DNA of 57,402 bases, taken from the IMG/VR virus record IMGVR_UViG_3300045744_000033, positions 1-57,402 of that record; one strand, written 5' to 3'. This document shows positions 1-57,402 of this stretch, one piece after another. The notes under the pieces were generated by a model. It had not been told where the DNA came from, made no database searches, and worked only from the letters and a program-made list of their open reading frames with translations. Position numbers and translations under genes: made by a program. The stretch is from a virus (Duplodnaviria > Caudoviricetes). How positions within the stretch are numbered: the first letter of the stretch is position 1; each line of letters starts with the position of its first letter.

Positions 1-22
1 GCAGGGAGCGAGCGCGCGGACG
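1..22. repeat. Terminal direct repeat (circular assembly overlap), copy 1
   Basis: gcagggagcgagcgcgcggacg at 1-22 is identical to 57381-57402. Confidence 0.95.
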
Positions 23-576
23 CCGCCGGGGCCGCCGAGGCCGAGGCGGGCCGCCAGGAGCGCGTGACGACCCCCGGCGAGGACCCGGCCGAGCCGGCCG
101 CCGGCGCCGCGGAGTCGCCCGAGGTCGAGGCCGAGAAGCGCCTCCAGGAGGAGACCACCAGGCCGGGCGAGGACCCCGAGGAGCCCGTCGCCAAGTCGAC
201 CGAGGAGGTCGTCGGCGACCTCCTCAAGGCCCAGTTCGGCACCCTCATCAAGTCCGACGAGTTCGGCGAGCTGCTGAAGAGCGTACTCAAGCCGGCGATC
301 GAGGAGACGGTCGAAGCAGCGGTGAAGCCGCTGGAGGACCGGCTCAAGGTCGTCGAGGAGACGCCGCAGCAGGGCGGTCCCCTGCTCAAGGGCCGCAGTG
401 GCAACCAGCACGACTGGCTGCTCGTGCGCCGCGAGGCGCCCGGGGGCGAGTCGACGCCCGAGGAGGACGACCAGTCCCTGCTCAAGGCCCTCGACAAGAT
501 CGAGGACCCGCAGCTGCGCGACCAGGTCGCCCGGGAGTTCGCGCTGAGGAGCCACCCGGCCAAGCGGGCCGAGTAG
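1..576 (+). CDS. C-terminal part of the capsid scaffold-like protein (gene starts at 56460 and wraps the origin; about 498 aa total)
   Basis: In frame with the 56460 ORF across the 22-nt overlap; acidic, coiled-coil-like; immediately upstream of the major capsid gene. Confidence 0.75.
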   Translation, partial: AGSERADAAGAAEAEAGRQERVTTPGEDPAEPAAGAAESPEVEAEKRLQEETTRPGEDPEEPVAKSTEEVVGDLLKAQFGTLIKSDEFGELLKSVLKPAIEETVEAAVKPLEDRLKVVEETPQQGGPLLKGRSGNQHDWLLVRREAPGGESTPEEDDQSLLKALDKIEDPQLRDQVAREFALRSHPAKRAE

Positions 577-683
577 CCGCGCTCGCCCGCCCCGGGACAT
601 CCCCGGGGTAACTGTCCCACCCCGCGACGCAGGGGCTTCGGCCCCCGATGCCGCACACCCTCAAGAAAGGAGAGACCGCTCAC

Positions 684-2192
684 ATGAGCAGCACCGCCGC
701 GCTCGCTGGCGTCACCGAGGAGACCCTCTCGACGCTGTCCGAGCCGATGAAGAAGGCCCTTTCGACCGGCTACACGGTCGGCATGGGGCTCCAGGGCTAC
801 GAGCTCGAGGCGCCCGCCAAGTTCCTCGTCCCCGTCCTCTCCCCGTGGCGCAACCGCGTCCCGCGGAACAAGGCGGTGGTCGGAAGCCAGCTCGCGCACT
901 GGAAGGCCATCACCGGCATCAACGTCGGCAAGGCCAACCCCTCGATCGCCTGGGGCAACCCGGGGGCCGTCGTCCAGACCAACGAGGTGGACTACGCCGC
1001 GGCGTACGCGCCGCTGGCGCTGGGCGACACCGTCCAGATGGACGCCCAGATGCTCGCCCGTGGGTTCGACGACCTGCGCGCGCGGGCCGGCACGAACCTC
1101 CTCTATGCGCTGATGATCGCGGAGGACATCGCGCTCCTGGGCAACCAGAACTTCGCCCTCCAGACGCCGGCGGCGCCGACCGTCACGACCGCCACCACAG
1201 GCGGCTCGATCGGAGCGACGACCGCGGTCCACTTCCGCGTCACGGCGCGCACGATCGAGAACTACTTCTACGGGGGCGGCACGGTGCCGTCGGCGGACGG
1301 CACGGCGACCACCGGCGCCGGGACCACGAACACTGCCTCGGCGACCGTCGCCGCGGTGGCCGGAGCGGTCGCGTACGACTGGTACGCCGGCGCCTCGACC
1401 ACGGCCTACTTCTACGTGGGCACCACGACCACCAACGTCTCGCCGACGCTGACGTCGATGCCCGCCGCGGATGCGGCCGCGACGACCCTCGCCAACTGCG
1501 CGGCCGCGCGAGCAGGAGCGGGCGGCAACATCGCGGCCACTTTCACCGACAGCTCGGCGGACGCCAACGCGTTCAACGGGCTGCTGGCGTCCTGCGCCGG
1601 GGACATCGGCACCAACGGCGTGCCGGTCCAGCGCGGCACCGGGACCAGCTCCGGCGCCATCTTCAAGAGCCTGGACGGGGCGACCCTGACCGGCTCGAAC
1701 GGGACGATCGCGGAGATCGACGCGCAGCTGCTCGCGATCTACAACGCGTCCCGCATCAGCCCGACGCGGATGCTGATGAGCGCCCAGACCCACTTCGACG
1801 TATCCAACAAGATGGTCGCCACCGGCGCCCTGAACACCTTCCTGCAGGGCGAGGACATGCGGTTCCGCCAGGCGGCCACGGGCGGGATCTTCATGACGAA
1901 GTACGTGAACAAGGCGTTCAACGGCTTCCCGATCGAGATGGAGACCATGCCCAACCTGCCGCAGGGCCTCATCGTCATGGTGACCGAGGTCCTGCCCTAC
2001 CCGAACAACGAGGTCAGCTCCGTGTTCGAGGTGGAGACCCAGCAGGAGTACCAGCAGCTCGAGTACGCGATGTCACGCGGCACGGGCTCGACCGGCGGCC
2101 CGCGGTACGACGTGGAGGTTCGCGCCATCGAGGCGTTCAAGAACTACTTCCCGGCAGGCTGCGTGGTCATCTCCAACATCCAGAACGGCTAG
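684..2192 (+). CDS. Major capsid protein with an inserted Thr/Ala-rich beta-sandwich-like domain
   Basis: SD AAGGAG before ATG 684; follows protease and scaffold; followed by a UUCG hairpin; size and position typical of an HK97-fold capsid. Confidence 0.8.
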   Translation: MSSTAALAGVTEETLSTLSEPMKKALSTGYTVGMGLQGYELEAPAKFLVPVLSPWRNRVPRNKAVVGSQLAHWKAITGINVGKANPSIAWGNPGAVVQTNEVDYAAAYAPLALGDTVQMDAQMLARGFDDLRARAGTNLLYALMIAEDIALLGNQNFALQTPAAPTVTTATTGGSIGATTAVHFRVTARTIENYFYGGGTVPSADGTATTGAGTTNTASATVAAVAGAVAYDWYAGASTTAYFYVGTTTTNVSPTLTSMPAADAAATTLANCAAARAGAGGNIAATFTDSSADANAFNGLLASCAGDIGTNGVPVQRGTGTSSGAIFKSLDGATLTGSNGTIAEIDAQLLAIYNASRISPTRMLMSAQTHFDVSNKMVATGALNTFLQGEDMRFRQAATGGIFMTKYVNKAFNGFPIEMETMPNLPQGLIVMVTEVLPYPNNEVSSVFEVETQQEYQQLEYAMSRGTGSTGGPRYDVEVRAIEAFKNYFPAGCVVISNIQNG

Positions 2193-2209
2193 CCCCTTCT
2201 GAGCAACTA

Positions 2210-2235
2210 GGGGGCGGGTTTCGGCCCGCCCCCCC
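2210..2235 (+). terminator. GC hairpin with UUCG loop after the capsid gene
   Basis: gggggcgggt-ttcg-gcccgccccc; no U-tract. Confidence 0.55.
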
Positions 2236-2282
2236 CCCTCATCCCCATCCCAGCCGCAGAGCGGAGGAGGACAGTCCCGCCG

Positions 2283-2741
2283 ATGAGACTCATCAAGCAC
2301 TCAGACGAGAGCGTCGACCGGCTCTCGCACGACGGCTCCGACTACGAGGCGATCGAGGGCGGCGTGTTCCTCGTCCCCGACCATGTCGCCGACGCGCTCC
2401 TCGGGTTCCCGCACTGGAGCGAGCACTTCGAGGAGCTCGGAAAGGCCGGCCAGCGCCGGGTCGCCGCGCTGGCCGAGAGCCTCGAGTCGAAGGACGACGT
2501 CGAGGACCTCGAGGAGGTCGACGACCCCGGTGCGCTCGAAGAGACCGAGGACGAGCTCGGCGAGCACGAGGCGGACGGCGACGCCGAGGAGAAGGTCGGC
2601 CACGAGCACCAGGTCGGCGAGGTCGTCGACATCCGCTCCGACGTCGCACGGGCCGTCCTTCCAGACGCCTCGGCGCCGAAGGCCGCGGAGAAGCCGAGAG
2701 CCACGCGCACAGTTCGCCGGCGCCCCCGCAAGGACTCCTAG
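2283..2741 (+). CDS. Acidic hypothetical virion-module protein
   Basis: SD GGAGGAGG; phage-like codon usage. Confidence 0.7.
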   Translation: MRLIKHSDESVDRLSHDGSDYEAIEGGVFLVPDHVADALLGFPHWSEHFEELGKAGQRRVAALAESLESKDDVEDLEEVDDPGALEETEDELGEHEADGDAEEKVGHEHQVGEVVDIRSDVARAVLPDASAPKAAEKPRATRTVRRRPRKDS

Positions 2742-2750
2742 CCCAAGGGC

Positions 2751-3647
2751 ATGACCCTCTACATCGCGCCGACGGCGGCCGGCCTGCCCAGGACCCCGTA
2801 CCTCACGGTTGCGGAGTACAAGGCGGATCCGGACGCCGTCGACTACAGCTCGCTCGTCCCCGGCGGATCGCCACAGCAGCAGGACGACGCGCTGGCTCAG
2901 CGCATCTGGATGGCGTCGGGTCGGATGGACCGCTTTGTCCACTACGTGCTCGGCGCCACCCAGGACACAGAGATGACGCGGGCTCGCGTGCGCCGCGACG
3001 GAACGGTTCTGGTCCCGACGCGCGGCATGCCGATCCTCGAGATCGACTCCTTTCTGGTCGGCGGCGTCCCCTCGGCCCTCGCCGCCGTGACGACGGCTGC
3101 GGCCGCCGACGCGTGGGTCAGCCGCTGCACGATCCGGATGCCCGTCATCGTCGCGAACTACGTCGCGGCGTTCGGCGTCGGGGACCGCGTCTACTGCCAA
3201 TGGACCTACGTGAACGGGTACCCGAACACGCTATTGGCTGTGGACGCTGCTGCGGGAGCGACCTCGATCATCGTGCAGAGCTCGCTTGGGATCTACCCCG
3301 GGAAGCAGCTGACGATCTACGACCTCGGGATAACGGAGTCGATCACCGTCGCCTCGAGCTACGTCGGAGGGTTCGGCTCGAGCACGACGATCCCTCTTGT
3401 ATCCGGCCTGGTCACGGGGCACTCCGCCGGCGTCGCCGTGAGTGCGTTGCCGAGCGACGTCAAGAAGGCGGCTGTCCTGATGACCACCGCCATGATCAAG
3501 ACTCGAGGCTCCGGCGCGATGGTGATGGAGAGTCTCGACGACGAGCGCCCGGGTCGTTCTGAGACCGGCAGCGCGCTCGAGGAGATCGCCCTCGCCGAGT
3601 CCATGCTCGTGAGCTTCGTCAATCCCTACTTCGCACACGCCGCATGA
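2751..3647 (+). CDS. Head-tail adaptor (gp6/gp15-like) with an inserted beta domain
   Basis: N-terminal YLTVAEYK, C-terminal LPSDVKKAAVL motif typical of head-tail connectors; synteny. Confidence 0.7.
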   Translation: MTLYIAPTAAGLPRTPYLTVAEYKADPDAVDYSSLVPGGSPQQQDDALAQRIWMASGRMDRFVHYVLGATQDTEMTRARVRRDGTVLVPTRGMPILEIDSFLVGGVPSALAAVTTAAAADAWVSRCTIRMPVIVANYVAAFGVGDRVYCQWTYVNGYPNTLLAVDAAAGATSIIVQSSLGIYPGKQLTIYDLGITESITVASSYVGGFGSSTTIPLVSGLVTGHSAGVAVSALPSDVKKAAVLMTTAMIKTRGSGAMVMESLDDERPGRSETGSALEEIALAESMLVSFVNPYFAHAA

Positions 3648-4147
3648 GCCGCAAGGCCGCTCGCAACGCCGTCGCCACCTGGCTCGCGCCGCCCAACGTC
3701 GCCGGGCTCAACACCGTCTACACCGGCGAGCCGCGCCTGGTCCGGGACGAGGACTACATCGCCGGCGTTCAGCCCCCGGTACTCAGCGGCGCGGTCGGCT
3801 TTCCCTTCGTCGAGCGGCAGCACGAGCAGCGCATCGCCGTGGGCGGCGCCACCGGCGGCATGAAGATGATCACCTACGAGCTCGCCTTCGCCGTCCGCTT
3901 CAAGAGCGCCCAGAAGAAGGGCGAGGACGCCGACGACGACCACGACTCGGTGATCGACGCCGTGGTCGCGCGTATCCGGAGCGACCGAACCTTGGGCGGT
4001 GCCTTCTGGCAGGCGGGCGAGGGCGACACTCGGTTCGGCCAGGACATCGATGTCGTCTCGGGCACCCCGAAGCAGCGGACGAAGGACGGCCCGATCATCA
4101 TCTGGTCGGTCGTCCGCTTCAAGGCAATCGAGATGGTGTCGACCTGA
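3644..4147 (+). CDS. Tail terminator/tail completion protein
   Basis: Size and position; DAVVARIRSDRTLGG motif; ATGA overlap. Confidence 0.6.
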   Translation: MSRKAARNAVATWLAPPNVAGLNTVYTGEPRLVRDEDYIAGVQPPVLSGAVGFPFVERQHEQRIAVGGATGGMKMITYELAFAVRFKSAQKKGEDADDDHDSVIDAVVARIRSDRTLGGAFWQAGEGDTRFGQDIDVVSGTPKQRTKDGPIIIWSVVRFKAIEMVST

Positions 4148-4500
4148 TGTCGAGCATCAAGCGGCACCTCGAGCATGTTGCGCGGCGACCGCACAAGCTC
4201 AGCGCGGCCGTCAAGGAGAAGATGGCGGCCGCTCGCAAGCTCCACCCGCGGCACCTGAGCGCAGAGCAGAAACAGCACCTCCGCCAGGCTCTGGCGAAGT
4301 GGCGCGCCGGCCTGACGGCGGCCCAGAAAGAGCAGCTTCGAGCGCGCCTCAAGGCCCACCACCACCATCTCACCGCAGCCGAGAAGGCCAAGCTGATCGC
4401 CCGTCTCAAGGCTCACCACCACAAGCTCAGCGCGCAGACGCGCGCGAAGATCGCCGCCCGCCTCCGCGGGCGACACATTTTCCGCCGCCGCCGGCCCTAG
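4147..4500 (+). CDS. Highly basic His/Lys/Arg-rich repeat protein (NUMOD3-like repeats)
   Basis: Five L(S/T)A-x-x-(K/R) repeats such as HKLSAQTRAKIAARLRGR. Confidence 0.65.
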   Translation: MSSIKRHLEHVARRPHKLSAAVKEKMAAARKLHPRHLSAEQKQHLRQALAKWRAGLTAAQKEQLRARLKAHHHHLTAAEKAKLIARLKAHHHKLSAQTRAKIAARLRGRHIFRRRRP

Positions 4501-4536
4501 CGCCGAGCTCCACGCCGAAGGAGGCCTGCTCCCCTC

Positions 4537-4815
4537 ATGCCCAAGGACAAGTACGTCTACCGCTTCACCGGGGAGTACGGCCCCGAGCAGTTCCTCGCCT
4601 TCGGCCACCTCGAGCCGGGCGCTGTCGTCGAGAGCGACGAGCCGGTCGAGCACGCGCGGCTGAAGCTCCTGTCGGGGCCAGACAAGGAGCCGCGCCCGAC
4701 GAAGCCGCGGGCAAGCCGGCCCCGTCTCGCACAGACGCCGGTCGAGCCTGAGCCGGCGAAATCCCTCGCCCCCAGCCCCGAGTCGCCGCAATCCGCGGCC
4801 CAGGAGGAGAAGTAG
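4537..4815 (+). CDS. Hypothetical protein
   Basis: SD AAGGAGG; sits just before the tail tube gene. Confidence 0.65.
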   Translation: MPKDKYVYRFTGEYGPEQFLAFGHLEPGAVVESDEPVEHARLKLLSGPDKEPRPTKPRASRPRLAQTPVEPEPAKSLAPSPESPQSAAQEEK

Positions 4816-4819
4816 GCAG

Positions 4820-5989
4820 ATGGCAGTCGCTACCGATCTGAGCTTCCTCGGGATCGCCAAGGAGGCGGTCCGCGGCACCGTCGTCGCTCCGACCGTCTTC
4901 ATTCCCGTGAAAACGATCACGCCGCTCGACGAGATCAAGTACCTCCAGGTGAACGCCTTCAAGGGCGCCATGGCCGAGGACTACGGCGAGGTCCCCGGGC
5001 CGGCGAACTCGACATTCGAAGTCGGGGGTCCGCTCTTCGTGGACACGTTCCCGTGGTTCCTGGGAGGCCTCCTCGGCGACCTGACCACGCTCGCCTCGCG
5101 GACCGTCGCGGACGGCGCCACGACCAACGCCAGCCAGACGGTGACGTCGGCCACGGCGAACTTCACCCAGAACGACGTTGGCCGGCCGATCTCCGGCACC
5201 AACATCCCGGCCGGCGCTACGATCGCGAGCGTCACCAACGCGACGACCGCAACCATCTCAGTGAACGCGACGGGGACCGGCTCAGCGCTCAGCATCACGA
5301 TCGGGGCGGTCGGCCTCTTTTCGAACATCTTTGCGTTGCTGAACTCCGGTCAGCCGACCAGCCACACGGTCACGGACTTCTATGGCGTGACGCAGGCCCG
5401 CTCCTATCCGGGCACGCAGTGGCAGGAGGTGGAGGTCAAGTTCACCTCCGATGGGCTGCTCGAGTACACCGCCAAGGGCACGGGCTGGCCGAGCTCGCAG
5501 GTGGCGAAGCCAGCGGCGAGCTTCTCGACGGTGCTACCGCTGCCGGCGTGGACCGGCACCGTGACGATCGGAGGGACGGTCGTCGTCAAGCTCATGGAGG
5601 GGACCTTCACCTTCACCCGGAAGGTGGAGAAGATCTTTGCCCTGGACGGCCTGCAGGGGCCGACGCAGATCTTCCTCGGCACGCTCGGCGTCAAGGGCAA
5701 GGTCAACCTCTTCGTCGACGACGACACCGAGCTCACGCGCTACCTCACGAACACGCAACCGTCGTTCGACGTCTCCTTCGTCTCTGGCTCGGGCGCGTCA
5801 CTGCAGCAGGTCCGCCTGCACTTCAACCAGGCCGCGTACGTGAAGGCGCAGCCCAACCGCTCGAAGATCTTCACCGCGGTCGATGTCGAGTTCAACGCGG
5901 TCGCGAACGCGACCGACGTCGGGTCGTCCGGCGGCTTCTCGCCGACCAAGGCCTTCTTCCAGAACGCGATCAACGGCGGGTACGTCTAA
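4820..5989 (+). CDS. Major tail tube protein with an inserted small beta domain
   Basis: SD AGGAGG; N-terminal FLGIAKE motif; upstream of chaperones and tape measure. Confidence 0.8.
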   Translation: MAVATDLSFLGIAKEAVRGTVVAPTVFIPVKTITPLDEIKYLQVNAFKGAMAEDYGEVPGPANSTFEVGGPLFVDTFPWFLGGLLGDLTTLASRTVADGATTNASQTVTSATANFTQNDVGRPISGTNIPAGATIASVTNATTATISVNATGTGSALSITIGAVGLFSNIFALLNSGQPTSHTVTDFYGVTQARSYPGTQWQEVEVKFTSDGLLEYTAKGTGWPSSQVAKPAASFSTVLPLPAWTGTVTIGGTVVVKLMEGTFTFTRKVEKIFALDGLQGPTQIFLGTLGVKGKVNLFVDDDTELTRYLTNTQPSFDVSFVSGSGASLQQVRLHFNQAAYVKAQPNRSKIFTAVDVEFNAVANATDVGSSGGFSPTKAFFQNAINGGYV

Positions 5990-6559
5990 GTGCCGCGCCT
6001 GGAACTTTCCGGCGGAAACTGGGCCGAGCTTGTCGACATCTCGGAGATCACCGAACGGCGGCGCCGCCCCATGCTGGCGGCGCTGGCCAGGATCTCCAGG
6101 GACGGTCGCGACCTGCTTCAGGCGCAGTCACTCCTCAAGCTGGCGGTTGGACGCCGAGCCGCCGCGGAGGCGGACGGCGACGAGGAGGCGGTCGCATCAG
6201 CCAACATGACGGTCGAGGTCCTTCGCGCCGAGATGGAGGGCAAGGACTTCACGCCCGGCGACCTCGACGTGTTCAACGAGCTCAACGACCTCTGCATCGT
6301 CGCCATGGTCCGGGAGTGGTCCTTTCCTGAGCCCGTGAGCGTCGAGACGGTGGTGGACCGCAAGGCACCCGACTTCAACGCCCTCCGGGAGGCATGCGCC
6401 CCCGCGGTGCAGTCGCTCTATGTCGACTTCTCGGCCGACAAGGACCCGGATTCCCCTACTTCGCCCTCGAGCGCATCCGCTGGGCACTCGAGGGAAAGCC
6501 GGTCGACGAGCGGATCCCCCTCCATCCCGAGTTCCGAACCTACCGCCTCCTCCGAATAG
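5990..6559 (+). CDS. Tail assembly chaperone (G-like)
   Basis: Between tail tube and tape measure; VREWSF motif; Ser-rich low-complexity tail beyond the putative shift site. Confidence 0.75.
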   Translation: MPRLELSGGNWAELVDISEITERRRRPMLAALARISRDGRDLLQAQSLLKLAVGRRAAAEADGDEEAVASANMTVEVLRAEMEGKDFTPGDLDVFNELNDLCIVAMVREWSFPEPVSVETVVDRKAPDFNALREACAPAVQSLYVDFSADKDPDSPTSPSSASAGHSRESRSTSGSPSIPSSEPTASSE

Positions 6560-6663
6560 GCCTGTCTCTCGAGCAGATCGATAGCGTGCCGGCTCACCGG
6601 CTCGACTGGCTGCTCGCCATCGACGGCGTCGTGCGGGCTGTGGAGAGCAAGCGGGAGCCGTGA
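6451..6663 (+). CDS. Tail assembly chaperone extension (T-like), probably reached by -1 frameshift
   Basis: Open -1 frame (YFALERIRWAL...RLDWLLAIDG) without a good start; overlaps the end of the G gene near TCCCCTAC. Confidence 0.6.
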   Translation, partial: FPYFALERIRWALEGKPVDERIPLHPEFRTYRLLRIGLSLEQIDSVPAHRLDWLLAIDGVVRAVESKREP

Positions 6664-6664
6664 C

Positions 6665-7078
6665 ATGCCGATGACCTGGCGCGGCCGGAGCGAATTCGAC
6701 GCCGCGCTCAAGGCGCTAGAGGCGTCGATGCTCGCCGCCACGCGACTCGGCCTGGCCGACGCGGCGGCCGCTGTCGTGCGCCACGCCCAGGAGCACGCGA
6801 GCGGGCGGCCGGGACCCGACGTCGTCAGCGGAACCCTCCGACGAGGCATCCAGATGGGCCCCATCGAGGCCCTCGGCGCCATGGGCTGGCAGGTGGAGGT
6901 CGGCCCCACCGTCGTCTACTCGCGACGGATCGAGCTTGGATTCCACGGCGTCGACTCGCTCGGGCGGTCCTACGACCAGCCCGGTTACCCCTTCTTCGAA
7001 CCCGGCTACAGGGAGGTCGAGCCCGAGTTGGAGCGCACCTTCACGTCTCGCTGGGCTGTCGCCCTGGAAGCGGTCTGA
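6665..7078 (+). CDS. HK97 gp10-like neck/tail component
   Basis: SGTLRRGI, VYSRRIELG and YPFFEPG motifs. Confidence 0.75.
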   Translation: MPMTWRGRSEFDAALKALEASMLAATRLGLADAAAAVVRHAQEHASGRPGPDVVSGTLRRGIQMGPIEALGAMGWQVEVGPTVVYSRRIELGFHGVDSLGRSYDQPGYPFFEPGYREVEPELERTFTSRWAVALEAV

Positions 7079-9888
7079 TGCTGCCCCCCGTCGTCGCCGT
7101 CCTGGCGGCCGACATCACGCCCTTTACCGCCGGGCTGGCCGCCGTCCGCGGAGAGATGGACGTCACGGCCGAGGAGAGCTCCGCCAAGTTCCTCGGCATC
7201 GAGGGTGCTGCGCGCGCGGCCGGGCTCGCCGTGGCCGCCATCGGCGGCGCAGCGGTCGTAGGTGGCCTGATCGCGGTCACGAAGGAGGCCGCCCAGTTCC
7301 AGCAGGAGATGGAGCTGGTCCACACTCAGGCCGGCGCCTCCCAGGACGAGGTCGACCGGATGTCGAACTCGATCCTCCAGATGGCCGGCGCCCTCGGGTC
7401 GACACCCGAGCAGCTCGCGGCGTCCCTCTACCACGTCGAATCGGCGGGTTTCCGCAGCACACAGGCCCTGCAGATGGTCCAGGCGGCCGCCGAGCTGGCG
7501 AAGGTCGGCAACGCCGACTTCGACTCCACCACCCAGGCCGTGATCGCGTCCATGGCCGCCTACGCCGACCAGGGCATGACCGCGGCTCAGGCGATCGCCA
7601 TCCTGAACGCCACGGTCGGTTCCGGGGACATGCGCATGCAGGGGTTCGCGACCTCGATGGGGAGCGGCATCCTGGCCAGCGCGCGAACCTTCGGCCTCTC
7701 GCTCAAGGACGTCGGTGCCGCCATGGCGACGCTGACCGACAACGCGACCCCGCCCGAGGAGGCGGCGACGCGACTGCGCATGACGTTCTCGATGATGGGG
7801 GCGCCGAGCCAGGCGGCGGTCAAGGCGTTCAATGCGATCGGTCTCAACGCGACGTCGCTCGCCGACGACATGCGCAAGCCGGACGGCCTGCTAGTCGCCG
7901 TACAGGACCTCCAGGCGCACCTGAGCCAGATCGATACCTCGCAGCTGCAGGGCGGTCTCGACGAGGCGAAGGCCGACATGGAGAAGTTCGGTTTCACCAC
8001 CGACCAGATCAACCAGATGGTCAGCAAGCTGGGCCCGACCGCGACCGAGCAGGCGGTGATTCTGGCCCGCGCCTTCGGGGGCGGCCGCACCTCGGGAGCC
8101 ATCCTCACCCTCCTCTCGGAGTCGGACCGCCTCAAGCAGAAGTACGCCGACATTACGGCACAGGCGGCCAACTTCGAAGATGACTGGACGAAGACGACGC
8201 AGACCGTCGCCTTCGACTGGAGCGGCTTCGTCGCCGAGATCGAGGCGGACGGGACCCGCGTCGGGAACGTCGTGCTGCCCGAGGTCGGAGCTGCACTCCG
8301 CGACCTCACCGGGTTCATCCACGATGCGGCCAGCGCGGCGGACCAGCTGCCGGCGCACCTGGCGCCGATCGAGACCGCGGCGAGCACCATCGTCGACCTA
8401 TTCACGAAGTCAGACACGACCCCCGATTTGGTCCACCAGACGCAGGCCCCGGTGCACGGCCTGCTCTCGGGCGACGAGCGACCGGTCGGACCGATCAGCC
8501 AGAGCACGCAGATGCTCCTCGCTGGCCACGTGCTCGGCGAGGGCCTCATGAATGGCGTGCGCGACGCCCTGACCGCCGGTGGTGGCCTCGCGAAGACCGT
8601 CGCGACTGCGGTCGCGTCGCTCGATTGGGATGCCATCGGCCAGGACGCCGGCAACGCAGCCTTTCCGTTCTTCGTCGGGTTCATGAACACGCTCTTTTCG
8701 GGTGTCGTCGCTGAGATCCAGCGGCATCCGGTCGAGTCGATCGCGGCCGTCCTGGCGGTCGCCTTCGCGCCGGAGCGTCTTCTTGGTCCGGCGTTGGACG
8801 CGATCAAGGGGATCCCGATCGCTGGTCCCATCTTCGACGCGCTGTTCGGAAACCTACTGCGCGGTATCAACAAGGCCGGGGGGCCCGGACGCGACCTGAT
8901 CGCGAATCTCGTCGCGACCGTCTTCGAGGGCTTTGGCCAGGGTCTCATGCGCGAGGACGGGGCCGTGCTCGTCGCGACGCGAGCCATGCTTCAGGGCGCC
9001 GTCCACACTCTGGAGGATTTTCAGACGTCCGCCTACGTCTACGCGGATGACGCCGCCAAGGCGTTCGGCCGTGGGATCGGAAGCGGCTTCGATCGCGAGG
9101 TGCTGGGGCCACTCCGCGGCATCGTTCGAGACGCCGACACGATCCTCGGGTACCTAATCGGCCGGGCCGGCGAGATCGGAGGGGACGCCATGCGGGCCTT
9201 CGGCACCGAGGTCGACGCGGTCTGGGAGGCGTGGGGCGGCCACAACCTGCCGGTGCTGGTCGACGAATTCCAGGGCTTCTTTCGCGGACTTCCGAACTGG
9301 ATGCTCGACCAGGGCGGCATGGTCCTCGACGGCCTCCGGGAAGGCGTCGAGGAGCGGATCCCCGCGCTCTACGCGCGCCTCGACTCCTTCATCAACGACC
9401 TCGAGGCGCCCTTCGTCGGCCTGTACTCGATCCTCTACGAGGCGGGCGCCTCGGCCATGCAGGGACTCCTCGACGGCCTGTCCGGAGGCGCCTGGTCAGA
9501 CGTCCAGGGTTTCGTGACTCAGATCGCGGGGTGGATCGCAGCTCACAAGGGACCGATCGAGCGCGACCGCGAGCTCCTCCAACCGCACGGCGAAGCCTTC
9601 ATGGAGGGGCTCCACCACGGCCTGACCCGCGGCTTTGACCAGGTCCAGGGACTCGTCCAAGGCATGGCGCAGCGCGTCAGCGACGCGGCCTCCATCCAGG
9701 CTGATCGGCTGCCGGTCACCGGTGTGGCAGCGGGTGGCCGCGGAGGCGCCTCACGTTCGTCCGCCGGGTCGGCACCGGCGGTCGCCGGAACGGCCCCCGT
9801 GATCAACATAACGATCAACGGCGTCAGCAATCCCATCCTCGCCGGCGTCGAGGTCCAGAACCGGCTGGCCAAGCTCCTCGCCACGTGA
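7078..9888 (+). CDS. Tape measure protein (TP901-like core)
   Basis: 936 aa, helical, Ala/Gly-rich; GEAFMEGL motif near the C terminus. Confidence 0.9.
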   Translation: MLPPVVAVLAADITPFTAGLAAVRGEMDVTAEESSAKFLGIEGAARAAGLAVAAIGGAAVVGGLIAVTKEAAQFQQEMELVHTQAGASQDEVDRMSNSILQMAGALGSTPEQLAASLYHVESAGFRSTQALQMVQAAAELAKVGNADFDSTTQAVIASMAAYADQGMTAAQAIAILNATVGSGDMRMQGFATSMGSGILASARTFGLSLKDVGAAMATLTDNATPPEEAATRLRMTFSMMGAPSQAAVKAFNAIGLNATSLADDMRKPDGLLVAVQDLQAHLSQIDTSQLQGGLDEAKADMEKFGFTTDQINQMVSKLGPTATEQAVILARAFGGGRTSGAILTLLSESDRLKQKYADITAQAANFEDDWTKTTQTVAFDWSGFVAEIEADGTRVGNVVLPEVGAALRDLTGFIHDAASAADQLPAHLAPIETAASTIVDLFTKSDTTPDLVHQTQAPVHGLLSGDERPVGPISQSTQMLLAGHVLGEGLMNGVRDALTAGGGLAKTVATAVASLDWDAIGQDAGNAAFPFFVGFMNTLFSGVVAEIQRHPVESIAAVLAVAFAPERLLGPALDAIKGIPIAGPIFDALFGNLLRGINKAGGPGRDLIANLVATVFEGFGQGLMREDGAVLVATRAMLQGAVHTLEDFQTSAYVYADDAAKAFGRGIGSGFDREVLGPLRGIVRDADTILGYLIGRAGEIGGDAMRAFGTEVDAVWEAWGGHNLPVLVDEFQGFFRGLPNWMLDQGGMVLDGLREGVEERIPALYARLDSFINDLEAPFVGLYSILYEAGASAMQGLLDGLSGGAWSDVQGFVTQIAGWIAAHKGPIERDRELLQPHGEAFMEGLHHGLTRGFDQVQGLVQGMAQRVSDAASIQADRLPVTGVAAGGRGGASRSSAGSAPAVAGTAPVINITINGVSNPILAGVEVQNRLAKLLAT

Positions 9889-11777
9889 TCATCAACCAGA
9901 TCGACGTCGGCGGCTTCAACCCCTTCCCCAAGCCGATGGCCGGCCAGGAGGTAGGGACTCAGCTTGTTGAGCGCGCGTCGACCCTGGTCTGGCCGCGCGG
10001 CGCGATCGGCCAGCGCCAGACCGTTCAGTTCTGGGTCAAGGCCTGGCAGTCGATCGGCGGCAACGCCGCCGGCAGCGCCTCCGCGCTCGACCTCCTCTGC
10101 AAGCAGATCGAGGAGCTCGCGAACAACGCCGAACTCCAGCCCTGCTTCATTCAGTGGCGCGCGACCGCCGATCCCGCGGCGGGGTTCAACCAAAGCAGCC
10201 CGGCCGACGGCTGGTACGTGATCAACTCCTTCGAGCCGGACCGCGAGAGCTACCTGTACGGCGGTCTCGTGAAGTGCCAGATGACGGTGACCCAGGTCGC
10301 GCCGCATCCGACGCGCTATGCGATGGGTTCGTTCGGCGGCAATCGGTCGACGAACTACTCGGGGACGCTGCTCACGGGAGGGCTCCTCGCCGCGCCGATC
10401 GGATCGACGAACCCGCTGTTCGGAACCCGCATCGGTGCCGAGGGCAGCTACCCATTCACCTACAACGCCGGGTTCAATCCCTACCCGCTCCTGCTGCCGG
10501 CCTCCGTGGCGAATTGGTGGGCCGGACGAGTGCGGATCTACGACACCATCAACACCACGAGCAACCCCGTCCCGACCACCGGGGGTTACGTGCACGCCAA
10601 CTGGGTCGAGGTCCAGGGGGCCGACCACGACTTCGTCGGTGACTGCGTGATCACCAACGGCCTGGTCCTTCTGCTACTGCAGAACGGGGTCGCCAACCAG
10701 CTGTGCCTCCCGTACGTCTGGAACACCGCGCTTGGCACGCCGGCATGGCAGTCGCCTGGGACGCTGCACACGCTCGACTCCGGCGGCAACCAGTACATGA
10801 CGTTGCGCTCCCTTCGTCTCCAGCGGGTCGGCATGGAGGTCGCCGACGTCATCTGCTCGGTCGGCAGCGGCCTCGCCTACTACGAGGACGTACGGATCCG
10901 GATCGAGCGCGGCTCCTACGTGACTCGGCTCGACATCACGCCCAAGAACTTCGCCGCCACGTACGTGGCGTCCCTGACGCCCGCGTGGACGTCGACGATC
11001 GGCTTCGACTCCACTCACGTCGCCGACAACGCGCTAGCCGCCGAACGATCGACCACCTACGTCGCCACCGACTACGGATACGGCGGTCTGATCCCCAAAG
11101 CCAACGCCAGCTACCAGCTGATCTGCGCTTGGCTCTTCCAGAACCAGCCCGCTTCCGATGTCTTCATGGGCGGGAGCGATTGCTACCTCTACGACAACAT
11201 CGCATCGGGGGCGACCGCCTCATATGGCTTCGCCATGCTGCCTTATTCCGGCGCGCAGAACCTCCAGGGCGAGGCCGAATCCGGCACCATGGCGAACGGC
11301 TGGGCGAGCGCGGCCGACAGCAACGCTTCCAACGGCAACGCCGCAAAGCTCGCCAACGGGACCGGCGGCTCGACTGCGCTCCTGACATGGATGGCTTCCC
11401 AGCAGCTGGGCGCTGGCAGCTGGATCGCCGGGGTGAGGTTGCGGACGACAACCGGGACCAGCCCGAGCGCCACCGAACGCTTCTACGTCTTCGACGTCAC
11501 CGGTAATGTCGGCGTCACCCCCTTCGTGAGCCTCGCGCCCAACGCCGTCGGGAGCACCTACAAGTGGGTCCAGGTCAGCACTCCATTCGCGCCGACCGCT
11601 GGCCACAGCTATCAGCTGCGCTGCGACCAGGGAGCGGGTGTCAACGCGACCGACGACTGGTGGGTCGATGAGGGGGTCTTCCTTCCGACAACGCTGACGG
11701 CCGACAACCGCGGACTCAAGGAGCTCTGGCAGCAGTTCATGTTCGACCGAGACGTCACCTGGTCGCGGGCAGCGTAG
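9885..11777 (+). CDS. Minor tail protein (Dit-like N terminus, possible C-terminal carbohydrate-binding module)
   Basis: Follows tape measure; EAESG...ASNG motif of CBM-like beta sandwiches. Confidence 0.65.
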   Translation: MIINQIDVGGFNPFPKPMAGQEVGTQLVERASTLVWPRGAIGQRQTVQFWVKAWQSIGGNAAGSASALDLLCKQIEELANNAELQPCFIQWRATADPAAGFNQSSPADGWYVINSFEPDRESYLYGGLVKCQMTVTQVAPHPTRYAMGSFGGNRSTNYSGTLLTGGLLAAPIGSTNPLFGTRIGAEGSYPFTYNAGFNPYPLLLPASVANWWAGRVRIYDTINTTSNPVPTTGGYVHANWVEVQGADHDFVGDCVITNGLVLLLLQNGVANQLCLPYVWNTALGTPAWQSPGTLHTLDSGGNQYMTLRSLRLQRVGMEVADVICSVGSGLAYYEDVRIRIERGSYVTRLDITPKNFAATYVASLTPAWTSTIGFDSTHVADNALAAERSTTYVATDYGYGGLIPKANASYQLICAWLFQNQPASDVFMGGSDCYLYDNIASGATASYGFAMLPYSGAQNLQGEAESGTMANGWASAADSNASNGNAAKLANGTGGSTALLTWMASQQLGAGSWIAGVRLRTTTGTSPSATERFYVFDVTGNVGVTPFVSLAPNAVGSTYKWVQVSTPFAPTAGHSYQLRCDQGAGVNATDDWWVDEGVFLPTTLTADNRGLKELWQQFMFDRDVTWSRAA

Positions 11778-13664
11778 ATGGCCGACCCGTTCCCGAAGCT
11801 CAGGTTCAGAGTGATGAACCGCGTCTTCGAGTCCGGCCAGGTCGGGACTGAGGTCATCCGCGACTTCCCGCACGCGCACCGCTCGAAGTGGACGATCTCC
11901 TCCATCCCGCTCGGGTCGCCGGCCTCCGTCGCCTCTGGGAAGTTCGAAATCCCGATGCCGGCCGTCCAGTCGGACGAGTACCGCGGAAGCGTTGAGGTGA
12001 TGAACAAGCTCGCGCGTGGTCAGCGGGTCGAGGGCTACTTCGGACCAGTCGGCGCGGGGGCGCCCACAGTCACGGGGATCATCGATCGCATCGGTCGGAA
12101 ACTCACTGGCGAGTGGCTGATCGAGGGGAAGACGGACCTTTGGATCGCCCAGATGAGCCGCGTCTTTCCGGGAGAAACCGGCGCCGCCTTTGGAACGTAC
12201 GGCGGCCAACCGGCAGCGATCCTCAAGGAGTTCATGGGCGCCAACGAGCTCCAGTTCGGAGACATTTACACGGGCAGCCCATTCGTTGCCGGCAACTACA
12301 TAAGCACGAACGTTCCCGGCGGTCACACCGCGAGCTGGGCGGCGGGGACGGATCCAGTTCTCGGTCTCCCGACCGCAACCGCCAGCGGCGGTGGCGCAGC
12401 GAGCGCCCTCGCCCTGGGCCCGACGTTCTCGGCGCCGACCCTTAATGGGAACTCGAACCGAGCAGCTCTGATTCGGGTGGCCGGCACGGCCATCCCGACT
12501 CCGTCGCTGACGACCGACGGTCAGGTCGCTGGCACCTGGGGAATCGCCTACGGCACCGACGGGAACAACGTGAATGTCTACTACTTCACGTTGAAGTGGC
12601 GGACAGCCACCGGGACGTACGACATCGACGTTCACGCCGATTTTTGGTTCGGCGGGAGCCTCCTCAAGTCCTTCACGGCGACCACGGCGATGACGGGCAT
12701 CTTTGTGTCGACACCGCCGGGCTACTTTTCCTTCGAGCTCGAGGTCGCCTCTTTCGCCAACCCATCGGGGAGTAACCCGATCACTGTCGTCACCCTCAAT
12801 GGAATGCAGGTCCTGACGACGACTTATGTCCAGGACTACTCGTCGGGCGGCAAGGTCGGACCGTTCTTCAGCGACGGTACGAGCGGGGGCGCGACCATCT
12901 ACGCGACGAGTCTCGGCTTCTTCACGCGGTACAACGCCGCCCACGACTCGGCGGGAGCACCGTTCATTGCCGACGCGACATTTGCCGGTCCAACGCTCAC
13001 CGGCGGACCGTCCGCGCCTTCGGGCCCCACGTTTCTCGATATGTGGGGCCGCGCTCAGGATCTCAGCGGCCAGCAGCTCCACTACACGCCGCAGGCGATG
13101 ACGGCGGGCTCGCGGGTGCTCGGGAAGGTCGCCTTCGGCGCGACTCTCGGGACCGACTGGTCGAAGCAGTTCGAGTTTCGAGAGGGCGACGACCTCATCG
13201 ACGTCGAGGAAGACAACGCGGCCGAGGGATACGCGACCGAGCTCGACCTGAGTGATCAGGCAACCGTCGGCAGCGGCGGTGCCGGCCGGTGGTCGAATCT
13301 GGCGGCCATCAAGTCGCTGGGCGTGCTCAGCGATCAGATCCCGAGCGTCAGCGGCCGCGACTTCGCCTCGCTCCTGGCGGCGAGCCAGCGGGCCGCCGGC
13401 AACACGTCGTCGGTGATGGCCCGGCGGATCCGGGTGCCCCTGACCGTGAAGACGGTGCTGATCCGTGAGCTCGACACGGTCGGCGTGCACTGTCCCTCGC
13501 TCGGCTTGTACCACCAGCCCTACCCGGTCGTCTCGAGGACGATCGCTGAGGAGGGCTGGATCGACTTCTTCGTGAGCGCCCTGCCCTTCGCCGACCCCGG
13601 CGCCATGGCGGCCCGAATGTTCAACGGCGTCGACCGCCTCGCGGCGACGTTTGCCACGCGCTAG
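11778..13664 (+). CDS. Minor tail/hub protein with a lectin-like insertion
   Basis: Synteny; beta-rich central region. Confidence 0.6.
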   Translation: MADPFPKLRFRVMNRVFESGQVGTEVIRDFPHAHRSKWTISSIPLGSPASVASGKFEIPMPAVQSDEYRGSVEVMNKLARGQRVEGYFGPVGAGAPTVTGIIDRIGRKLTGEWLIEGKTDLWIAQMSRVFPGETGAAFGTYGGQPAAILKEFMGANELQFGDIYTGSPFVAGNYISTNVPGGHTASWAAGTDPVLGLPTATASGGGAASALALGPTFSAPTLNGNSNRAALIRVAGTAIPTPSLTTDGQVAGTWGIAYGTDGNNVNVYYFTLKWRTATGTYDIDVHADFWFGGSLLKSFTATTAMTGIFVSTPPGYFSFELEVASFANPSGSNPITVVTLNGMQVLTTTYVQDYSSGGKVGPFFSDGTSGGATIYATSLGFFTRYNAAHDSAGAPFIADATFAGPTLTGGPSAPSGPTFLDMWGRAQDLSGQQLHYTPQAMTAGSRVLGKVAFGATLGTDWSKQFEFREGDDLIDVEEDNAAEGYATELDLSDQATVGSGGAGRWSNLAAIKSLGVLSDQIPSVSGRDFASLLAASQRAAGNTSSVMARRIRVPLTVKTVLIRELDTVGVHCPSLGLYHQPYPVVSRTIAEEGWIDFFVSALPFADPGAMAARMFNGVDRLAATFATR

Positions 13665-14167
13665 GTGAGCGCTCCAGCTGGGAGCCAGCCAGGGCCACCC
13701 TGAATGAAATACCAACGGCCGGTCGACGCGACGTCGTCGTACTCGCTCAACACCTCGGGCGTCCCCTCCGGGATGAGCGCCAGCGGAACTCCCTGCTGAG
13801 GCCAGCAACTCGGGATCCCAAGCGGACAGGCGTAGGCCGTGACGTCGGCGGTCGTGGTCAGCCGGAGCGCCGGGCTGATGAAGTGGATCGGAGGCTCGGG
13901 CGGACACTCAGGATAGACAGCGCCGCTGTGGCAGGCGTCGTACATGGACTGAGGGGGCAGGGCGGCGAGTGAAACGACGTAGCTGCGGTGAACGGGCGCA
14001 GGCGACGTAATCGGAGAGGTGATGACCGTTGGTCGCGGAAGCTCCACCACCGCGTGCGCCGGCGCCTGCGCCGGCGGTGCCGACGAGGCCGGAGCCGCCA
14101 GTGGAGCGGTGATGAGGAGCCAGAGCGCGGCGACACCATAGGCCGCCGTGTCCATGAGCCAGTTCAC
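13661..14167 (-). CDS. Putative exported protein with an SH3b-like C terminus (moron-like)
   Basis: Hydrophobic N terminus, Pro-rich linker, C-terminal WYFI...GWLPAGAL; opposite strand to the late operon; fills the gap between tail and lysin genes. Confidence 0.55.
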   Translation of the reverse strand: MNWLMDTAAYGVAALWLLITAPLAAPASSAPPAQAPAHAVVELPRPTVITSPITSPAPVHRSYVVSLAALPPQSMYDACHSGAVYPECPPEPPIHFISPALRLTTTADVTAYACPLGIPSCWPQQGVPLALIPEGTPEVLSEYDDVASTGRWYFIQGGPGWLPAGALT

Positions 14168-14220
14168 GGCCAGGCCCTTTACACCGCTTTACGCCGTCCG
14201 CTCAAAAGACAAGGACTCAC

Positions 14221-15279
14221 ATGCCCGACCTGATCTTCGATGCGGCTACCTGCCCGGGCGCTGACAAGTGCATCGCGCTCGCGCGCGCGCACAGCGCCGC
14301 CGGTTGGATGGCCTACATTCACGACTCGTATCTTTCCGCCGGAAACGGCGGCTGGACGCCGGCCGTCGTGCAGGCGCTGCTCGACGCCGGCCTGAAGGTC
14401 CTGCCCGTCTACCTGAAGAAGGACGGCGAGTGGGAGGCGGTCGACCACGCGCTCGAGGTGATGGCCGCCTACGGGCTCCAGGGCGCGGTCATGATCGACG
14501 TCGAGCGGGGAGCCGATCCCGGGGTCGCCTACACCGAGCAGTGGTGCGACGTCGTCGCAGGCGCCGGGCACCTCCCGGTCGTGTATGGCACAGCCACGAC
14601 GGTGTCGACCTACGCCAACCACGCGCGCGGGATCGCGGTCGCGCTCTACCCACCCTGGCGATCGCTCGACAACCGGCTCTGCATGGGCTCGGCGATCATG
14701 CCCGGCCTCGACCCCCGCAACCTGCCGAGCTTCAGCACCAGCTGGTTTGCGGACAGCCGCCTCTGGCAGTACGCGGACAGCTTCGACGTCGACGGTGTCG
14801 AGGTCGACGCAAGCTGCTCCAACCTCCCGCTCATCTCGAAGTCCCAGCCGGATCCAGCTCCAGGAGGAGACGACTTGCAGCCCGACGAGCGCGCAGCGCT
14901 GTTCGCCATCTACGACCGCGTCAACTTCGCCCCTGCGCCCGGCTGGCACGCCGGCGCCTCGCCGGGCAATCCGGCGAACCCCGCTTTCCCCGGCGCCGCC
15001 AGCAGCTGGTGGTGGCGGTGGCGCGCGTGGTACCGCGGCGCCCATCCCGAGCTCAACCTGCCGGCGGATCCGCAGACCGGTGCCGCCCCCGACCAGGCAG
15101 GCTACAGCGGGCCCACCGCGCCGGCGGACAGCTGGGAGTGGCAGGAGCGTCTGGAGGGCGACCCGCTGGCCACCCTGGTCGCCGTCAAGACGGAGCTCGA
15201 CGCCATCAAGGCCGGCAACCCGGATCCCGCCACCGCGGCGGCAGTGGCCCGCATCGAGGCCGCGCTGAAGCAGGCGTAG
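14221..15279 (+). CDS. Endolysin, GH25-like/DUF1906 muramidase domain plus C-terminal domain
   Basis: IDVE, VVYG, LWQY and VDAS motifs; first gene of the lysis cassette. Confidence 0.75.
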   Translation: MPDLIFDAATCPGADKCIALARAHSAAGWMAYIHDSYLSAGNGGWTPAVVQALLDAGLKVLPVYLKKDGEWEAVDHALEVMAAYGLQGAVMIDVERGADPGVAYTEQWCDVVAGAGHLPVVYGTATTVSTYANHARGIAVALYPPWRSLDNRLCMGSAIMPGLDPRNLPSFSTSWFADSRLWQYADSFDVDGVEVDASCSNLPLISKSQPDPAPGGDDLQPDERAALFAIYDRVNFAPAPGWHAGASPGNPANPAFPGAASSWWWRWRAWYRGAHPELNLPADPQTGAAPDQAGYSGPTAPADSWEWQERLEGDPLATLVAVKTELDAIKAGNPDPATAAAVARIEAALKQA

Positions 15280-15283
15280 CGCC

Positions 15284-15766
15284 ATGGCCCGAGAGTCGAT
15301 CACTCTCGAAGCGCTGGCGCGAAGGCTGAGCCGCTACGCCACCCAGACCGACAGGCGACTCAAGTACCTCGAGGACCTGGTGAAGAAGAACGGCCTCAAC
15401 GGGGCCGCTCCCGTCCTTCACAAGCTGGAGCCGATTGCGGAGGCGGCTGAGGACCTCGTGATCATGGCTCGAGATCACCGCGAACGCCGCGAGCTCGCGG
15501 CCGCCACGGCGATCGTCGACGAGGCCGCCAAGCGCGCGCACCAGCGCAAGGTCGAGATGCTGATGAGGCACTGGTGGTACCGGCGCTATGTCGCGGCGGC
15601 CGCGTTCTTTGGAGACTCCGGCCAGAAGCTCTACTACGCGGTCCTCGGCGCCGTCGGCCTCTACCTGGTGATGCAGGGATTCCCGGTGGCGGTGGCCGCC
15701 TTCAGTCAGATCACCCATGTCGCGCTTGCCCCGGTCGTCGGCGCTGCGCACCCGTCGCACCACTAG
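15284..15766 (+). CDS. Membrane-anchored coiled-coil protein of the lysis cassette
   Basis: Coiled-coil N terminus, single C-terminal hydrophobic segment. Confidence 0.6.
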   Translation: MARESITLEALARRLSRYATQTDRRLKYLEDLVKKNGLNGAAPVLHKLEPIAEAAEDLVIMARDHRERRELAAATAIVDEAAKRAHQRKVEMLMRHWWYRRYVAAAAFFGDSGQKLYYAVLGAVGLYLVMQGFPVAVAAFSQITHVALAPVVGAAHPSHH

Positions 15767-15807
15767 GCCCTAGTCCCGCCCCGCGTTCCGACCAGGAGGT
15801 CCTTGCC

Positions 15808-16278
15808 TTGCCCGACTCTGACGACCAGCAGGTCGCCGCCCACGACCAGGCCGAGACCCACCGCTACGTCGTCCACTTCCCGCCCCATCCAGCGCGGACG
15901 TCGGACCCCCATTACGTGGATTTCAACCACCTCCACGAGGCCTGGAAGAAGGACCCGGCGAAGTGGCAGTGCGCCGTCGGGCTCCACCGCGGCGACTTCA
16001 GCGAGTGCGACCTCACCAAGCCACTCGAGCTCCACCACAGCCATGTCGAGTTCAGCCTCCAGAACGGCATCGACCTCAAGTGGCTCGAGGTCGACTACCC
16101 CGGGATCAGCAACCCGGACGACCTCGGCGCCTGGGTCGAGTCGGCCGCCAACCTCGAGGTGCTCTGCGTGTTTCACCACCGAGGACCAGGCGGCAAACAC
16201 ACCGCCGCCTACGCGGACTTCGAGGCCGAGCTCTATGTGCGAGATCTGATCGCCAAGATGCCTCCGGGCACCAAATAG
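15808..16278 (+). CDS. HNH-like protein
   Basis: SD AGGAGG then TTG; C...C, LELHH and NLEVLCVFHH...H motifs. Confidence 0.6.
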   Translation: MPDSDDQQVAAHDQAETHRYVVHFPPHPARTSDPHYVDFNHLHEAWKKDPAKWQCAVGLHRGDFSECDLTKPLELHHSHVEFSLQNGIDLKWLEVDYPGISNPDDLGAWVESAANLEVLCVFHHRGPGGKHTAAYADFEAELYVRDLIAKMPPGTK

Positions 16279-16421
16279 TCCCCGCACGATCACCTGCTGG
16301 GCCAGCTTCGCAGCCACCACGGGCGCTGGGCCATCACCCACACCGGGATAGCCGCTGCGGCTTATCGCCGCCCGGGCGCCGCCGCCCGCCTTCGACGGCA
16401 CACCACAGAAGGAGGCAACGC

Positions 16422-16871
16422 ATGAGCGTGCTCATCCCCCTGCTCTCCCAGCTCGTCGCCGTCCTGGCGGCGGCCGGGCTCTTCTCGTGGCTCCTGCTGG
16501 CGGGCGGCGACGTCGTCGTCGGCTGGATCCGCCGGACCTCCTCCAACGCCCCGAAGCCAGGCAGCTTCAGCTGGTCCTACGCCTTCGCCTTCGTCCGGAC
16601 GACCCTCGGCTGGAAGGACGCCGTCGCCATGGCGTCCGCGGTGGCCCTCACCTTCCTCGGGGTCCTCGGCGCCAGCCTGGCCAAGCAGTCGGGCGGGGAC
16701 GTCGCCAGCTACGTGCTGCTCTTCAAGCTCGCGGCGATCGCCGCGCTGGCCACCTTCTCGGCCCTGGCCGCCAAGCAGAACATCGAGCTGCTGGGCGACA
16801 TCAAGGCCAAGCTCCTGGGCCAGCCCTCGTCGCGCCCCAAGCCGGCGGACGGAATCCCGGGCTTCCCCTAG
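16422..16871 (+). CDS. Holin-like multi-pass membrane protein ending in ADGIPGFP
   Basis: SD AAGGAGG; about 3 hydrophobic segments with a basic C tail; in lysis cassette; last 8 aa identical to the pro-peptide at 20328-20432. Confidence 0.7.
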   Translation: MSVLIPLLSQLVAVLAAAGLFSWLLLAGGDVVVGWIRRTSSNAPKPGSFSWSYAFAFVRTTLGWKDAVAMASAVALTFLGVLGASLAKQSGGDVASYVLLFKLAAIAALATFSALAAKQNIELLGDIKAKLLGQPSSRPKPADGIPGFP

Positions 16872-16970
16872 ACCTGCGTTCGACGGCCGCCGCTCGCTCC
16901 GGCCCACTCGAGCGAGCACCGCCCGAACCGGCGGACCACGCGCGACCAGCGCACCGACAAGGAGGCAGCA

Positions 16971-17447
16971 ATGCCAAACCACACGTCCTACCCGCGCCCG
17001 GCCGATATGTCGTGGGAGTTCTTCGACAGCTACGTCAAGGGGCTCCTGCACCCGGAGGGAATGGAGACCGCGCCCGACTACCCGCACGTCGACCTGGTCG
17101 AGTACGGCGGGCGTCACTCCGATCGCCTCAAGGTCGACGGCCATGAGGTCCCCTACATCGAGATGACCGACTGGCCGATCGTCTTCGACGGCGAGGCCTC
17201 GCCGGAGCTGACCGAGGAGTTCGCTCGCCAGCTCGACGACAAGGCTCCCGAGCTGGCGGCGGCCGTTCGCCGGGGCGAGCGGATCCGCAACCTGCTCTGT
17301 GACGATCGCTTCGGGATCACCGCACCGGAGTCCGAGATCAGGCGCTGGGCCTGGTTCCTGGCCAACGCGATGGCGGTGAGCGCCGGCTACACCTCGCACG
17401 GCAAGGGTTCCCGGCCGATCAACCGGCACGGCCCGAGCCGGACCTAG
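16971..17447 (+). CDS. Hypothetical protein
   Basis: SD AAGGAGG; good codon usage; followed by a terminator. Confidence 0.75.
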   Translation: MPNHTSYPRPADMSWEFFDSYVKGLLHPEGMETAPDYPHVDLVEYGGRHSDRLKVDGHEVPYIEMTDWPIVFDGEASPELTEEFARQLDDKAPELAAAVRRGERIRNLLCDDRFGITAPESEIRRWAWFLANAMAVSAGYTSHGKGSRPINRHGPSRT

Positions 17448-17477
17448 GCTCCGACCCCTCTCTCCTCCGTTCGACCG

Positions 17478-17508
17478 CCCTCGCCGGGTAACCGGCGGGG
17501 GCTCTTTT
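17478..17508 (+). terminator. Rho-independent terminator
   Basis: ccctcgccgg-gtaa-ccggcggggg followed by ctctttt. Confidence 0.7.
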
Positions 17509-17733
17509 GTGTTCCTCAGCTTTCCGGCGGAAAGAGGCGCGCCGCTCGCGGCTCGACCCCCTCGAGGCGGACGAGCACCGCCTCCGTCAGGCGGCCGATC
17601 TCTTCCAGCTCGCGTGCCGTCGCCTCGTCGCCGGCGGCCTTGGCCTCGCGGTAGGCCCGTCGCAGCGCGCTGACGGCGCTGATCAGCGGGAGGCGCCGGA
17701 TCCGGCTGCGGCTCAGGTGGCCAACCCGGCACG

Positions 17734-18000
17734 TCAGAGGGTGCGGTGTCTACGCAGCCGGACGCGGGCCTTCTCATTCGACGGCGGCCGTCCCGGCCGT
17801 CGAGGGATCCGCGCGAAGGCCTCGACATCGGCCTGCAGCATTGCCCAGTCTCTCCCCATGTTCCGAGCCGACGGGAGGCGCCGCTCGGCGGGTGGCCGCT
17901 CCTGGTCGCGCTCGATGTGCTCCCGCATCGTGTCTGGAGTCACGCCGACGATCGCCGCCGCCTCGCTCACGCTGATGATCCGGTCGATGATGCGTCTCAC
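17734..18000 (-). CDS. Small HTH DNA-binding protein (MerR/Xis-like)
   Basis: ISVSEAAAIVGVTPDTMR HTH and GRDWAM wing; GTG start chosen. Confidence 0.7.
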   Translation of the reverse strand: MRRIIDRIISVSEAAAIVGVTPDTMREHIERDQERPPAERRLPSARNMGRDWAMLQADVEAFARIPRRPGRPPSNEKARVRLRRHRTL

Positions 18001-18047
18001 TCTCCCCACATAGTACACGCATTATCCCCGCACGCGGGGGAGTTTCG

Positions 18048-18056
18048 TGCTATACT
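18048..18056 (+). promoter_or_regulatory. Extended -10 promoter for the tRNA
   Basis: TGc-TATACT 15 nt upstream of the tRNA 5' end. Confidence 0.6.
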
Positions 18057-18071
18057 CAGCGCAGCGAAGGC

Positions 18072-18143
18072 GGGCTGGTAGCTCAAAGGGAGAGCAGGAG
18101 CCTTAGAAACTCCAAGATGCGGGTTCGACCCCCGTCCAGTCCA
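18072..18143 (+). tRNA. tRNA with anticodon TAG (Leu) but a short variable loop and G3:U70/A73
   Basis: Cloverleaf GGGCTGG/CCAGTCC, D stem GCTC/GAGC, anticodon loop CTTAGAA, T arm GCGGG-TTCGACC-CCCGT; CCA not encoded. Confidence 0.85.
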
Positions 18144-18368
18144 TCGCCGAGAAGCACAAGACCGCGGCCCCCTCGCTCGTCGCTACGGGCGCCCGGCTGA
18201 CGATTCGACTCGCCTGCGGGGGCGTTAGAAACCGCGGTCTCGGTGAGAAGCCCCAGTCGGCGACAGCGCCGGTCGGCAGGCGGGGTCTCCCCGCTGACTC
18301 CTCGCGTTGGAGTCTACCCCTGATCCAAGGCATTTGCACCTTGTGCGAGTCCGATCTGTTGTAGCCGG

Positions 18369-18427
18369 TGGTGCCGGGAGGCGAGATTCGAACTCGCACG
18401 GGCGTGAAGCCCAGCGGTTTTTGAGTC
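18369..18427 (-). other. 3' half of tRNA-Leu(CAA): att core-like sequence
   Basis: Minus strand CTCAAAA anticodon loop, long variable arm, GTTCGAATC T loop, ends CGGCACCA; no 5' half. Confidence 0.75.
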
Positions 18428-18523
18428 CCCTCCGCGCCCCGATCAGGCTCGCGGCTCTGCGCGAAGTGCGCGGGCGGCTCGGTCGACCAGCGGCCGGCGC
18501 CGCGGCGGGGAGTCGCGTGACGC

Positions 18524-18832
18524 TCAGCTCGTCTTGAGGCCCAGCGCGGAGAAGACGGCGTACTGAATGACTCCGGCCGCTAGGAAGATCGCGACGCTCG
18601 TCGCGATCTTCACCGCGACCGGCCAGCGCGTGAACCAGACGAGGACGATCCCGAGGATCCAGCAGAAGATGGACGCGACGACGACGTGCCACCAGGCAGC
18701 GATGTACAGCGGATCGACCCGCGCCCAGGCGACTCCGTTCCACCGCCACCTCCCGTCAGCGGAGACGGCCGGCTGCCACACGCTACCGTCCCAGTACCAG
18801 GCGCCGTCGCCGGAGAGCTGGCCTGGTTGCAC
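18524..18832 (-). CDS. Small membrane protein with WYWDG/WRWNG repeats and two TM helices
   Basis: Two S-x-DG-x-W-x-W-(D/N)G repeats then hydrophobic helices; lies between the two tRNA halves. Confidence 0.7.
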   Translation of the reverse strand: MQPGQLSGDGAWYWDGSVWQPAVSADGRWRWNGVAWARVDPLYIAAWWHVVVASIFCWILGIVLVWFTRWPVAVKIATSVAIFLAAGVIQYAVFSALGLKTS

Positions 18833-18913
18833 GGGCCGACTCTAGTTGGCCCGTGGTGGCTCCGGATACCCGTAGCTCGATGCTCATCTGTTGTCAGTCG
18901 CTGTTGTCGAAGC

Positions 18914-18972
18914 TGGCGGAGGGAGGGAGATTTGAACTCCCGAGGGCTCGATACCCTGGCTGTTTTCAAGAC
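18914..18972 (-). other. 3' half of tRNA-Ser(TGA): probable attP core
   Basis: Minus strand CTTGAAA anticodon loop, long variable arm, GTTCAAATC, ends CTCCGCCA; 100 bp from the integrase stop; TGTTGTC repeats at 18889, 18902 and 19071 could be arm sites. Confidence 0.8.
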
Positions 18973-19075
18973 GGGAGCCGAGCGATCTTGAGGTCGCGCC
19001 GTGAGCTTGGAAAAGGCCGCCAGGCCGCGACAACCGCGTCAGTCAACGACCACTCCCTGATGTCTTTTTTTGTTG

Positions 19076-27314: not shown

Positions 27315-28379
27315 ATGAGCAAGGACACCAAGGAGCTGACGCGCGTCGAGCGAGGTCAGCTGGTCGAGCAGAACCACGAGATCACGCCGTGGACGCCTCG
27401 CTTCGTGATGAGCGTCGACGAGGCGGTCGCCCAGGTCGAGATGAAGCGCCAGTTCATGCAGCGCGTCATGGTCGAGGGCCTCCACTACGGGACGATCCCG
27501 GGGACGCCCAAGCCGTCCCTGTGGAAGCCAGGGGCCGAACTGCTGCTGTCGGCGATGGGGCTGCACCCCGAGCTGGTCGACGCGGCCGATCCGACCCTCG
27601 ACATCACCGGCAAGCAGCACGGCGGTGAGCCGTTCATCGAGTACCGGCGCGCCTGCCTGGTCTGGCGGCAGACCGGCCCTCGGCCCGACGACCGGATGCT
27701 GATCGCACGCGCGGAGGGCTCCTGCAGCAGCTGGGAGACGAAGTACCGCTACCGCGACGCCAAGCGGAAGTGCCCCGACTGCGGCGCCGAGACGATCTAC
27801 GAGTCGAAGAAGGGCGAGGGCGGCTGGTTCTGCTGGCTCAAGAAGGGAGGCTGCGGCCACGAGTTCGCCCTCGGCGACGAGCGCATCTCGGGCCAGCCGA
27901 TCGGGAAGACCCTCAACTCGGAGATCCCCGACCTCTCCAACACCATCCTGAAGATCGCCGACAAGCGTGCCTTCGTGGCGGGCACGCTGCTGGCCACCGG
28001 CTGCTCCGACATCTTCACCCAGGACATGGCCGACGAGGACGACGAGCCTCGCGGCGAGCGCGGCGGCGGCCGGCGCAACGGCAACGGCCGCGCCAAGGCC
28101 AACGCCAACGGCGAGGTGGCGGCGCCGAGCAAGGACAGCGAGCAGCACGCCGAGCTGGTGTCGCTCCTGGAGGACGTCCCCGAGAGCCGGGGCCGGTGGT
28201 CGGTGCCGATGTTCAACGGCAAGCTCACGCTCGGCTACGAAAAGTGCCGGGCGGAGCTGATCGAGCTTCGGCGCAAGGCGGGCGTGACCCCGGTCGACCC
28301 GCGCGAGGGCGGCGAGGCTGCCGGGGGCGACGACGGGCCGCCGGCCGAGGCCTCCGCCGTCCAGGAGGAGCTGGTCTAG
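27315..28379 (+). CDS. Putative single-strand annealing recombinase with a Zn-ribbon insertion
   Basis: HYGTIPG.PKPSLWKPGAE and NTILKIADKRA...IFTQD motifs; paired with an exonuclease. Confidence 0.6.
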   Translation: MSKDTKELTRVERGQLVEQNHEITPWTPRFVMSVDEAVAQVEMKRQFMQRVMVEGLHYGTIPGTPKPSLWKPGAELLLSAMGLHPELVDAADPTLDITGKQHGGEPFIEYRRACLVWRQTGPRPDDRMLIARAEGSCSSWETKYRYRDAKRKCPDCGAETIYESKKGEGGWFCWLKKGGCGHEFALGDERISGQPIGKTLNSEIPDLSNTILKIADKRAFVAGTLLATGCSDIFTQDMADEDDEPRGERGGGRRNGNGRAKANANGEVAAPSKDSEQHAELVSLLEDVPESRGRWSVPMFNGKLTLGYEKCRAELIELRRKAGVTPVDPREGGEAAGGDDGPPAEASAVQEELV

Positions 28380-29741
28380 ATGGCCGCCTGCAAGGACTGC
28401 GGACAGTCGGTCCGCTGGGTTCGCGTCGAGGGGAAGTGGCGGCCGTTCGAGGAGCACTCCGACCAGGAGCACTGGCTGGTCTGCCAGAGCGAGTCGGCCA
28501 AGCAGCTCCGGATCCGGCGCGGCAAGGAGGCGGGCGTGTTCCCGGTCTCCCCCACGGCCGTCAAGGACTACATCGACTGCCCGCACTACTACAAGCTCCG
28601 CCACGTCGACCGGATCCCGCTCCCGGAGATCCGCGCCGGGCTGCTGGGACGCGCGTTCCACATCTGGGCCGCGGCTCGCCTCGGCGGCAAGACGCTCGAG
28701 CAGGCGCAGCAGCTGGTGGACGAGCAGGGCGGCGTGCCCCTCGACCTGGTCGCCGACTGGCGCTACATGGTCGAGAGCTTCGAGTACCAGCTGCGCAACG
28801 GCTACTGGGTCACCAAGGACGCCGGCCTCGAGGACCGCCTCAACTTCGAGTGGCAGGACGAGGCGGTCACCGTGCAGCTGCAGGTCGTCCTCGACTACTG
28901 GCGGCTGGTCCGCGAGCGCTGGCCAGTCGTCACCGACTGGAAGACCGGGCGCGGCGTCGACCACGAGGACGCCGCGCTCTTCAAGGTCGACAGCGCCTGG
29001 GAGCTGAAGAAGAGCGTCCAGGCCCAGAGCAACATCCTGGTGCTCGGCAAGCACGTCCCGATCGACGGCGGCACCTTCCAGGAGGTCCACTTCCGCTTCG
29101 GCGGCGAGCTGATCGGCGCGGACTTCGAGCTCGAGCACCTGGACGCCTTCGAGAAGGCGCTCCGGACCCAGGTCCGCCGGATGATCCGCGACACCGACTA
29201 CGTCCCCAACCCCTACTGCCAGGTCTGCCCGGTCGGGGCGCATCCGACCCGCCACTTCCCGGTCAAGGTCGACGACAAGGGCGAGGTCACCTTCCGGATC
29301 CCGAAGAACCGGGACGAGGCCGAGCGCATCGCCGCCGCGGTGCTGGCCGCGAAGCGCATCTACTCCGCCGGCATGGACGTGCTCTCGCCCTGGTGCGCGA
29401 GCAACGGCAACCTCGGTGGCCTCGCCCACTGGCCGCAGACCGAGCGGCGACTCAAGGACGTCGTCGAGCGGCCGGCCGAGGAGGAGGGCGGCGAGGCGAC
29501 CTACGTGACCGGCATCGAGGAGGCCATGCGAATCCTCGAGCAGCACGGCTACGCCGGCGACATCCCCAAGGCGGTCCGCCTCGATGGGACGTGGCTGCGC
29601 TCGGTCCTGACCTCCAAGAAGAAGCACGTCTCGCTGGCGGCGGCGCTCGAGCCGCTGATCGTGCAGTCGACCAGCACGAAGTTCGAATGGAAGAAGGAGG
29701 CCCCGCCGCCGGCGGCAGACGCCTCGAAGGAGGTGGCGTGA
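28380..29741 (+). CDS. PD-(D/E)XK exonuclease (RecB/Cas4-like)
   Basis: SPT...CP, G.AFH, DWKTG, CxxCP motifs. Confidence 0.8.
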   Translation: MAACKDCGQSVRWVRVEGKWRPFEEHSDQEHWLVCQSESAKQLRIRRGKEAGVFPVSPTAVKDYIDCPHYYKLRHVDRIPLPEIRAGLLGRAFHIWAAARLGGKTLEQAQQLVDEQGGVPLDLVADWRYMVESFEYQLRNGYWVTKDAGLEDRLNFEWQDEAVTVQLQVVLDYWRLVRERWPVVTDWKTGRGVDHEDAALFKVDSAWELKKSVQAQSNILVLGKHVPIDGGTFQEVHFRFGGELIGADFELEHLDAFEKALRTQVRRMIRDTDYVPNPYCQVCPVGAHPTRHFPVKVDDKGEVTFRIPKNRDEAERIAAAVLAAKRIYSAGMDVLSPWCASNGNLGGLAHWPQTERRLKDVVERPAEEEGGEATYVTGIEEAMRILEQHGYAGDIPKAVRLDGTWLRSVLTSKKKHVSLAAALEPLIVQSTSTKFEWKKEAPPPAADASKEVA

Positions 29742-31498
29742 TGGCCAAGACCAAGACCCCGCCGGCGCCCGTCGCCGGCGCCGCCCCCAACGGCAACCAC
29801 CGCCCCGAGAAGTACGAGGGCCCGCGCCAGCGCACGGTCCGCGTCGACCAGATCGTCGTCCTGCCCGGGCACAACTCCCGCAAGGACGTCGGCGACGTCA
29901 GCGAGCTGGCGGAGTCGATCGAGCAGAACGGGCTCCTGCAGCCGCTGCTGGTAGAGCCGGGCTCGTGGAACTCGGCGATGAAGGACTACGTCACCTTCCA
30001 CCTGGTCGCCGGCGAGCGCCGCCTGACCGCGGTCAAGAAGCTCGGGCACAAGGACGTCGACGTCGTCGTCCGCGACTTCGAGGAGCGCCGGCGCGTGCTG
30101 GCCATGGTCATCGAGAACGTTCAGCGCGAGAACCTCGACCCGCTCGAGGAGGCCGACGCCTACCACCGGGCGGTCGACGCCGGTTTCTCGCAGAAAGACG
30201 TGGCCCACGAGGTCGGCAAGTCGGAGGCCCACATCTCCAAGCGCCTGGCGCTCCTGCAGCTGCCGGCCGGTGCCCAGAAGAAGGTGACCGCCGGCGACAT
30301 CACGCTGAGCGACGCGCTCGAGCTGACCAAGCTCGTCGGCCACCCGGAGGCGCTCAAGAAGGCGCTCGACAAGGGGAGTCGCGGCTGGTACGGCGGGTAC
30401 GCCGGCGCGGTCCGCGAGGAGCTCAACGCGATCCAGGCCGAGGAGCGCAAGGCCAGGGCGCGGGCGCAGCTGCAGTCGGCCGGCGTCAAGATCCTGAAGG
30501 AGCAACCCGGGTACGGCTGGTATAGCCGCAAGGAGAAGCCGCTCCTGGGCCAGGGCGCCGACTACGAGGCGATCGGACTGACCGTCGAGCAGCACAAGGA
30601 CCAGCCTTGTCATGCCGCCGCCATTGACGGCGAGGGGCGCGTCATCCATGTCTGCACCGAACCCGAGCGCCACGTCGACGAGGACGCGCGCGCGAAGGCG
30701 GCCACACAGGAGCAGGCGCGCCGGAGTGAGGGCCGCCAGAAGGAGCTGCGGAAGAACAAGCAGCTGAAGCTCGAGACCGAGGCTCGCGCCAAGACGGCAG
30801 CGCACGTGCTCGAGGTCGGCGACCTGTCGGCCCAGCTGACGTTCATCGCCGTCCAGCTGGCCGACACTGCGCGGACCGACGAGGGCCGCGTGGCCTGCGA
30901 GCTGCTGTCGCTCGACGCCGACAAGCAGCGCTTCGGCTACCCGGACTACTCGACTGCGCTGGTGAAGCACGCGCAGACGTCGAAGAAGGCGGCCTGGCAG
31001 GTGCTGACGGCGCTCGCCATGGCGCAGAGCGAAGGCCGCCTCCGCAACCGGTGGAGCGGCCAGAGCGAGAAGGACAAGGCGTACCTCGAGATGCTGACGG
31101 CGGCCGGCTACGTCAAGCCGAAGCTGCCGGCGGTGACGAAGCCGAAGGCCTCCGCGAAGAAGGGGGCGAAGACCAAGCCGTCCGCGGCCACCGAGAAGTT
31201 CGTCGGCGGGCAGATCGAGAAGCTGCGGGAGGACGCCGAGCGGAAGCGTTTGCGCCAACAGCGCCTGCAGGCGGACCGCGAGGCCTTCCCGGAGGAGCAC
31301 CAGCAGCCCTCCGTCGACGAGGCGATCACCACCGCGATCGCGCGCCACACGAGCCCCGGCGACGCCGGCGGCCCGGGCGCGCTGCACGTGAAGTACCAGC
31401 CCAAGTGCCGGAAGTGCGGCCGCACCGAGGCGGACGGCGTCGTCATGGTCGAGCTCCTCGGCGACGGCCAGGACCTCTGCGACGCATGCGACCGATGA
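29741..31498 (+). CDS. ParB/Spo0J-family protein with a long C-terminal extension
   Basis: ELAESI...GLLQPLLV, VAGERRL, ENVQRENLDPLEEA and HTH. Confidence 0.9.
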   Translation: MAKTKTPPAPVAGAAPNGNHRPEKYEGPRQRTVRVDQIVVLPGHNSRKDVGDVSELAESIEQNGLLQPLLVEPGSWNSAMKDYVTFHLVAGERRLTAVKKLGHKDVDVVVRDFEERRRVLAMVIENVQRENLDPLEEADAYHRAVDAGFSQKDVAHEVGKSEAHISKRLALLQLPAGAQKKVTAGDITLSDALELTKLVGHPEALKKALDKGSRGWYGGYAGAVREELNAIQAEERKARARAQLQSAGVKILKEQPGYGWYSRKEKPLLGQGADYEAIGLTVEQHKDQPCHAAAIDGEGRVIHVCTEPERHVDEDARAKAATQEQARRSEGRQKELRKNKQLKLETEARAKTAAHVLEVGDLSAQLTFIAVQLADTARTDEGRVACELLSLDADKQRFGYPDYSTALVKHAQTSKKAAWQVLTALAMAQSEGRLRNRWSGQSEKDKAYLEMLTAAGYVKPKLPAVTKPKASAKKGAKTKPSAATEKFVGGQIEKLREDAERKRLRQQRLQADREAFPEEHQQPSVDEAITTAIARHTSPGDAGGPGALHVKYQPKCRKCGRTEADGVVMVELLGDGQDLCDACDR

Positions 31499-31902
31499 GC
31501 GGCCCGATCAAACCTCGAATCTCTCCCCCCGCAGCCATGCCCGGAGGGCCGGTCGACGTGGCCGGCCCAACGGGCGGCGGGGACGCCGCTCGCGCAGACA
31601 GCGAGGACACGGCCGGCTCGCGCCTGCGTCACCTCGCCGGCCTCGACGGAGCCGACCTCTTGGCGGCGGTCACCTACGAGGGCGATCTGATCCGCGCCGA
31701 CGTGACGGCCGCCCTCGACGAGAGAGATCGCCTCCGGGAGGTGGCGAAGCAACTGCACCCGTACCTCGCCCACGACTTCTCTTGCGCGCTCCGCCGGACC
31801 GCGATGACTCACGACACGACCTGCACCTGCGGGCTGTTCGAGGTGCTCGGGGAGCTCTTCGACCTGGTTCCGGAACTCGTAATCGGAGGCGACCAGCGAT
31901 GA
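31495..31902 (+). CDS. Hypothetical protein
   Basis: ATGA overlap; H..SC...CTCG motif. Confidence 0.6.
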   Translation: MSGPIKPRISPPAAMPGGPVDVAGPTGGGDAARADSEDTAGSRLRHLAGLDGADLLAAVTYEGDLIRADVTAALDERDRLREVAKQLHPYLAHDFSCALRRTAMTHDTTCTCGLFEVLGELFDLVPELVIGGDQR

Positions 31903-32117
31903 GTGAGTCGATGGGGCCGCCGCTCGGCCCGCCGCTCGGCCCGCCGCTGGGTTCACCGGATCGCCCCCCGGAGAGAAAGGCGACAACGAAGACTGCGCCC
32001 CTCGGGCACAACCGTTGCACCTGCGGCCACATGGACTCGATGCACTCGGTCAGCGAGCCTCATGCCTGCCGAGCCAAGGACTGCGACTGCTGGGAGTACT
32101 TGCGTGCTGCCCGCTGA
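31899..32117 (+). CDS. Small Cys/His protein with a (GPPL)3 repeat
   Basis: CTCGH...H...C...CDC; 12-bp tandem repeat near 31914-31950. Confidence 0.6.
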   Translation: MSESMGPPLGPPLGPPLGSPDRPPERKATTKTAPLGHNRCTCGHMDSMHSVSEPHACRAKDCDCWEYLRAAR

Positions 32118-32337
32118 CGCCGCCCACAACCTGATCACCGCCTGGGAGGACTACAAGCGCCGCCTGGCTCAGAACGAGGCCGACGCCGCCAACGGGTCGA
32201 CCCCGGATGCTGCCAGCTTGGAGGCCGACCGCAAGGTGCTGGCTGGGGCGCTCGCTGACTTTCTGGATGCTGCGCTAAACCGGCAGGAGAACCACCGGAC
32301 GCCGGAGAAGGAGGCGGCCAGCGATGAGCGCGAATAA
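32104..32337 (+). CDS. Hypothetical protein
   Basis: Fills the operon gap. Confidence 0.5.
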   Translation: MLPADAAHNLITAWEDYKRRLAQNEADAANGSTPDAASLEADRKVLAGALADFLDAALNRQENHRTPEKEAASDERE

Positions 32338-32812
32338 GCAATTCGTCTGCGGCATCTGCGAGCCCAGCGTCGTCTTCCCTGGCGAGGTCGAGTGGCATGA
32401 GCACGCCAGCACCGTGCACAGGGATCGCCCCCCGGTGAAGAGGAAGGCCGGCGATCGCTTCGCCCTCCTGCTCGGCGGCAAGGTCGCGCTGACCGGCGTA
32501 GCGGGCATGACCGTCCGCTACGAGCCCAGCGACAGCGATGACGCCTATGCGACCTTTCGCGAGTTCACCTGGGACGAGATCGCTGACCTCATCGAGGGCA
32601 AGGATCGCCTCCTGGGGTTGGTGGAGGCGCTGGTCGGCCTTTCTGAGCGACACCTGCGCGTCATCACCGCAGCGCTGGATAGCGGGAACCTTTCCGGTCT
32701 GAGGGTCAGCGCCTTCCGCGGGCTCAAGGCCGACACCGAGGCGCTGATCGGCCTTGCTCTCGATAAAGGGCATTCACCCGCTCACGGCGAGGAGCCTGGC
32801 AATGCCGAGTAG
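32324..32812 (+). CDS. Hypothetical protein with an N-terminal C2H2-like motif
   Basis: SD AAGGAGG; CGIC...H...H. Confidence 0.65.
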   Translation: MSANKQFVCGICEPSVVFPGEVEWHEHASTVHRDRPPVKRKAGDRFALLLGGKVALTGVAGMTVRYEPSDSDDAYATFREFTWDEIADLIEGKDRLLGLVEALVGLSERHLRVITAALDSGNLSGLRVSAFRGLKADTEALIGLALDKGHSPAHGEEPGNAE

Positions 32813-33080
32813 CCGCGTGCTGTACGCGGATCCTGGCGTCGCCCCGTTGCTCCCATGGCGGGTCGGCGAGCGCGTGCGCTTCGAGGATCCGGAGACGCCG
32901 CGACCGATCGCCGAGCAGCTGCGCGGCACGATCGCCGCGCTCAACGTCCAGCTCACCGCCGACGGCCTGGCGTTCACCGGCCCCGTCATCTCGTGGGACG
33001 ACTGCCCTGAGGACCTGGACGACGAATGGGAGCACTCCCTCGACTGCCTGAAGCGCGAGGAGGCGGGCGATGGCCGCTGA
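32802..33080 (+). CDS. Hypothetical protein
   Basis: SD GAGGAG. Confidence 0.6.
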   Translation: MPSSRVLYADPGVAPLLPWRVGERVRFEDPETPRPIAEQLRGTIAALNVQLTADGLAFTGPVISWDDCPEDLDDEWEHSLDCLKREEAGDGR

Positions 33081-33333
33081 CGTCGAGGTCGACCTGCACG
33101 ACACCTGCGCAGCCGCCGGCTGCGACGTCCGAGTGCCGTTCGGGCGGCTGATGTGCGGGCCTCACTGGGCCCGCGTGCCCAAGGCCATCCAGAGCCGCGT
33201 CTACGCGACCTGGCGGCGCCGGCAGGGCGCGCCCCACGACCCGGACCGACGCGCGGCGCACGAGGAGGCCAAGCGGGCCGCGATCCTGGCCGTCGCCGAG
33301 ACCGACGGCCTGCCCACGGAGGACGTGCGGTGA
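33070..33333 (+). CDS. Hypothetical phage protein (C...C...MC..HW type)
   Basis: SD GGAGG; LMCGPHWARVP motif. Confidence 0.7.
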   Translation: MAADVEVDLHDTCAAAGCDVRVPFGRLMCGPHWARVPKAIQSRVYATWRRRQGAPHDPDRRAAHEEAKRAAILAVAETDGLPTEDVR

Positions 33334-33971
33334 CGTTCCTACCGAAGGACTCGAGCCGGCTCGAGTACGCCAAGCGCTTCGGGGCCGAGTTGCAGCGCGC
33401 GATGACCGCGCGCAAGATGCGCCCCTTTCACCTCTTCAAGGCGGCCGGAGGTGGCTTCTCCCACTTCCAGTTCGACAGCTGGCTGCACGGGACCGCTCTC
33501 CCGCGGCTGGACCGGGCGATCAAACTGGCCGAGGTCCTCGACTGGCCGTCGCTGTCAGCGATCGTGCGCGAGGGGCGAACGGGAACGTGCGAGCGTCCCG
33601 GCTGTGGTCGCACCTTCATCTCGGAGGCTGGCCGCGTCCGGAAGTACTGCTCCCCGCGCTGCTACAAGCTTGTCCACGAGTATGAGCTCGGCTTCGCTCA
33701 CGCCGAGCGCAAGAAGCTCGGCAGCGAGGAGGCGGTGCTCCGCAAGCAGGCCGCCGAGGGCCGAGCTCTCGTCGAGGAACTGGCCGAGCACCGCCGCGCG
33801 GTCGAGGCCTTCTGTAACGACTGCGAGCCGGACGGCTACTGCCGGACCCCCGACTGCAAGCTACGACTCGCCAGCCCGCTCCCGCTCATGCGCGCCGAGC
33901 TGCGGTCGACCGAGAAGCGCCGCTTGGATGCACCGGACCGCTGGCGCCACCAGTCCGAGGTCGCCTCGTGA
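33330..33971 (+). CDS. XRE-like HTH plus Zn-finger protein
   Basis: WLHGTALPRLDRAIKLAEVL; CERPGC...YCSPRC. Confidence 0.7.
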   Translation: MTFLPKDSSRLEYAKRFGAELQRAMTARKMRPFHLFKAAGGGFSHFQFDSWLHGTALPRLDRAIKLAEVLDWPSLSAIVREGRTGTCERPGCGRTFISEAGRVRKYCSPRCYKLVHEYELGFAHAERKKLGSEEAVLRKQAAEGRALVEELAEHRRAVEAFCNDCEPDGYCRTPDCKLRLASPLPLMRAELRSTEKRRLDAPDRWRHQSEVAS

Positions 33972-34249
33972 GCTACCTGGTCATCGCCCAGGACGGCACT
34001 CGCGTCATGGCCGTCGAGACCGCCGGGCAGAACGAGGACTGGCCGCCGGCGCCGATGCACATCATCGACCGCTGGCTCGTCCAGGGGGCGATCGGCGAGG
34101 ACACGCGCCTGACCATCTGGGAGGAGCGTGGCGGCTGGCACTGGAAACCGGCGGGCTCCGACGCATATGGCCCTGACCTCGACGACCTGGTGGTCGAGCA
34201 CCACGGCGACAACTCGTTCTCGGTCCGGAGGAAGCGCGGTGGCGAGTAG
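33968..34249 (+). CDS. Hypothetical protein
   Basis: GTGA overlap. Confidence 0.6.
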   Translation: MSYLVIAQDGTRVMAVETAGQNEDWPPAPMHIIDRWLVQGAIGEDTRLTIWEERGGWHWKPAGSDAYGPDLDDLVVEHHGDNSFSVRRKRGGE

Positions 34250-34523
34250 GACGCCGGAGATCGCCCCCGTCATCCTCGAGCGCCGCTGGCGTCGCTGGCG
34301 CGCAAGCGGTTGGCCGGAGACCGAGATCGAGACCATCGACCCCGACGAGATGCCCATCTACGGCAGCTCGGTCGCTGAGGGCATCTGCCCGGACCTGCAC
34401 GACGAGGACGACCTGGCCGAGGACGGCAGCCACGATCGCCGCCCGCGCCGCCTCCACCTTGAGGCGGACGGCTGGCTCCACTGCGAAGAGGGCTGTGCGC
34501 CCTGGAGGTTCCGGAATGCCTAG
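34239..34523 (+). CDS. Hypothetical protein
   Basis: Operon position. Confidence 0.55.
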   Translation: MASRTPEIAPVILERRWRRWRASGWPETEIETIDPDEMPIYGSSVAEGICPDLHDEDDLAEDGSHDRRPRRLHLEADGWLHCEEGCAPWRFRNA

Positions 34524-36360
34524 GACGCTGCAGGTCTCGCCGGACGTCGCGCTGCCGATCGAATGGGTGACGCTGGCCACCGTCGTCTACGGCGCCCGCG
34601 GCGCCGGCAAGACCACCTTCGGCCGCGTCATCGCCGAGGAGTGCTACGACGCCCGCGTCCCGTTCTGCGTCATCGACCCCAAGGGAGACTGGTGGGGCCT
34701 CAAGGCCTCCGCCGACGGAAAGAGCGAGGGGATCCCGGTCGTCGTCTTCGGCGGGGACCACGGCGACGTCCCGCTCGAGCCGGACGCCGGCCAGTACCTC
34801 GGCCGTCTGGTCGCCGAGCTGGCCACCAAGGGCGTCTCGACGGTCCTCGACCTCGAGCACCTCTCGAAGGGCAAGCAGGTCCGCTTCGTCGCCGCCTTCC
34901 TCGCCTCGCTCTACCACCACAACCGCGAGGTCCTGCTGCTGATCGTCGACGAGGTCCAGCGCTACGCGCCGCAGTCCGGCCGCGGCCTGGATCCCGACGT
35001 GTCCATCTGCCTCGGCGCGGTCGAGGACGTCGTCAAGCTCGGCCGCAAGCACGGGCTCGGCGGCCTCTTCCTTACCCAGCGCGGCGCCGGCTTCAACAAG
35101 GAGGTCAGCGAGCTCGGCGACGTCCTCGTCGCCTTCCGGACGCCGGGCGTCCTCGACCAGGAGCGCATCAACGACTGGCTGCAGGCGAACACCACGGCCG
35201 AGGAGGCGCGCGTGGTGAAGGCTGGGCTGGCCAAGCTGGCCACCGGCACCGCGGTGATCGCGAGCGGCCACCCGGACCTGCAGCTGCTGGCGACGACGGC
35301 CATCCGCCGGCCGCGGACCTTCGACTCCTCGGCGACGCCTCGCATCGGGCAGCGCCGCGTCGAGCCGAAGCGGCTGGCGCAGCCGGACCTCGAGGAGATC
35401 CGGAGCCAAATGACGGCGGCGATCGAGCGCTCGAAGGCCGAGGACCCGAAAGAGCTGCAGAAGCGGATCCGCGAGCTCGAGAAGATCGCGCGTGCGCACG
35501 CAGACGTGGCCCAGACGGCGGCTCGCGAGCAGGCCGCGGCCAACGCCCTGCGCGACCGGATCCGCGAGCTCGAGGCCGAGGTCGCGCGCGCCGGCGCGAT
35601 CCACGTCGAGCAGGCGGTCCAGGCGGCAATCAAGCAGCGGGACGACGAATGGGAGTCGCGGCTCGGTGAGCGCGTCGGCGACCTGATCGCGGAGATGAGG
35701 ACCGTCGGCCTGGTCGTGAATCTGCCCACCGGACGGGGCGGTCGGGGTGCTGAGCCCTCGACCCCCACCCCCCGCCCGGTCCCACAGCCGGGGAAGGAGG
35801 AGCGGCCTAGCGAACGATCGAGCAGGCCAGAAAGGACAGCGGGGCGCGCAGAGGGAGTGCGCCCCGCACAGCCCCCGAACGACGTCGACGGCCGCCTCGG
35901 CAAGGGCGAGCGCACCGTCCTCGACATCCTCGCCCAGTGGCCGGAGGGCCGCACCCACAACGAGCTCGCCTTCCTGGCCGGCTACTCGGCCAAGGCCTCG
36001 ACGCTGGGCGTCATCCTGGCCAAGCTGCGCCGCCTCGGCTACGTCGAACCCGGGCAGCCGATCAAGGCGACGCCGGCCGGCCTCGAGGCGGCGGGCGGGA
36101 TCCAGGAGCGGCCGCGCGGCGAAGCGCTGCTGCAGCACTGGCTGACGCACCCGCGCATCGGCGAGGGCGAGCGGAAGGTGCTGCTCGCACTCATCGACTT
36201 CTACCCGTCGGCGCCCAGCCACGAGGAGCTCTGCGAGGCGACCGGCTACTCCCCGGGCGCCTCGACCATGGGCGTGATCCTCTCCAAGCTCCGGAAGCTG
36301 GGGCTGGTCGAGAAGGGCCGCCGGCGGATCGCGGACGAGTTCATGGAGGCGATCCGATGA
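34516..36360 (+). CDS. HerA/FtsK-superfamily P-loop ATPase with coiled coil and two C-terminal winged-helix repeats
   Basis: GARGAGKT Walker A, IDPKGDW, IVDEVQ Walker B, GRKHG arginine finger, TQR. Confidence 0.85.
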   Translation: MPRTLQVSPDVALPIEWVTLATVVYGARGAGKTTFGRVIAEECYDARVPFCVIDPKGDWWGLKASADGKSEGIPVVVFGGDHGDVPLEPDAGQYLGRLVAELATKGVSTVLDLEHLSKGKQVRFVAAFLASLYHHNREVLLLIVDEVQRYAPQSGRGLDPDVSICLGAVEDVVKLGRKHGLGGLFLTQRGAGFNKEVSELGDVLVAFRTPGVLDQERINDWLQANTTAEEARVVKAGLAKLATGTAVIASGHPDLQLLATTAIRRPRTFDSSATPRIGQRRVEPKRLAQPDLEEIRSQMTAAIERSKAEDPKELQKRIRELEKIARAHADVAQTAAREQAAANALRDRIRELEAEVARAGAIHVEQAVQAAIKQRDDEWESRLGERVGDLIAEMRTVGLVVNLPTGRGGRGAEPSTPTPRPVPQPGKEERPSERSSRPERTAGRAEGVRPAQPPNDVDGRLGKGERTVLDILAQWPEGRTHNELAFLAGYSAKASTLGVILAKLRRLGYVEPGQPIKATPAGLEAAGGIQERPRGEALLQHWLTHPRIGEGERKVLLALIDFYPSAPSHEELCEATGYSPGASTMGVILSKLRKLGLVEKGRRRIADEFMEAIR

Positions 36361-36569
36361 GCCTCCAGATCGCCGCCACCATCCTCATCGTCGGCGTCCT
36401 CTTCGGCGTCCCGGCCGGCTGGGGCGGGTACATCGTCGGCGACTGGCGCGCCCGCCGGGAGCTGGCCGACCGGATCGGCGAGCTGGGGCTCGAGGTGAAC
36501 CTGCTCACGATCCGCGTAGCGGCCGAGCTCCGCCGGCGCCACTCGCGTGCGCCGAGGCGGGCGGCATGA
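36357..36569 (+). CDS. Small membrane protein
   Basis: N-terminal TM helix; ATGA overlap. Confidence 0.6.
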   Translation: MSLQIAATILIVGVLFGVPAGWGGYIVGDWRARRELADRIGELGLEVNLLTIRVAAELRRRHSRAPRRAA

Positions 36570-36769
36570 CGAGGCCCGTGCTCGTGGTCCTCGACCCCGC
36601 ACCGGCCCCCGACGTGCGGATCGAGTACGCCTCGCCGCGCGTGCTCGGGCTGCGCAAGGAGGCGGGCTATTTCGAGGTCGTGACCCGGTTCGGCAGCTGC
36701 GCCCACCACCATCGCTCGCGGCGGGCGGCCGAGGCCTGCGCCGAGCGCCTGGCGAGGTCCGACCGGTGA
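36566..36769 (+). CDS. Hypothetical protein
   Basis: ATGA overlap. Confidence 0.55.
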   Translation: MTRPVLVVLDPAPAPDVRIEYASPRVLGLRKEAGYFEVVTRFGSCAHHHRSRRAAEACAERLARSDR

Positions 36770-36981
36770 GGGGGCCGACGATCGTCACGACGTCCGAGAT
36801 CCGTATCTGCTGCGTCTGCGGTGGACCGGCGATCGCCGGCACTGGCGTGGCCGAGTCGCGCTGGTGGTGCGCGAAACACATCGACGTCGGGCTGGCCAAC
36901 ACTGCGGTCGACCTGGTCTTCGTGCGCTTCGACGCGCGCTCCGAAGAGGAGCAGCGCGAGCTCGAGGAGGAGCCGGCCTGA
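36766..36981 (+). CDS. Small Zn-binding protein
   Basis: CCVC...CAKH; GTGA overlap. Confidence 0.55.
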   Translation: MRGPTIVTTSEIRICCVCGGPAIAGTGVAESRWWCAKHIDVGLANTAVDLVFVRFDARSEEEQRELEEEPA

Positions 36982-37247
36982 TGGGTGCCGACCACGAGAT
37001 GCGATCGCCCGGGCAGGTCCTGCTCCAGGCGCTTTCCGACAGAAAGGTGAGCCAGGCGGAGCTGGCCAGGCGCCTCGGCAAGTCGCGCCAGTACGTCAAC
37101 CAGCTGGTCAGGGATGAGTCGCGGATCACACCCAGGGTGGCGATCGCGCTCGAGCAGCTGCTCGGCACGCCGGCTGGATCCTGGGCCAACCTGCAGGCCG
37201 AGTACGACCTCGGCAAGGCGCGGCTGCGCCGGGGGACACAGACGTGA
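36981..37247 (+). CDS. HigA-like XRE HTH protein
   Basis: SPGQVL...SQAELARRLG...ITPRVAIALEQLLGTPAGSWANLQAEYDL. Confidence 0.85.
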   Translation: MGADHEMRSPGQVLLQALSDRKVSQAELARRLGKSRQYVNQLVRDESRITPRVAIALEQLLGTPAGSWANLQAEYDLGKARLRRGTQT

Positions 37248-37597
37248 CCCCGCACCAGCGCGACGCCTTCGAAAGCCCGCTCACGACCGAGGTCATGGAG
37301 ATCCCCGCCGAGCGCGCCTGGCAGCTGCCGACGCGGCCGCCGATCGCAGTGAGCCTGGTGGTCGACACGAGTGGGCCGTACCCGGTCTGGCACGCCGTCG
37401 CGGCGCGCGGTGACGGCGACGACGTCTTCGTCCAGACGACGCTGGCGGATGTCTGCCGGCGCGTGCTCACCGGCGTCGGCATGCCGGAGACCGACCACGG
37501 CGTAAGCGACGGCATCGCCTACCACCTGGTGCGCCGGCTGACCGAGGGCGAGGCCTCGGAGTTGCGGCCACGGGTGGAGGGGACCGTCCAGTGCTGA
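37244..37597 (+). CDS. Hypothetical protein
   Basis: GTGA overlap. Confidence 0.6.
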   Translation: MTPHQRDAFESPLTTEVMEIPAERAWQLPTRPPIAVSLVVDTSGPYPVWHAVAARGDGDDVFVQTTLADVCRRVLTGVGMPETDHGVSDGIAYHLVRRLTEGEASELRPRVEGTVQC

Positions 37598-37803
37598 CAC
37601 CCACCGCCGGCTTCCTCGTCGGCCGCCCGGTGCGCCACTGCTTCCCGGACCGTCACCACCTGTTCGAGCGCGCCGGCGCCGCCTCGCTGTGCGGTGAGGT
37701 GACCTGGATCGAGGTCCAGCCCGTGCACGACGTGCGGCCCGGCATCACGCGGATCTGCGTCACCTGCAAGAGCATCGCCAAGGGCATGGAGGGACGGCCC
37801 TGA
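37591..37803 (+). CDS. Small Zn-binding protein
   Basis: H...SLCG...CVTC. Confidence 0.6.
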   Translation: MLTPTAGFLVGRPVRHCFPDRHHLFERAGAASLCGEVTWIEVQPVHDVRPGITRICVTCKSIAKGMEGRP

Positions 37804-37988
37804 GCGAAGACCCGAAGCAACTGCTGCGGCCGAAGGAGGTCGCGGCAATCCTCGCGATCAGCGTTCGGGAGGCTTACCGCCTCATTGAGCGAGGAGAGCT
37901 CCGAGGCGTCGACGTGGGCCAGCGCTCGGTGCGGGTTCGCGCCGAGGACCTGGCCGCCTACATCCAAGAGAGGACGAGAGATAAATGA
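37800..37988 (+). CDS. Excisionase-like HTH protein with a probable CTG start (absent from the ORF track)
   Basis: LLRPKEVAAILAISVREAYRLIERGELRGV...VRVRAEDLAAYI; SD GGAGG and CTGA overlap. Confidence 0.75.
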   Translation: MSEDPKQLLRPKEVAAILAISVREAYRLIERGELRGVDVGQRSVRVRAEDLAAYIQERTRDK

Positions 37989-38878
37989 GCGACGAGTTGG
38001 TGCGGTGGTCGGACGATCTGCGGCTGGAGAACGTCCCAATCGTCCGGTTGTACATCGACCCAGGGGTGAACACCAAAGAGGACCGCGACCGTCGCTATGT
38101 CCTCGGGTTGATGCAGCAGGGCTGGCGGTGGGACCTCTATGACCCGATCCATGTGGTGCCGACCGACCGCGGCCTGGCGGTGATCGACGGGGGAACGAGA
38201 CTTCAGGGGCTTCGCTTTTGGGAAGCAGCGGGGGGTCTGCCGGACGGCAGAGCTGTGGTGAAGGTGCACTACGACCTGCGAGAGCGTCCTGGCTTCGACT
38301 GGCGAGCAGCGGGCGCCCGGCTATTCATCGAGCTCAACACATGGAGACGGGCCGCGAAAGCGGTGGCCCGGCTTAAAGCAGAGGTGACGGCGCGCTCAGA
38401 GGCGGCCGTCGCAATCGACAGCGCCCTCTCGGAGCGTGGCCTCTTCCTCTCGACGAGTTCGCGGCAATCGTCGCCTGGCGCAGTGTCATGTCAGGGGGCG
38501 CTGAAGGCTGCATGGGGACTCGGCCAGCTCGACGCGACTCTGGACGTTCTCCTGGCGGCATGGGGACCGGGCGATCAAAAGGGGTTTGGCGAAGCGATGG
38601 TCACGGGAGTCGCTGCGCTGTTGCACAACTACCCGGACATCAAGCGCGACCGACTGGTAGCGAGGCTCGCAGCAAGTAAGAGCAAGGATCTCGTCGAGGC
38701 AGCCGCGGTGCGGCGTCGCGCCGTCGGAGGCGGTCTCTGGGCGTCGCTGTACGACCAGATCGTGGATCTCTATGGCCGGGGCTCGTCCGTCTTCAAGCTG
38801 GAGTCGAAAGCGGTCCCGCAGTTGCCAAGGGTAGATGGCGTCTATCTCTCGCAGATCGTGGGTCGGGATCGCGGGTGA
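37985..38878 (+). CDS. ParB-N-like (DUF6551-like) protein
   Basis: VIDGGTRL and ARLFIELN motifs. Confidence 0.6.
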   Translation: MSDELVRWSDDLRLENVPIVRLYIDPGVNTKEDRDRRYVLGLMQQGWRWDLYDPIHVVPTDRGLAVIDGGTRLQGLRFWEAAGGLPDGRAVVKVHYDLRERPGFDWRAAGARLFIELNTWRRAAKAVARLKAEVTARSEAAVAIDSALSERGLFLSTSSRQSSPGAVSCQGALKAAWGLGQLDATLDVLLAAWGPGDQKGFGEAMVTGVAALLHNYPDIKRDRLVARLAASKSKDLVEAAAVRRRAVGGGLWASLYDQIVDLYGRGSSVFKLESKAVPQLPRVDGVYLSQIVGRDRG

Positions 38879-39222
38879 TCACGCCCACCCACGCCGAGAA
38901 CTGCCGCGGCTGCGGCGCCCAGATCTTCTGGGTGAAGCACGAGCGGACCGGGAAGGCGGCGCCGATCGACGTCGGCCCCAACCCGGCCGGCAACCTGCGC
39001 CTCGAGCTCACCAACGATGGCTGGCGCTACGGCATCATCGGCACCGGCGATCGCGTCCCGCCCGAGGAGCGCTTCATGCCGCACTTCGCCTCGTGTTCTC
39101 GGAGTCGTGACTTCCGGCGCCTGGCGGCGAGCCCGCTGCCACCGGCGCCGAGGCCTGCGCAGCTGCCCGACAACGTCGTCCCGTTCCCGACCCACAAGAC
39201 GTCACGCCACGAGGGGGAGTAG
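38875..39222 (+). CDS. Hypothetical Zn-binding phage protein
   Basis: CRGCGAQIFW...PHFASC. Confidence 0.75.
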   Translation: MITPTHAENCRGCGAQIFWVKHERTGKAAPIDVGPNPAGNLRLELTNDGWRYGIIGTGDRVPPEERFMPHFASCSRSRDFRRLAASPLPPAPRPAQLPDNVVPFPTHKTSRHEGE

Positions 39223-40215
39223 ATGCACCGCGAGCGAATCAGGTCGGTCAAGCCCGAGCTGCGCAGGCACCGGCAGATATCGAAGCTGGGGGTGCTCCCG
39301 CACCTGCTCGCATTCGAGCTCATCACCTTCGCCGACGACCAGGGTCGCTTCCCCGCCAGCCTCGAGGAGGTGCGCGAGGAGGTGCTGCCGTACCACAAGG
39401 AAGTCAGCGATCGGCAGGTCGAGCGCGCCCTCCAGGCCCTGGTCGACGTCGGTTATGTCGAGCTCTACGAGGTTCGCGGGCAGCGGTACGGGTGGATCCG
39501 CACCTGGTTCGAGCACCAGCGGCTGCAGACCGACCGCCTGGAGTGGTCCGAGTACCCGACGCCAGATGGCTTCCACCCGTGCGTGATGACCGACTCTCAG
39601 GTCCGCGAGTGGAAGAAGGCGAAGGCCGAGGGCAAGCTCCCGCGAACTGGAGATGGGGCCGTTTCGGATGCCGGATGGAATCAGAGAAAGGCCTTCGTGG
39701 AATCACACGTTTCCACGTTGGAATCAGATGTTTCCGAGAGCCGCGCAGTTCGGAATCCTCGCGCGCCTGGGCGCGCGCGCGCTGATCGGAGCGGAGCGGA
39801 GCATGAAGAGGATCTAAACACCCCCGTAGGTCCCTCTTTGGCTAAGTCTGTGGACAACTCCCCGTCGGTCAGGGGTGGAGAGGAAACCTGGAGCGAGGCC
39901 GACCTCGAGGACCGCATCCGGGTCCTGGTGGCGTGGTGGTGCGCACTCACCGACCTGACGCCGACCGAGTTCATGCCCACCCAGGCAGGCGTCCTGGCTG
40001 CTCTGCCCGCCCCCACCGAGGTCATCACCAGCGCCATGGAACGGACCTATGCCGAGTCGACCTCGAAGCCGAAGAAGATGACCGCGCCCTCGCTGATGGC
40101 CGCCGCCCAGGAGGCGAACGGCGAGTGGCTCAAGCAGCAGGGCCGCGGCCGCCCAGAGAACCGCAGCGGTCAGCCGGTCCACGCCGGCGGCCTGCTCAGG
40201 GAGGTGATCGGATGA
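39223..40215 (+). CDS. Replication initiator protein
   Basis: RIRSVKPE, ADDQGRF and WFEHQ motifs; internal iterons. Confidence 0.75.
   Translation: MHRERIRSVKPELRRHRQISKLGVLPHLLAFELITFADDQGRFPASLEEVREEVLPYHKEVSDRQVERALQALVDVGYVELYEVRGQRYGWIRTWFEHQRLQTDRLEWSEYPTPDGFHPCVMTDSQVREWKKAKAEGKLPRTGDGAVSDAGWNQRKAFVESHVSTLESDVSESRAVRNPRAPGRARADRSGAEHEEDLNTPVGPSLAKSVDNSPSVRGGEETWSEADLEDRIRVLVAWWCALTDLTPTEFMPTQAGVLAALPAPTEVITSAMERTYAESTSKPKKMTAPSLMAAAQEANGEWLKQQGRGRPENRSGQPVHAGGLLREVIG
39677..39857. promoter_or_regulatory. Putative replication origin (iterons and DnaA box)
   Basis: GGAATC at 39677, 39699, 39720 and 39752; TGTGGACAA (TTGTCCACA) at 39849-39857. Confidence 0.65.
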
Positions 40216-40499
40216 GACCAGTCGCCGGTCTTACCCATGGAGGCGAGCAGCCGCCGCGCACCCATGAGACGGAGCCCACCCCTCGACACCTCGCGCCGGC
40301 GTACACGCACGAGGTGCTGCTCGAGGACCTGCTGGAGGAGATCGCCCGCCAGGACGAGGCGGGCGAGGCGCTGTTCGCGACCAGGAGCGAGACCGCTTTG
40401 CTCGAGCTCGCTGCCTGCGCCATCCGCGGCATCCGAGCGGCGCGTGAGGAGCGCGACAGCCTCATAGCCGGCGCCGAGCCGGGCGGAGACAAGCCATGA
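40212..40499 (+). CDS. Hypothetical protein
   Basis: ATGA overlap, SD GGAGG. Confidence 0.6.
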   Translation: MRPVAGLTHGGEQPPRTHETEPTPRHLAPAYTHEVLLEDLLEEIARQDEAGEALFATRSETALLELAACAIRGIRAAREERDSLIAGAEPGGDKP

Positions 40500-40981
40500 C
40501 ACGAACGCTCGATCTGGATGCATTCCTGGACACCCTCACCCTCGAACGTGGCTCGCACTCCGACCACGCGGCGATGTGTGTCATGGAGGCCGTGGCCTAC
40601 GTGGCCGGCGAGAAGTGGTCGGATTCGCCAGTGTGCGCCTCGCCTGTTATCGCTGGCTTCCTGCGTTCGTGGAACGACGCCATGAACGACGAGGACCGCC
40701 AGCAGTTGAAGCCGCTGATCCCGCGCCTCGTCAACACGCGCGGTGACGAGGCGACCGAGCTGCGGCGCTCGTACCTGGCGCTCGACCGGCACTGCCGCGT
40801 CAGTGCGCCGACGTGGCTGCGCGCGGCTGGGCTCGTCAAGGAGGCCGAGCGCATCGAGGCGCTGCCACCGCTCACGGACAAGGCGTCGGTGAAGCGCGCG
40901 ACGCAGGCGCTCCACGTGGTCACGCTCCAGAAGTCGGCACTGGATCTCGTGGAGCGGATGATCGAGGTTGGAGTGGCGTGA
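40496..40981 (+). CDS. Conserved hypothetical phage protein
   Basis: GSH...CVMEAVAY...WSD.P.C.SP...ND motif. Confidence 0.7.
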   Translation: MTRTLDLDAFLDTLTLERGSHSDHAAMCVMEAVAYVAGEKWSDSPVCASPVIAGFLRSWNDAMNDEDRQQLKPLIPRLVNTRGDEATELRRSYLALDRHCRVSAPTWLRAAGLVKEAERIEALPPLTDKASVKRATQALHVVTLQKSALDLVERMIEVGVA

Positions 40982-41157
40982 CCGAGGAGGAGCGGCTGCG
41001 CGCCGCCAACGAGATCCTGAATCGCTCGACCCGCGACCTCGCCGCGGTGCCGGAGATCCGCGACCCGGTCGCCCGCCGGCGCGAGATCGTCAGCGTCGCC
41101 CGCCAGCTGCGGACGGCCGCGAACACGCTGGACCAGAACGGGTTCCTGACCGAATGA
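40978..41157 (+). CDS. Hypothetical protein
   Basis: GTGA overlap. Confidence 0.55.
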   Translation: MTEEERLRAANEILNRSTRDLAAVPEIRDPVARRREIVSVARQLRTAANTLDQNGFLTE

Positions 41158-41360
41158 CCCCCGAGCGGATGCGGCAGCTGCGGCAGAAGATCCGCGAGGG
41201 CCGCGACCTCACCGACGCCGAGTACCGCGAGATCCGGGAGGCCGTGCCATACATCGCCGAGTCTGCCGGCGCCGCGCTGGAGTACCTGGCCGAATCGACC
41301 AGGAAGGCGGCCGAGGGGATGCGCGGGCTGGCGGCGGCTTTCCGCCAGAAAGAGGCCTGA
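41154..41360 (+). CDS. Hypothetical protein
   Basis: ATGA overlap. Confidence 0.55.
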   Translation: MTPERMRQLRQKIREGRDLTDAEYREIREAVPYIAESAGAALEYLAESTRKAAEGMRGLAAAFRQKEA

Positions 41361-41764
41361 TGGCCGGGCTGACCCCGACCCAGCGCACGCTCCGCGAACT
41401 CCGCCAGCAGGGTCGCGTGGCCGCCATCGTCGAGCGTTTCAACCAGCACGTTGGCCCGCACGGGATCCGCCAGGACCTCTTCGGGATCCTGGACATCATC
41501 GCCCTCGACCCTCAGCGCGGCGTGGTCGGGATCCAGTCGACCGGCGCCGACTTCGCCGGCCACCTCCGCAAGCTCCTCGAGGAGCGGGCCCAGGAGACCC
41601 ACGACTGGCTCTCCACGCCGGGCACGGTGCTCGAGCTCTGGGGCTGGCGCAAGGTCAAGCTGGCACGCGGCGGCAAGGCCGAGCGCTGGGCGCCGCGGGT
41701 GCGGCAGATCACCCTTGAGGACGTCGGCGCCGTGTCGAATCGGATCGGTACGAGGGCCGAATGA
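41360..41764 (+). CDS. PD-(D/E)XK-fold nuclease, possible Holliday junction resolvase
   Basis: DLFGILDIIAL...GIQST...LELWGWRK. Confidence 0.65.
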   Translation: MAGLTPTQRTLRELRQQGRVAAIVERFNQHVGPHGIRQDLFGILDIIALDPQRGVVGIQSTGADFAGHLRKLLEERAQETHDWLSTPGTVLELWGWRKVKLARGGKAERWAPRVRQITLEDVGAVSNRIGTRAE

Positions 41765-41893
41765 CGGGGAAGTGACGGCGCGAAGGGATCCCTGTTCCGT
41801 TAACAGGTCTGATACAGTGCGGGTCAGCGCCTCCGGTGGGACACTCCGAGCGAGTGAGGTGCTCGTCAGCGGTGGGGCGATGCCCTGAGGGTG

Positions 41894-41998
41894 TACCCCC
41901 GACGAGAATCGAACTCGCGAACCTGGGCTTACCGGGCCTGGGCGGAGAGGTTGGGCGGCTGTGCTAGCAGCCGGTTGGACCGATCCACTCCCGGGGGC
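41894..41998 (-). ncRNA. 105-nt tRNA-like RNA
   Basis: Acceptor stem GCCCCCG/CGGGGGT-A, T arm GCGAG-TTCGATT-CTCGT, internal hairpins; promoter immediately upstream. Confidence 0.65.
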
Positions 41999-42004
41999 GC
42001 TGCT

Positions 42005-42033
42005 ATTTTAGGGCCGGGACCCCCTCCATCCAA
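42005..42033 (-). promoter_or_regulatory. Sigma70-type promoter of the tRNA-like RNA
   Basis: Minus strand TTGGAT-17 nt-TAAAAT; predicted +1 at about 41998. Confidence 0.65.
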
Positions 42034-42275
42034 CGGTTAAGCGACGCCTATTCGGGCCCCTTGAACTTGTGGGCGGGCTACTAGCGCTCCAGATCGTGAG
42101 ATCGCCGGCGCCTGTCAGAGGGCCTTAGATACAGTCCCGTATCTCACGTCTCGGGGTGGCCTGGTCGTGGACGTCCTGGCGCAGAAGCGCTACGGCGACG
42201 AGCCGGGCGTCGGCGTGTCTGTCGTTTCCGCATGACGTAGAACGGTCCTGCGTGACGTAGAATCGCGCCGCCCTG

Positions 42276-42530
42276 ATGGACCTGGCGACGCGGCTCGGGC
42301 GCCCCTGCGACTACGTGTCGCTCTGCTGCCCCGGCTGTGGCCGACTGGCCGCCAACTGCTTCCGCATCTGCCGGCGCATGGGCCCGATGGTGGTCTGGGC
42401 GGCCCCCACCTGCGATCACTTCGACCCCGCCCTCCACCGACAGCCGCTCCAGGTCAAGGTCTGGCTTAAAGAGCGCCCTGAGTCGATCCCCCTCGGCCTC
42501 TGGGAGATCGGCGTGCGAGGCCGGGGATGA
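42276..42530 (+). CDS. Hypothetical Cys-containing protein
   Basis: TAGAAT upstream; overlaps the next gene. Confidence 0.55.
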   Translation: MDLATRLGRPCDYVSLCCPGCGRLAANCFRICRRMGPMVVWAAPTCDHFDPALHRQPLQVKVWLKERPESIPLGLWEIGVRGRG

Positions 42531-42778
42531 GAGGCCCGCTGACCCCGGCGCTCAGCCGCCTCCGCGACGCCGTTCGGGCCAACCCGGACTTCACCTCCGC
42601 GGAGCTCGGCGCGGAGCTCGGCCTCGCCGAGAAGACGGTCAAGAACCAGGTCGGCCTCCTCCTGGAGGCGTACCACGTGACCTCCCGCCACGGGCTCATC
42701 GCGGAGCTGGTGTGGGAGGAGGTCCGGCGCCGGCAGACCCAGCGCCGCTGCCCCTGTTGCGGGCACGAGCTCGAATGA
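42527..42778 (+). CDS. LuxR-like HTH protein with a C-terminal Zn ribbon
   Basis: TSAELGAELGLAEKTVKNQV; CPCCG. Confidence 0.75.
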   Translation: MRGPLTPALSRLRDAVRANPDFTSAELGAELGLAEKTVKNQVGLLLEAYHVTSRHGLIAELVWEEVRRRQTQRRCPCCGHELE

Positions 42779-42963
42779 GCGTGGACCGGGCGGCCGATTT
42801 CGGCGATTGGCAGGACCTTGTCCGCGTCGGCAACCACCGGCCTGGCCTCGGCGGCCACGTCCCCATGGGCGGCAATGCCAGCGTTCCAGTCCGGCCGGGC
42901 CTGTGGGTGGAAGAGGACGTCTGCGAGGAGCTGCTCAGGACCGACCCCGAGGATCTGAGATGA
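42775..42963 (+). CDS. Hypothetical protein
   Basis: ATGA overlaps at both ends. Confidence 0.5.
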   Translation: MSVDRAADFGDWQDLVRVGNHRPGLGGHVPMGGNASVPVRPGLWVEEDVCEELLRTDPEDLR

Positions 42964-43703
42964 GCCCGCGCCGCACCTACTTCCCGGCCGACTTGCGGGC
43001 GGATCCGGCCCCCCGTGTGGTCGAGGTCGAGGTCCGCGCCCGCCCTGCCGACGTCGTCGTCGAGGCGCCCAAGCCCAGGGAGCCGAAGAGGCGGACGCTC
43101 CCCGACCTGCAGCCATGGTTGAAGCGCGAGTGCCAGAAGCTGTGGGACGTCCACGAGGCGCACAGCCGCCAGGCCAAGCCCGCCGTCGAGTGGCCGCGGC
43201 GCTCGACCTTCCGCCTCAACTGGCCCCAGCTCGAGGAGGACCTGGTCGTCGCCGCCTGGAAGATCCGCCAGGAGCAGGAGGACTCGGGCACGCTCGTCGC
43301 CTGGCTCGACGAGCAACCGGAGGCCGGCGAGCGCCTCGAGGTACTGATGCCGGCGCCGGCGCCCCAGCGCGACTGGGCGACCAAGTACGCCGCCGAGCTG
43401 GCGGAGGCGCCGGCCGGGCTGCACCTGTCGCTCGTGAAGCTGTCAGAGAGTGACGTCGGCAACGTCGGGCGCGCCATCGAGTGGCTGATGAAGCGGCTGC
43501 GGGAGCTTCCGGCCGAGGAGCAGGCGGCGCTCCGCCTCTACCTCGGCGGCGAGAGCTGGAGCGCGATCGCCCGCTCGCTCAGCCGCCGCTACCGCCGCAA
43601 CTACAACGTTCAGCGCGTGCAGCGACTTCTCGACGTCGACGAGATCGGAAGGCCCCGTGCGCTCCGCCACCTGATGACTCCTGCCCGGGCTCAGGCGGTC
43701 TGA
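42960..43703 (+). CDS. Protein with a C-terminal sigma70 region 4-like domain
   Basis: LRELPAEEQAALRLYLGGESWSAIARSL. Confidence 0.65.
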   Translation: MSPRRTYFPADLRADPAPRVVEVEVRARPADVVVEAPKPREPKRRTLPDLQPWLKRECQKLWDVHEAHSRQAKPAVEWPRRSTFRLNWPQLEEDLVVAAWKIRQEQEDSGTLVAWLDEQPEAGERLEVLMPAPAPQRDWATKYAAELAEAPAGLHLSLVKLSESDVGNVGRAIEWLMKRLRELPAEEQAALRLYLGGESWSAIARSLSRRYRRNYNVQRVQRLLDVDEIGRPRALRHLMTPARAQAV

Positions 43704-43707
43704 CAGC

Positions 43708-44040
43708 GTGGCCATCACATTACCCGGCGTGCAGACCTACCCGACGTTGTCTCTCATAGAGGGAGTCTCGCGCTTGGTCTCAGCCGACGTCATCGCAGCG
43801 CTCCGACCCTCGCTGCTTCAGCGCGCCCGGAGGTTCGCCGATGGGCCGGCCGAGGCCGAGGACCTCGTGCAGGACACGCTTCTGCGCCTGGTCGAGAAGG
43901 AGCCGGAGTGGCGCGGGCTCCCTCACCTCCGCCACTGGCTCTTCACGGTCATGGGCAACCTGGTCAAGGACCGCGGCAGGAAGGCGGCCAAGACGGCGCC
44001 GGTGCTGGCCTACGACCTCGACGGAACAGTGACCTGGTAG
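43708..44040 (+). CDS. Stand-alone ECF sigma region 2 protein
   Basis: AEAEDLVQDTLLRL...WLFTVMGNLVKDRGRK; no region 4. Confidence 0.8.
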   Translation: MAITLPGVQTYPTLSLIEGVSRLVSADVIAALRPSLLQRARRFADGPAEAEDLVQDTLLRLVEKEPEWRGLPHLRHWLFTVMGNLVKDRGRKAAKTAPVLAYDLDGTVTW

Positions 44041-44044
44041 TGCC

Positions 44045-44299
44045 GTGCTCCCGCACCTCCCGCCTGGACCACGTCCTGACCCGCCTGGTGCTTTCGCGGT
44101 CGAAGACCCTACTGTGGTCGCCGCCCGCTGCGCCGAGCTGGGGTCGGTGCTGGACTCGCTTTTGGACGCCGTGTGGCGGGCGGAGCGCGAGTGGGCGTTC
44201 GACGACCGCCTCGCCGGACTCCCGGTCCGCCGGGTGATCTCGGGCGAGGTGTACGCCGCCCGCCGCGGCGCGCAGTGGAGCTGGGAGCACCGCGGATGA
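44045..44299 (+). CDS. Hypothetical protein
   Basis: Fills the gap; ATGA overlap with the next gene. Confidence 0.45.
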   Translation: MLPHLPPGPRPDPPGAFAVEDPTVVAARCAELGSVLDSLLDAVWRAEREWAFDDRLAGLPVRRVISGEVYAARRGAQWSWEHRG

Positions 44300-44463
44300 C
44301 CGGCGAGCGCCTCGCCGAGGCCTGGCACTGGGCCGCCTTCCTCATTGCCGGCGCGGTCGTCGCCTGCTGGCTCTGCGGCTTCTCGCTGCTCTGGCCGCTG
44401 GCGGCGCTCTTCGGCTGGGAGGTCCTGGGCCTCTACGGCCACTACTGGCTCCGCGGGAGGTGA
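44296..44463 (+). CDS. Small membrane protein
   Basis: Hydrophobic, Trp-rich. Confidence 0.6.
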   Translation: MTGERLAEAWHWAAFLIAGAVVACWLCGFSLLWPLAALFGWEVLGLYGHYWLRGR

Positions 44464-44467
44464 CCCG

Positions 44468-44623
44468 ATGACCGCTCTCCTCGGCTTTCTGTCCGCCGTC
44501 TGGCTGATTGCCTCGCAGCCCGGCCTCTGGGTGTTGGTGGCGCTCGTGCTGGTCGCGCTCGTCATCTGCCTGATCGCCTTCACCGACGGCGCCACCTGGC
44601 GGCTCCGCCGGCCAGCGCCGTGA
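44468..44623 (+). CDS. Small membrane protein
   Basis: SD GGAGG; hydrophobic. Confidence 0.65.
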   Translation: MTALLGFLSAVWLIASQPGLWVLVALVLVALVICLIAFTDGATWRLRRPAP

Positions 44624-44844
44624 CCGCGCCCCGGATCATCGCCCTGACGGGCGGCGTCGCGCTCATCCTGCTGGCACTCGGAGCCCTCGTGCTGGCCGCG
44701 CTCTGGGCGCCGCAGCTGGCCTACCCGGTCGTCCACTGCCCGGATGGCAGCCGGCCCTACGCCGACTACCCGGTCTCGATGTCCGGGCCGCCGGCGGTCA
44801 AGTGCTTCGACCCCAACGACGAGAAGCAGTGGCCGATCCCATGA
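44620..44844 (+). CDS. Small membrane-anchored or exported protein
   Basis: N-terminal TM helix and two Cys. Confidence 0.6.
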   Translation: MTAPRIIALTGGVALILLALGALVLAALWAPQLAYPVVHCPDGSRPYADYPVSMSGPPAVKCFDPNDEKQWPIP

Positions 44845-45155
44845 GCACGCGCTGCTTCATGGTCGACCGGGTCATGGACTGCTGGGACGACAACGGCCAG
44901 CGCGTCGGCGCCATGGTCTGGGGCCGCCACCAGGTCGACGAGCACGACGCGGATCCGCGCCCCTTCCCCCACCTGCAGGTGATGACGCCGGCGGGCCTCG
45001 TCTGCCTCGACTGCCCGGAGTCGGATCCGCCGTACCTGAAGTGGACCCGGACCGGCGAGCCGCCCAACGTCACCGTTGCGCCGAGCCTGAACGTCAACCC
45101 CGGCCGCCCCGAGGGGTGGCACGGCTGGCTGCAGAACGGGGAGCTGACGCCATGA
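44841..45155 (+). CDS. DUF6527-like protein
   Basis: WTRTG...TVAPSL...WHGWLQNG. Confidence 0.6.
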   Translation: MSTRCFMVDRVMDCWDDNGQRVGAMVWGRHQVDEHDADPRPFPHLQVMTPAGLVCLDCPESDPPYLKWTRTGEPPNVTVAPSLNVNPGRPEGWHGWLQNGELTP

Positions 45156-45511
45156 TCGGCCGCCGCATCCACCACGTCGACGGAGCCGACCCCTACGACG
45201 AGCTCGCGGAGCCCGGGGACTACCTCGGCCCCATCTCGGGATACCCGGGCGAGATCCCGGCGGTGTTCTTCCTGCTGCCGGTCGACCTGATGCCGGCGAA
45301 GAAGCCGGACGACTGGACCGACGACGAGTACGCCCTCGCCCGCAAGTTCAAGAACCTCGCCCACGTCTGCTCGCCCCCGCACGTCTTCCGCGAGTGTGCA
45401 GATGGCTCGCTCGAGATTCGCGAGAGCATCCTCGTCACCTGCCGTTGGAAGGGCGCCGAGTTCACCTGGCACGGCTACCTCGACGAGGGCCACTCCTGGA
45501 GGACCGCGTGA
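45152..45511 (+). CDS. Second DUF6527-like protein
   Basis: DGSLEIRESIL...WHGYL...W. Confidence 0.55.
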   Translation: MIGRRIHHVDGADPYDELAEPGDYLGPISGYPGEIPAVFFLLPVDLMPAKKPDDWTDDEYALARKFKNLAHVCSPPHVFRECADGSLEIRESILVTCRWKGAEFTWHGYLDEGHSWRTA

Positions 45512-46062
45512 TCCCGGTCCGCCAGCGAGAGAAGGGGGACTGTCTCAGGGCCGCGGTCGCGTCGGTGCTCGAGCGCGAGTACGACGAGGTCTGGGACTTC
45601 GCGCGAGTCGCCGACGAGAGCGGCCGCTGGTGGGGCGCCGCCGTCGACGACTGGCTCGCGCACGAGGGCTACGTCTTCCGTCTCGGCAACTTCGCCTTCC
45701 GGGAGCCTGGCATCGGCTCGGTGCACGTCGAGTCCTTCTGGCTCGGGTCGCCCTGGTGGATCGCCTCGGTGCGATCCAAGGTCTACCCCGGCATTCTGCA
45801 CGCGGTTGTCATGCATGGCAACGAGGTCGCCTTCGACCCCGGCCGCTTCGTCGACGAGCCCACGTACCGCTCTGAGCCATACACGTTCATCTTCGCCAAC
45901 TACTTCTTCGTCCCGGACCCACTCGCCGTCCAGCGACCCCAACGCGCTCGCACCCCGAAGCCTCCCGTCTGCGCGGCCTGCGGTGCCGACGAGGACCTCA
46001 CGGTCGAGTGCGTGGCCTGGACCGTGCTCTGCCGCAGCTGCTACCGCCAGCTCGGCGGCTGA
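45508..46062 (+). CDS. Papain-like (C39-like) fold protein
   Basis: Q...GDCLRAAVASVL, LHAVV and FDP motifs. Confidence 0.6.
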   Translation: MIPVRQREKGDCLRAAVASVLEREYDEVWDFARVADESGRWWGAAVDDWLAHEGYVFRLGNFAFREPGIGSVHVESFWLGSPWWIASVRSKVYPGILHAVVMHGNEVAFDPGRFVDEPTYRSEPYTFIFANYFFVPDPLAVQRPQRARTPKPPVCAACGADEDLTVECVAWTVLCRSCYRQLGG

Positions 46063-46081
46063 TTTCCGGCGGAAAGGCCTG

Positions 46082-47164
46082 ATGCCCGCCACCATCGCCG
46101 ATACCCCCGCTTGGAAGGCCGCCAACTCCGACGTGGCCGCCTACCTGGCCACGCTCGCGGATGGCCGCAGCGCGCTCTCGCAGCTGAAGGCGGTCCTGCT
46201 CAGCGACGGCCCATCGGGACTCTGGCTCCTGGACGACGCGGCGACCGCGATCCAGGCGGCCGACGCCACCGGCGCCCACAGCGCCGCCCCGACCGGCGGG
46301 GTCAACTTTGCCGCCGACGTCGGCCCCGGCTCCGGCCGCACCGTCGCCCACTTCATGGTCGACACGGCGCTGACCGCACAGATCACCAGCGGCCAGCAGG
46401 TCACGGCCCTCCAGGTGAGCCCGCTGCCGTTCGCCATCCCGAGCGGGGCGCTGCTCCGGATCAACTTCGGCGGCTCGCCCTCGCAGAACCCGACCAGCAG
46501 CCAGGCGGTGGCCGCCGGCGCCACCTCGATCCCCGTCCAGAGCTTCACGGCCAACGCCACCTACGCGGTCGGCACCGTCGTGGACTACGCGGGACTGATC
46601 GATACGGGCTTCGTTCCGCCGGCGAACGCCAATCCGTTCTCGGTCGAGGTCTGGTACAACGCCGCCTTCGGCAGCCGCTACCAGTTCCCGCGCCTGGTGT
46701 CGACGGGACCCTTCCAGAATGCCGGCGGCGGCTGGGCGATCGCGCTCAACGCCGCCTCTCCAGATGGCGGTCTCTACACCTCGGGCTCGATGAACCTCTG
46801 GCTCGGGTCCGCCAACACGAAGCAGGTCAACTTCTCGTGGCCGGGCGGCAACGCCGCCATGAACACGGGCTGGCACCAGCTCGTGTCAACGTGGGACGGC
46901 GCCAACCTGAAGCTCTACACGGACGGCGGGAATCCGACCGGCGCCATCGCCGGCCCCGCCGGGTGGACGCAGAGCAATCTGCCGCTGACGATCGGGGCGA
47001 GCATCATCAACGCAACCCCGTCCTTCGGTGAGTTCTGGAACGGCCCCCTGGCGGCGGTGGGCTTCTACCCCTCGCAGCTCAGCGCCGCCCAGATCGCCAA
47101 CCACTACCTCGCCGGCAAGGAGGCGCTCGCCGCCCTCGCCACCATCGGAGACAAGGCGGCATGA
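46082..47164 (+). CDS. LamG/concanavalin A-like domain protein (probable virion decoration)
   Basis: W.LDD, FSVEVW, WHQLVSTWDG, LSAAQIANHY motifs. Confidence 0.8.
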   Translation: MPATIADTPAWKAANSDVAAYLATLADGRSALSQLKAVLLSDGPSGLWLLDDAATAIQAADATGAHSAAPTGGVNFAADVGPGSGRTVAHFMVDTALTAQITSGQQVTALQVSPLPFAIPSGALLRINFGGSPSQNPTSSQAVAAGATSIPVQSFTANATYAVGTVVDYAGLIDTGFVPPANANPFSVEVWYNAAFGSRYQFPRLVSTGPFQNAGGGWAIALNAASPDGGLYTSGSMNLWLGSANTKQVNFSWPGGNAAMNTGWHQLVSTWDGANLKLYTDGGNPTGAIAGPAGWTQSNLPLTIGASIINATPSFGEFWNGPLAAVGFYPSQLSAAQIANHYLAGKEALAALATIGDKAA

Positions 47165-47481
47165 GCTACGGCGGTTCCTACATGGCCGGCCAGGGCGTCC
47201 GCGTCTCGGTCGCCTTCACCGACAGCAACGGCAACGCGGTCGACCCGACCACGGTCACTCTCAAGTTCGCGGCGCCGGACGGCACCTCGGGCCCGAACAA
47301 CGCCGCCTCGCCGTGGACGTACGGCGGTGCCGGCTCGATCGTGAAGGACTCGACCGGCAACTACCACGCCGTGCTCGACACCACCGGCAAGCCGGGCGAG
47401 TGGACCTACGAGTGGATCGGCTCGGGGAGCGTGCTGGCGCCGGCGGCCGCCAACTTCTACGTCGCGCCGCTGCCCCTGTGA
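47161..47481 (+). CDS. Ig-like/beta-sandwich protein
   Basis: VDPTTVTLKF...TGNYHA...GEWTYEW. Confidence 0.65.
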   Translation: MSYGGSYMAGQGVRVSVAFTDSNGNAVDPTTVTLKFAAPDGTSGPNNAASPWTYGGAGSIVKDSTGNYHAVLDTTGKPGEWTYEWIGSGSVLAPAAANFYVAPLPL

Positions 47482-47606
47482 TCCCGCCGCCCTTCCCGCC
47501 CGGCCTGCACCCCGCCTGGCAGGTGGTCAATGCCTTCCTCGTCACGCTCGCAGCCCTGCTCGCGACCGGCGACCTGGCGATGCTGCTGACCGGTGGCCAG
47601 GCGTGA
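47478..47606 (+). CDS. Small membrane protein
   Basis: GTGA overlaps; hydrophobic. Confidence 0.5.
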   Translation: MIPPPFPPGLHPAWQVVNAFLVTLAALLATGDLAMLLTGGQA

Positions 47607-47884
47607 GCGCCCGGGCATGGCCGGCCGAGGTCAACGAGCTGCTCGACCTCGGCCTGCTGTCGCCGGCGCCGGCCCAGGTCGACCGGATGGCGGTCGAGCA
47701 CCGTGTCTTCAGGGCCTTCGAGCGCGATCCGCAGCTCGATGCGCTGCTCTTCGGGATCTGCGCACTGAACGCGCCGGCCTCGATCGCCCGCGCTGTCTGC
47801 CAGCGCGAGGGCTGCGACTACAACACGGTCGGCTTCTGCCGGCGCTGCGGCCTGACGCCTGAACCGGAGGTCCCACTGGATTGA
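47603..47884 (+). CDS. Hypothetical Zn-ribbon protein
   Basis: C...C...CRRC. Confidence 0.55.
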   Translation: MSARAWPAEVNELLDLGLLSPAPAQVDRMAVEHRVFRAFERDPQLDALLFGICALNAPASIARAVCQREGCDYNTVGFCRRCGLTPEPEVPLD

Positions 47885-48282
47885 GCATCGTCCTCAGCTG
47901 CCGCCGGTGCGGCGGCGACTGCGACAGCGGCAGCAGCCGCGACGCGGTGTGCTTCGTCTGCATAGGCCGCGACCTCATAGCGAACGAGTTGGCCGGCCTC
48001 CGCAAGCAACTCCTGCACCGCGAGCGATACGCGCGAAAGGGACTGCTCGTTCACCACAACGACAGCGGCATCGTCCGCCTGACAGACCGCGCTCGCCGAA
48101 GGCTCTGGACGGCGATGCGTCCGGACCACGCCGAGCACGTCCTCCAGCTGCTGAGCCGCGAGCTCGGCGAACAGCTCCAGAAGGAGCTGGCTGGCGCGAA
48201 GCGCATCCGACTGCCAAAGCCAGGCGAGGTCGACCTGATCCAGCGACACCAGGTGGGGGAACTCCTCGGCACCCATGTGTGA
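47881..48282 (+). CDS. Hypothetical protein
   Basis: CRRC...CFVC; TTGA overlap. Confidence 0.55.
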   Translation: MSIVLSCRRCGGDCDSGSSRDAVCFVCIGRDLIANELAGLRKQLLHRERYARKGLLVHHNDSGIVRLTDRARRRLWTAMRPDHAEHVLQLLSRELGEQLQKELAGAKRIRLPKPGEVDLIQRHQVGELLGTHV

Positions 48283-48613
48283 CCAGGATCTCGACGACGT
48301 CGAGCGTCAGGACCGCCTGATGCCGGAGCGCCTGCACGAGACGGCGGGCTGGATCCCGGGCGACTGCCTCCGAAATCCGCTGATCGCCGGCGGCGGAGAC
48401 CCGCTTGCTGCCCTGAACCAGGTCCACCACTTCGGCGACCCAGGAAGCCGCATCTACGGCCAGGAGACAGCCTGCGTCTGCGGCGACCTCGACTGCGTCG
48501 AGTGGGTCGAGCCGGCGCCGGAGGGGTTCGTCGTCGAGCGTGACGCCGACGGCCACCCCTACTACCGGCAGCGCGACCTCGGCGACGAGTGCGGAGAGGC
48601 CTGCTGCCGGTGA
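48275..48613 (+). CDS. Hypothetical protein
   Basis: Operon position. Confidence 0.55.
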   Translation: MCDQDLDDVERQDRLMPERLHETAGWIPGDCLRNPLIAGGGDPLAALNQVHHFGDPGSRIYGQETACVCGDLDCVEWVEPAPEGFVVERDADGHPYYRQRDLGDECGEACCR

Positions 48614-48665
48614 GCCCGCGACGCTGGTTCGCGACCGCCGCGGTGGTCGCCCTGGCGGTGACTGG

Positions 48666-50042
48666 ATGCCCGCTCCAGTACCTGGTGCGGCCGTGACGGC
48701 CATCGCCGCCGTCGTGCGCCTCGACAAGCTGCTCGCCGAGCGCGCTGACGAGGAGATCGTCGTCGACCAGGATCGCCCGCTACTGGCGCTCTACAACGGG
48801 CGCCAGGTCGAGGTCGTCGCCGTGCTCGAGCGGACCGCCGTCATCCGGCCGGATGCTGCCCACCGCTACGACCGCGTCACCGTGAAGCACGATCTGCTCG
48901 AGGTCGACCCGCACCTGGCGACCTGGCGCCAGCGGCCGGGCAACGTCTGGCGGAACCATGCCCGCGTCGGCCGCGAGCAGGCGGTGCGCGGCAAGGCCAT
49001 CACAGTCCACATGCCGGACCGAGTCCAGCAGGTCGACAAGGCGCCGATCACCACCTGCAGCTGTGACCCGATCTCCAGCCCGGCCAACTGTGCGCGCCTG
49101 GCACCGCTGGGCCTCGTCCCGCATCCGGGCGGCGGCCGCACTGCCGGCACCGACCGCTACGTGCACTGCAGGCGCTGGCTCCAGGAGCACGAGGAGGCCA
49201 AGCTCGCGCAGCCGGAGCCCGAAGAGGACGACGACGACGCGGGGCTCGAAGAGATCGCCGAGCTCGAGTCAGATCAGCCCGCTGGGCCTGCCGAGCCGAT
49301 AGCGCATCCCGGGCCCCGCGTCGCGGAGGTCGAGCGGGTGGGTCCAACGTCCCTGCCGGCGGCCCGGCCGAAGCCGGTGGACAGCCGCCAGCCGGACGCC
49401 CGAAGCGAAAGCCAGGGGCCGCCCGCTCCCTCCTCGGCTCGCTGCACGAAGTGCGGACTGACCGGGAAGCTCGATGACGATGGCGTCTGCCATCGGCACG
49501 GCAAGCCGCGCCAGTTCACCGAAGAGCAGCGCGCCGCCTCCGCGGAGCGGATCCGAAAGGTGACCGCCGAGCGGCACCCAGCTCCGGTCCGGCGCCGGCC
49601 GCGCCAGCCCACGGTCCGGTGCAAGGTCTGCGGCCAGCCGACCCACCGCGTCGACGTCGGCGCCTGCAAGAAGTGCGAACCGCTCCTCGAGGAGTCGAAG
49701 GCCGGCCTGGATCCGGCGCCGGCGGCGGACGTCGCAGCTCACGCTCCCGCTACTCCACCGTCGCCGACGTCGGACCTAGCCGAGACCGAAGCCGCAGGCG
49801 CGTCCGCCACGACGACCATCCGGACCGTGGTCGAGGTCCCGGACATCCTCGGGCCGCTCATGGCAACGCCCGAGCCTGCCGAGCAGCACCTCGGCCTGAT
49901 CGCCCGCTACATCGAGCGCGTCCAGGACCTCGAGCGCGAGAACGTCGAGCTCCGCCGGCAGCTCGCCGAGGAGCAGGGGCGCCGGGCGAGGCTCGAGGCG
50001 ACCATCGAGGGGATCGCCGAACGGATCCGGAGGCAGGGATGA
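48666..50042 (+). CDS. Large hypothetical protein with Zn motifs and a C-terminal coiled coil (start uncertain)
   Basis: Long ORF with phage codon bias; ATGA overlap with terS. Confidence 0.65.
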   Translation: MPAPVPGAAVTAIAAVVRLDKLLAERADEEIVVDQDRPLLALYNGRQVEVVAVLERTAVIRPDAAHRYDRVTVKHDLLEVDPHLATWRQRPGNVWRNHARVGREQAVRGKAITVHMPDRVQQVDKAPITTCSCDPISSPANCARLAPLGLVPHPGGGRTAGTDRYVHCRRWLQEHEEAKLAQPEPEEDDDDAGLEEIAELESDQPAGPAEPIAHPGPRVAEVERVGPTSLPAARPKPVDSRQPDARSESQGPPAPSSARCTKCGLTGKLDDDGVCHRHGKPRQFTEEQRAASAERIRKVTAERHPAPVRRRPRQPTVRCKVCGQPTHRVDVGACKKCEPLLEESKAGLDPAPAADVAAHAPATPPSPTSDLAETEAAGASATTTIRTVVEVPDILGPLMATPEPAEQHLGLIARYIERVQDLERENVELRRQLAEEQGRRARLEATIEGIAERIRRQG

Positions 50043-50539
50043 CCAAGACGGTACGACCAGGTGCACGCCGACACGGACGTAAGGGCACCGACCAGGACCT
50101 CCAGCAGCAGGAGAAGCTCGCTCACCAGCAGCTCGTGCTCGAAGCGCTCGCCGAATTCCCGGACGTCAAGAAGGCGTGCGAGGCGGCGGGAATCAACCGA
50201 TCCCGGCACTACCAGTGGCTGAAGGAGGACGAGGCGTACCGGGAGCGCTACGCCGACGCCATCCGGCAGGGTCTCGATGCGCTAAAGGAGGTCGCGCTCA
50301 ACCTGGCGACCGGCGCCTACACCCGGCCCGTCGTTTCGGCCGGCGAGCTCGTCTGCTACGAGCAGATCTACTCCGAGCGGATGCTCGAGTTCCTCCTCAA
50401 GTCGCACGAGCCGGAGACCTACAAGGAGCGCACCGCCCATGAGGTCACCGGAAAGGACGGCGGCCCGCTCGAGGTCGTCTTTGAACTCGACCTCGCCGAC
50501 GCCGGCGATGACCAGGGCGACGAAGCAGCCGCCTCGTAG
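50039..50539 (+). CDS. Terminase small subunit
   Basis: VKKACEAAGINRSRHYQW HTH; YSERMLEFLLK; EVTGKDGGPL. Confidence 0.85.
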   Translation: MTKTVRPGARRHGRKGTDQDLQQQEKLAHQQLVLEALAEFPDVKKACEAAGINRSRHYQWLKEDEAYRERYADAIRQGLDALKEVALNLATGAYTRPVVSAGELVCYEQIYSERMLEFLLKSHEPETYKERTAHEVTGKDGGPLEVVFELDLADAGDDQGDEAAAS

Positions 50540-51881
50540 GGTCATCCGCTACCGGCGGCCGCCGGTCTACGCCAAGCAGCGCGACTTCCTCGACTGCGTC
50601 GAGCGCTACGTCATCGTCGAAGCCTCGACGAAGACGGGCAAGACGGTGGCCATGCTCATCTGGCTGCTTGAACAGGCGATGCAGGGCCGCTCTGGGTGGA
50701 ACTACTGGTGGGTCGCCCCGGTCTACCCACAGGCCAAGATCGCCTACCGGCGCCTGCGGAGATGGCTTCGGCAGCGGTCCATCGCGACCGGCGTCGAGCT
50801 CGCGAGATCGAACGAGACGGAGCTCACGATCACGCTCGCCAACGGGACGGTCATCTGGTTCAAGACGGCCGAGAAGCCCGACAACCTCTACGGCGAGGAC
50901 GTCCACGCGGCGGTGATTGACGAGGCGACCCGCTGCCGCGAGGAATCCTGGATCGCCATCCGGTCCACCCTGACGGCGACCGGCGGCCGGATCCGGATCA
51001 TCGGCAACGTCAAGGGCTCGAAGAACTGGGCCTTTCGGCTGGCCAGACGCGCAGAGGGCGGCGAGCCCAACATGCGGCACTTCCGGCTGACGGCCTACGA
51101 CGCCGCCGCCGGGTTGGCGGACCTCAAACACGCCGGCCGGATCCCGGCCACCACCAAGGTAATCACCCTCGAGGACATCGAGGACGCGAAGCGGCAGCTT
51201 CCCGAGGCCGCGTTCCAGGAGCTGTTCCTCGCCGTCCCCTCGGACGATGGCTCCAACCCGTTCGGCCTCGAGCACATCCGCACGTGCATCCGGATGCACC
51301 AGGACCTCTTCGGAGACGCGCTCTCGCCAGCGCCCGCCGTTCACTTCGGCTGGGACCTCGCGAAGAAGCAGGACTGGACGGTTGGCACCGGCCTTGACAG
51401 GGAGGGCCACGTCGCCGCCTGGGAGCGCTTCCAGGCCAGCTGGGATTCGACCATCGCCCGCGTCAAGGAGACGACCGGGAAACGACCGGCGATCGTCGAT
51501 GCGACTGGCGTCGGCGACCCGATCGTCGAGCTCCTCCAGAAGGAAGGCGGGCAGAACTTCGAGGGCTACGTCTTCTCGCCGCAGTCCAAGCAGCGGCTGA
51601 TGGAGGGACTGTCGGTCGCGATCCAGCGCCACGAGGTCACCTTCCCGGACGGCGTCATCCGCAATGAGCTCGAGGTCTTCGAGTTCGAGTACACCCGGAC
51701 CGGCGTCCGCTACTCGGCTCCCGAGGGCCAGCACGACGACGCCGTGATGAGCCTGGCGCTCGCCGTTGCGGCGCGAAACAAGCCCGGTCAGGGGCAGGCC
51801 TTCATCGACGCCTGGTCTCGGATGGCGGAAAAGGGCCGCGAAGCCATCCGGCCCGAGCTGCCCGCCGCCCGGATTGCGTGA
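50508..51881 (+). CDS. Terminase large subunit
   Basis: ASTKTGKT, WWVAPVY, VIDEA, GWDLAK..D, DATGVG, HDDAVMSLAL. Confidence 0.92.
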   Translation: MTRATKQPPRRVIRYRRPPVYAKQRDFLDCVERYVIVEASTKTGKTVAMLIWLLEQAMQGRSGWNYWWVAPVYPQAKIAYRRLRRWLRQRSIATGVELARSNETELTITLANGTVIWFKTAEKPDNLYGEDVHAAVIDEATRCREESWIAIRSTLTATGGRIRIIGNVKGSKNWAFRLARRAEGGEPNMRHFRLTAYDAAAGLADLKHAGRIPATTKVITLEDIEDAKRQLPEAAFQELFLAVPSDDGSNPFGLEHIRTCIRMHQDLFGDALSPAPAVHFGWDLAKKQDWTVGTGLDREGHVAAWERFQASWDSTIARVKETTGKRPAIVDATGVGDPIVELLQKEGGQNFEGYVFSPQSKQRLMEGLSVAIQRHEVTFPDGVIRNELEVFEFEYTRTGVRYSAPEGQHDDAVMSLALAVAARNKPGQGQAFIDAWSRMAEKGREAIRPELPAARIA

Positions 51882-51896
51882 CAGAGGAGGACGCCG

Positions 51897-54800
51897 TTGC
51901 CGCACCCGTCCTTCGCCGAGCTTCAGCGACGCGAGCGAGAGCAGCTTCGGCTCCTCAACCAGCGCCGCGCGCGCTGGGAGGAGATGTCGAAGGCGGCAGC
52001 GGGGCAGGAGGTCGCTGCCGTAGCCGCGGTTGGGCCGGCGATCGGGTCCATGATGGGCGGTCAGGCGCCGACCCCCGAGCAGCAGCGCGCGATGCAGCTG
52101 CAGGGGATGGAGACGGGTGGCGCTTTTGCGCCCGGCAGGCCTCTCGACCAGTTCTTTCCCCGCGGCACGCCGCCTCGTCAGTGGGACTACCCCACCGGGC
52201 ATAACACCGCCGCACGGCCGCGCGCGAACACCGGTCGACCCAGCTTCACGACGCTCCAGGGCATCCTTCAGGCCTGGGACGTCGCGCGGCTGTGCATCGA
52301 GCACATCGAGGACGACCTTCGCTCCCTCGACTGGTCGATTGCCCCGGATGAAGGCGTCGAGGAAGACGTCAGCGACCAGGTCAAGGCAGCCCGGAAGTTC
52401 TTCGACAAGCCCGACGGCCTGACGCCGTTCGACTCCTGGCAGCAGGAGCTGCTCGAGGATCTCCTGCGCTTCGATGCGCCGGCTGTCTTCAGGCGCCGGA
52501 CGCGGAACGGCAAGGTGGGTGCGCTCGAGGTCGTCTCCGGCGTCACCATCGCGCCGCTCCTGGACTACTACGGCCGGACTCCGACGCCGCCCGCTCCTGC
52601 GTATGTCCAGTACACGAACGGCGTCCCCGCGGTGTGGCTGACGAGCGACGACCTGATCTATCGACCGTTCCGGACGCTCCCCGAGTCGCCCTACGGCCTG
52701 CCGCCGATCGAGTGGCTGCTGCTCACCGCCAACACCGATATCCGCTTCCAGTGGCACTTCCTCATGTACTTCACCGAGGGGACCGTTCCGGAGGCGTTCA
52801 TGGAGGCGCCCCCGGACGCGAGCGATCCCGAGCAGCTCGAGGCCTTCCAGAACATCTATGACGCCGCCATGGAGGGTGACCAGGCGCAGAAGCACCGGGT
52901 GCGCTGGATCCCGCACGGCTCGAACCCGCACATCCTCGAGCACAAGAACTTCGACGCCAGCTTTCCGCTCTACCTGATGCGCAAGACGTGCGCGGCGTTC
53001 AAGGTGGTTCCGGCCGACATCGGCATCACCGACACCGTCAACAAGGCGTCCTCCGAGACACAGATGGACGTCCAGTTCCGGACCGGGACGATGCCGCGCG
53101 TCCGCTACCTCCAGGGTCTCTACACGAGGATCCTCCAGGACGACCTCGGGCTGAAGGGCGTCCAGTTCAAATTCGACACCGGGCGCGAGAAGGAGGATCG
53201 CCTCGACGAGGCGCGCGCACACCAGGTCTACGTTTCGATCGGCGCCGAGTCCCCGGACGAGGTCCGCAAGAACGTGCTCGGCCTCGAGGTCGACACCGAG
53301 AACCCCGTCCCGCGCTTCGTGCTCAGCCAGCGTCTGGGCGCGATCCCGCTCAAGAGCATCGTCGAAATCTCAGGCGACATCAATCCCGGCACGGCGGCCC
53401 CAGAAGACGTCGATCTCCTCGACGTCCCCGGCTACATTGCTCCGGCGGGTGTCGTCCCCGCGCCTGGGGACTCTCGCGACGTCCGTGCGAAGCAGGCGGC
53501 TCCGCAGGCGGCGACGCCGGTCTCCGCGGCGGATGTGGCCGGGCGCGACGATGACGAGGAAGCGGCCCAGCCCACCGTCGACAGCGGCGAGCCGAGTGAT
53601 CGCGAGCTCCGAAAGGAGCTGCAGCGCTGGCGCGACAACGCCCGGAAGCGCGTACGCGCCGGCCGCCGGCCGAGGATGTTCGAGAGCGACCTCCTGCCGG
53701 ACCCAGTCGCAGACATTGTTTGGTCGAAACTCGAGAAGGCGACGTCAGCCGCGGAGGTCGATGACGCGTTCCGCCTCCCTTTCGGGAGTGACCGCCATCG
53801 CCTGATCGCGGCCGGACTCGCTGTCAAGGCCGACGACACCGGCCGCGTCCTGCTCCTGCAGCGGTCGACCGCCGACCCCGACGATCCCGCGGCTGGGATG
53901 TGGGAGTTCCCGGGTGGCCAAATCGAGGACGGCGAGCAGCCCGTCGCGGCCGCGAAGCGCGAATGGGAGGAGGAGACCGGCGCCGAATTGCTGCCGGGCG
54001 AGGTCGTCGCCAGCTGGGTGAGCCCGAACGGGATCTACCAGGGCTTCGTCTACGTGATCGCGCACGAGGCCGACCTGGTCATCAACCTCGACCACGAGGA
54101 CCGCGAGGTCCTGAATCCGGACGACCCGGATGGCGACCAGATCGAGGTCATCGCCTGGTGGGATCCGACCCACCTGCCCGACATGCCGGCGCTGCGCCGC
54201 GAGGCGAAGGCGACCGACTGGGCGGCGATCGCCGCCGCGCGGCTGCCCGAGGCGCGCCTCGCGAAGGCGCTCGAGCACCACCACGACGAGCGCCTGGCGC
54301 CGACCGAGGACCACTTCGCCGACGCACTCCTCGACCCGCTGAAGCTCGGGCTCAGTGGCCGGGCGATCGCCCGTGGCTGGGCCGCTAGGTCGCACGACGA
54401 GCCGCACCGGATGGCCAAGGCAGTCGCGCAGCCGGATCCGGAGCTCGAGCAGGAGGCGCAGGCCTACGTCAACGGCCTCACGGTCGACCCGAGCGCGCTC
54501 CACAAGCTGATCCAGCTGCTCTACCGGAACGGCTACCTGGCGGGCGTGATGGTCAACGCCAAGGAACTGGCCAAGCTCGGCATCCAGGTGACCGGCACCC
54601 TCGGCGCCGCCGTCCAGGGCATCAGCGACTGGGGCGCCTTCTGGGCAGCCTGGCAGCCCGGAAACGACGCCGCGGCCGACCAGCTGGCCGCGATCGGCGG
54701 CGGCGAGGGCCTGGCCAAGCTCCTCGAGCAGGCTCGCGTTACGATCCGCGGAATCCAGAACGAGACGCTGTCTCGGCTCGCCAGGGTGCTCGCCGCCGGC

Positions 54801-55097
54801 GCGCGGCGCGGCGCCTCGGTCGACGAGATGGCGGACGACCTGGACGTGGTCCTCGAGGACCGAGCCCGCGCCCGGACCATCGCCACCACCGAGCTCGCAC
54901 GCTCCGTGTCGGCGGCCACCCGCGATGTGTACCGCCAGAACGCCGTCGAGCGATGGGACTGGATGCCGGCGCCGGACGCCTGCGCCACCTGTGAGGCGAT
55001 CGCCGCCGGCGGTCCGTACTCGCTCTTCGACGACATGCCCCCCGCGCACCCGAATTGTCGCTGCACCGCCTCACCACACCTTCGGGAGGACGACTAG
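51897..55097 (+). CDS. Portal protein fused to a NUDIX domain and a MuF-like minor head domain
   Basis: Portal motifs (YGLPPIE); NUDIX box PGGQIEDGEQPVAAAKREWEEETG; RARTIATTE...C..C...PPAHPNCRC. Confidence 0.88.
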   Translation: MPHPSFAELQRREREQLRLLNQRRARWEEMSKAAAGQEVAAVAAVGPAIGSMMGGQAPTPEQQRAMQLQGMETGGAFAPGRPLDQFFPRGTPPRQWDYPTGHNTAARPRANTGRPSFTTLQGILQAWDVARLCIEHIEDDLRSLDWSIAPDEGVEEDVSDQVKAARKFFDKPDGLTPFDSWQQELLEDLLRFDAPAVFRRRTRNGKVGALEVVSGVTIAPLLDYYGRTPTPPAPAYVQYTNGVPAVWLTSDDLIYRPFRTLPESPYGLPPIEWLLLTANTDIRFQWHFLMYFTEGTVPEAFMEAPPDASDPEQLEAFQNIYDAAMEGDQAQKHRVRWIPHGSNPHILEHKNFDASFPLYLMRKTCAAFKVVPADIGITDTVNKASSETQMDVQFRTGTMPRVRYLQGLYTRILQDDLGLKGVQFKFDTGREKEDRLDEARAHQVYVSIGAESPDEVRKNVLGLEVDTENPVPRFVLSQRLGAIPLKSIVEISGDINPGTAAPEDVDLLDVPGYIAPAGVVPAPGDSRDVRAKQAAPQAATPVSAADVAGRDDDEEAAQPTVDSGEPSDRELRKELQRWRDNARKRVRAGRRPRMFESDLLPDPVADIVWSKLEKATSAAEVDDAFRLPFGSDRHRLIAAGLAVKADDTGRVLLLQRSTADPDDPAAGMWEFPGGQIEDGEQPVAAAKREWEEETGAELLPGEVVASWVSPNGIYQGFVYVIAHEADLVINLDHEDREVLNPDDPDGDQIEVIAWWDPTHLPDMPALRREAKATDWAAIAAARLPEARLAKALEHHHDERLAPTEDHFADALLDPLKLGLSGRAIARGWAARSHDEPHRMAKAVAQPDPELEQEAQAYVNGLTVDPSALHKLIQLLYRNGYLAGVMVNAKELAKLGIQVTGTLGAAVQGISDWGAFWAAWQPGNDAAADQLAAIGGGEGLAKLLEQARVTIRGIQNETLSRLARVLAAGARRGASVDEMADDLDVVLEDRARARTIATTELARSVSAATRDVYRQNAVERWDWMPAPDACATCEAIAAGGPYSLFDDMPPAHPNCRCTASPHLREDD

Positions 55098-55100
55098 CCG

Positions 55101-55613
55101 ATGAGCCTCGCCACAGTCATCAAGGGACTCCTCGAGCCGATCAGCTTCGACATCAGCTCGCTGGTCAACCTGACCAACGCCGACGGCTCGACCGCGAACG
55201 GCCCGGCGCGTGTCAAGGTCGCCGCCTCCGTCCCGCTGACCGGATCGGTGGCGAAGTCGACTGCCGGCGCGGCTGCTCCCGACCAGACCCTGAAGACCTT
55301 CAGCTCGAGTGGGGGGGTCTCGATCGCCACCGGCGCCACCGTGAACCTCTACACGGTTTCCGCCGGAAAGACCTTCTACATCACCGACATCGTCCTAACG
55401 GGCAACGCCACAACGCCGACCCAGTACCTGGTCCAGATCAAGGCGGGAGCCACCGTCATCTGGGAGGGCTACGTCAAGACGGACACCGAACCGATAGAGG
55501 TCCCGGGACTTGAGACGCAGCCGCAGGGCGCGGGCGGGTCGCAGATCTCGATCGTCTTCGCGACGGCATCCGGGACGACGGCGACCTACTACGTCGCGGG
55601 CTACGAGCAGTAA
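55101..55613 (+). CDS. Hypothetical beta-rich virion protein
   Basis: SD GGAGG; Thr/Gly/Ser-rich. Confidence 0.65.
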   Translation: MSLATVIKGLLEPISFDISSLVNLTNADGSTANGPARVKVAASVPLTGSVAKSTAGAAAPDQTLKTFSSSGGVSIATGATVNLYTVSAGKTFYITDIVLTGNATTPTQYLVQIKAGATVIWEGYVKTDTEPIEVPGLETQPQGAGGSQISIVFATASGTTATYYVAGYEQ

Positions 55614-55630
55614 CCGCGGAGGAGGGTTAG

Positions 55631-55822
55631 ATGCCGAGGAAAATCCGGGTTCCCGAGGGCACCGGCGGCCAGCTCCACGTGCACGACGGACGCGCCAACG
55701 CCGACATCAAGCTCGCCGTCCCCAAGAGCGGCGTCGTGGAAAGCGACGAGCTGGCCGCGATCATCGAGCGTGACCGCGAGGAGCACCGCGGCGGCTGGGA
55801 CGGCTACGAGCTGCTCGACTAG
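55631..55822 (+). CDS. Hypothetical protein
   Basis: SD GGAGG. Confidence 0.6.
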   Translation: MPRKIRVPEGTGGQLHVHDGRANADIKLAVPKSGVVESDELAAIIERDREEHRGGWDGYELLD

Positions 55823-55824
55823 CG

Positions 55825-56463
55825 ATGTGCCTCTCCTGCGGCTGCGGCCGCCCGGGCGACGCCCACGAGGACCCGCGCAACATCACCCTGCTCGTGCTCC
55901 AGGGCGCCGCCGACGCGGCCGGCATCACCGCGGCCCAGGCGGCCGCCAACATCGTCACCACGCTTCGCGGCGACGTCCGGCCGGGACCGATGGAGAAGGC
56001 GCTCGAGGACGAGCCGGCCGACAGCGCGTGGTCGCTGGTGATCAAGGCTCAGGAGGAGCGCCGGTACACCCTCGGATTGGCCTGGCCAGCGCTCAGGGCC
56101 GACGTAGGGAAGGCGGTCGACGGGCGCCGCGACATCGCGCGTCCTGAAGTCGTCGAGCGGACGGCCTGGGCCTGGATGGCGAAGTCGCGCCAGGTCGGCC
56201 TCCTGCACGCCGATGGAACCGAAGGCCACGGAACCGTGGTCGAGAGCTACATCTACCGCGGTCCCGACTGGACGATCACGGCTGTCGACGGATCCGAGCA
56301 GCTGATCAAGTCCGGCCACTGGCTCGCCGGCGTGATCTGGGACGAGGTCGCGTGGGGTCTCGTCAAGAAGGGCTTCATCGAAGGCTTCAGCCCGCAGGGT
56401 CGGGCGCGCCGCCGACCCGCCTCCGCTGACCTCATCAAGGCGTCCCAGGAGTTGAGAGCATGA
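55825..56463 (+). CDS. XkdF-like prohead serine protease
   Basis: VGLLH, VVESYI, G.WLAG, W..VKKG.I.GFSPQG. Confidence 0.8.
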   Translation: MCLSCGCGRPGDAHEDPRNITLLVLQGAADAAGITAAQAAANIVTTLRGDVRPGPMEKALEDEPADSAWSLVIKAQEERRYTLGLAWPALRADVGKAVDGRRDIARPEVVERTAWAWMAKSRQVGLLHADGTEGHGTVVESYIYRGPDWTITAVDGSEQLIKSGHWLAGVIWDEVAWGLVKKGFIEGFSPQGRARRRPASADLIKASQELRA

Positions 56464-57402
56464 GCACAGCCGCTGCCACCCCCGAGGGCGGGGACCTCAC
56501 CGAGATCATCGAGTCCGAGGTCGCCAGACTCGACGGCGTTCGGGGCCCCGCCAACGGGACGCCCTTCCTCCTCATGAAGTCGCTGGACGGCACCGGCGAG
56601 GCGGTCGACGTCGACGAGATCCTGGCCAAGGCCGCGATGTCGACCAAGGACATCAACGACCTTCCCGACTCGGACTTCGCCTACGTCGAGCCCGGCGGCA
56701 AGAAGGACGACGAGGGGAAGACGACCCCGCGGTCGAAGCGCCACTACCCCATCCACGACGAGGCCCACGTCCGCAACGCGCTCTCGCGCGCCGCGGCGCA
56801 GATCGATGAGGGCGGCGACGGGGCGGCGATCGCGAAGAAGGCGCTGCCGAAGATCAAGGCCGCCGCCAAGAAGCTCGGCATCGGCGACGACGACGAGGAC
56901 ATGAAGAAGGCGGTCCTCCTCGGCGACGCCGTCCTGGTCGAGGAGGGGCCCGCCGACGACTACCACATGACCCCGCTCTTCAACGAGGACGGAAGCGTGG
57001 AGCTCGCCGGCGACGAGGCCGTCCACAACGAGGCGCTGAACCAGGTCATCAGCGGCCTGAAGCAGCTGCAGCAGCAGGAGATCGCCGAGAAGCGCGAGGA
57101 CTCCACGCGCGACGTCGACCGCCTCAACGACGTGCTCAAGCTCGTCTACGACTGGGCAGCCGGCGAGCAGTTCGAGGGTCAGGACGACCTCTATCGGGAG
57201 GCCTACGAGGCAGTCACCAAGAGCACGATCGAGGGCCGGCGCTCGGTCCTCCAGTCCGTCATCACCAACCTCAGCAAGGAGGCCCGCATGCAGCCCGAGA
57301 CCCCTGCCACCCCGGAAGAGCCCATCCAGAAGGCCCTCGAGGCCGGCACCGTCGACGAGGCCCAGAGCTCGCCGCCGCCCGCAGGGAGCGAGCGCGCGGA
57401 CG
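56460..57402 (+). CDS. N-terminal part of the scaffold-like head protein (DUF6582-like domain); continues at 1-576
   Basis: PAN..PFLLMKS; LPDSDFAY...RHYPIHDEAHVRNAL; open to the window end. Confidence 0.75.
   Translation, partial: MSTAAATPEGGDLTEIIESEVARLDGVRGPANGTPFLLMKSLDGTGEAVDVDEILAKAAMSTKDINDLPDSDFAYVEPGGKKDDEGKTTPRSKRHYPIHDEAHVRNALSRAAAQIDEGGDGAAIAKKALPKIKAAAKKLGIGDDDEDMKKAVLLGDAVLVEEGPADDYHMTPLFNEDGSVELAGDEAVHNEALNQVISGLKQLQQQEIAEKREDSTRDVDRLNDVLKLVYDWAAGEQFEGQDDLYREAYEAVTKSTIEGRRSVLQSVITNLSKEARMQPETPATPEEPIQKALEAGTVDEAQSSPPPAGSERAD
57381..57402. repeat. Terminal direct repeat (circular assembly overlap), copy 2
   Basis: Identical to 1-22; the ORF starting at 56460 continues in frame through the junction. 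Confidence 0.95.

What the first reader, a model, noticed from the sequence alone, without database searches (positions are those of the whole stretch)
18072..18143. tRNA with alanine identity elements but a leucine (UAG) anticodon
Seen: intact cloverleaf with G1:C72, G2:C71, G3:U70, A73, a 5-nt variable loop, A15:U48, anticodon TAG, a C31-A39 mismatch and its own extended -10 promoter. Known: G3:U70 is the main AlaRS determinant and AlaRS ignores the anticodon; bacterial tRNA-Leu has a long variable arm. Inference: it could be alanylated and insert Ala at CUA (possibly CUG) Leu codons, i.e. phage-directed mistranslation. It could instead be a decoy for host anticodon nucleases.
Basis: partly seen in the sequence, partly recalled or inferred. 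Interest (0 to 1): 0.75.

Follow-up and report, generated by a model that had tools for sequence, protein, structure and literature searches.

The report
Phage tRNA: alanine end, leucine anticodon
A soil phage that can integrate into its host carries one intact transfer-RNA gene whose loading end carries the marks for alanine while its reading end matches the leucine codon CUA, so it could put alanine where leucine is coded, but nothing yet shows that the phage makes or uses it.

Summary
At 18072-18143(+) there is one intact tRNA gene. ARAGORN calls it Leu, anticodon tag, and Rfam tRNA scores 60.1 bits. It has G1:C72, G2:C71, G3:T70, A73, a 5-nt variable loop, a C31-A39 mismatch, and the window's only TGNTATANT motif 16 nt upstream. 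A second sequencing run gives the same letters.

New points:
- The gene lies in the lysogeny module, between an excisionase-like gene and a tyrosine integrase. It is 225 nt from a 3' fragment of a class II tRNA-Leu(CAA), which is the probable attP.
- The tRNA is a mosaic. Its core is nearest to actinobacterial tRNA-Gly(UCC), its acceptor end is alanine-type, and its anticodon is UAG.
- G3:T70 occurs in 13 of 13 Ala tRNAs and in 0 of 271 other tRNAs I collected.

Charging by AlaRS is therefore the best-supported fate. Evidence for use is lacking:
- No homologue was found.
- The five nearest structural relatives held have no tRNA.
- CUA is not enriched.
- All three CUA codons tested sit at leucine-majority positions.

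A full CUA-to-Ala recoding is excluded for those sites; low-level Leu-to-Ala missense reading is not. Rivals are a passenger relic, a short Leu-accepting tRNA, and a decoy.

The parts
18072..18143 (+). Intact 72-nt tRNA gene with anticodon TAG (reads CUA), G3:T70, A73, a 5-nt variable loop, a C31-A39 mismatch and no encoded CCA.
   Evidence: ARAGORN; Rfam 60.1 bits; cloverleaf minimum-free-energy fold; sequence read; identical in contigs of a second run.
18048..18056 (+). Extended -10 promoter-like motif TGCTATACT, 16 nt upstream of the tRNA's first base.
   Evidence: It is the only TGNTATANT in the window on either strand, against 0.12 expected. No -35 match was found.
17734..18018 (-). Excisionase/MerR-like HTH gene (94 aa), transcribed divergently from the tRNA.
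   Evidence: Pfam HTH_17 at E = 4.2e-5, below the curated cut-off. PHROG excisionase families at E about 1e-4. Codon-position GC pattern.
18369..18429 (-). 3' part of a class II tRNA-Leu(CAA), from the anticodon loop ACTCAAAA to CCA. It is the probable attP core and lies 225 nt from the tRNA's 3' end.
   Evidence: BLAST hits in 36 of 401 Actinomycetota genomes. Of the 20 loci fetched, the aligned tRNA is Leu(caa) in 19 and Leu(taa) in 1, at 77-92% identity. Integrase relatives sit beside tRNA-Leu(caa) in L153 and L171, and beside a fragment in L045. A weak tRNA-Sec-model alignment of 23.6 bits covers 18373-18455(-).
18524..18832 (-). Small ORF (102 aa) between attP and the integrase gene, possibly a membrane protein.
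   Evidence: Codon-usage gene call. Only a weak TMEM_230_134 match at E = 0.007.
19076..20293 (-). Tyrosine integrase (405 aa).
   Evidence: Pfam Phage_integrase E = 6.2e-20, plus SAM-like and central domains. PHROG_1 integrase E = 1.8e-63.

Best explanation
This is a real, probably transcribed, phage-borne tRNA gene of mixed identity. It sits as a stand-alone unit with its own promoter in the lysogeny module, next to attP.

Inferred mechanism:
1. Transcription starts from the extended -10.
2. Host RNase P and 3' enzymes trim the transcript, and the host CCA-adding enzyme adds CCA.
3. Host AlaRS, which ignores the anticodon, charges the tRNA through G3.U70, G1-C72, G2-C71 and A73.
4. The UAG anticodon reads CUA, and possibly other CUN codons if U34 is unmodified. 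Alanine then goes in at a low rate where leucine is coded, in competition with the host's own tRNA-Leu.

Shown here: the gene, its features, its place and its mosaic ancestry. Inferred: expression, charging and decoding. Whether the effect is selected or merely tolerated is open. The evidence fits a lineage-specific accessory gene better than a device the phage depends on.
For: - The cloverleaf is intact and keeps the universal tertiary bases U8, A14, G18G19, U33, T54-T55-C56 and A58.
- The window's single TGNTATANT lies 16 nt upstream.
- G3:T70 occurs in 13 of 13 Ala tRNAs and in 0 of 271 other non-Ala tRNAs collected.
- The identity review states that G3.U70 is the major AlaRS determinant, that it confers Ala acceptance when moved into other tRNAs, and that G1-C72, G2-C71, G3.U70 and A73 are conserved in tRNA-Ala (PMC9976931, passages).
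- There are precedents. The Ashbya mitochondrial tRNA with a UAG anticodon and G3:U70 is charged by AlaRS and reads CUU/CUA as Ala (PMC3874161, abstract). Allo-tRNAs with G3:U70 insert Ala in E. coli (PMC5389517, passages).
- Relative to the nearest cores, which are Gly(UCC), the acceptor helix differs by paired changes at 2:71, 4:69, 5:68 and 6:67 that keep it fully paired. The D and T stems are intact. That is the pattern of a molecule kept in tRNA shape.
- A second run gives the same sequence.
Against: - No homologue was found: 0 exact matches to the anticodon-to-T-arm pattern in IMG/VR, 0 to the 3' 23-mer in 185,579 species genomes, and nothing above 81% identity in 401 Actinomycetota genomes.
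- The five nearest structural relatives held (tail tube 47-54% identical) have 0 tRNA hits. All five are fragments, 12-78% complete.
- CUA makes up 23 of 17,181 codons, 1.5% of the CUN box. That is the lowest A-ending share of the eight four-codon boxes, so it is neither enriched nor clearly purged.
- 3 of 3 CUA codons tested lie at Leu-majority columns: L 75/120 with A 8/120, L 20/21, and L 12/21. Efficient Ala insertion there would be costly.
- G4-C69, a minor bacterial Ala determinant, is replaced by C4:G69, whereas 12 of 13 Ala tRNAs have G4:C69.
- The C31-A39 mismatch, and A37 in place of the G37 usual for CUN readers, may weaken decoding.
- No terminator was found.
- A73 with A15-U48 and G18G19 also fits E. 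coli-type LeuRS rules.
Confidence: 0.45

Rival explanations
1. Passenger relic. The gene is a leftover of past recombination around the attachment site, or a captured and mutated tRNA. It is now silent, unstable or uncharged, and has no effect on the phage.
For: - It lies 225 nt from attP, in a stretch that holds another tRNA-derived fragment.
- It is a singleton with no homologue.
- It is absent from the five nearest structural relatives held.
- There is no codon-usage signature.
- Relative to the Gly(UCC)-type anticodon arm GGAGC-CTTCCAA-GCTCC it carries C35A, C36G and G39A, and the last of these breaks a base pair.
- No terminator and no -35 element were found.
Against: - At 60.1 bits the Rfam score is close to those of cellular tRNAs, whose 150 listed hits scored 63.5-78 bits.
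- Every stem except pair 31:39 is intact, and the acceptor stem is kept paired through four double changes.
- The window's only extended -10 motif sits at the right distance.
- No second, decayed copy lies nearby: local alignment scores fall within the shuffle range.
Confidence: 0.25
2. Short-armed leucine tRNA. The tRNA is charged by LeuRS, alone or together with AlaRS, and supplies decoding of the rare codon CUA, like the compact Leu tRNAs of other phages.
For: [quoted passage not shown] This tRNA has A73, A14, A15 with T48, and GG in the D loop.
- tRNAs of 75-77 nt with Leu anticodons and 5-nt variable loops occur in phage arrays L104 and L108, in a Mycobacterium tRNA array (L116) and in L032. 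Two of them share the loop CTTAGAA.
- CUA codons in the phage sit at Leu positions in 3 of 3 cases tested.
Against: - Those short Leu tRNAs keep GCC/GCG-type acceptor ends and 3-bp Leu-type D stems. This one has neither.
- Its profile score against the short Leu set is -38 for the whole molecule and -29 for the core.
- G3:T70 was never seen in any other non-Ala tRNA (0 of 271). It would draw AlaRS, and a tRNA-Tyr given G3.U70 accepts both amino acids (PMC9976931).
- CUA is not enriched in the phage.
Confidence: 0.12
3. Non-decoding role. The RNA acts as a decoy or substitute against host enzymes that cut or inactivate tRNAs, as a donor of alanine for a non-ribosomal reaction, or as a docking site for another mobile element.
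For: - From listings and abstracts only, phage tRNAs are proposed to evade tRNA-targeting defences through anticodon-loop changes (PMC10264068, abstract seen in the listing).
- Phage Mu Mom uses Gly-tRNA to modify DNA (PMC13219725, abstract).
- The loop CTTAGAA has A37, unlike the G37 of the cellular Leu(tag) tRNAs in my set (L290 and L116).
Against: - No GNAT, Fem-type or other aminoacyl-tRNA-using enzyme appeared among the 50 of 86 predicted proteins scanned against Pfam.
- No host and no defence system are known for this phage.
- Nothing in the sequence points to a nuclease target.
Confidence: 0.12
4. tRNA-dependent lysogeny. Integration destroys a host tRNA gene, and the phage tRNA replaces it, as in mycobacteriophages Fionnbharth and Gaia.
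For: - This is a temperate phage with a tyrosine integrase, an attP derived from a tRNA gene, and one tRNA gene beside it.
- Gaia and Omega integrate at tRNA-Leu-CAA, and Gaia carries its own tRNA next to int (PMC10865867, sections 5 and 10 read).
- The phage's tRNA-Leu(CAA) fragment has one base more than a standard acceptor 3' strand, which might spoil the rebuilt tRNA.
Against: - The defining features are a short common core of about 10 bp and a phage tRNA cognate to the disrupted one (PMC10865867).
- Here the fragment is about 60 nt, of the kind that rebuilds the host tRNA.
- The phage tRNA reads CUA, not UUG, and carries alanine marks.
Confidence: 0.04

Closest known systems
Ashbya gossypii mitochondrial tRNA-Ala(UAG) (Ling et al. 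2014, PMC3874161; abstract and outline read)
   Same: It combines a UAG anticodon with a G3:U70 pair. It is charged by AlaRS and reads CUU/CUA as Ala. A single change at position 3 switches its identity.
   Different: It is mitochondrial and is the organelle's sole decoder of those codons, with the proteome adapted to it. Here the tRNA is a phage gene in competition with a host tRNA-Leu, and 3 of 3 CUA codons tested are at Leu positions.
Allo-tRNAs of Acidobacteria and metagenomes with G3:U70 (Mukai et al. 2017, PMC5389517; passages read)
   Same: They are natural bacterial tRNAs whose anticodon and identity elements disagree. Some have G3:U70 and insert Ala in E. coli. The (9/3) forms include anticodons for UUA/UUG/CUA/CUG.
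   Different: Allo-tRNAs have 8/4 or 9/3 acceptor/T-stem geometry and long variable arms. This tRNA is a standard 7/5 cloverleaf with a 5-nt variable loop.
tRNA-ProX/ProRSx mistranslation pairs of Streptomyces (recalled; only the commentary PMC10365949 was seen in the listing)
   Same: A dedicated extra tRNA in high-GC actinobacteria whose anticodon does not match the amino acid it carries.
   Different: Those tRNAs come with their own synthetase and are chromosomal. No synthetase gene appeared among the 50 of 86 phage proteins scanned.
tRNA-dependent lysogeny of actinobacteriophages (Guerrero-Bustamante and Hatfull 2024, PMC10865867; abstract and sections 5 and 10 read)
   Same: A temperate actinophage-type genome with a tyrosine integrase, an attB in a tRNA gene (tRNA-Leu-CAA for Gaia and Omega), and a single phage tRNA gene near int/attP.
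   Different: There the phage tRNA has the same isotype and anticodon as the disrupted host tRNA, and the common core is 8-17 bp. Here the anticodon is UAG against CAA, and the core-like fragment is about 60 nt.
Compact (75-77 nt) Leu-anticodon tRNAs in phage and mycobacterial tRNA arrays (seen in L104, L108, L116 and L032)
   Same: A short variable loop with a Leu anticodon. The anticodon loop CTTAGAA is identical in the two Leu(tag) tRNAs, one each in L104 and L108.
   Different: They keep Leu-type acceptor ends (GCC/GCG, no G3:U70) and Leu-type D arms. This tRNA has an Ala-type end and a Gly(UCC)-like core.

Membership tests
tRNA (Rfam RF00005, canonical cloverleaf) | Score above the curated cut-off over the full-length model, with four stems and conserved tertiary bases. 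| tested here: met
   60.1 bits against a cut-off of 29, model positions 1-71. ARAGORN call. Cloverleaf minimum-free-energy fold.
Bacterial tRNA-Ala (AlaRS substrate) | G3.U70 wobble pair. | tested here: met
   G3 and T70 were read. The pair is present in 13 of 13 Ala tRNAs and in 0 of 271 other non-Ala tRNAs.
Bacterial tRNA-Ala (AlaRS substrate) | G1-C72, G2-C71 and discriminator A73. | tested here: met
   Acceptor stem GGGCTGG/CCAGTCC followed by A. These features are listed as conserved in tRNA-Ala in PMC9976931.
Bacterial tRNA-Ala (AlaRS substrate) | G4-C69 (minor determinant). | tested here: not met
   The pair here is C4:G69. 12 of 13 Ala tRNAs in my set have G4:C69 and 1 has G4:T69.
Bacterial tRNA-Ala (AlaRS substrate) | G20 in the D loop (minor determinant). 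| tested here: inconclusive
   The D loop is AAAGGGA. By alignment with the nearest Gly(UCC) loops (AATGGCA), the third G is position 20. The Rfam alignment instead places the G's at 17-19 and leaves 20 empty.
Bacterial tRNA-Ala (AlaRS substrate) | Ala anticodon (NGC) and descent from tRNA-Ala. | tested here: not met
   The anticodon is TAG. The profile score against Ala tRNAs is -19.6 for the whole molecule and -19.8 for the core. The nearest cores are Gly(tcc).
Bacterial tRNA-Ala (AlaRS substrate) | Actual charging with alanine. | not testable with these tools
   This needs an aminoacylation assay or tRNA sequencing of the charged pool.
Bacterial tRNA-Leu (class II) | Long variable arm, 3-bp D stem and GCC/GCG-type acceptor end. 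| tested here: not met
   The tRNA has a 5-nt variable loop, a 4-bp D stem and a GGG acceptor end. Compare the class II Leu tRNAs.
Bacterial tRNA-Leu (LeuRS substrate, E. coli rules) | A73, A15-U48, and G18G19 correctly placed. | tested here: inconclusive
   A73, A14, A15, T48 and GG are present, matching the rules in PMC9976931. D-loop geometry and A20a cannot be judged from sequence.
tRNA-Gly(UCC) | U73, C2-G71, G3-C70, C35 and C36 (bacterial GlyRS set in PMC9976931). | tested here: not met
   The tRNA has A73, G2:C71, G3:T70, A35 and G36. Only the core (positions 8-65) is 76-83% identical to Gly(tcc) tRNAs.
tRNA-dependent lysogeny (PMC10865867) | The phage tRNA is cognate (same isotype and anticodon) to the host tRNA at attB. 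| tested here: not met
   The attP fragment is Leu(CAA)-type. The phage tRNA's anticodon is TAG.
tRNA-dependent lysogeny (PMC10865867) | A short common core (about 8-17 bp), so that the host tRNA is not rebuilt. | tested here: inconclusive
   The tRNA-like fragment spans about 60 nt, which resembles rebuilding phages such as Omega. The host attB is unknown, and the fragment carries one extra base.

The most novel reading that the evidence does not exclude
A temperate phage carries a purpose-built missense tRNA. It would be expressed from the end of the prophage or early in infection, loaded with alanine by the host's own AlaRS, and read the rare leucine codon CUA. The phage would thereby impose a controlled Leu-to-Ala error on host or rival-phage proteins. 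This would be the first viral example of programmed sense-codon mistranslation. It would be built on a Gly(UCC)-type scaffold by changing the acceptor end and two anticodon bases.
Probability: 0.15. Interest if true: 0.85.

Novelty: new variant of a known kind. Interest (0 to 1): 0.55.

Why it matters
Natural tRNAs whose anticodon and amino-acid identity disagree are rare, and they are the raw material of genetic-code change. Those I could cite are from mitochondria and soil bacteria; yeast nuclei and Streptomyces are cases I recall. In three full-text searches I found no report of such a tRNA in a virus with a normal cloverleaf.

If this tRNA is made and loaded with alanine, it would show that a phage can alter the meaning of a host codon with a single 72-base gene and no enzyme of its own. 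It would also give a natural starting point for missense-suppressor design.

If it is inert, it still records how few changes turn one tRNA into another: a re-paired acceptor stem, one C-to-T change at position 70 and two anticodon changes. The case is cheap to test at the bench.

Tried and rejected
**Homologue hunts that found nothing**
- An exact-pattern scan of IMG/VR with the anticodon left open.
- The 3' 23-mer in genome contigs.
- blastn of the 72 nt against 50,697 phage records. The best hits were 73-80% identical tRNA-Gly or tRNA-Met genes of unrelated phages.
- Integrase-based searches in IMG/VR, genomes and metagenomes gave only relatives of 41% identity or less, and none carried a similar tRNA.
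- Tail genes 11778-13664 and 9885-11777 found no IMG/VR relative.

**Host identification failed**
- The attP fragment matched tRNA-Leu genes at 92% identity at most: 82-84% over about 60 nt, and 91-92% only over 32-36-nt partial matches (one of them a Leu(taa)), in 401 Actinomycetota genomes.
- A walk into the order of the best published hit reached only 5 small genomes.
- One of the 36 matching genomes (G348) is flagged unpublished. No claim here rests on it.

**A second, decayed copy of the tRNA downstream (repeat D2)** was rejected, because local alignment scores lie inside the shuffle range.

**Whole-molecule isotype profiling** gave only negative scores. The core-only result that favours Gly is inflated, because the set had been enriched with the BLAST hits. 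The unbiased statement is that the nearest tRNA was Gly(tcc) in 15 of the 17 loci hit and Thr(tgt) in 2.

**Expression.** No RNA holder was listed among the public runs, so nothing can be said about expression.

**Integrated form.** No contig joint or listed loose end at attP was seen. This says nothing about whether an integrated form exists.

**Other**
- The gene 48693-50042, with two CUA codons, had no homologue, so those two sites could not be tested.
- Earlier notes of this scan held nothing on this genome or sequence.
- Supplementary files of the papers were not opened. The supplements of PMC10865867 (att-site figures) and of PMC5389517 (allo-tRNA sequences) might hold closer parallels.

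Full report
**What the window is.** The window is a complete IMG/VR virus record of 57,402 bases. Its G+C content is about 70%. Its 'terminal repeat' is only a 22-nt end overlap, as a circular assembly would give.

My codon-usage gene call gives 86 genes. Pfam and PHROG scans of 50 of them show a siphovirus-type temperate phage:
- terminase, a portal-NUDIX-MuF fusion, and a protease;
- a capsid protein 39-40% identical to those of Arthrobacter phages;
- a tail tube and a tape measure;
- a lysin-like protein, an excisionase-like HTH, a tyrosine integrase and an HTH-TPR regulator.

The DNA comes from soil metagenomes.

**The observation.** ARAGORN finds one tRNA in the window, at 18072-18143(+), with anticodon tag. 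Rfam's tRNA model scores it 60.1 bits over its full length, and the minimum-free-energy fold is the cloverleaf.

Reading one search gives these features:
- acceptor stem GGGCTGG/CCAGTCC, with G3 opposite T70;
- discriminator A73, with no encoded CCA;
- D arm GCTC-AAAGGGA-GAGC;
- anticodon arm GGAGC-CTTAGAA-ACTCC, with C31 opposite A39;
- variable loop AAGAT;
- T arm GCGGG-TTCGACC-CCCGT.

The motif TGCTATACT at 18048-18056 is the only TGNTATANT in the whole window, against 0.12 expected. There is no -35 match and no intrinsic terminator. Contigs of a second run carry the same letters over 17700-18554 with no difference, so the anticodon is not an assembly slip. That run shares a sample code with the probable source, so it is independent sequencing, not an independent sample.

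**Where it sits.** The gene lies in the lysogeny module. An excisionase-like HTH gene at 17734-18018(-) is transcribed divergently from it. Downstream come 380 non-coding bases, a small ORF at 18524-18832(-), and the integrase at 19076-20293(-).

Inside the non-coding stretch, on the minus strand at 18369-18429, is the 3' part of a class II tRNA-Leu(CAA). It runs from the anticodon loop through the long variable arm and T arm to CCA.
- It matched 36 of 401 Actinomycetota genomes. Of the 20 loci fetched, the aligned tRNA is Leu(caa) in 19 and Leu(taa) in 1, at 77-92% identity.
- Relatives of the integrase lie beside tRNA-Leu(caa) genes in L153 (38% identical) and L171, and beside a fragment in L045.

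This is the usual signature of an attP core for a tyrosine integrase. Mycobacteriophages Omega and Gaia use the same kind of site (PMC10865867, section 10). So the odd tRNA is 225 nt from attP and would lie at the very end of the prophage. The fragment has one base more than a standard acceptor strand. A weak tRNA-Sec-model alignment pairs it with an 8-nt 5' strand. I cannot explain this.

**What kind of tRNA it is.** I collected 285 distinct tRNAs from integrase-linked loci, five actinobacterial genomes, phage arrays and BLAST hits.
- G3:T70 occurs in 13 of 13 Ala tRNAs and in none of the 271 other non-Ala tRNAs.
- All 13 Ala tRNAs also have G4, whereas this tRNA has C4:G69.
- A whole-molecule profile fits no isotype. 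The best scores are Arg -12, Lys -15, Asn -16.6 and Ala -19.6; short Leu scores -38. Leave-one-out accuracy was 174 of 203.

A BLAST of the 72 nt against 401 Actinomycetota genomes hit 17. The nearest tRNA was Gly(tcc) in 15 loci and Thr(tgt) in 2, at 76-83% identity over positions 7-65. The anticodon arm matches the Gly(tcc) arm GGAGC-CTTCCAA-GCTCC of L296 except for C35A, C36G and G39A, and the last of these creates the C31-A39 mismatch.

The acceptor stem differs from the Gly type (GCGGGTG/CACCCGC, U73) by paired changes at 2:71, 4:69, 5:68 and 6:67, plus C70T and U73A. The 18-nt D arm occurs exactly in five IMG/VR contigs: two are tRNA-Ala(tgc), one is tRNA-Asn, and two are an identical tRNA with an 8-nt anticodon loop.

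The molecule is therefore a three-way mosaic: a Gly(UCC)-like core, an alanine-type acceptor end and a leucine anticodon. It has none of the bacterial GlyRS determinants except G1-C72.

**Who would charge it.** Only AlaRS, LeuRS and SerRS ignore the anticodon. SerRS needs the long arm and G73, which are absent.

For AlaRS, the review lists A73, G2-C71, G3.U70, G4-C69 and G20. It states that G3.U70 alone moves alanine identity into other tRNAs (PMC9976931). Four of those marks are present, G20 is ambiguous, and G4-C69 is missing.

For LeuRS of the E. coli type, the review lists A73, A15-U48 and G18G19, and says that the long arm is dispensable. This tRNA has those bases too.
- Compact tRNAs with Leu anticodons exist in phages L104 and L108, in a Mycobacterium tRNA array and in L032. 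Two of them have the same loop, CTTAGAA.
- Those tRNAs keep Leu-type acceptor ends and D arms, which this one lacks.

I therefore rate Ala charging as likely if the RNA is made. Dual Ala/Leu charging is possible, as reported for a tRNA-Tyr given G3.U70.

**Is it used?** The evidence here is thin or negative.
- No homologue turned up in any collection.
- The nearest phages by tail-tube protein (47-54% identical) have no tRNA in the five records held. One of them is a 65-kb record, 78% complete, with its own integrase. The others are small fragments.
- CUA makes up 23 of 17,181 codons, 1.5% of the CUN box. That is the lowest A-ending share of the eight four-codon boxes and is close to GUA at 1.9%. 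So CUA is neither enriched nor clearly avoided.
- At the three CUA codons that could be aligned with homologues, the majority residue is Leu: 75 of 120 (Ala 8) in the tail tube, and 20 of 21 and 12 of 21 (Ala 0) in gene 9885-11777. Two further sites had no homologues.

The phage's own genes thus read CUA as leucine. A full reassignment like that of Ashbya mitochondria (PMC3874161) is excluded for these sites. A low rate of Ala insertion, in competition with the host tRNA-Leu, is not excluded.

No enzyme that might use an aminoacyl-tRNA outside translation was seen among the 50 proteins scanned. This leaves the Mom-like idea (PMC13219725, abstract) without support.

**Comparison with known systems.** In working principle the closest case is the Ashbya mitochondrial tRNA-Ala(UAG). 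In bacterial natural history the closest are the allo-tRNAs with G3:U70 (PMC5389517) and, as I recall them, the tRNA-ProX genes of Streptomyces. In genomic setting it is the tRNA-dependent lysogeny of actinophages (PMC10865867).

It is not a member of that last group, because the anticodon is not that of the tRNA at attP and the core-like fragment is long. It is also not a tRNA-Ala by descent. Three full-text searches listed no report of a virus-borne canonical tRNA with alanine identity and a sense-codon anticodon of another amino acid. Supplements were not seen.

My odds:
- 0.45 that it is an expressed, Ala-accepting reader of CUA with a small effect;
- 0.25 that it is a silent relic;
- 0.12 that it is Leu-accepting;
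- 0.12 that it has a non-decoding role;
- 0.04 that it serves tRNA-dependent lysogeny.

Noticed in passing
window 18369-18455 (-): The attP-like tRNA-Leu(CAA) fragment has one base more than a standard 7-nt acceptor 3' strand. The Rfam tRNA-Sec model aligns the wider stretch at 23.6 bits (below the cut-off) with an 8-nt 5' strand, an unpaired anticodon stem and no D arm. It may be a decayed full-length copy or a chance alignment.
   Followed up: partly
L104 953-1108; L108 975-1204; L116 1199-1273; L032 7572-7647: There are tRNAs of 75-77 nt with Leu anticodons (tag, taa, caa) and 5-nt variable loops in two large phage tRNA arrays, in a Mycobacterium chromosomal tRNA array and beside an integrase in an Aeromicrobium MAG. 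They keep Leu-type acceptor ends and D arms. Short-armed Leu tRNAs seem to recur on mobile elements.
   Followed up: partly
L105 6367-6442 and L106 3869-3944: Two IMG/VR contigs carry an identical 76-nt tRNA with an 8-nt anticodon loop (ARAGORN 'tttg'). It has the same D arm as the window's tRNA and is a possible frameshift-suppressor type.
   Followed up: no
window 51897-55097 (+): A single 1066-aa ORF joins portal, NUDIX hydrolase and Mu F-like head-morphogenesis domains.
   Followed up: no
whole window: There is no TTA codon among 17,181 codons in my 86-gene call. This is as in hosts where TTA is nearly unused.
   Followed up: no
window 43729-44040 (+): A 103-aa ORF matches only sigma-70 region 2 (E = 2.2e-12), so it may be a short phage sigma-like factor.
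   Followed up: no
L259 (G005:C1:3824000-3842000): A Mycobacterium chromosome carries a dense array of tRNA genes within about 14 kb. 19 distinct tRNAs were first seen in this locus, and further members appear in the overlapping locus L116. The genome has 87 tRNA hits in all. This matches the tRNA array units described in PMC5966550 (listing only).
   Followed up: no
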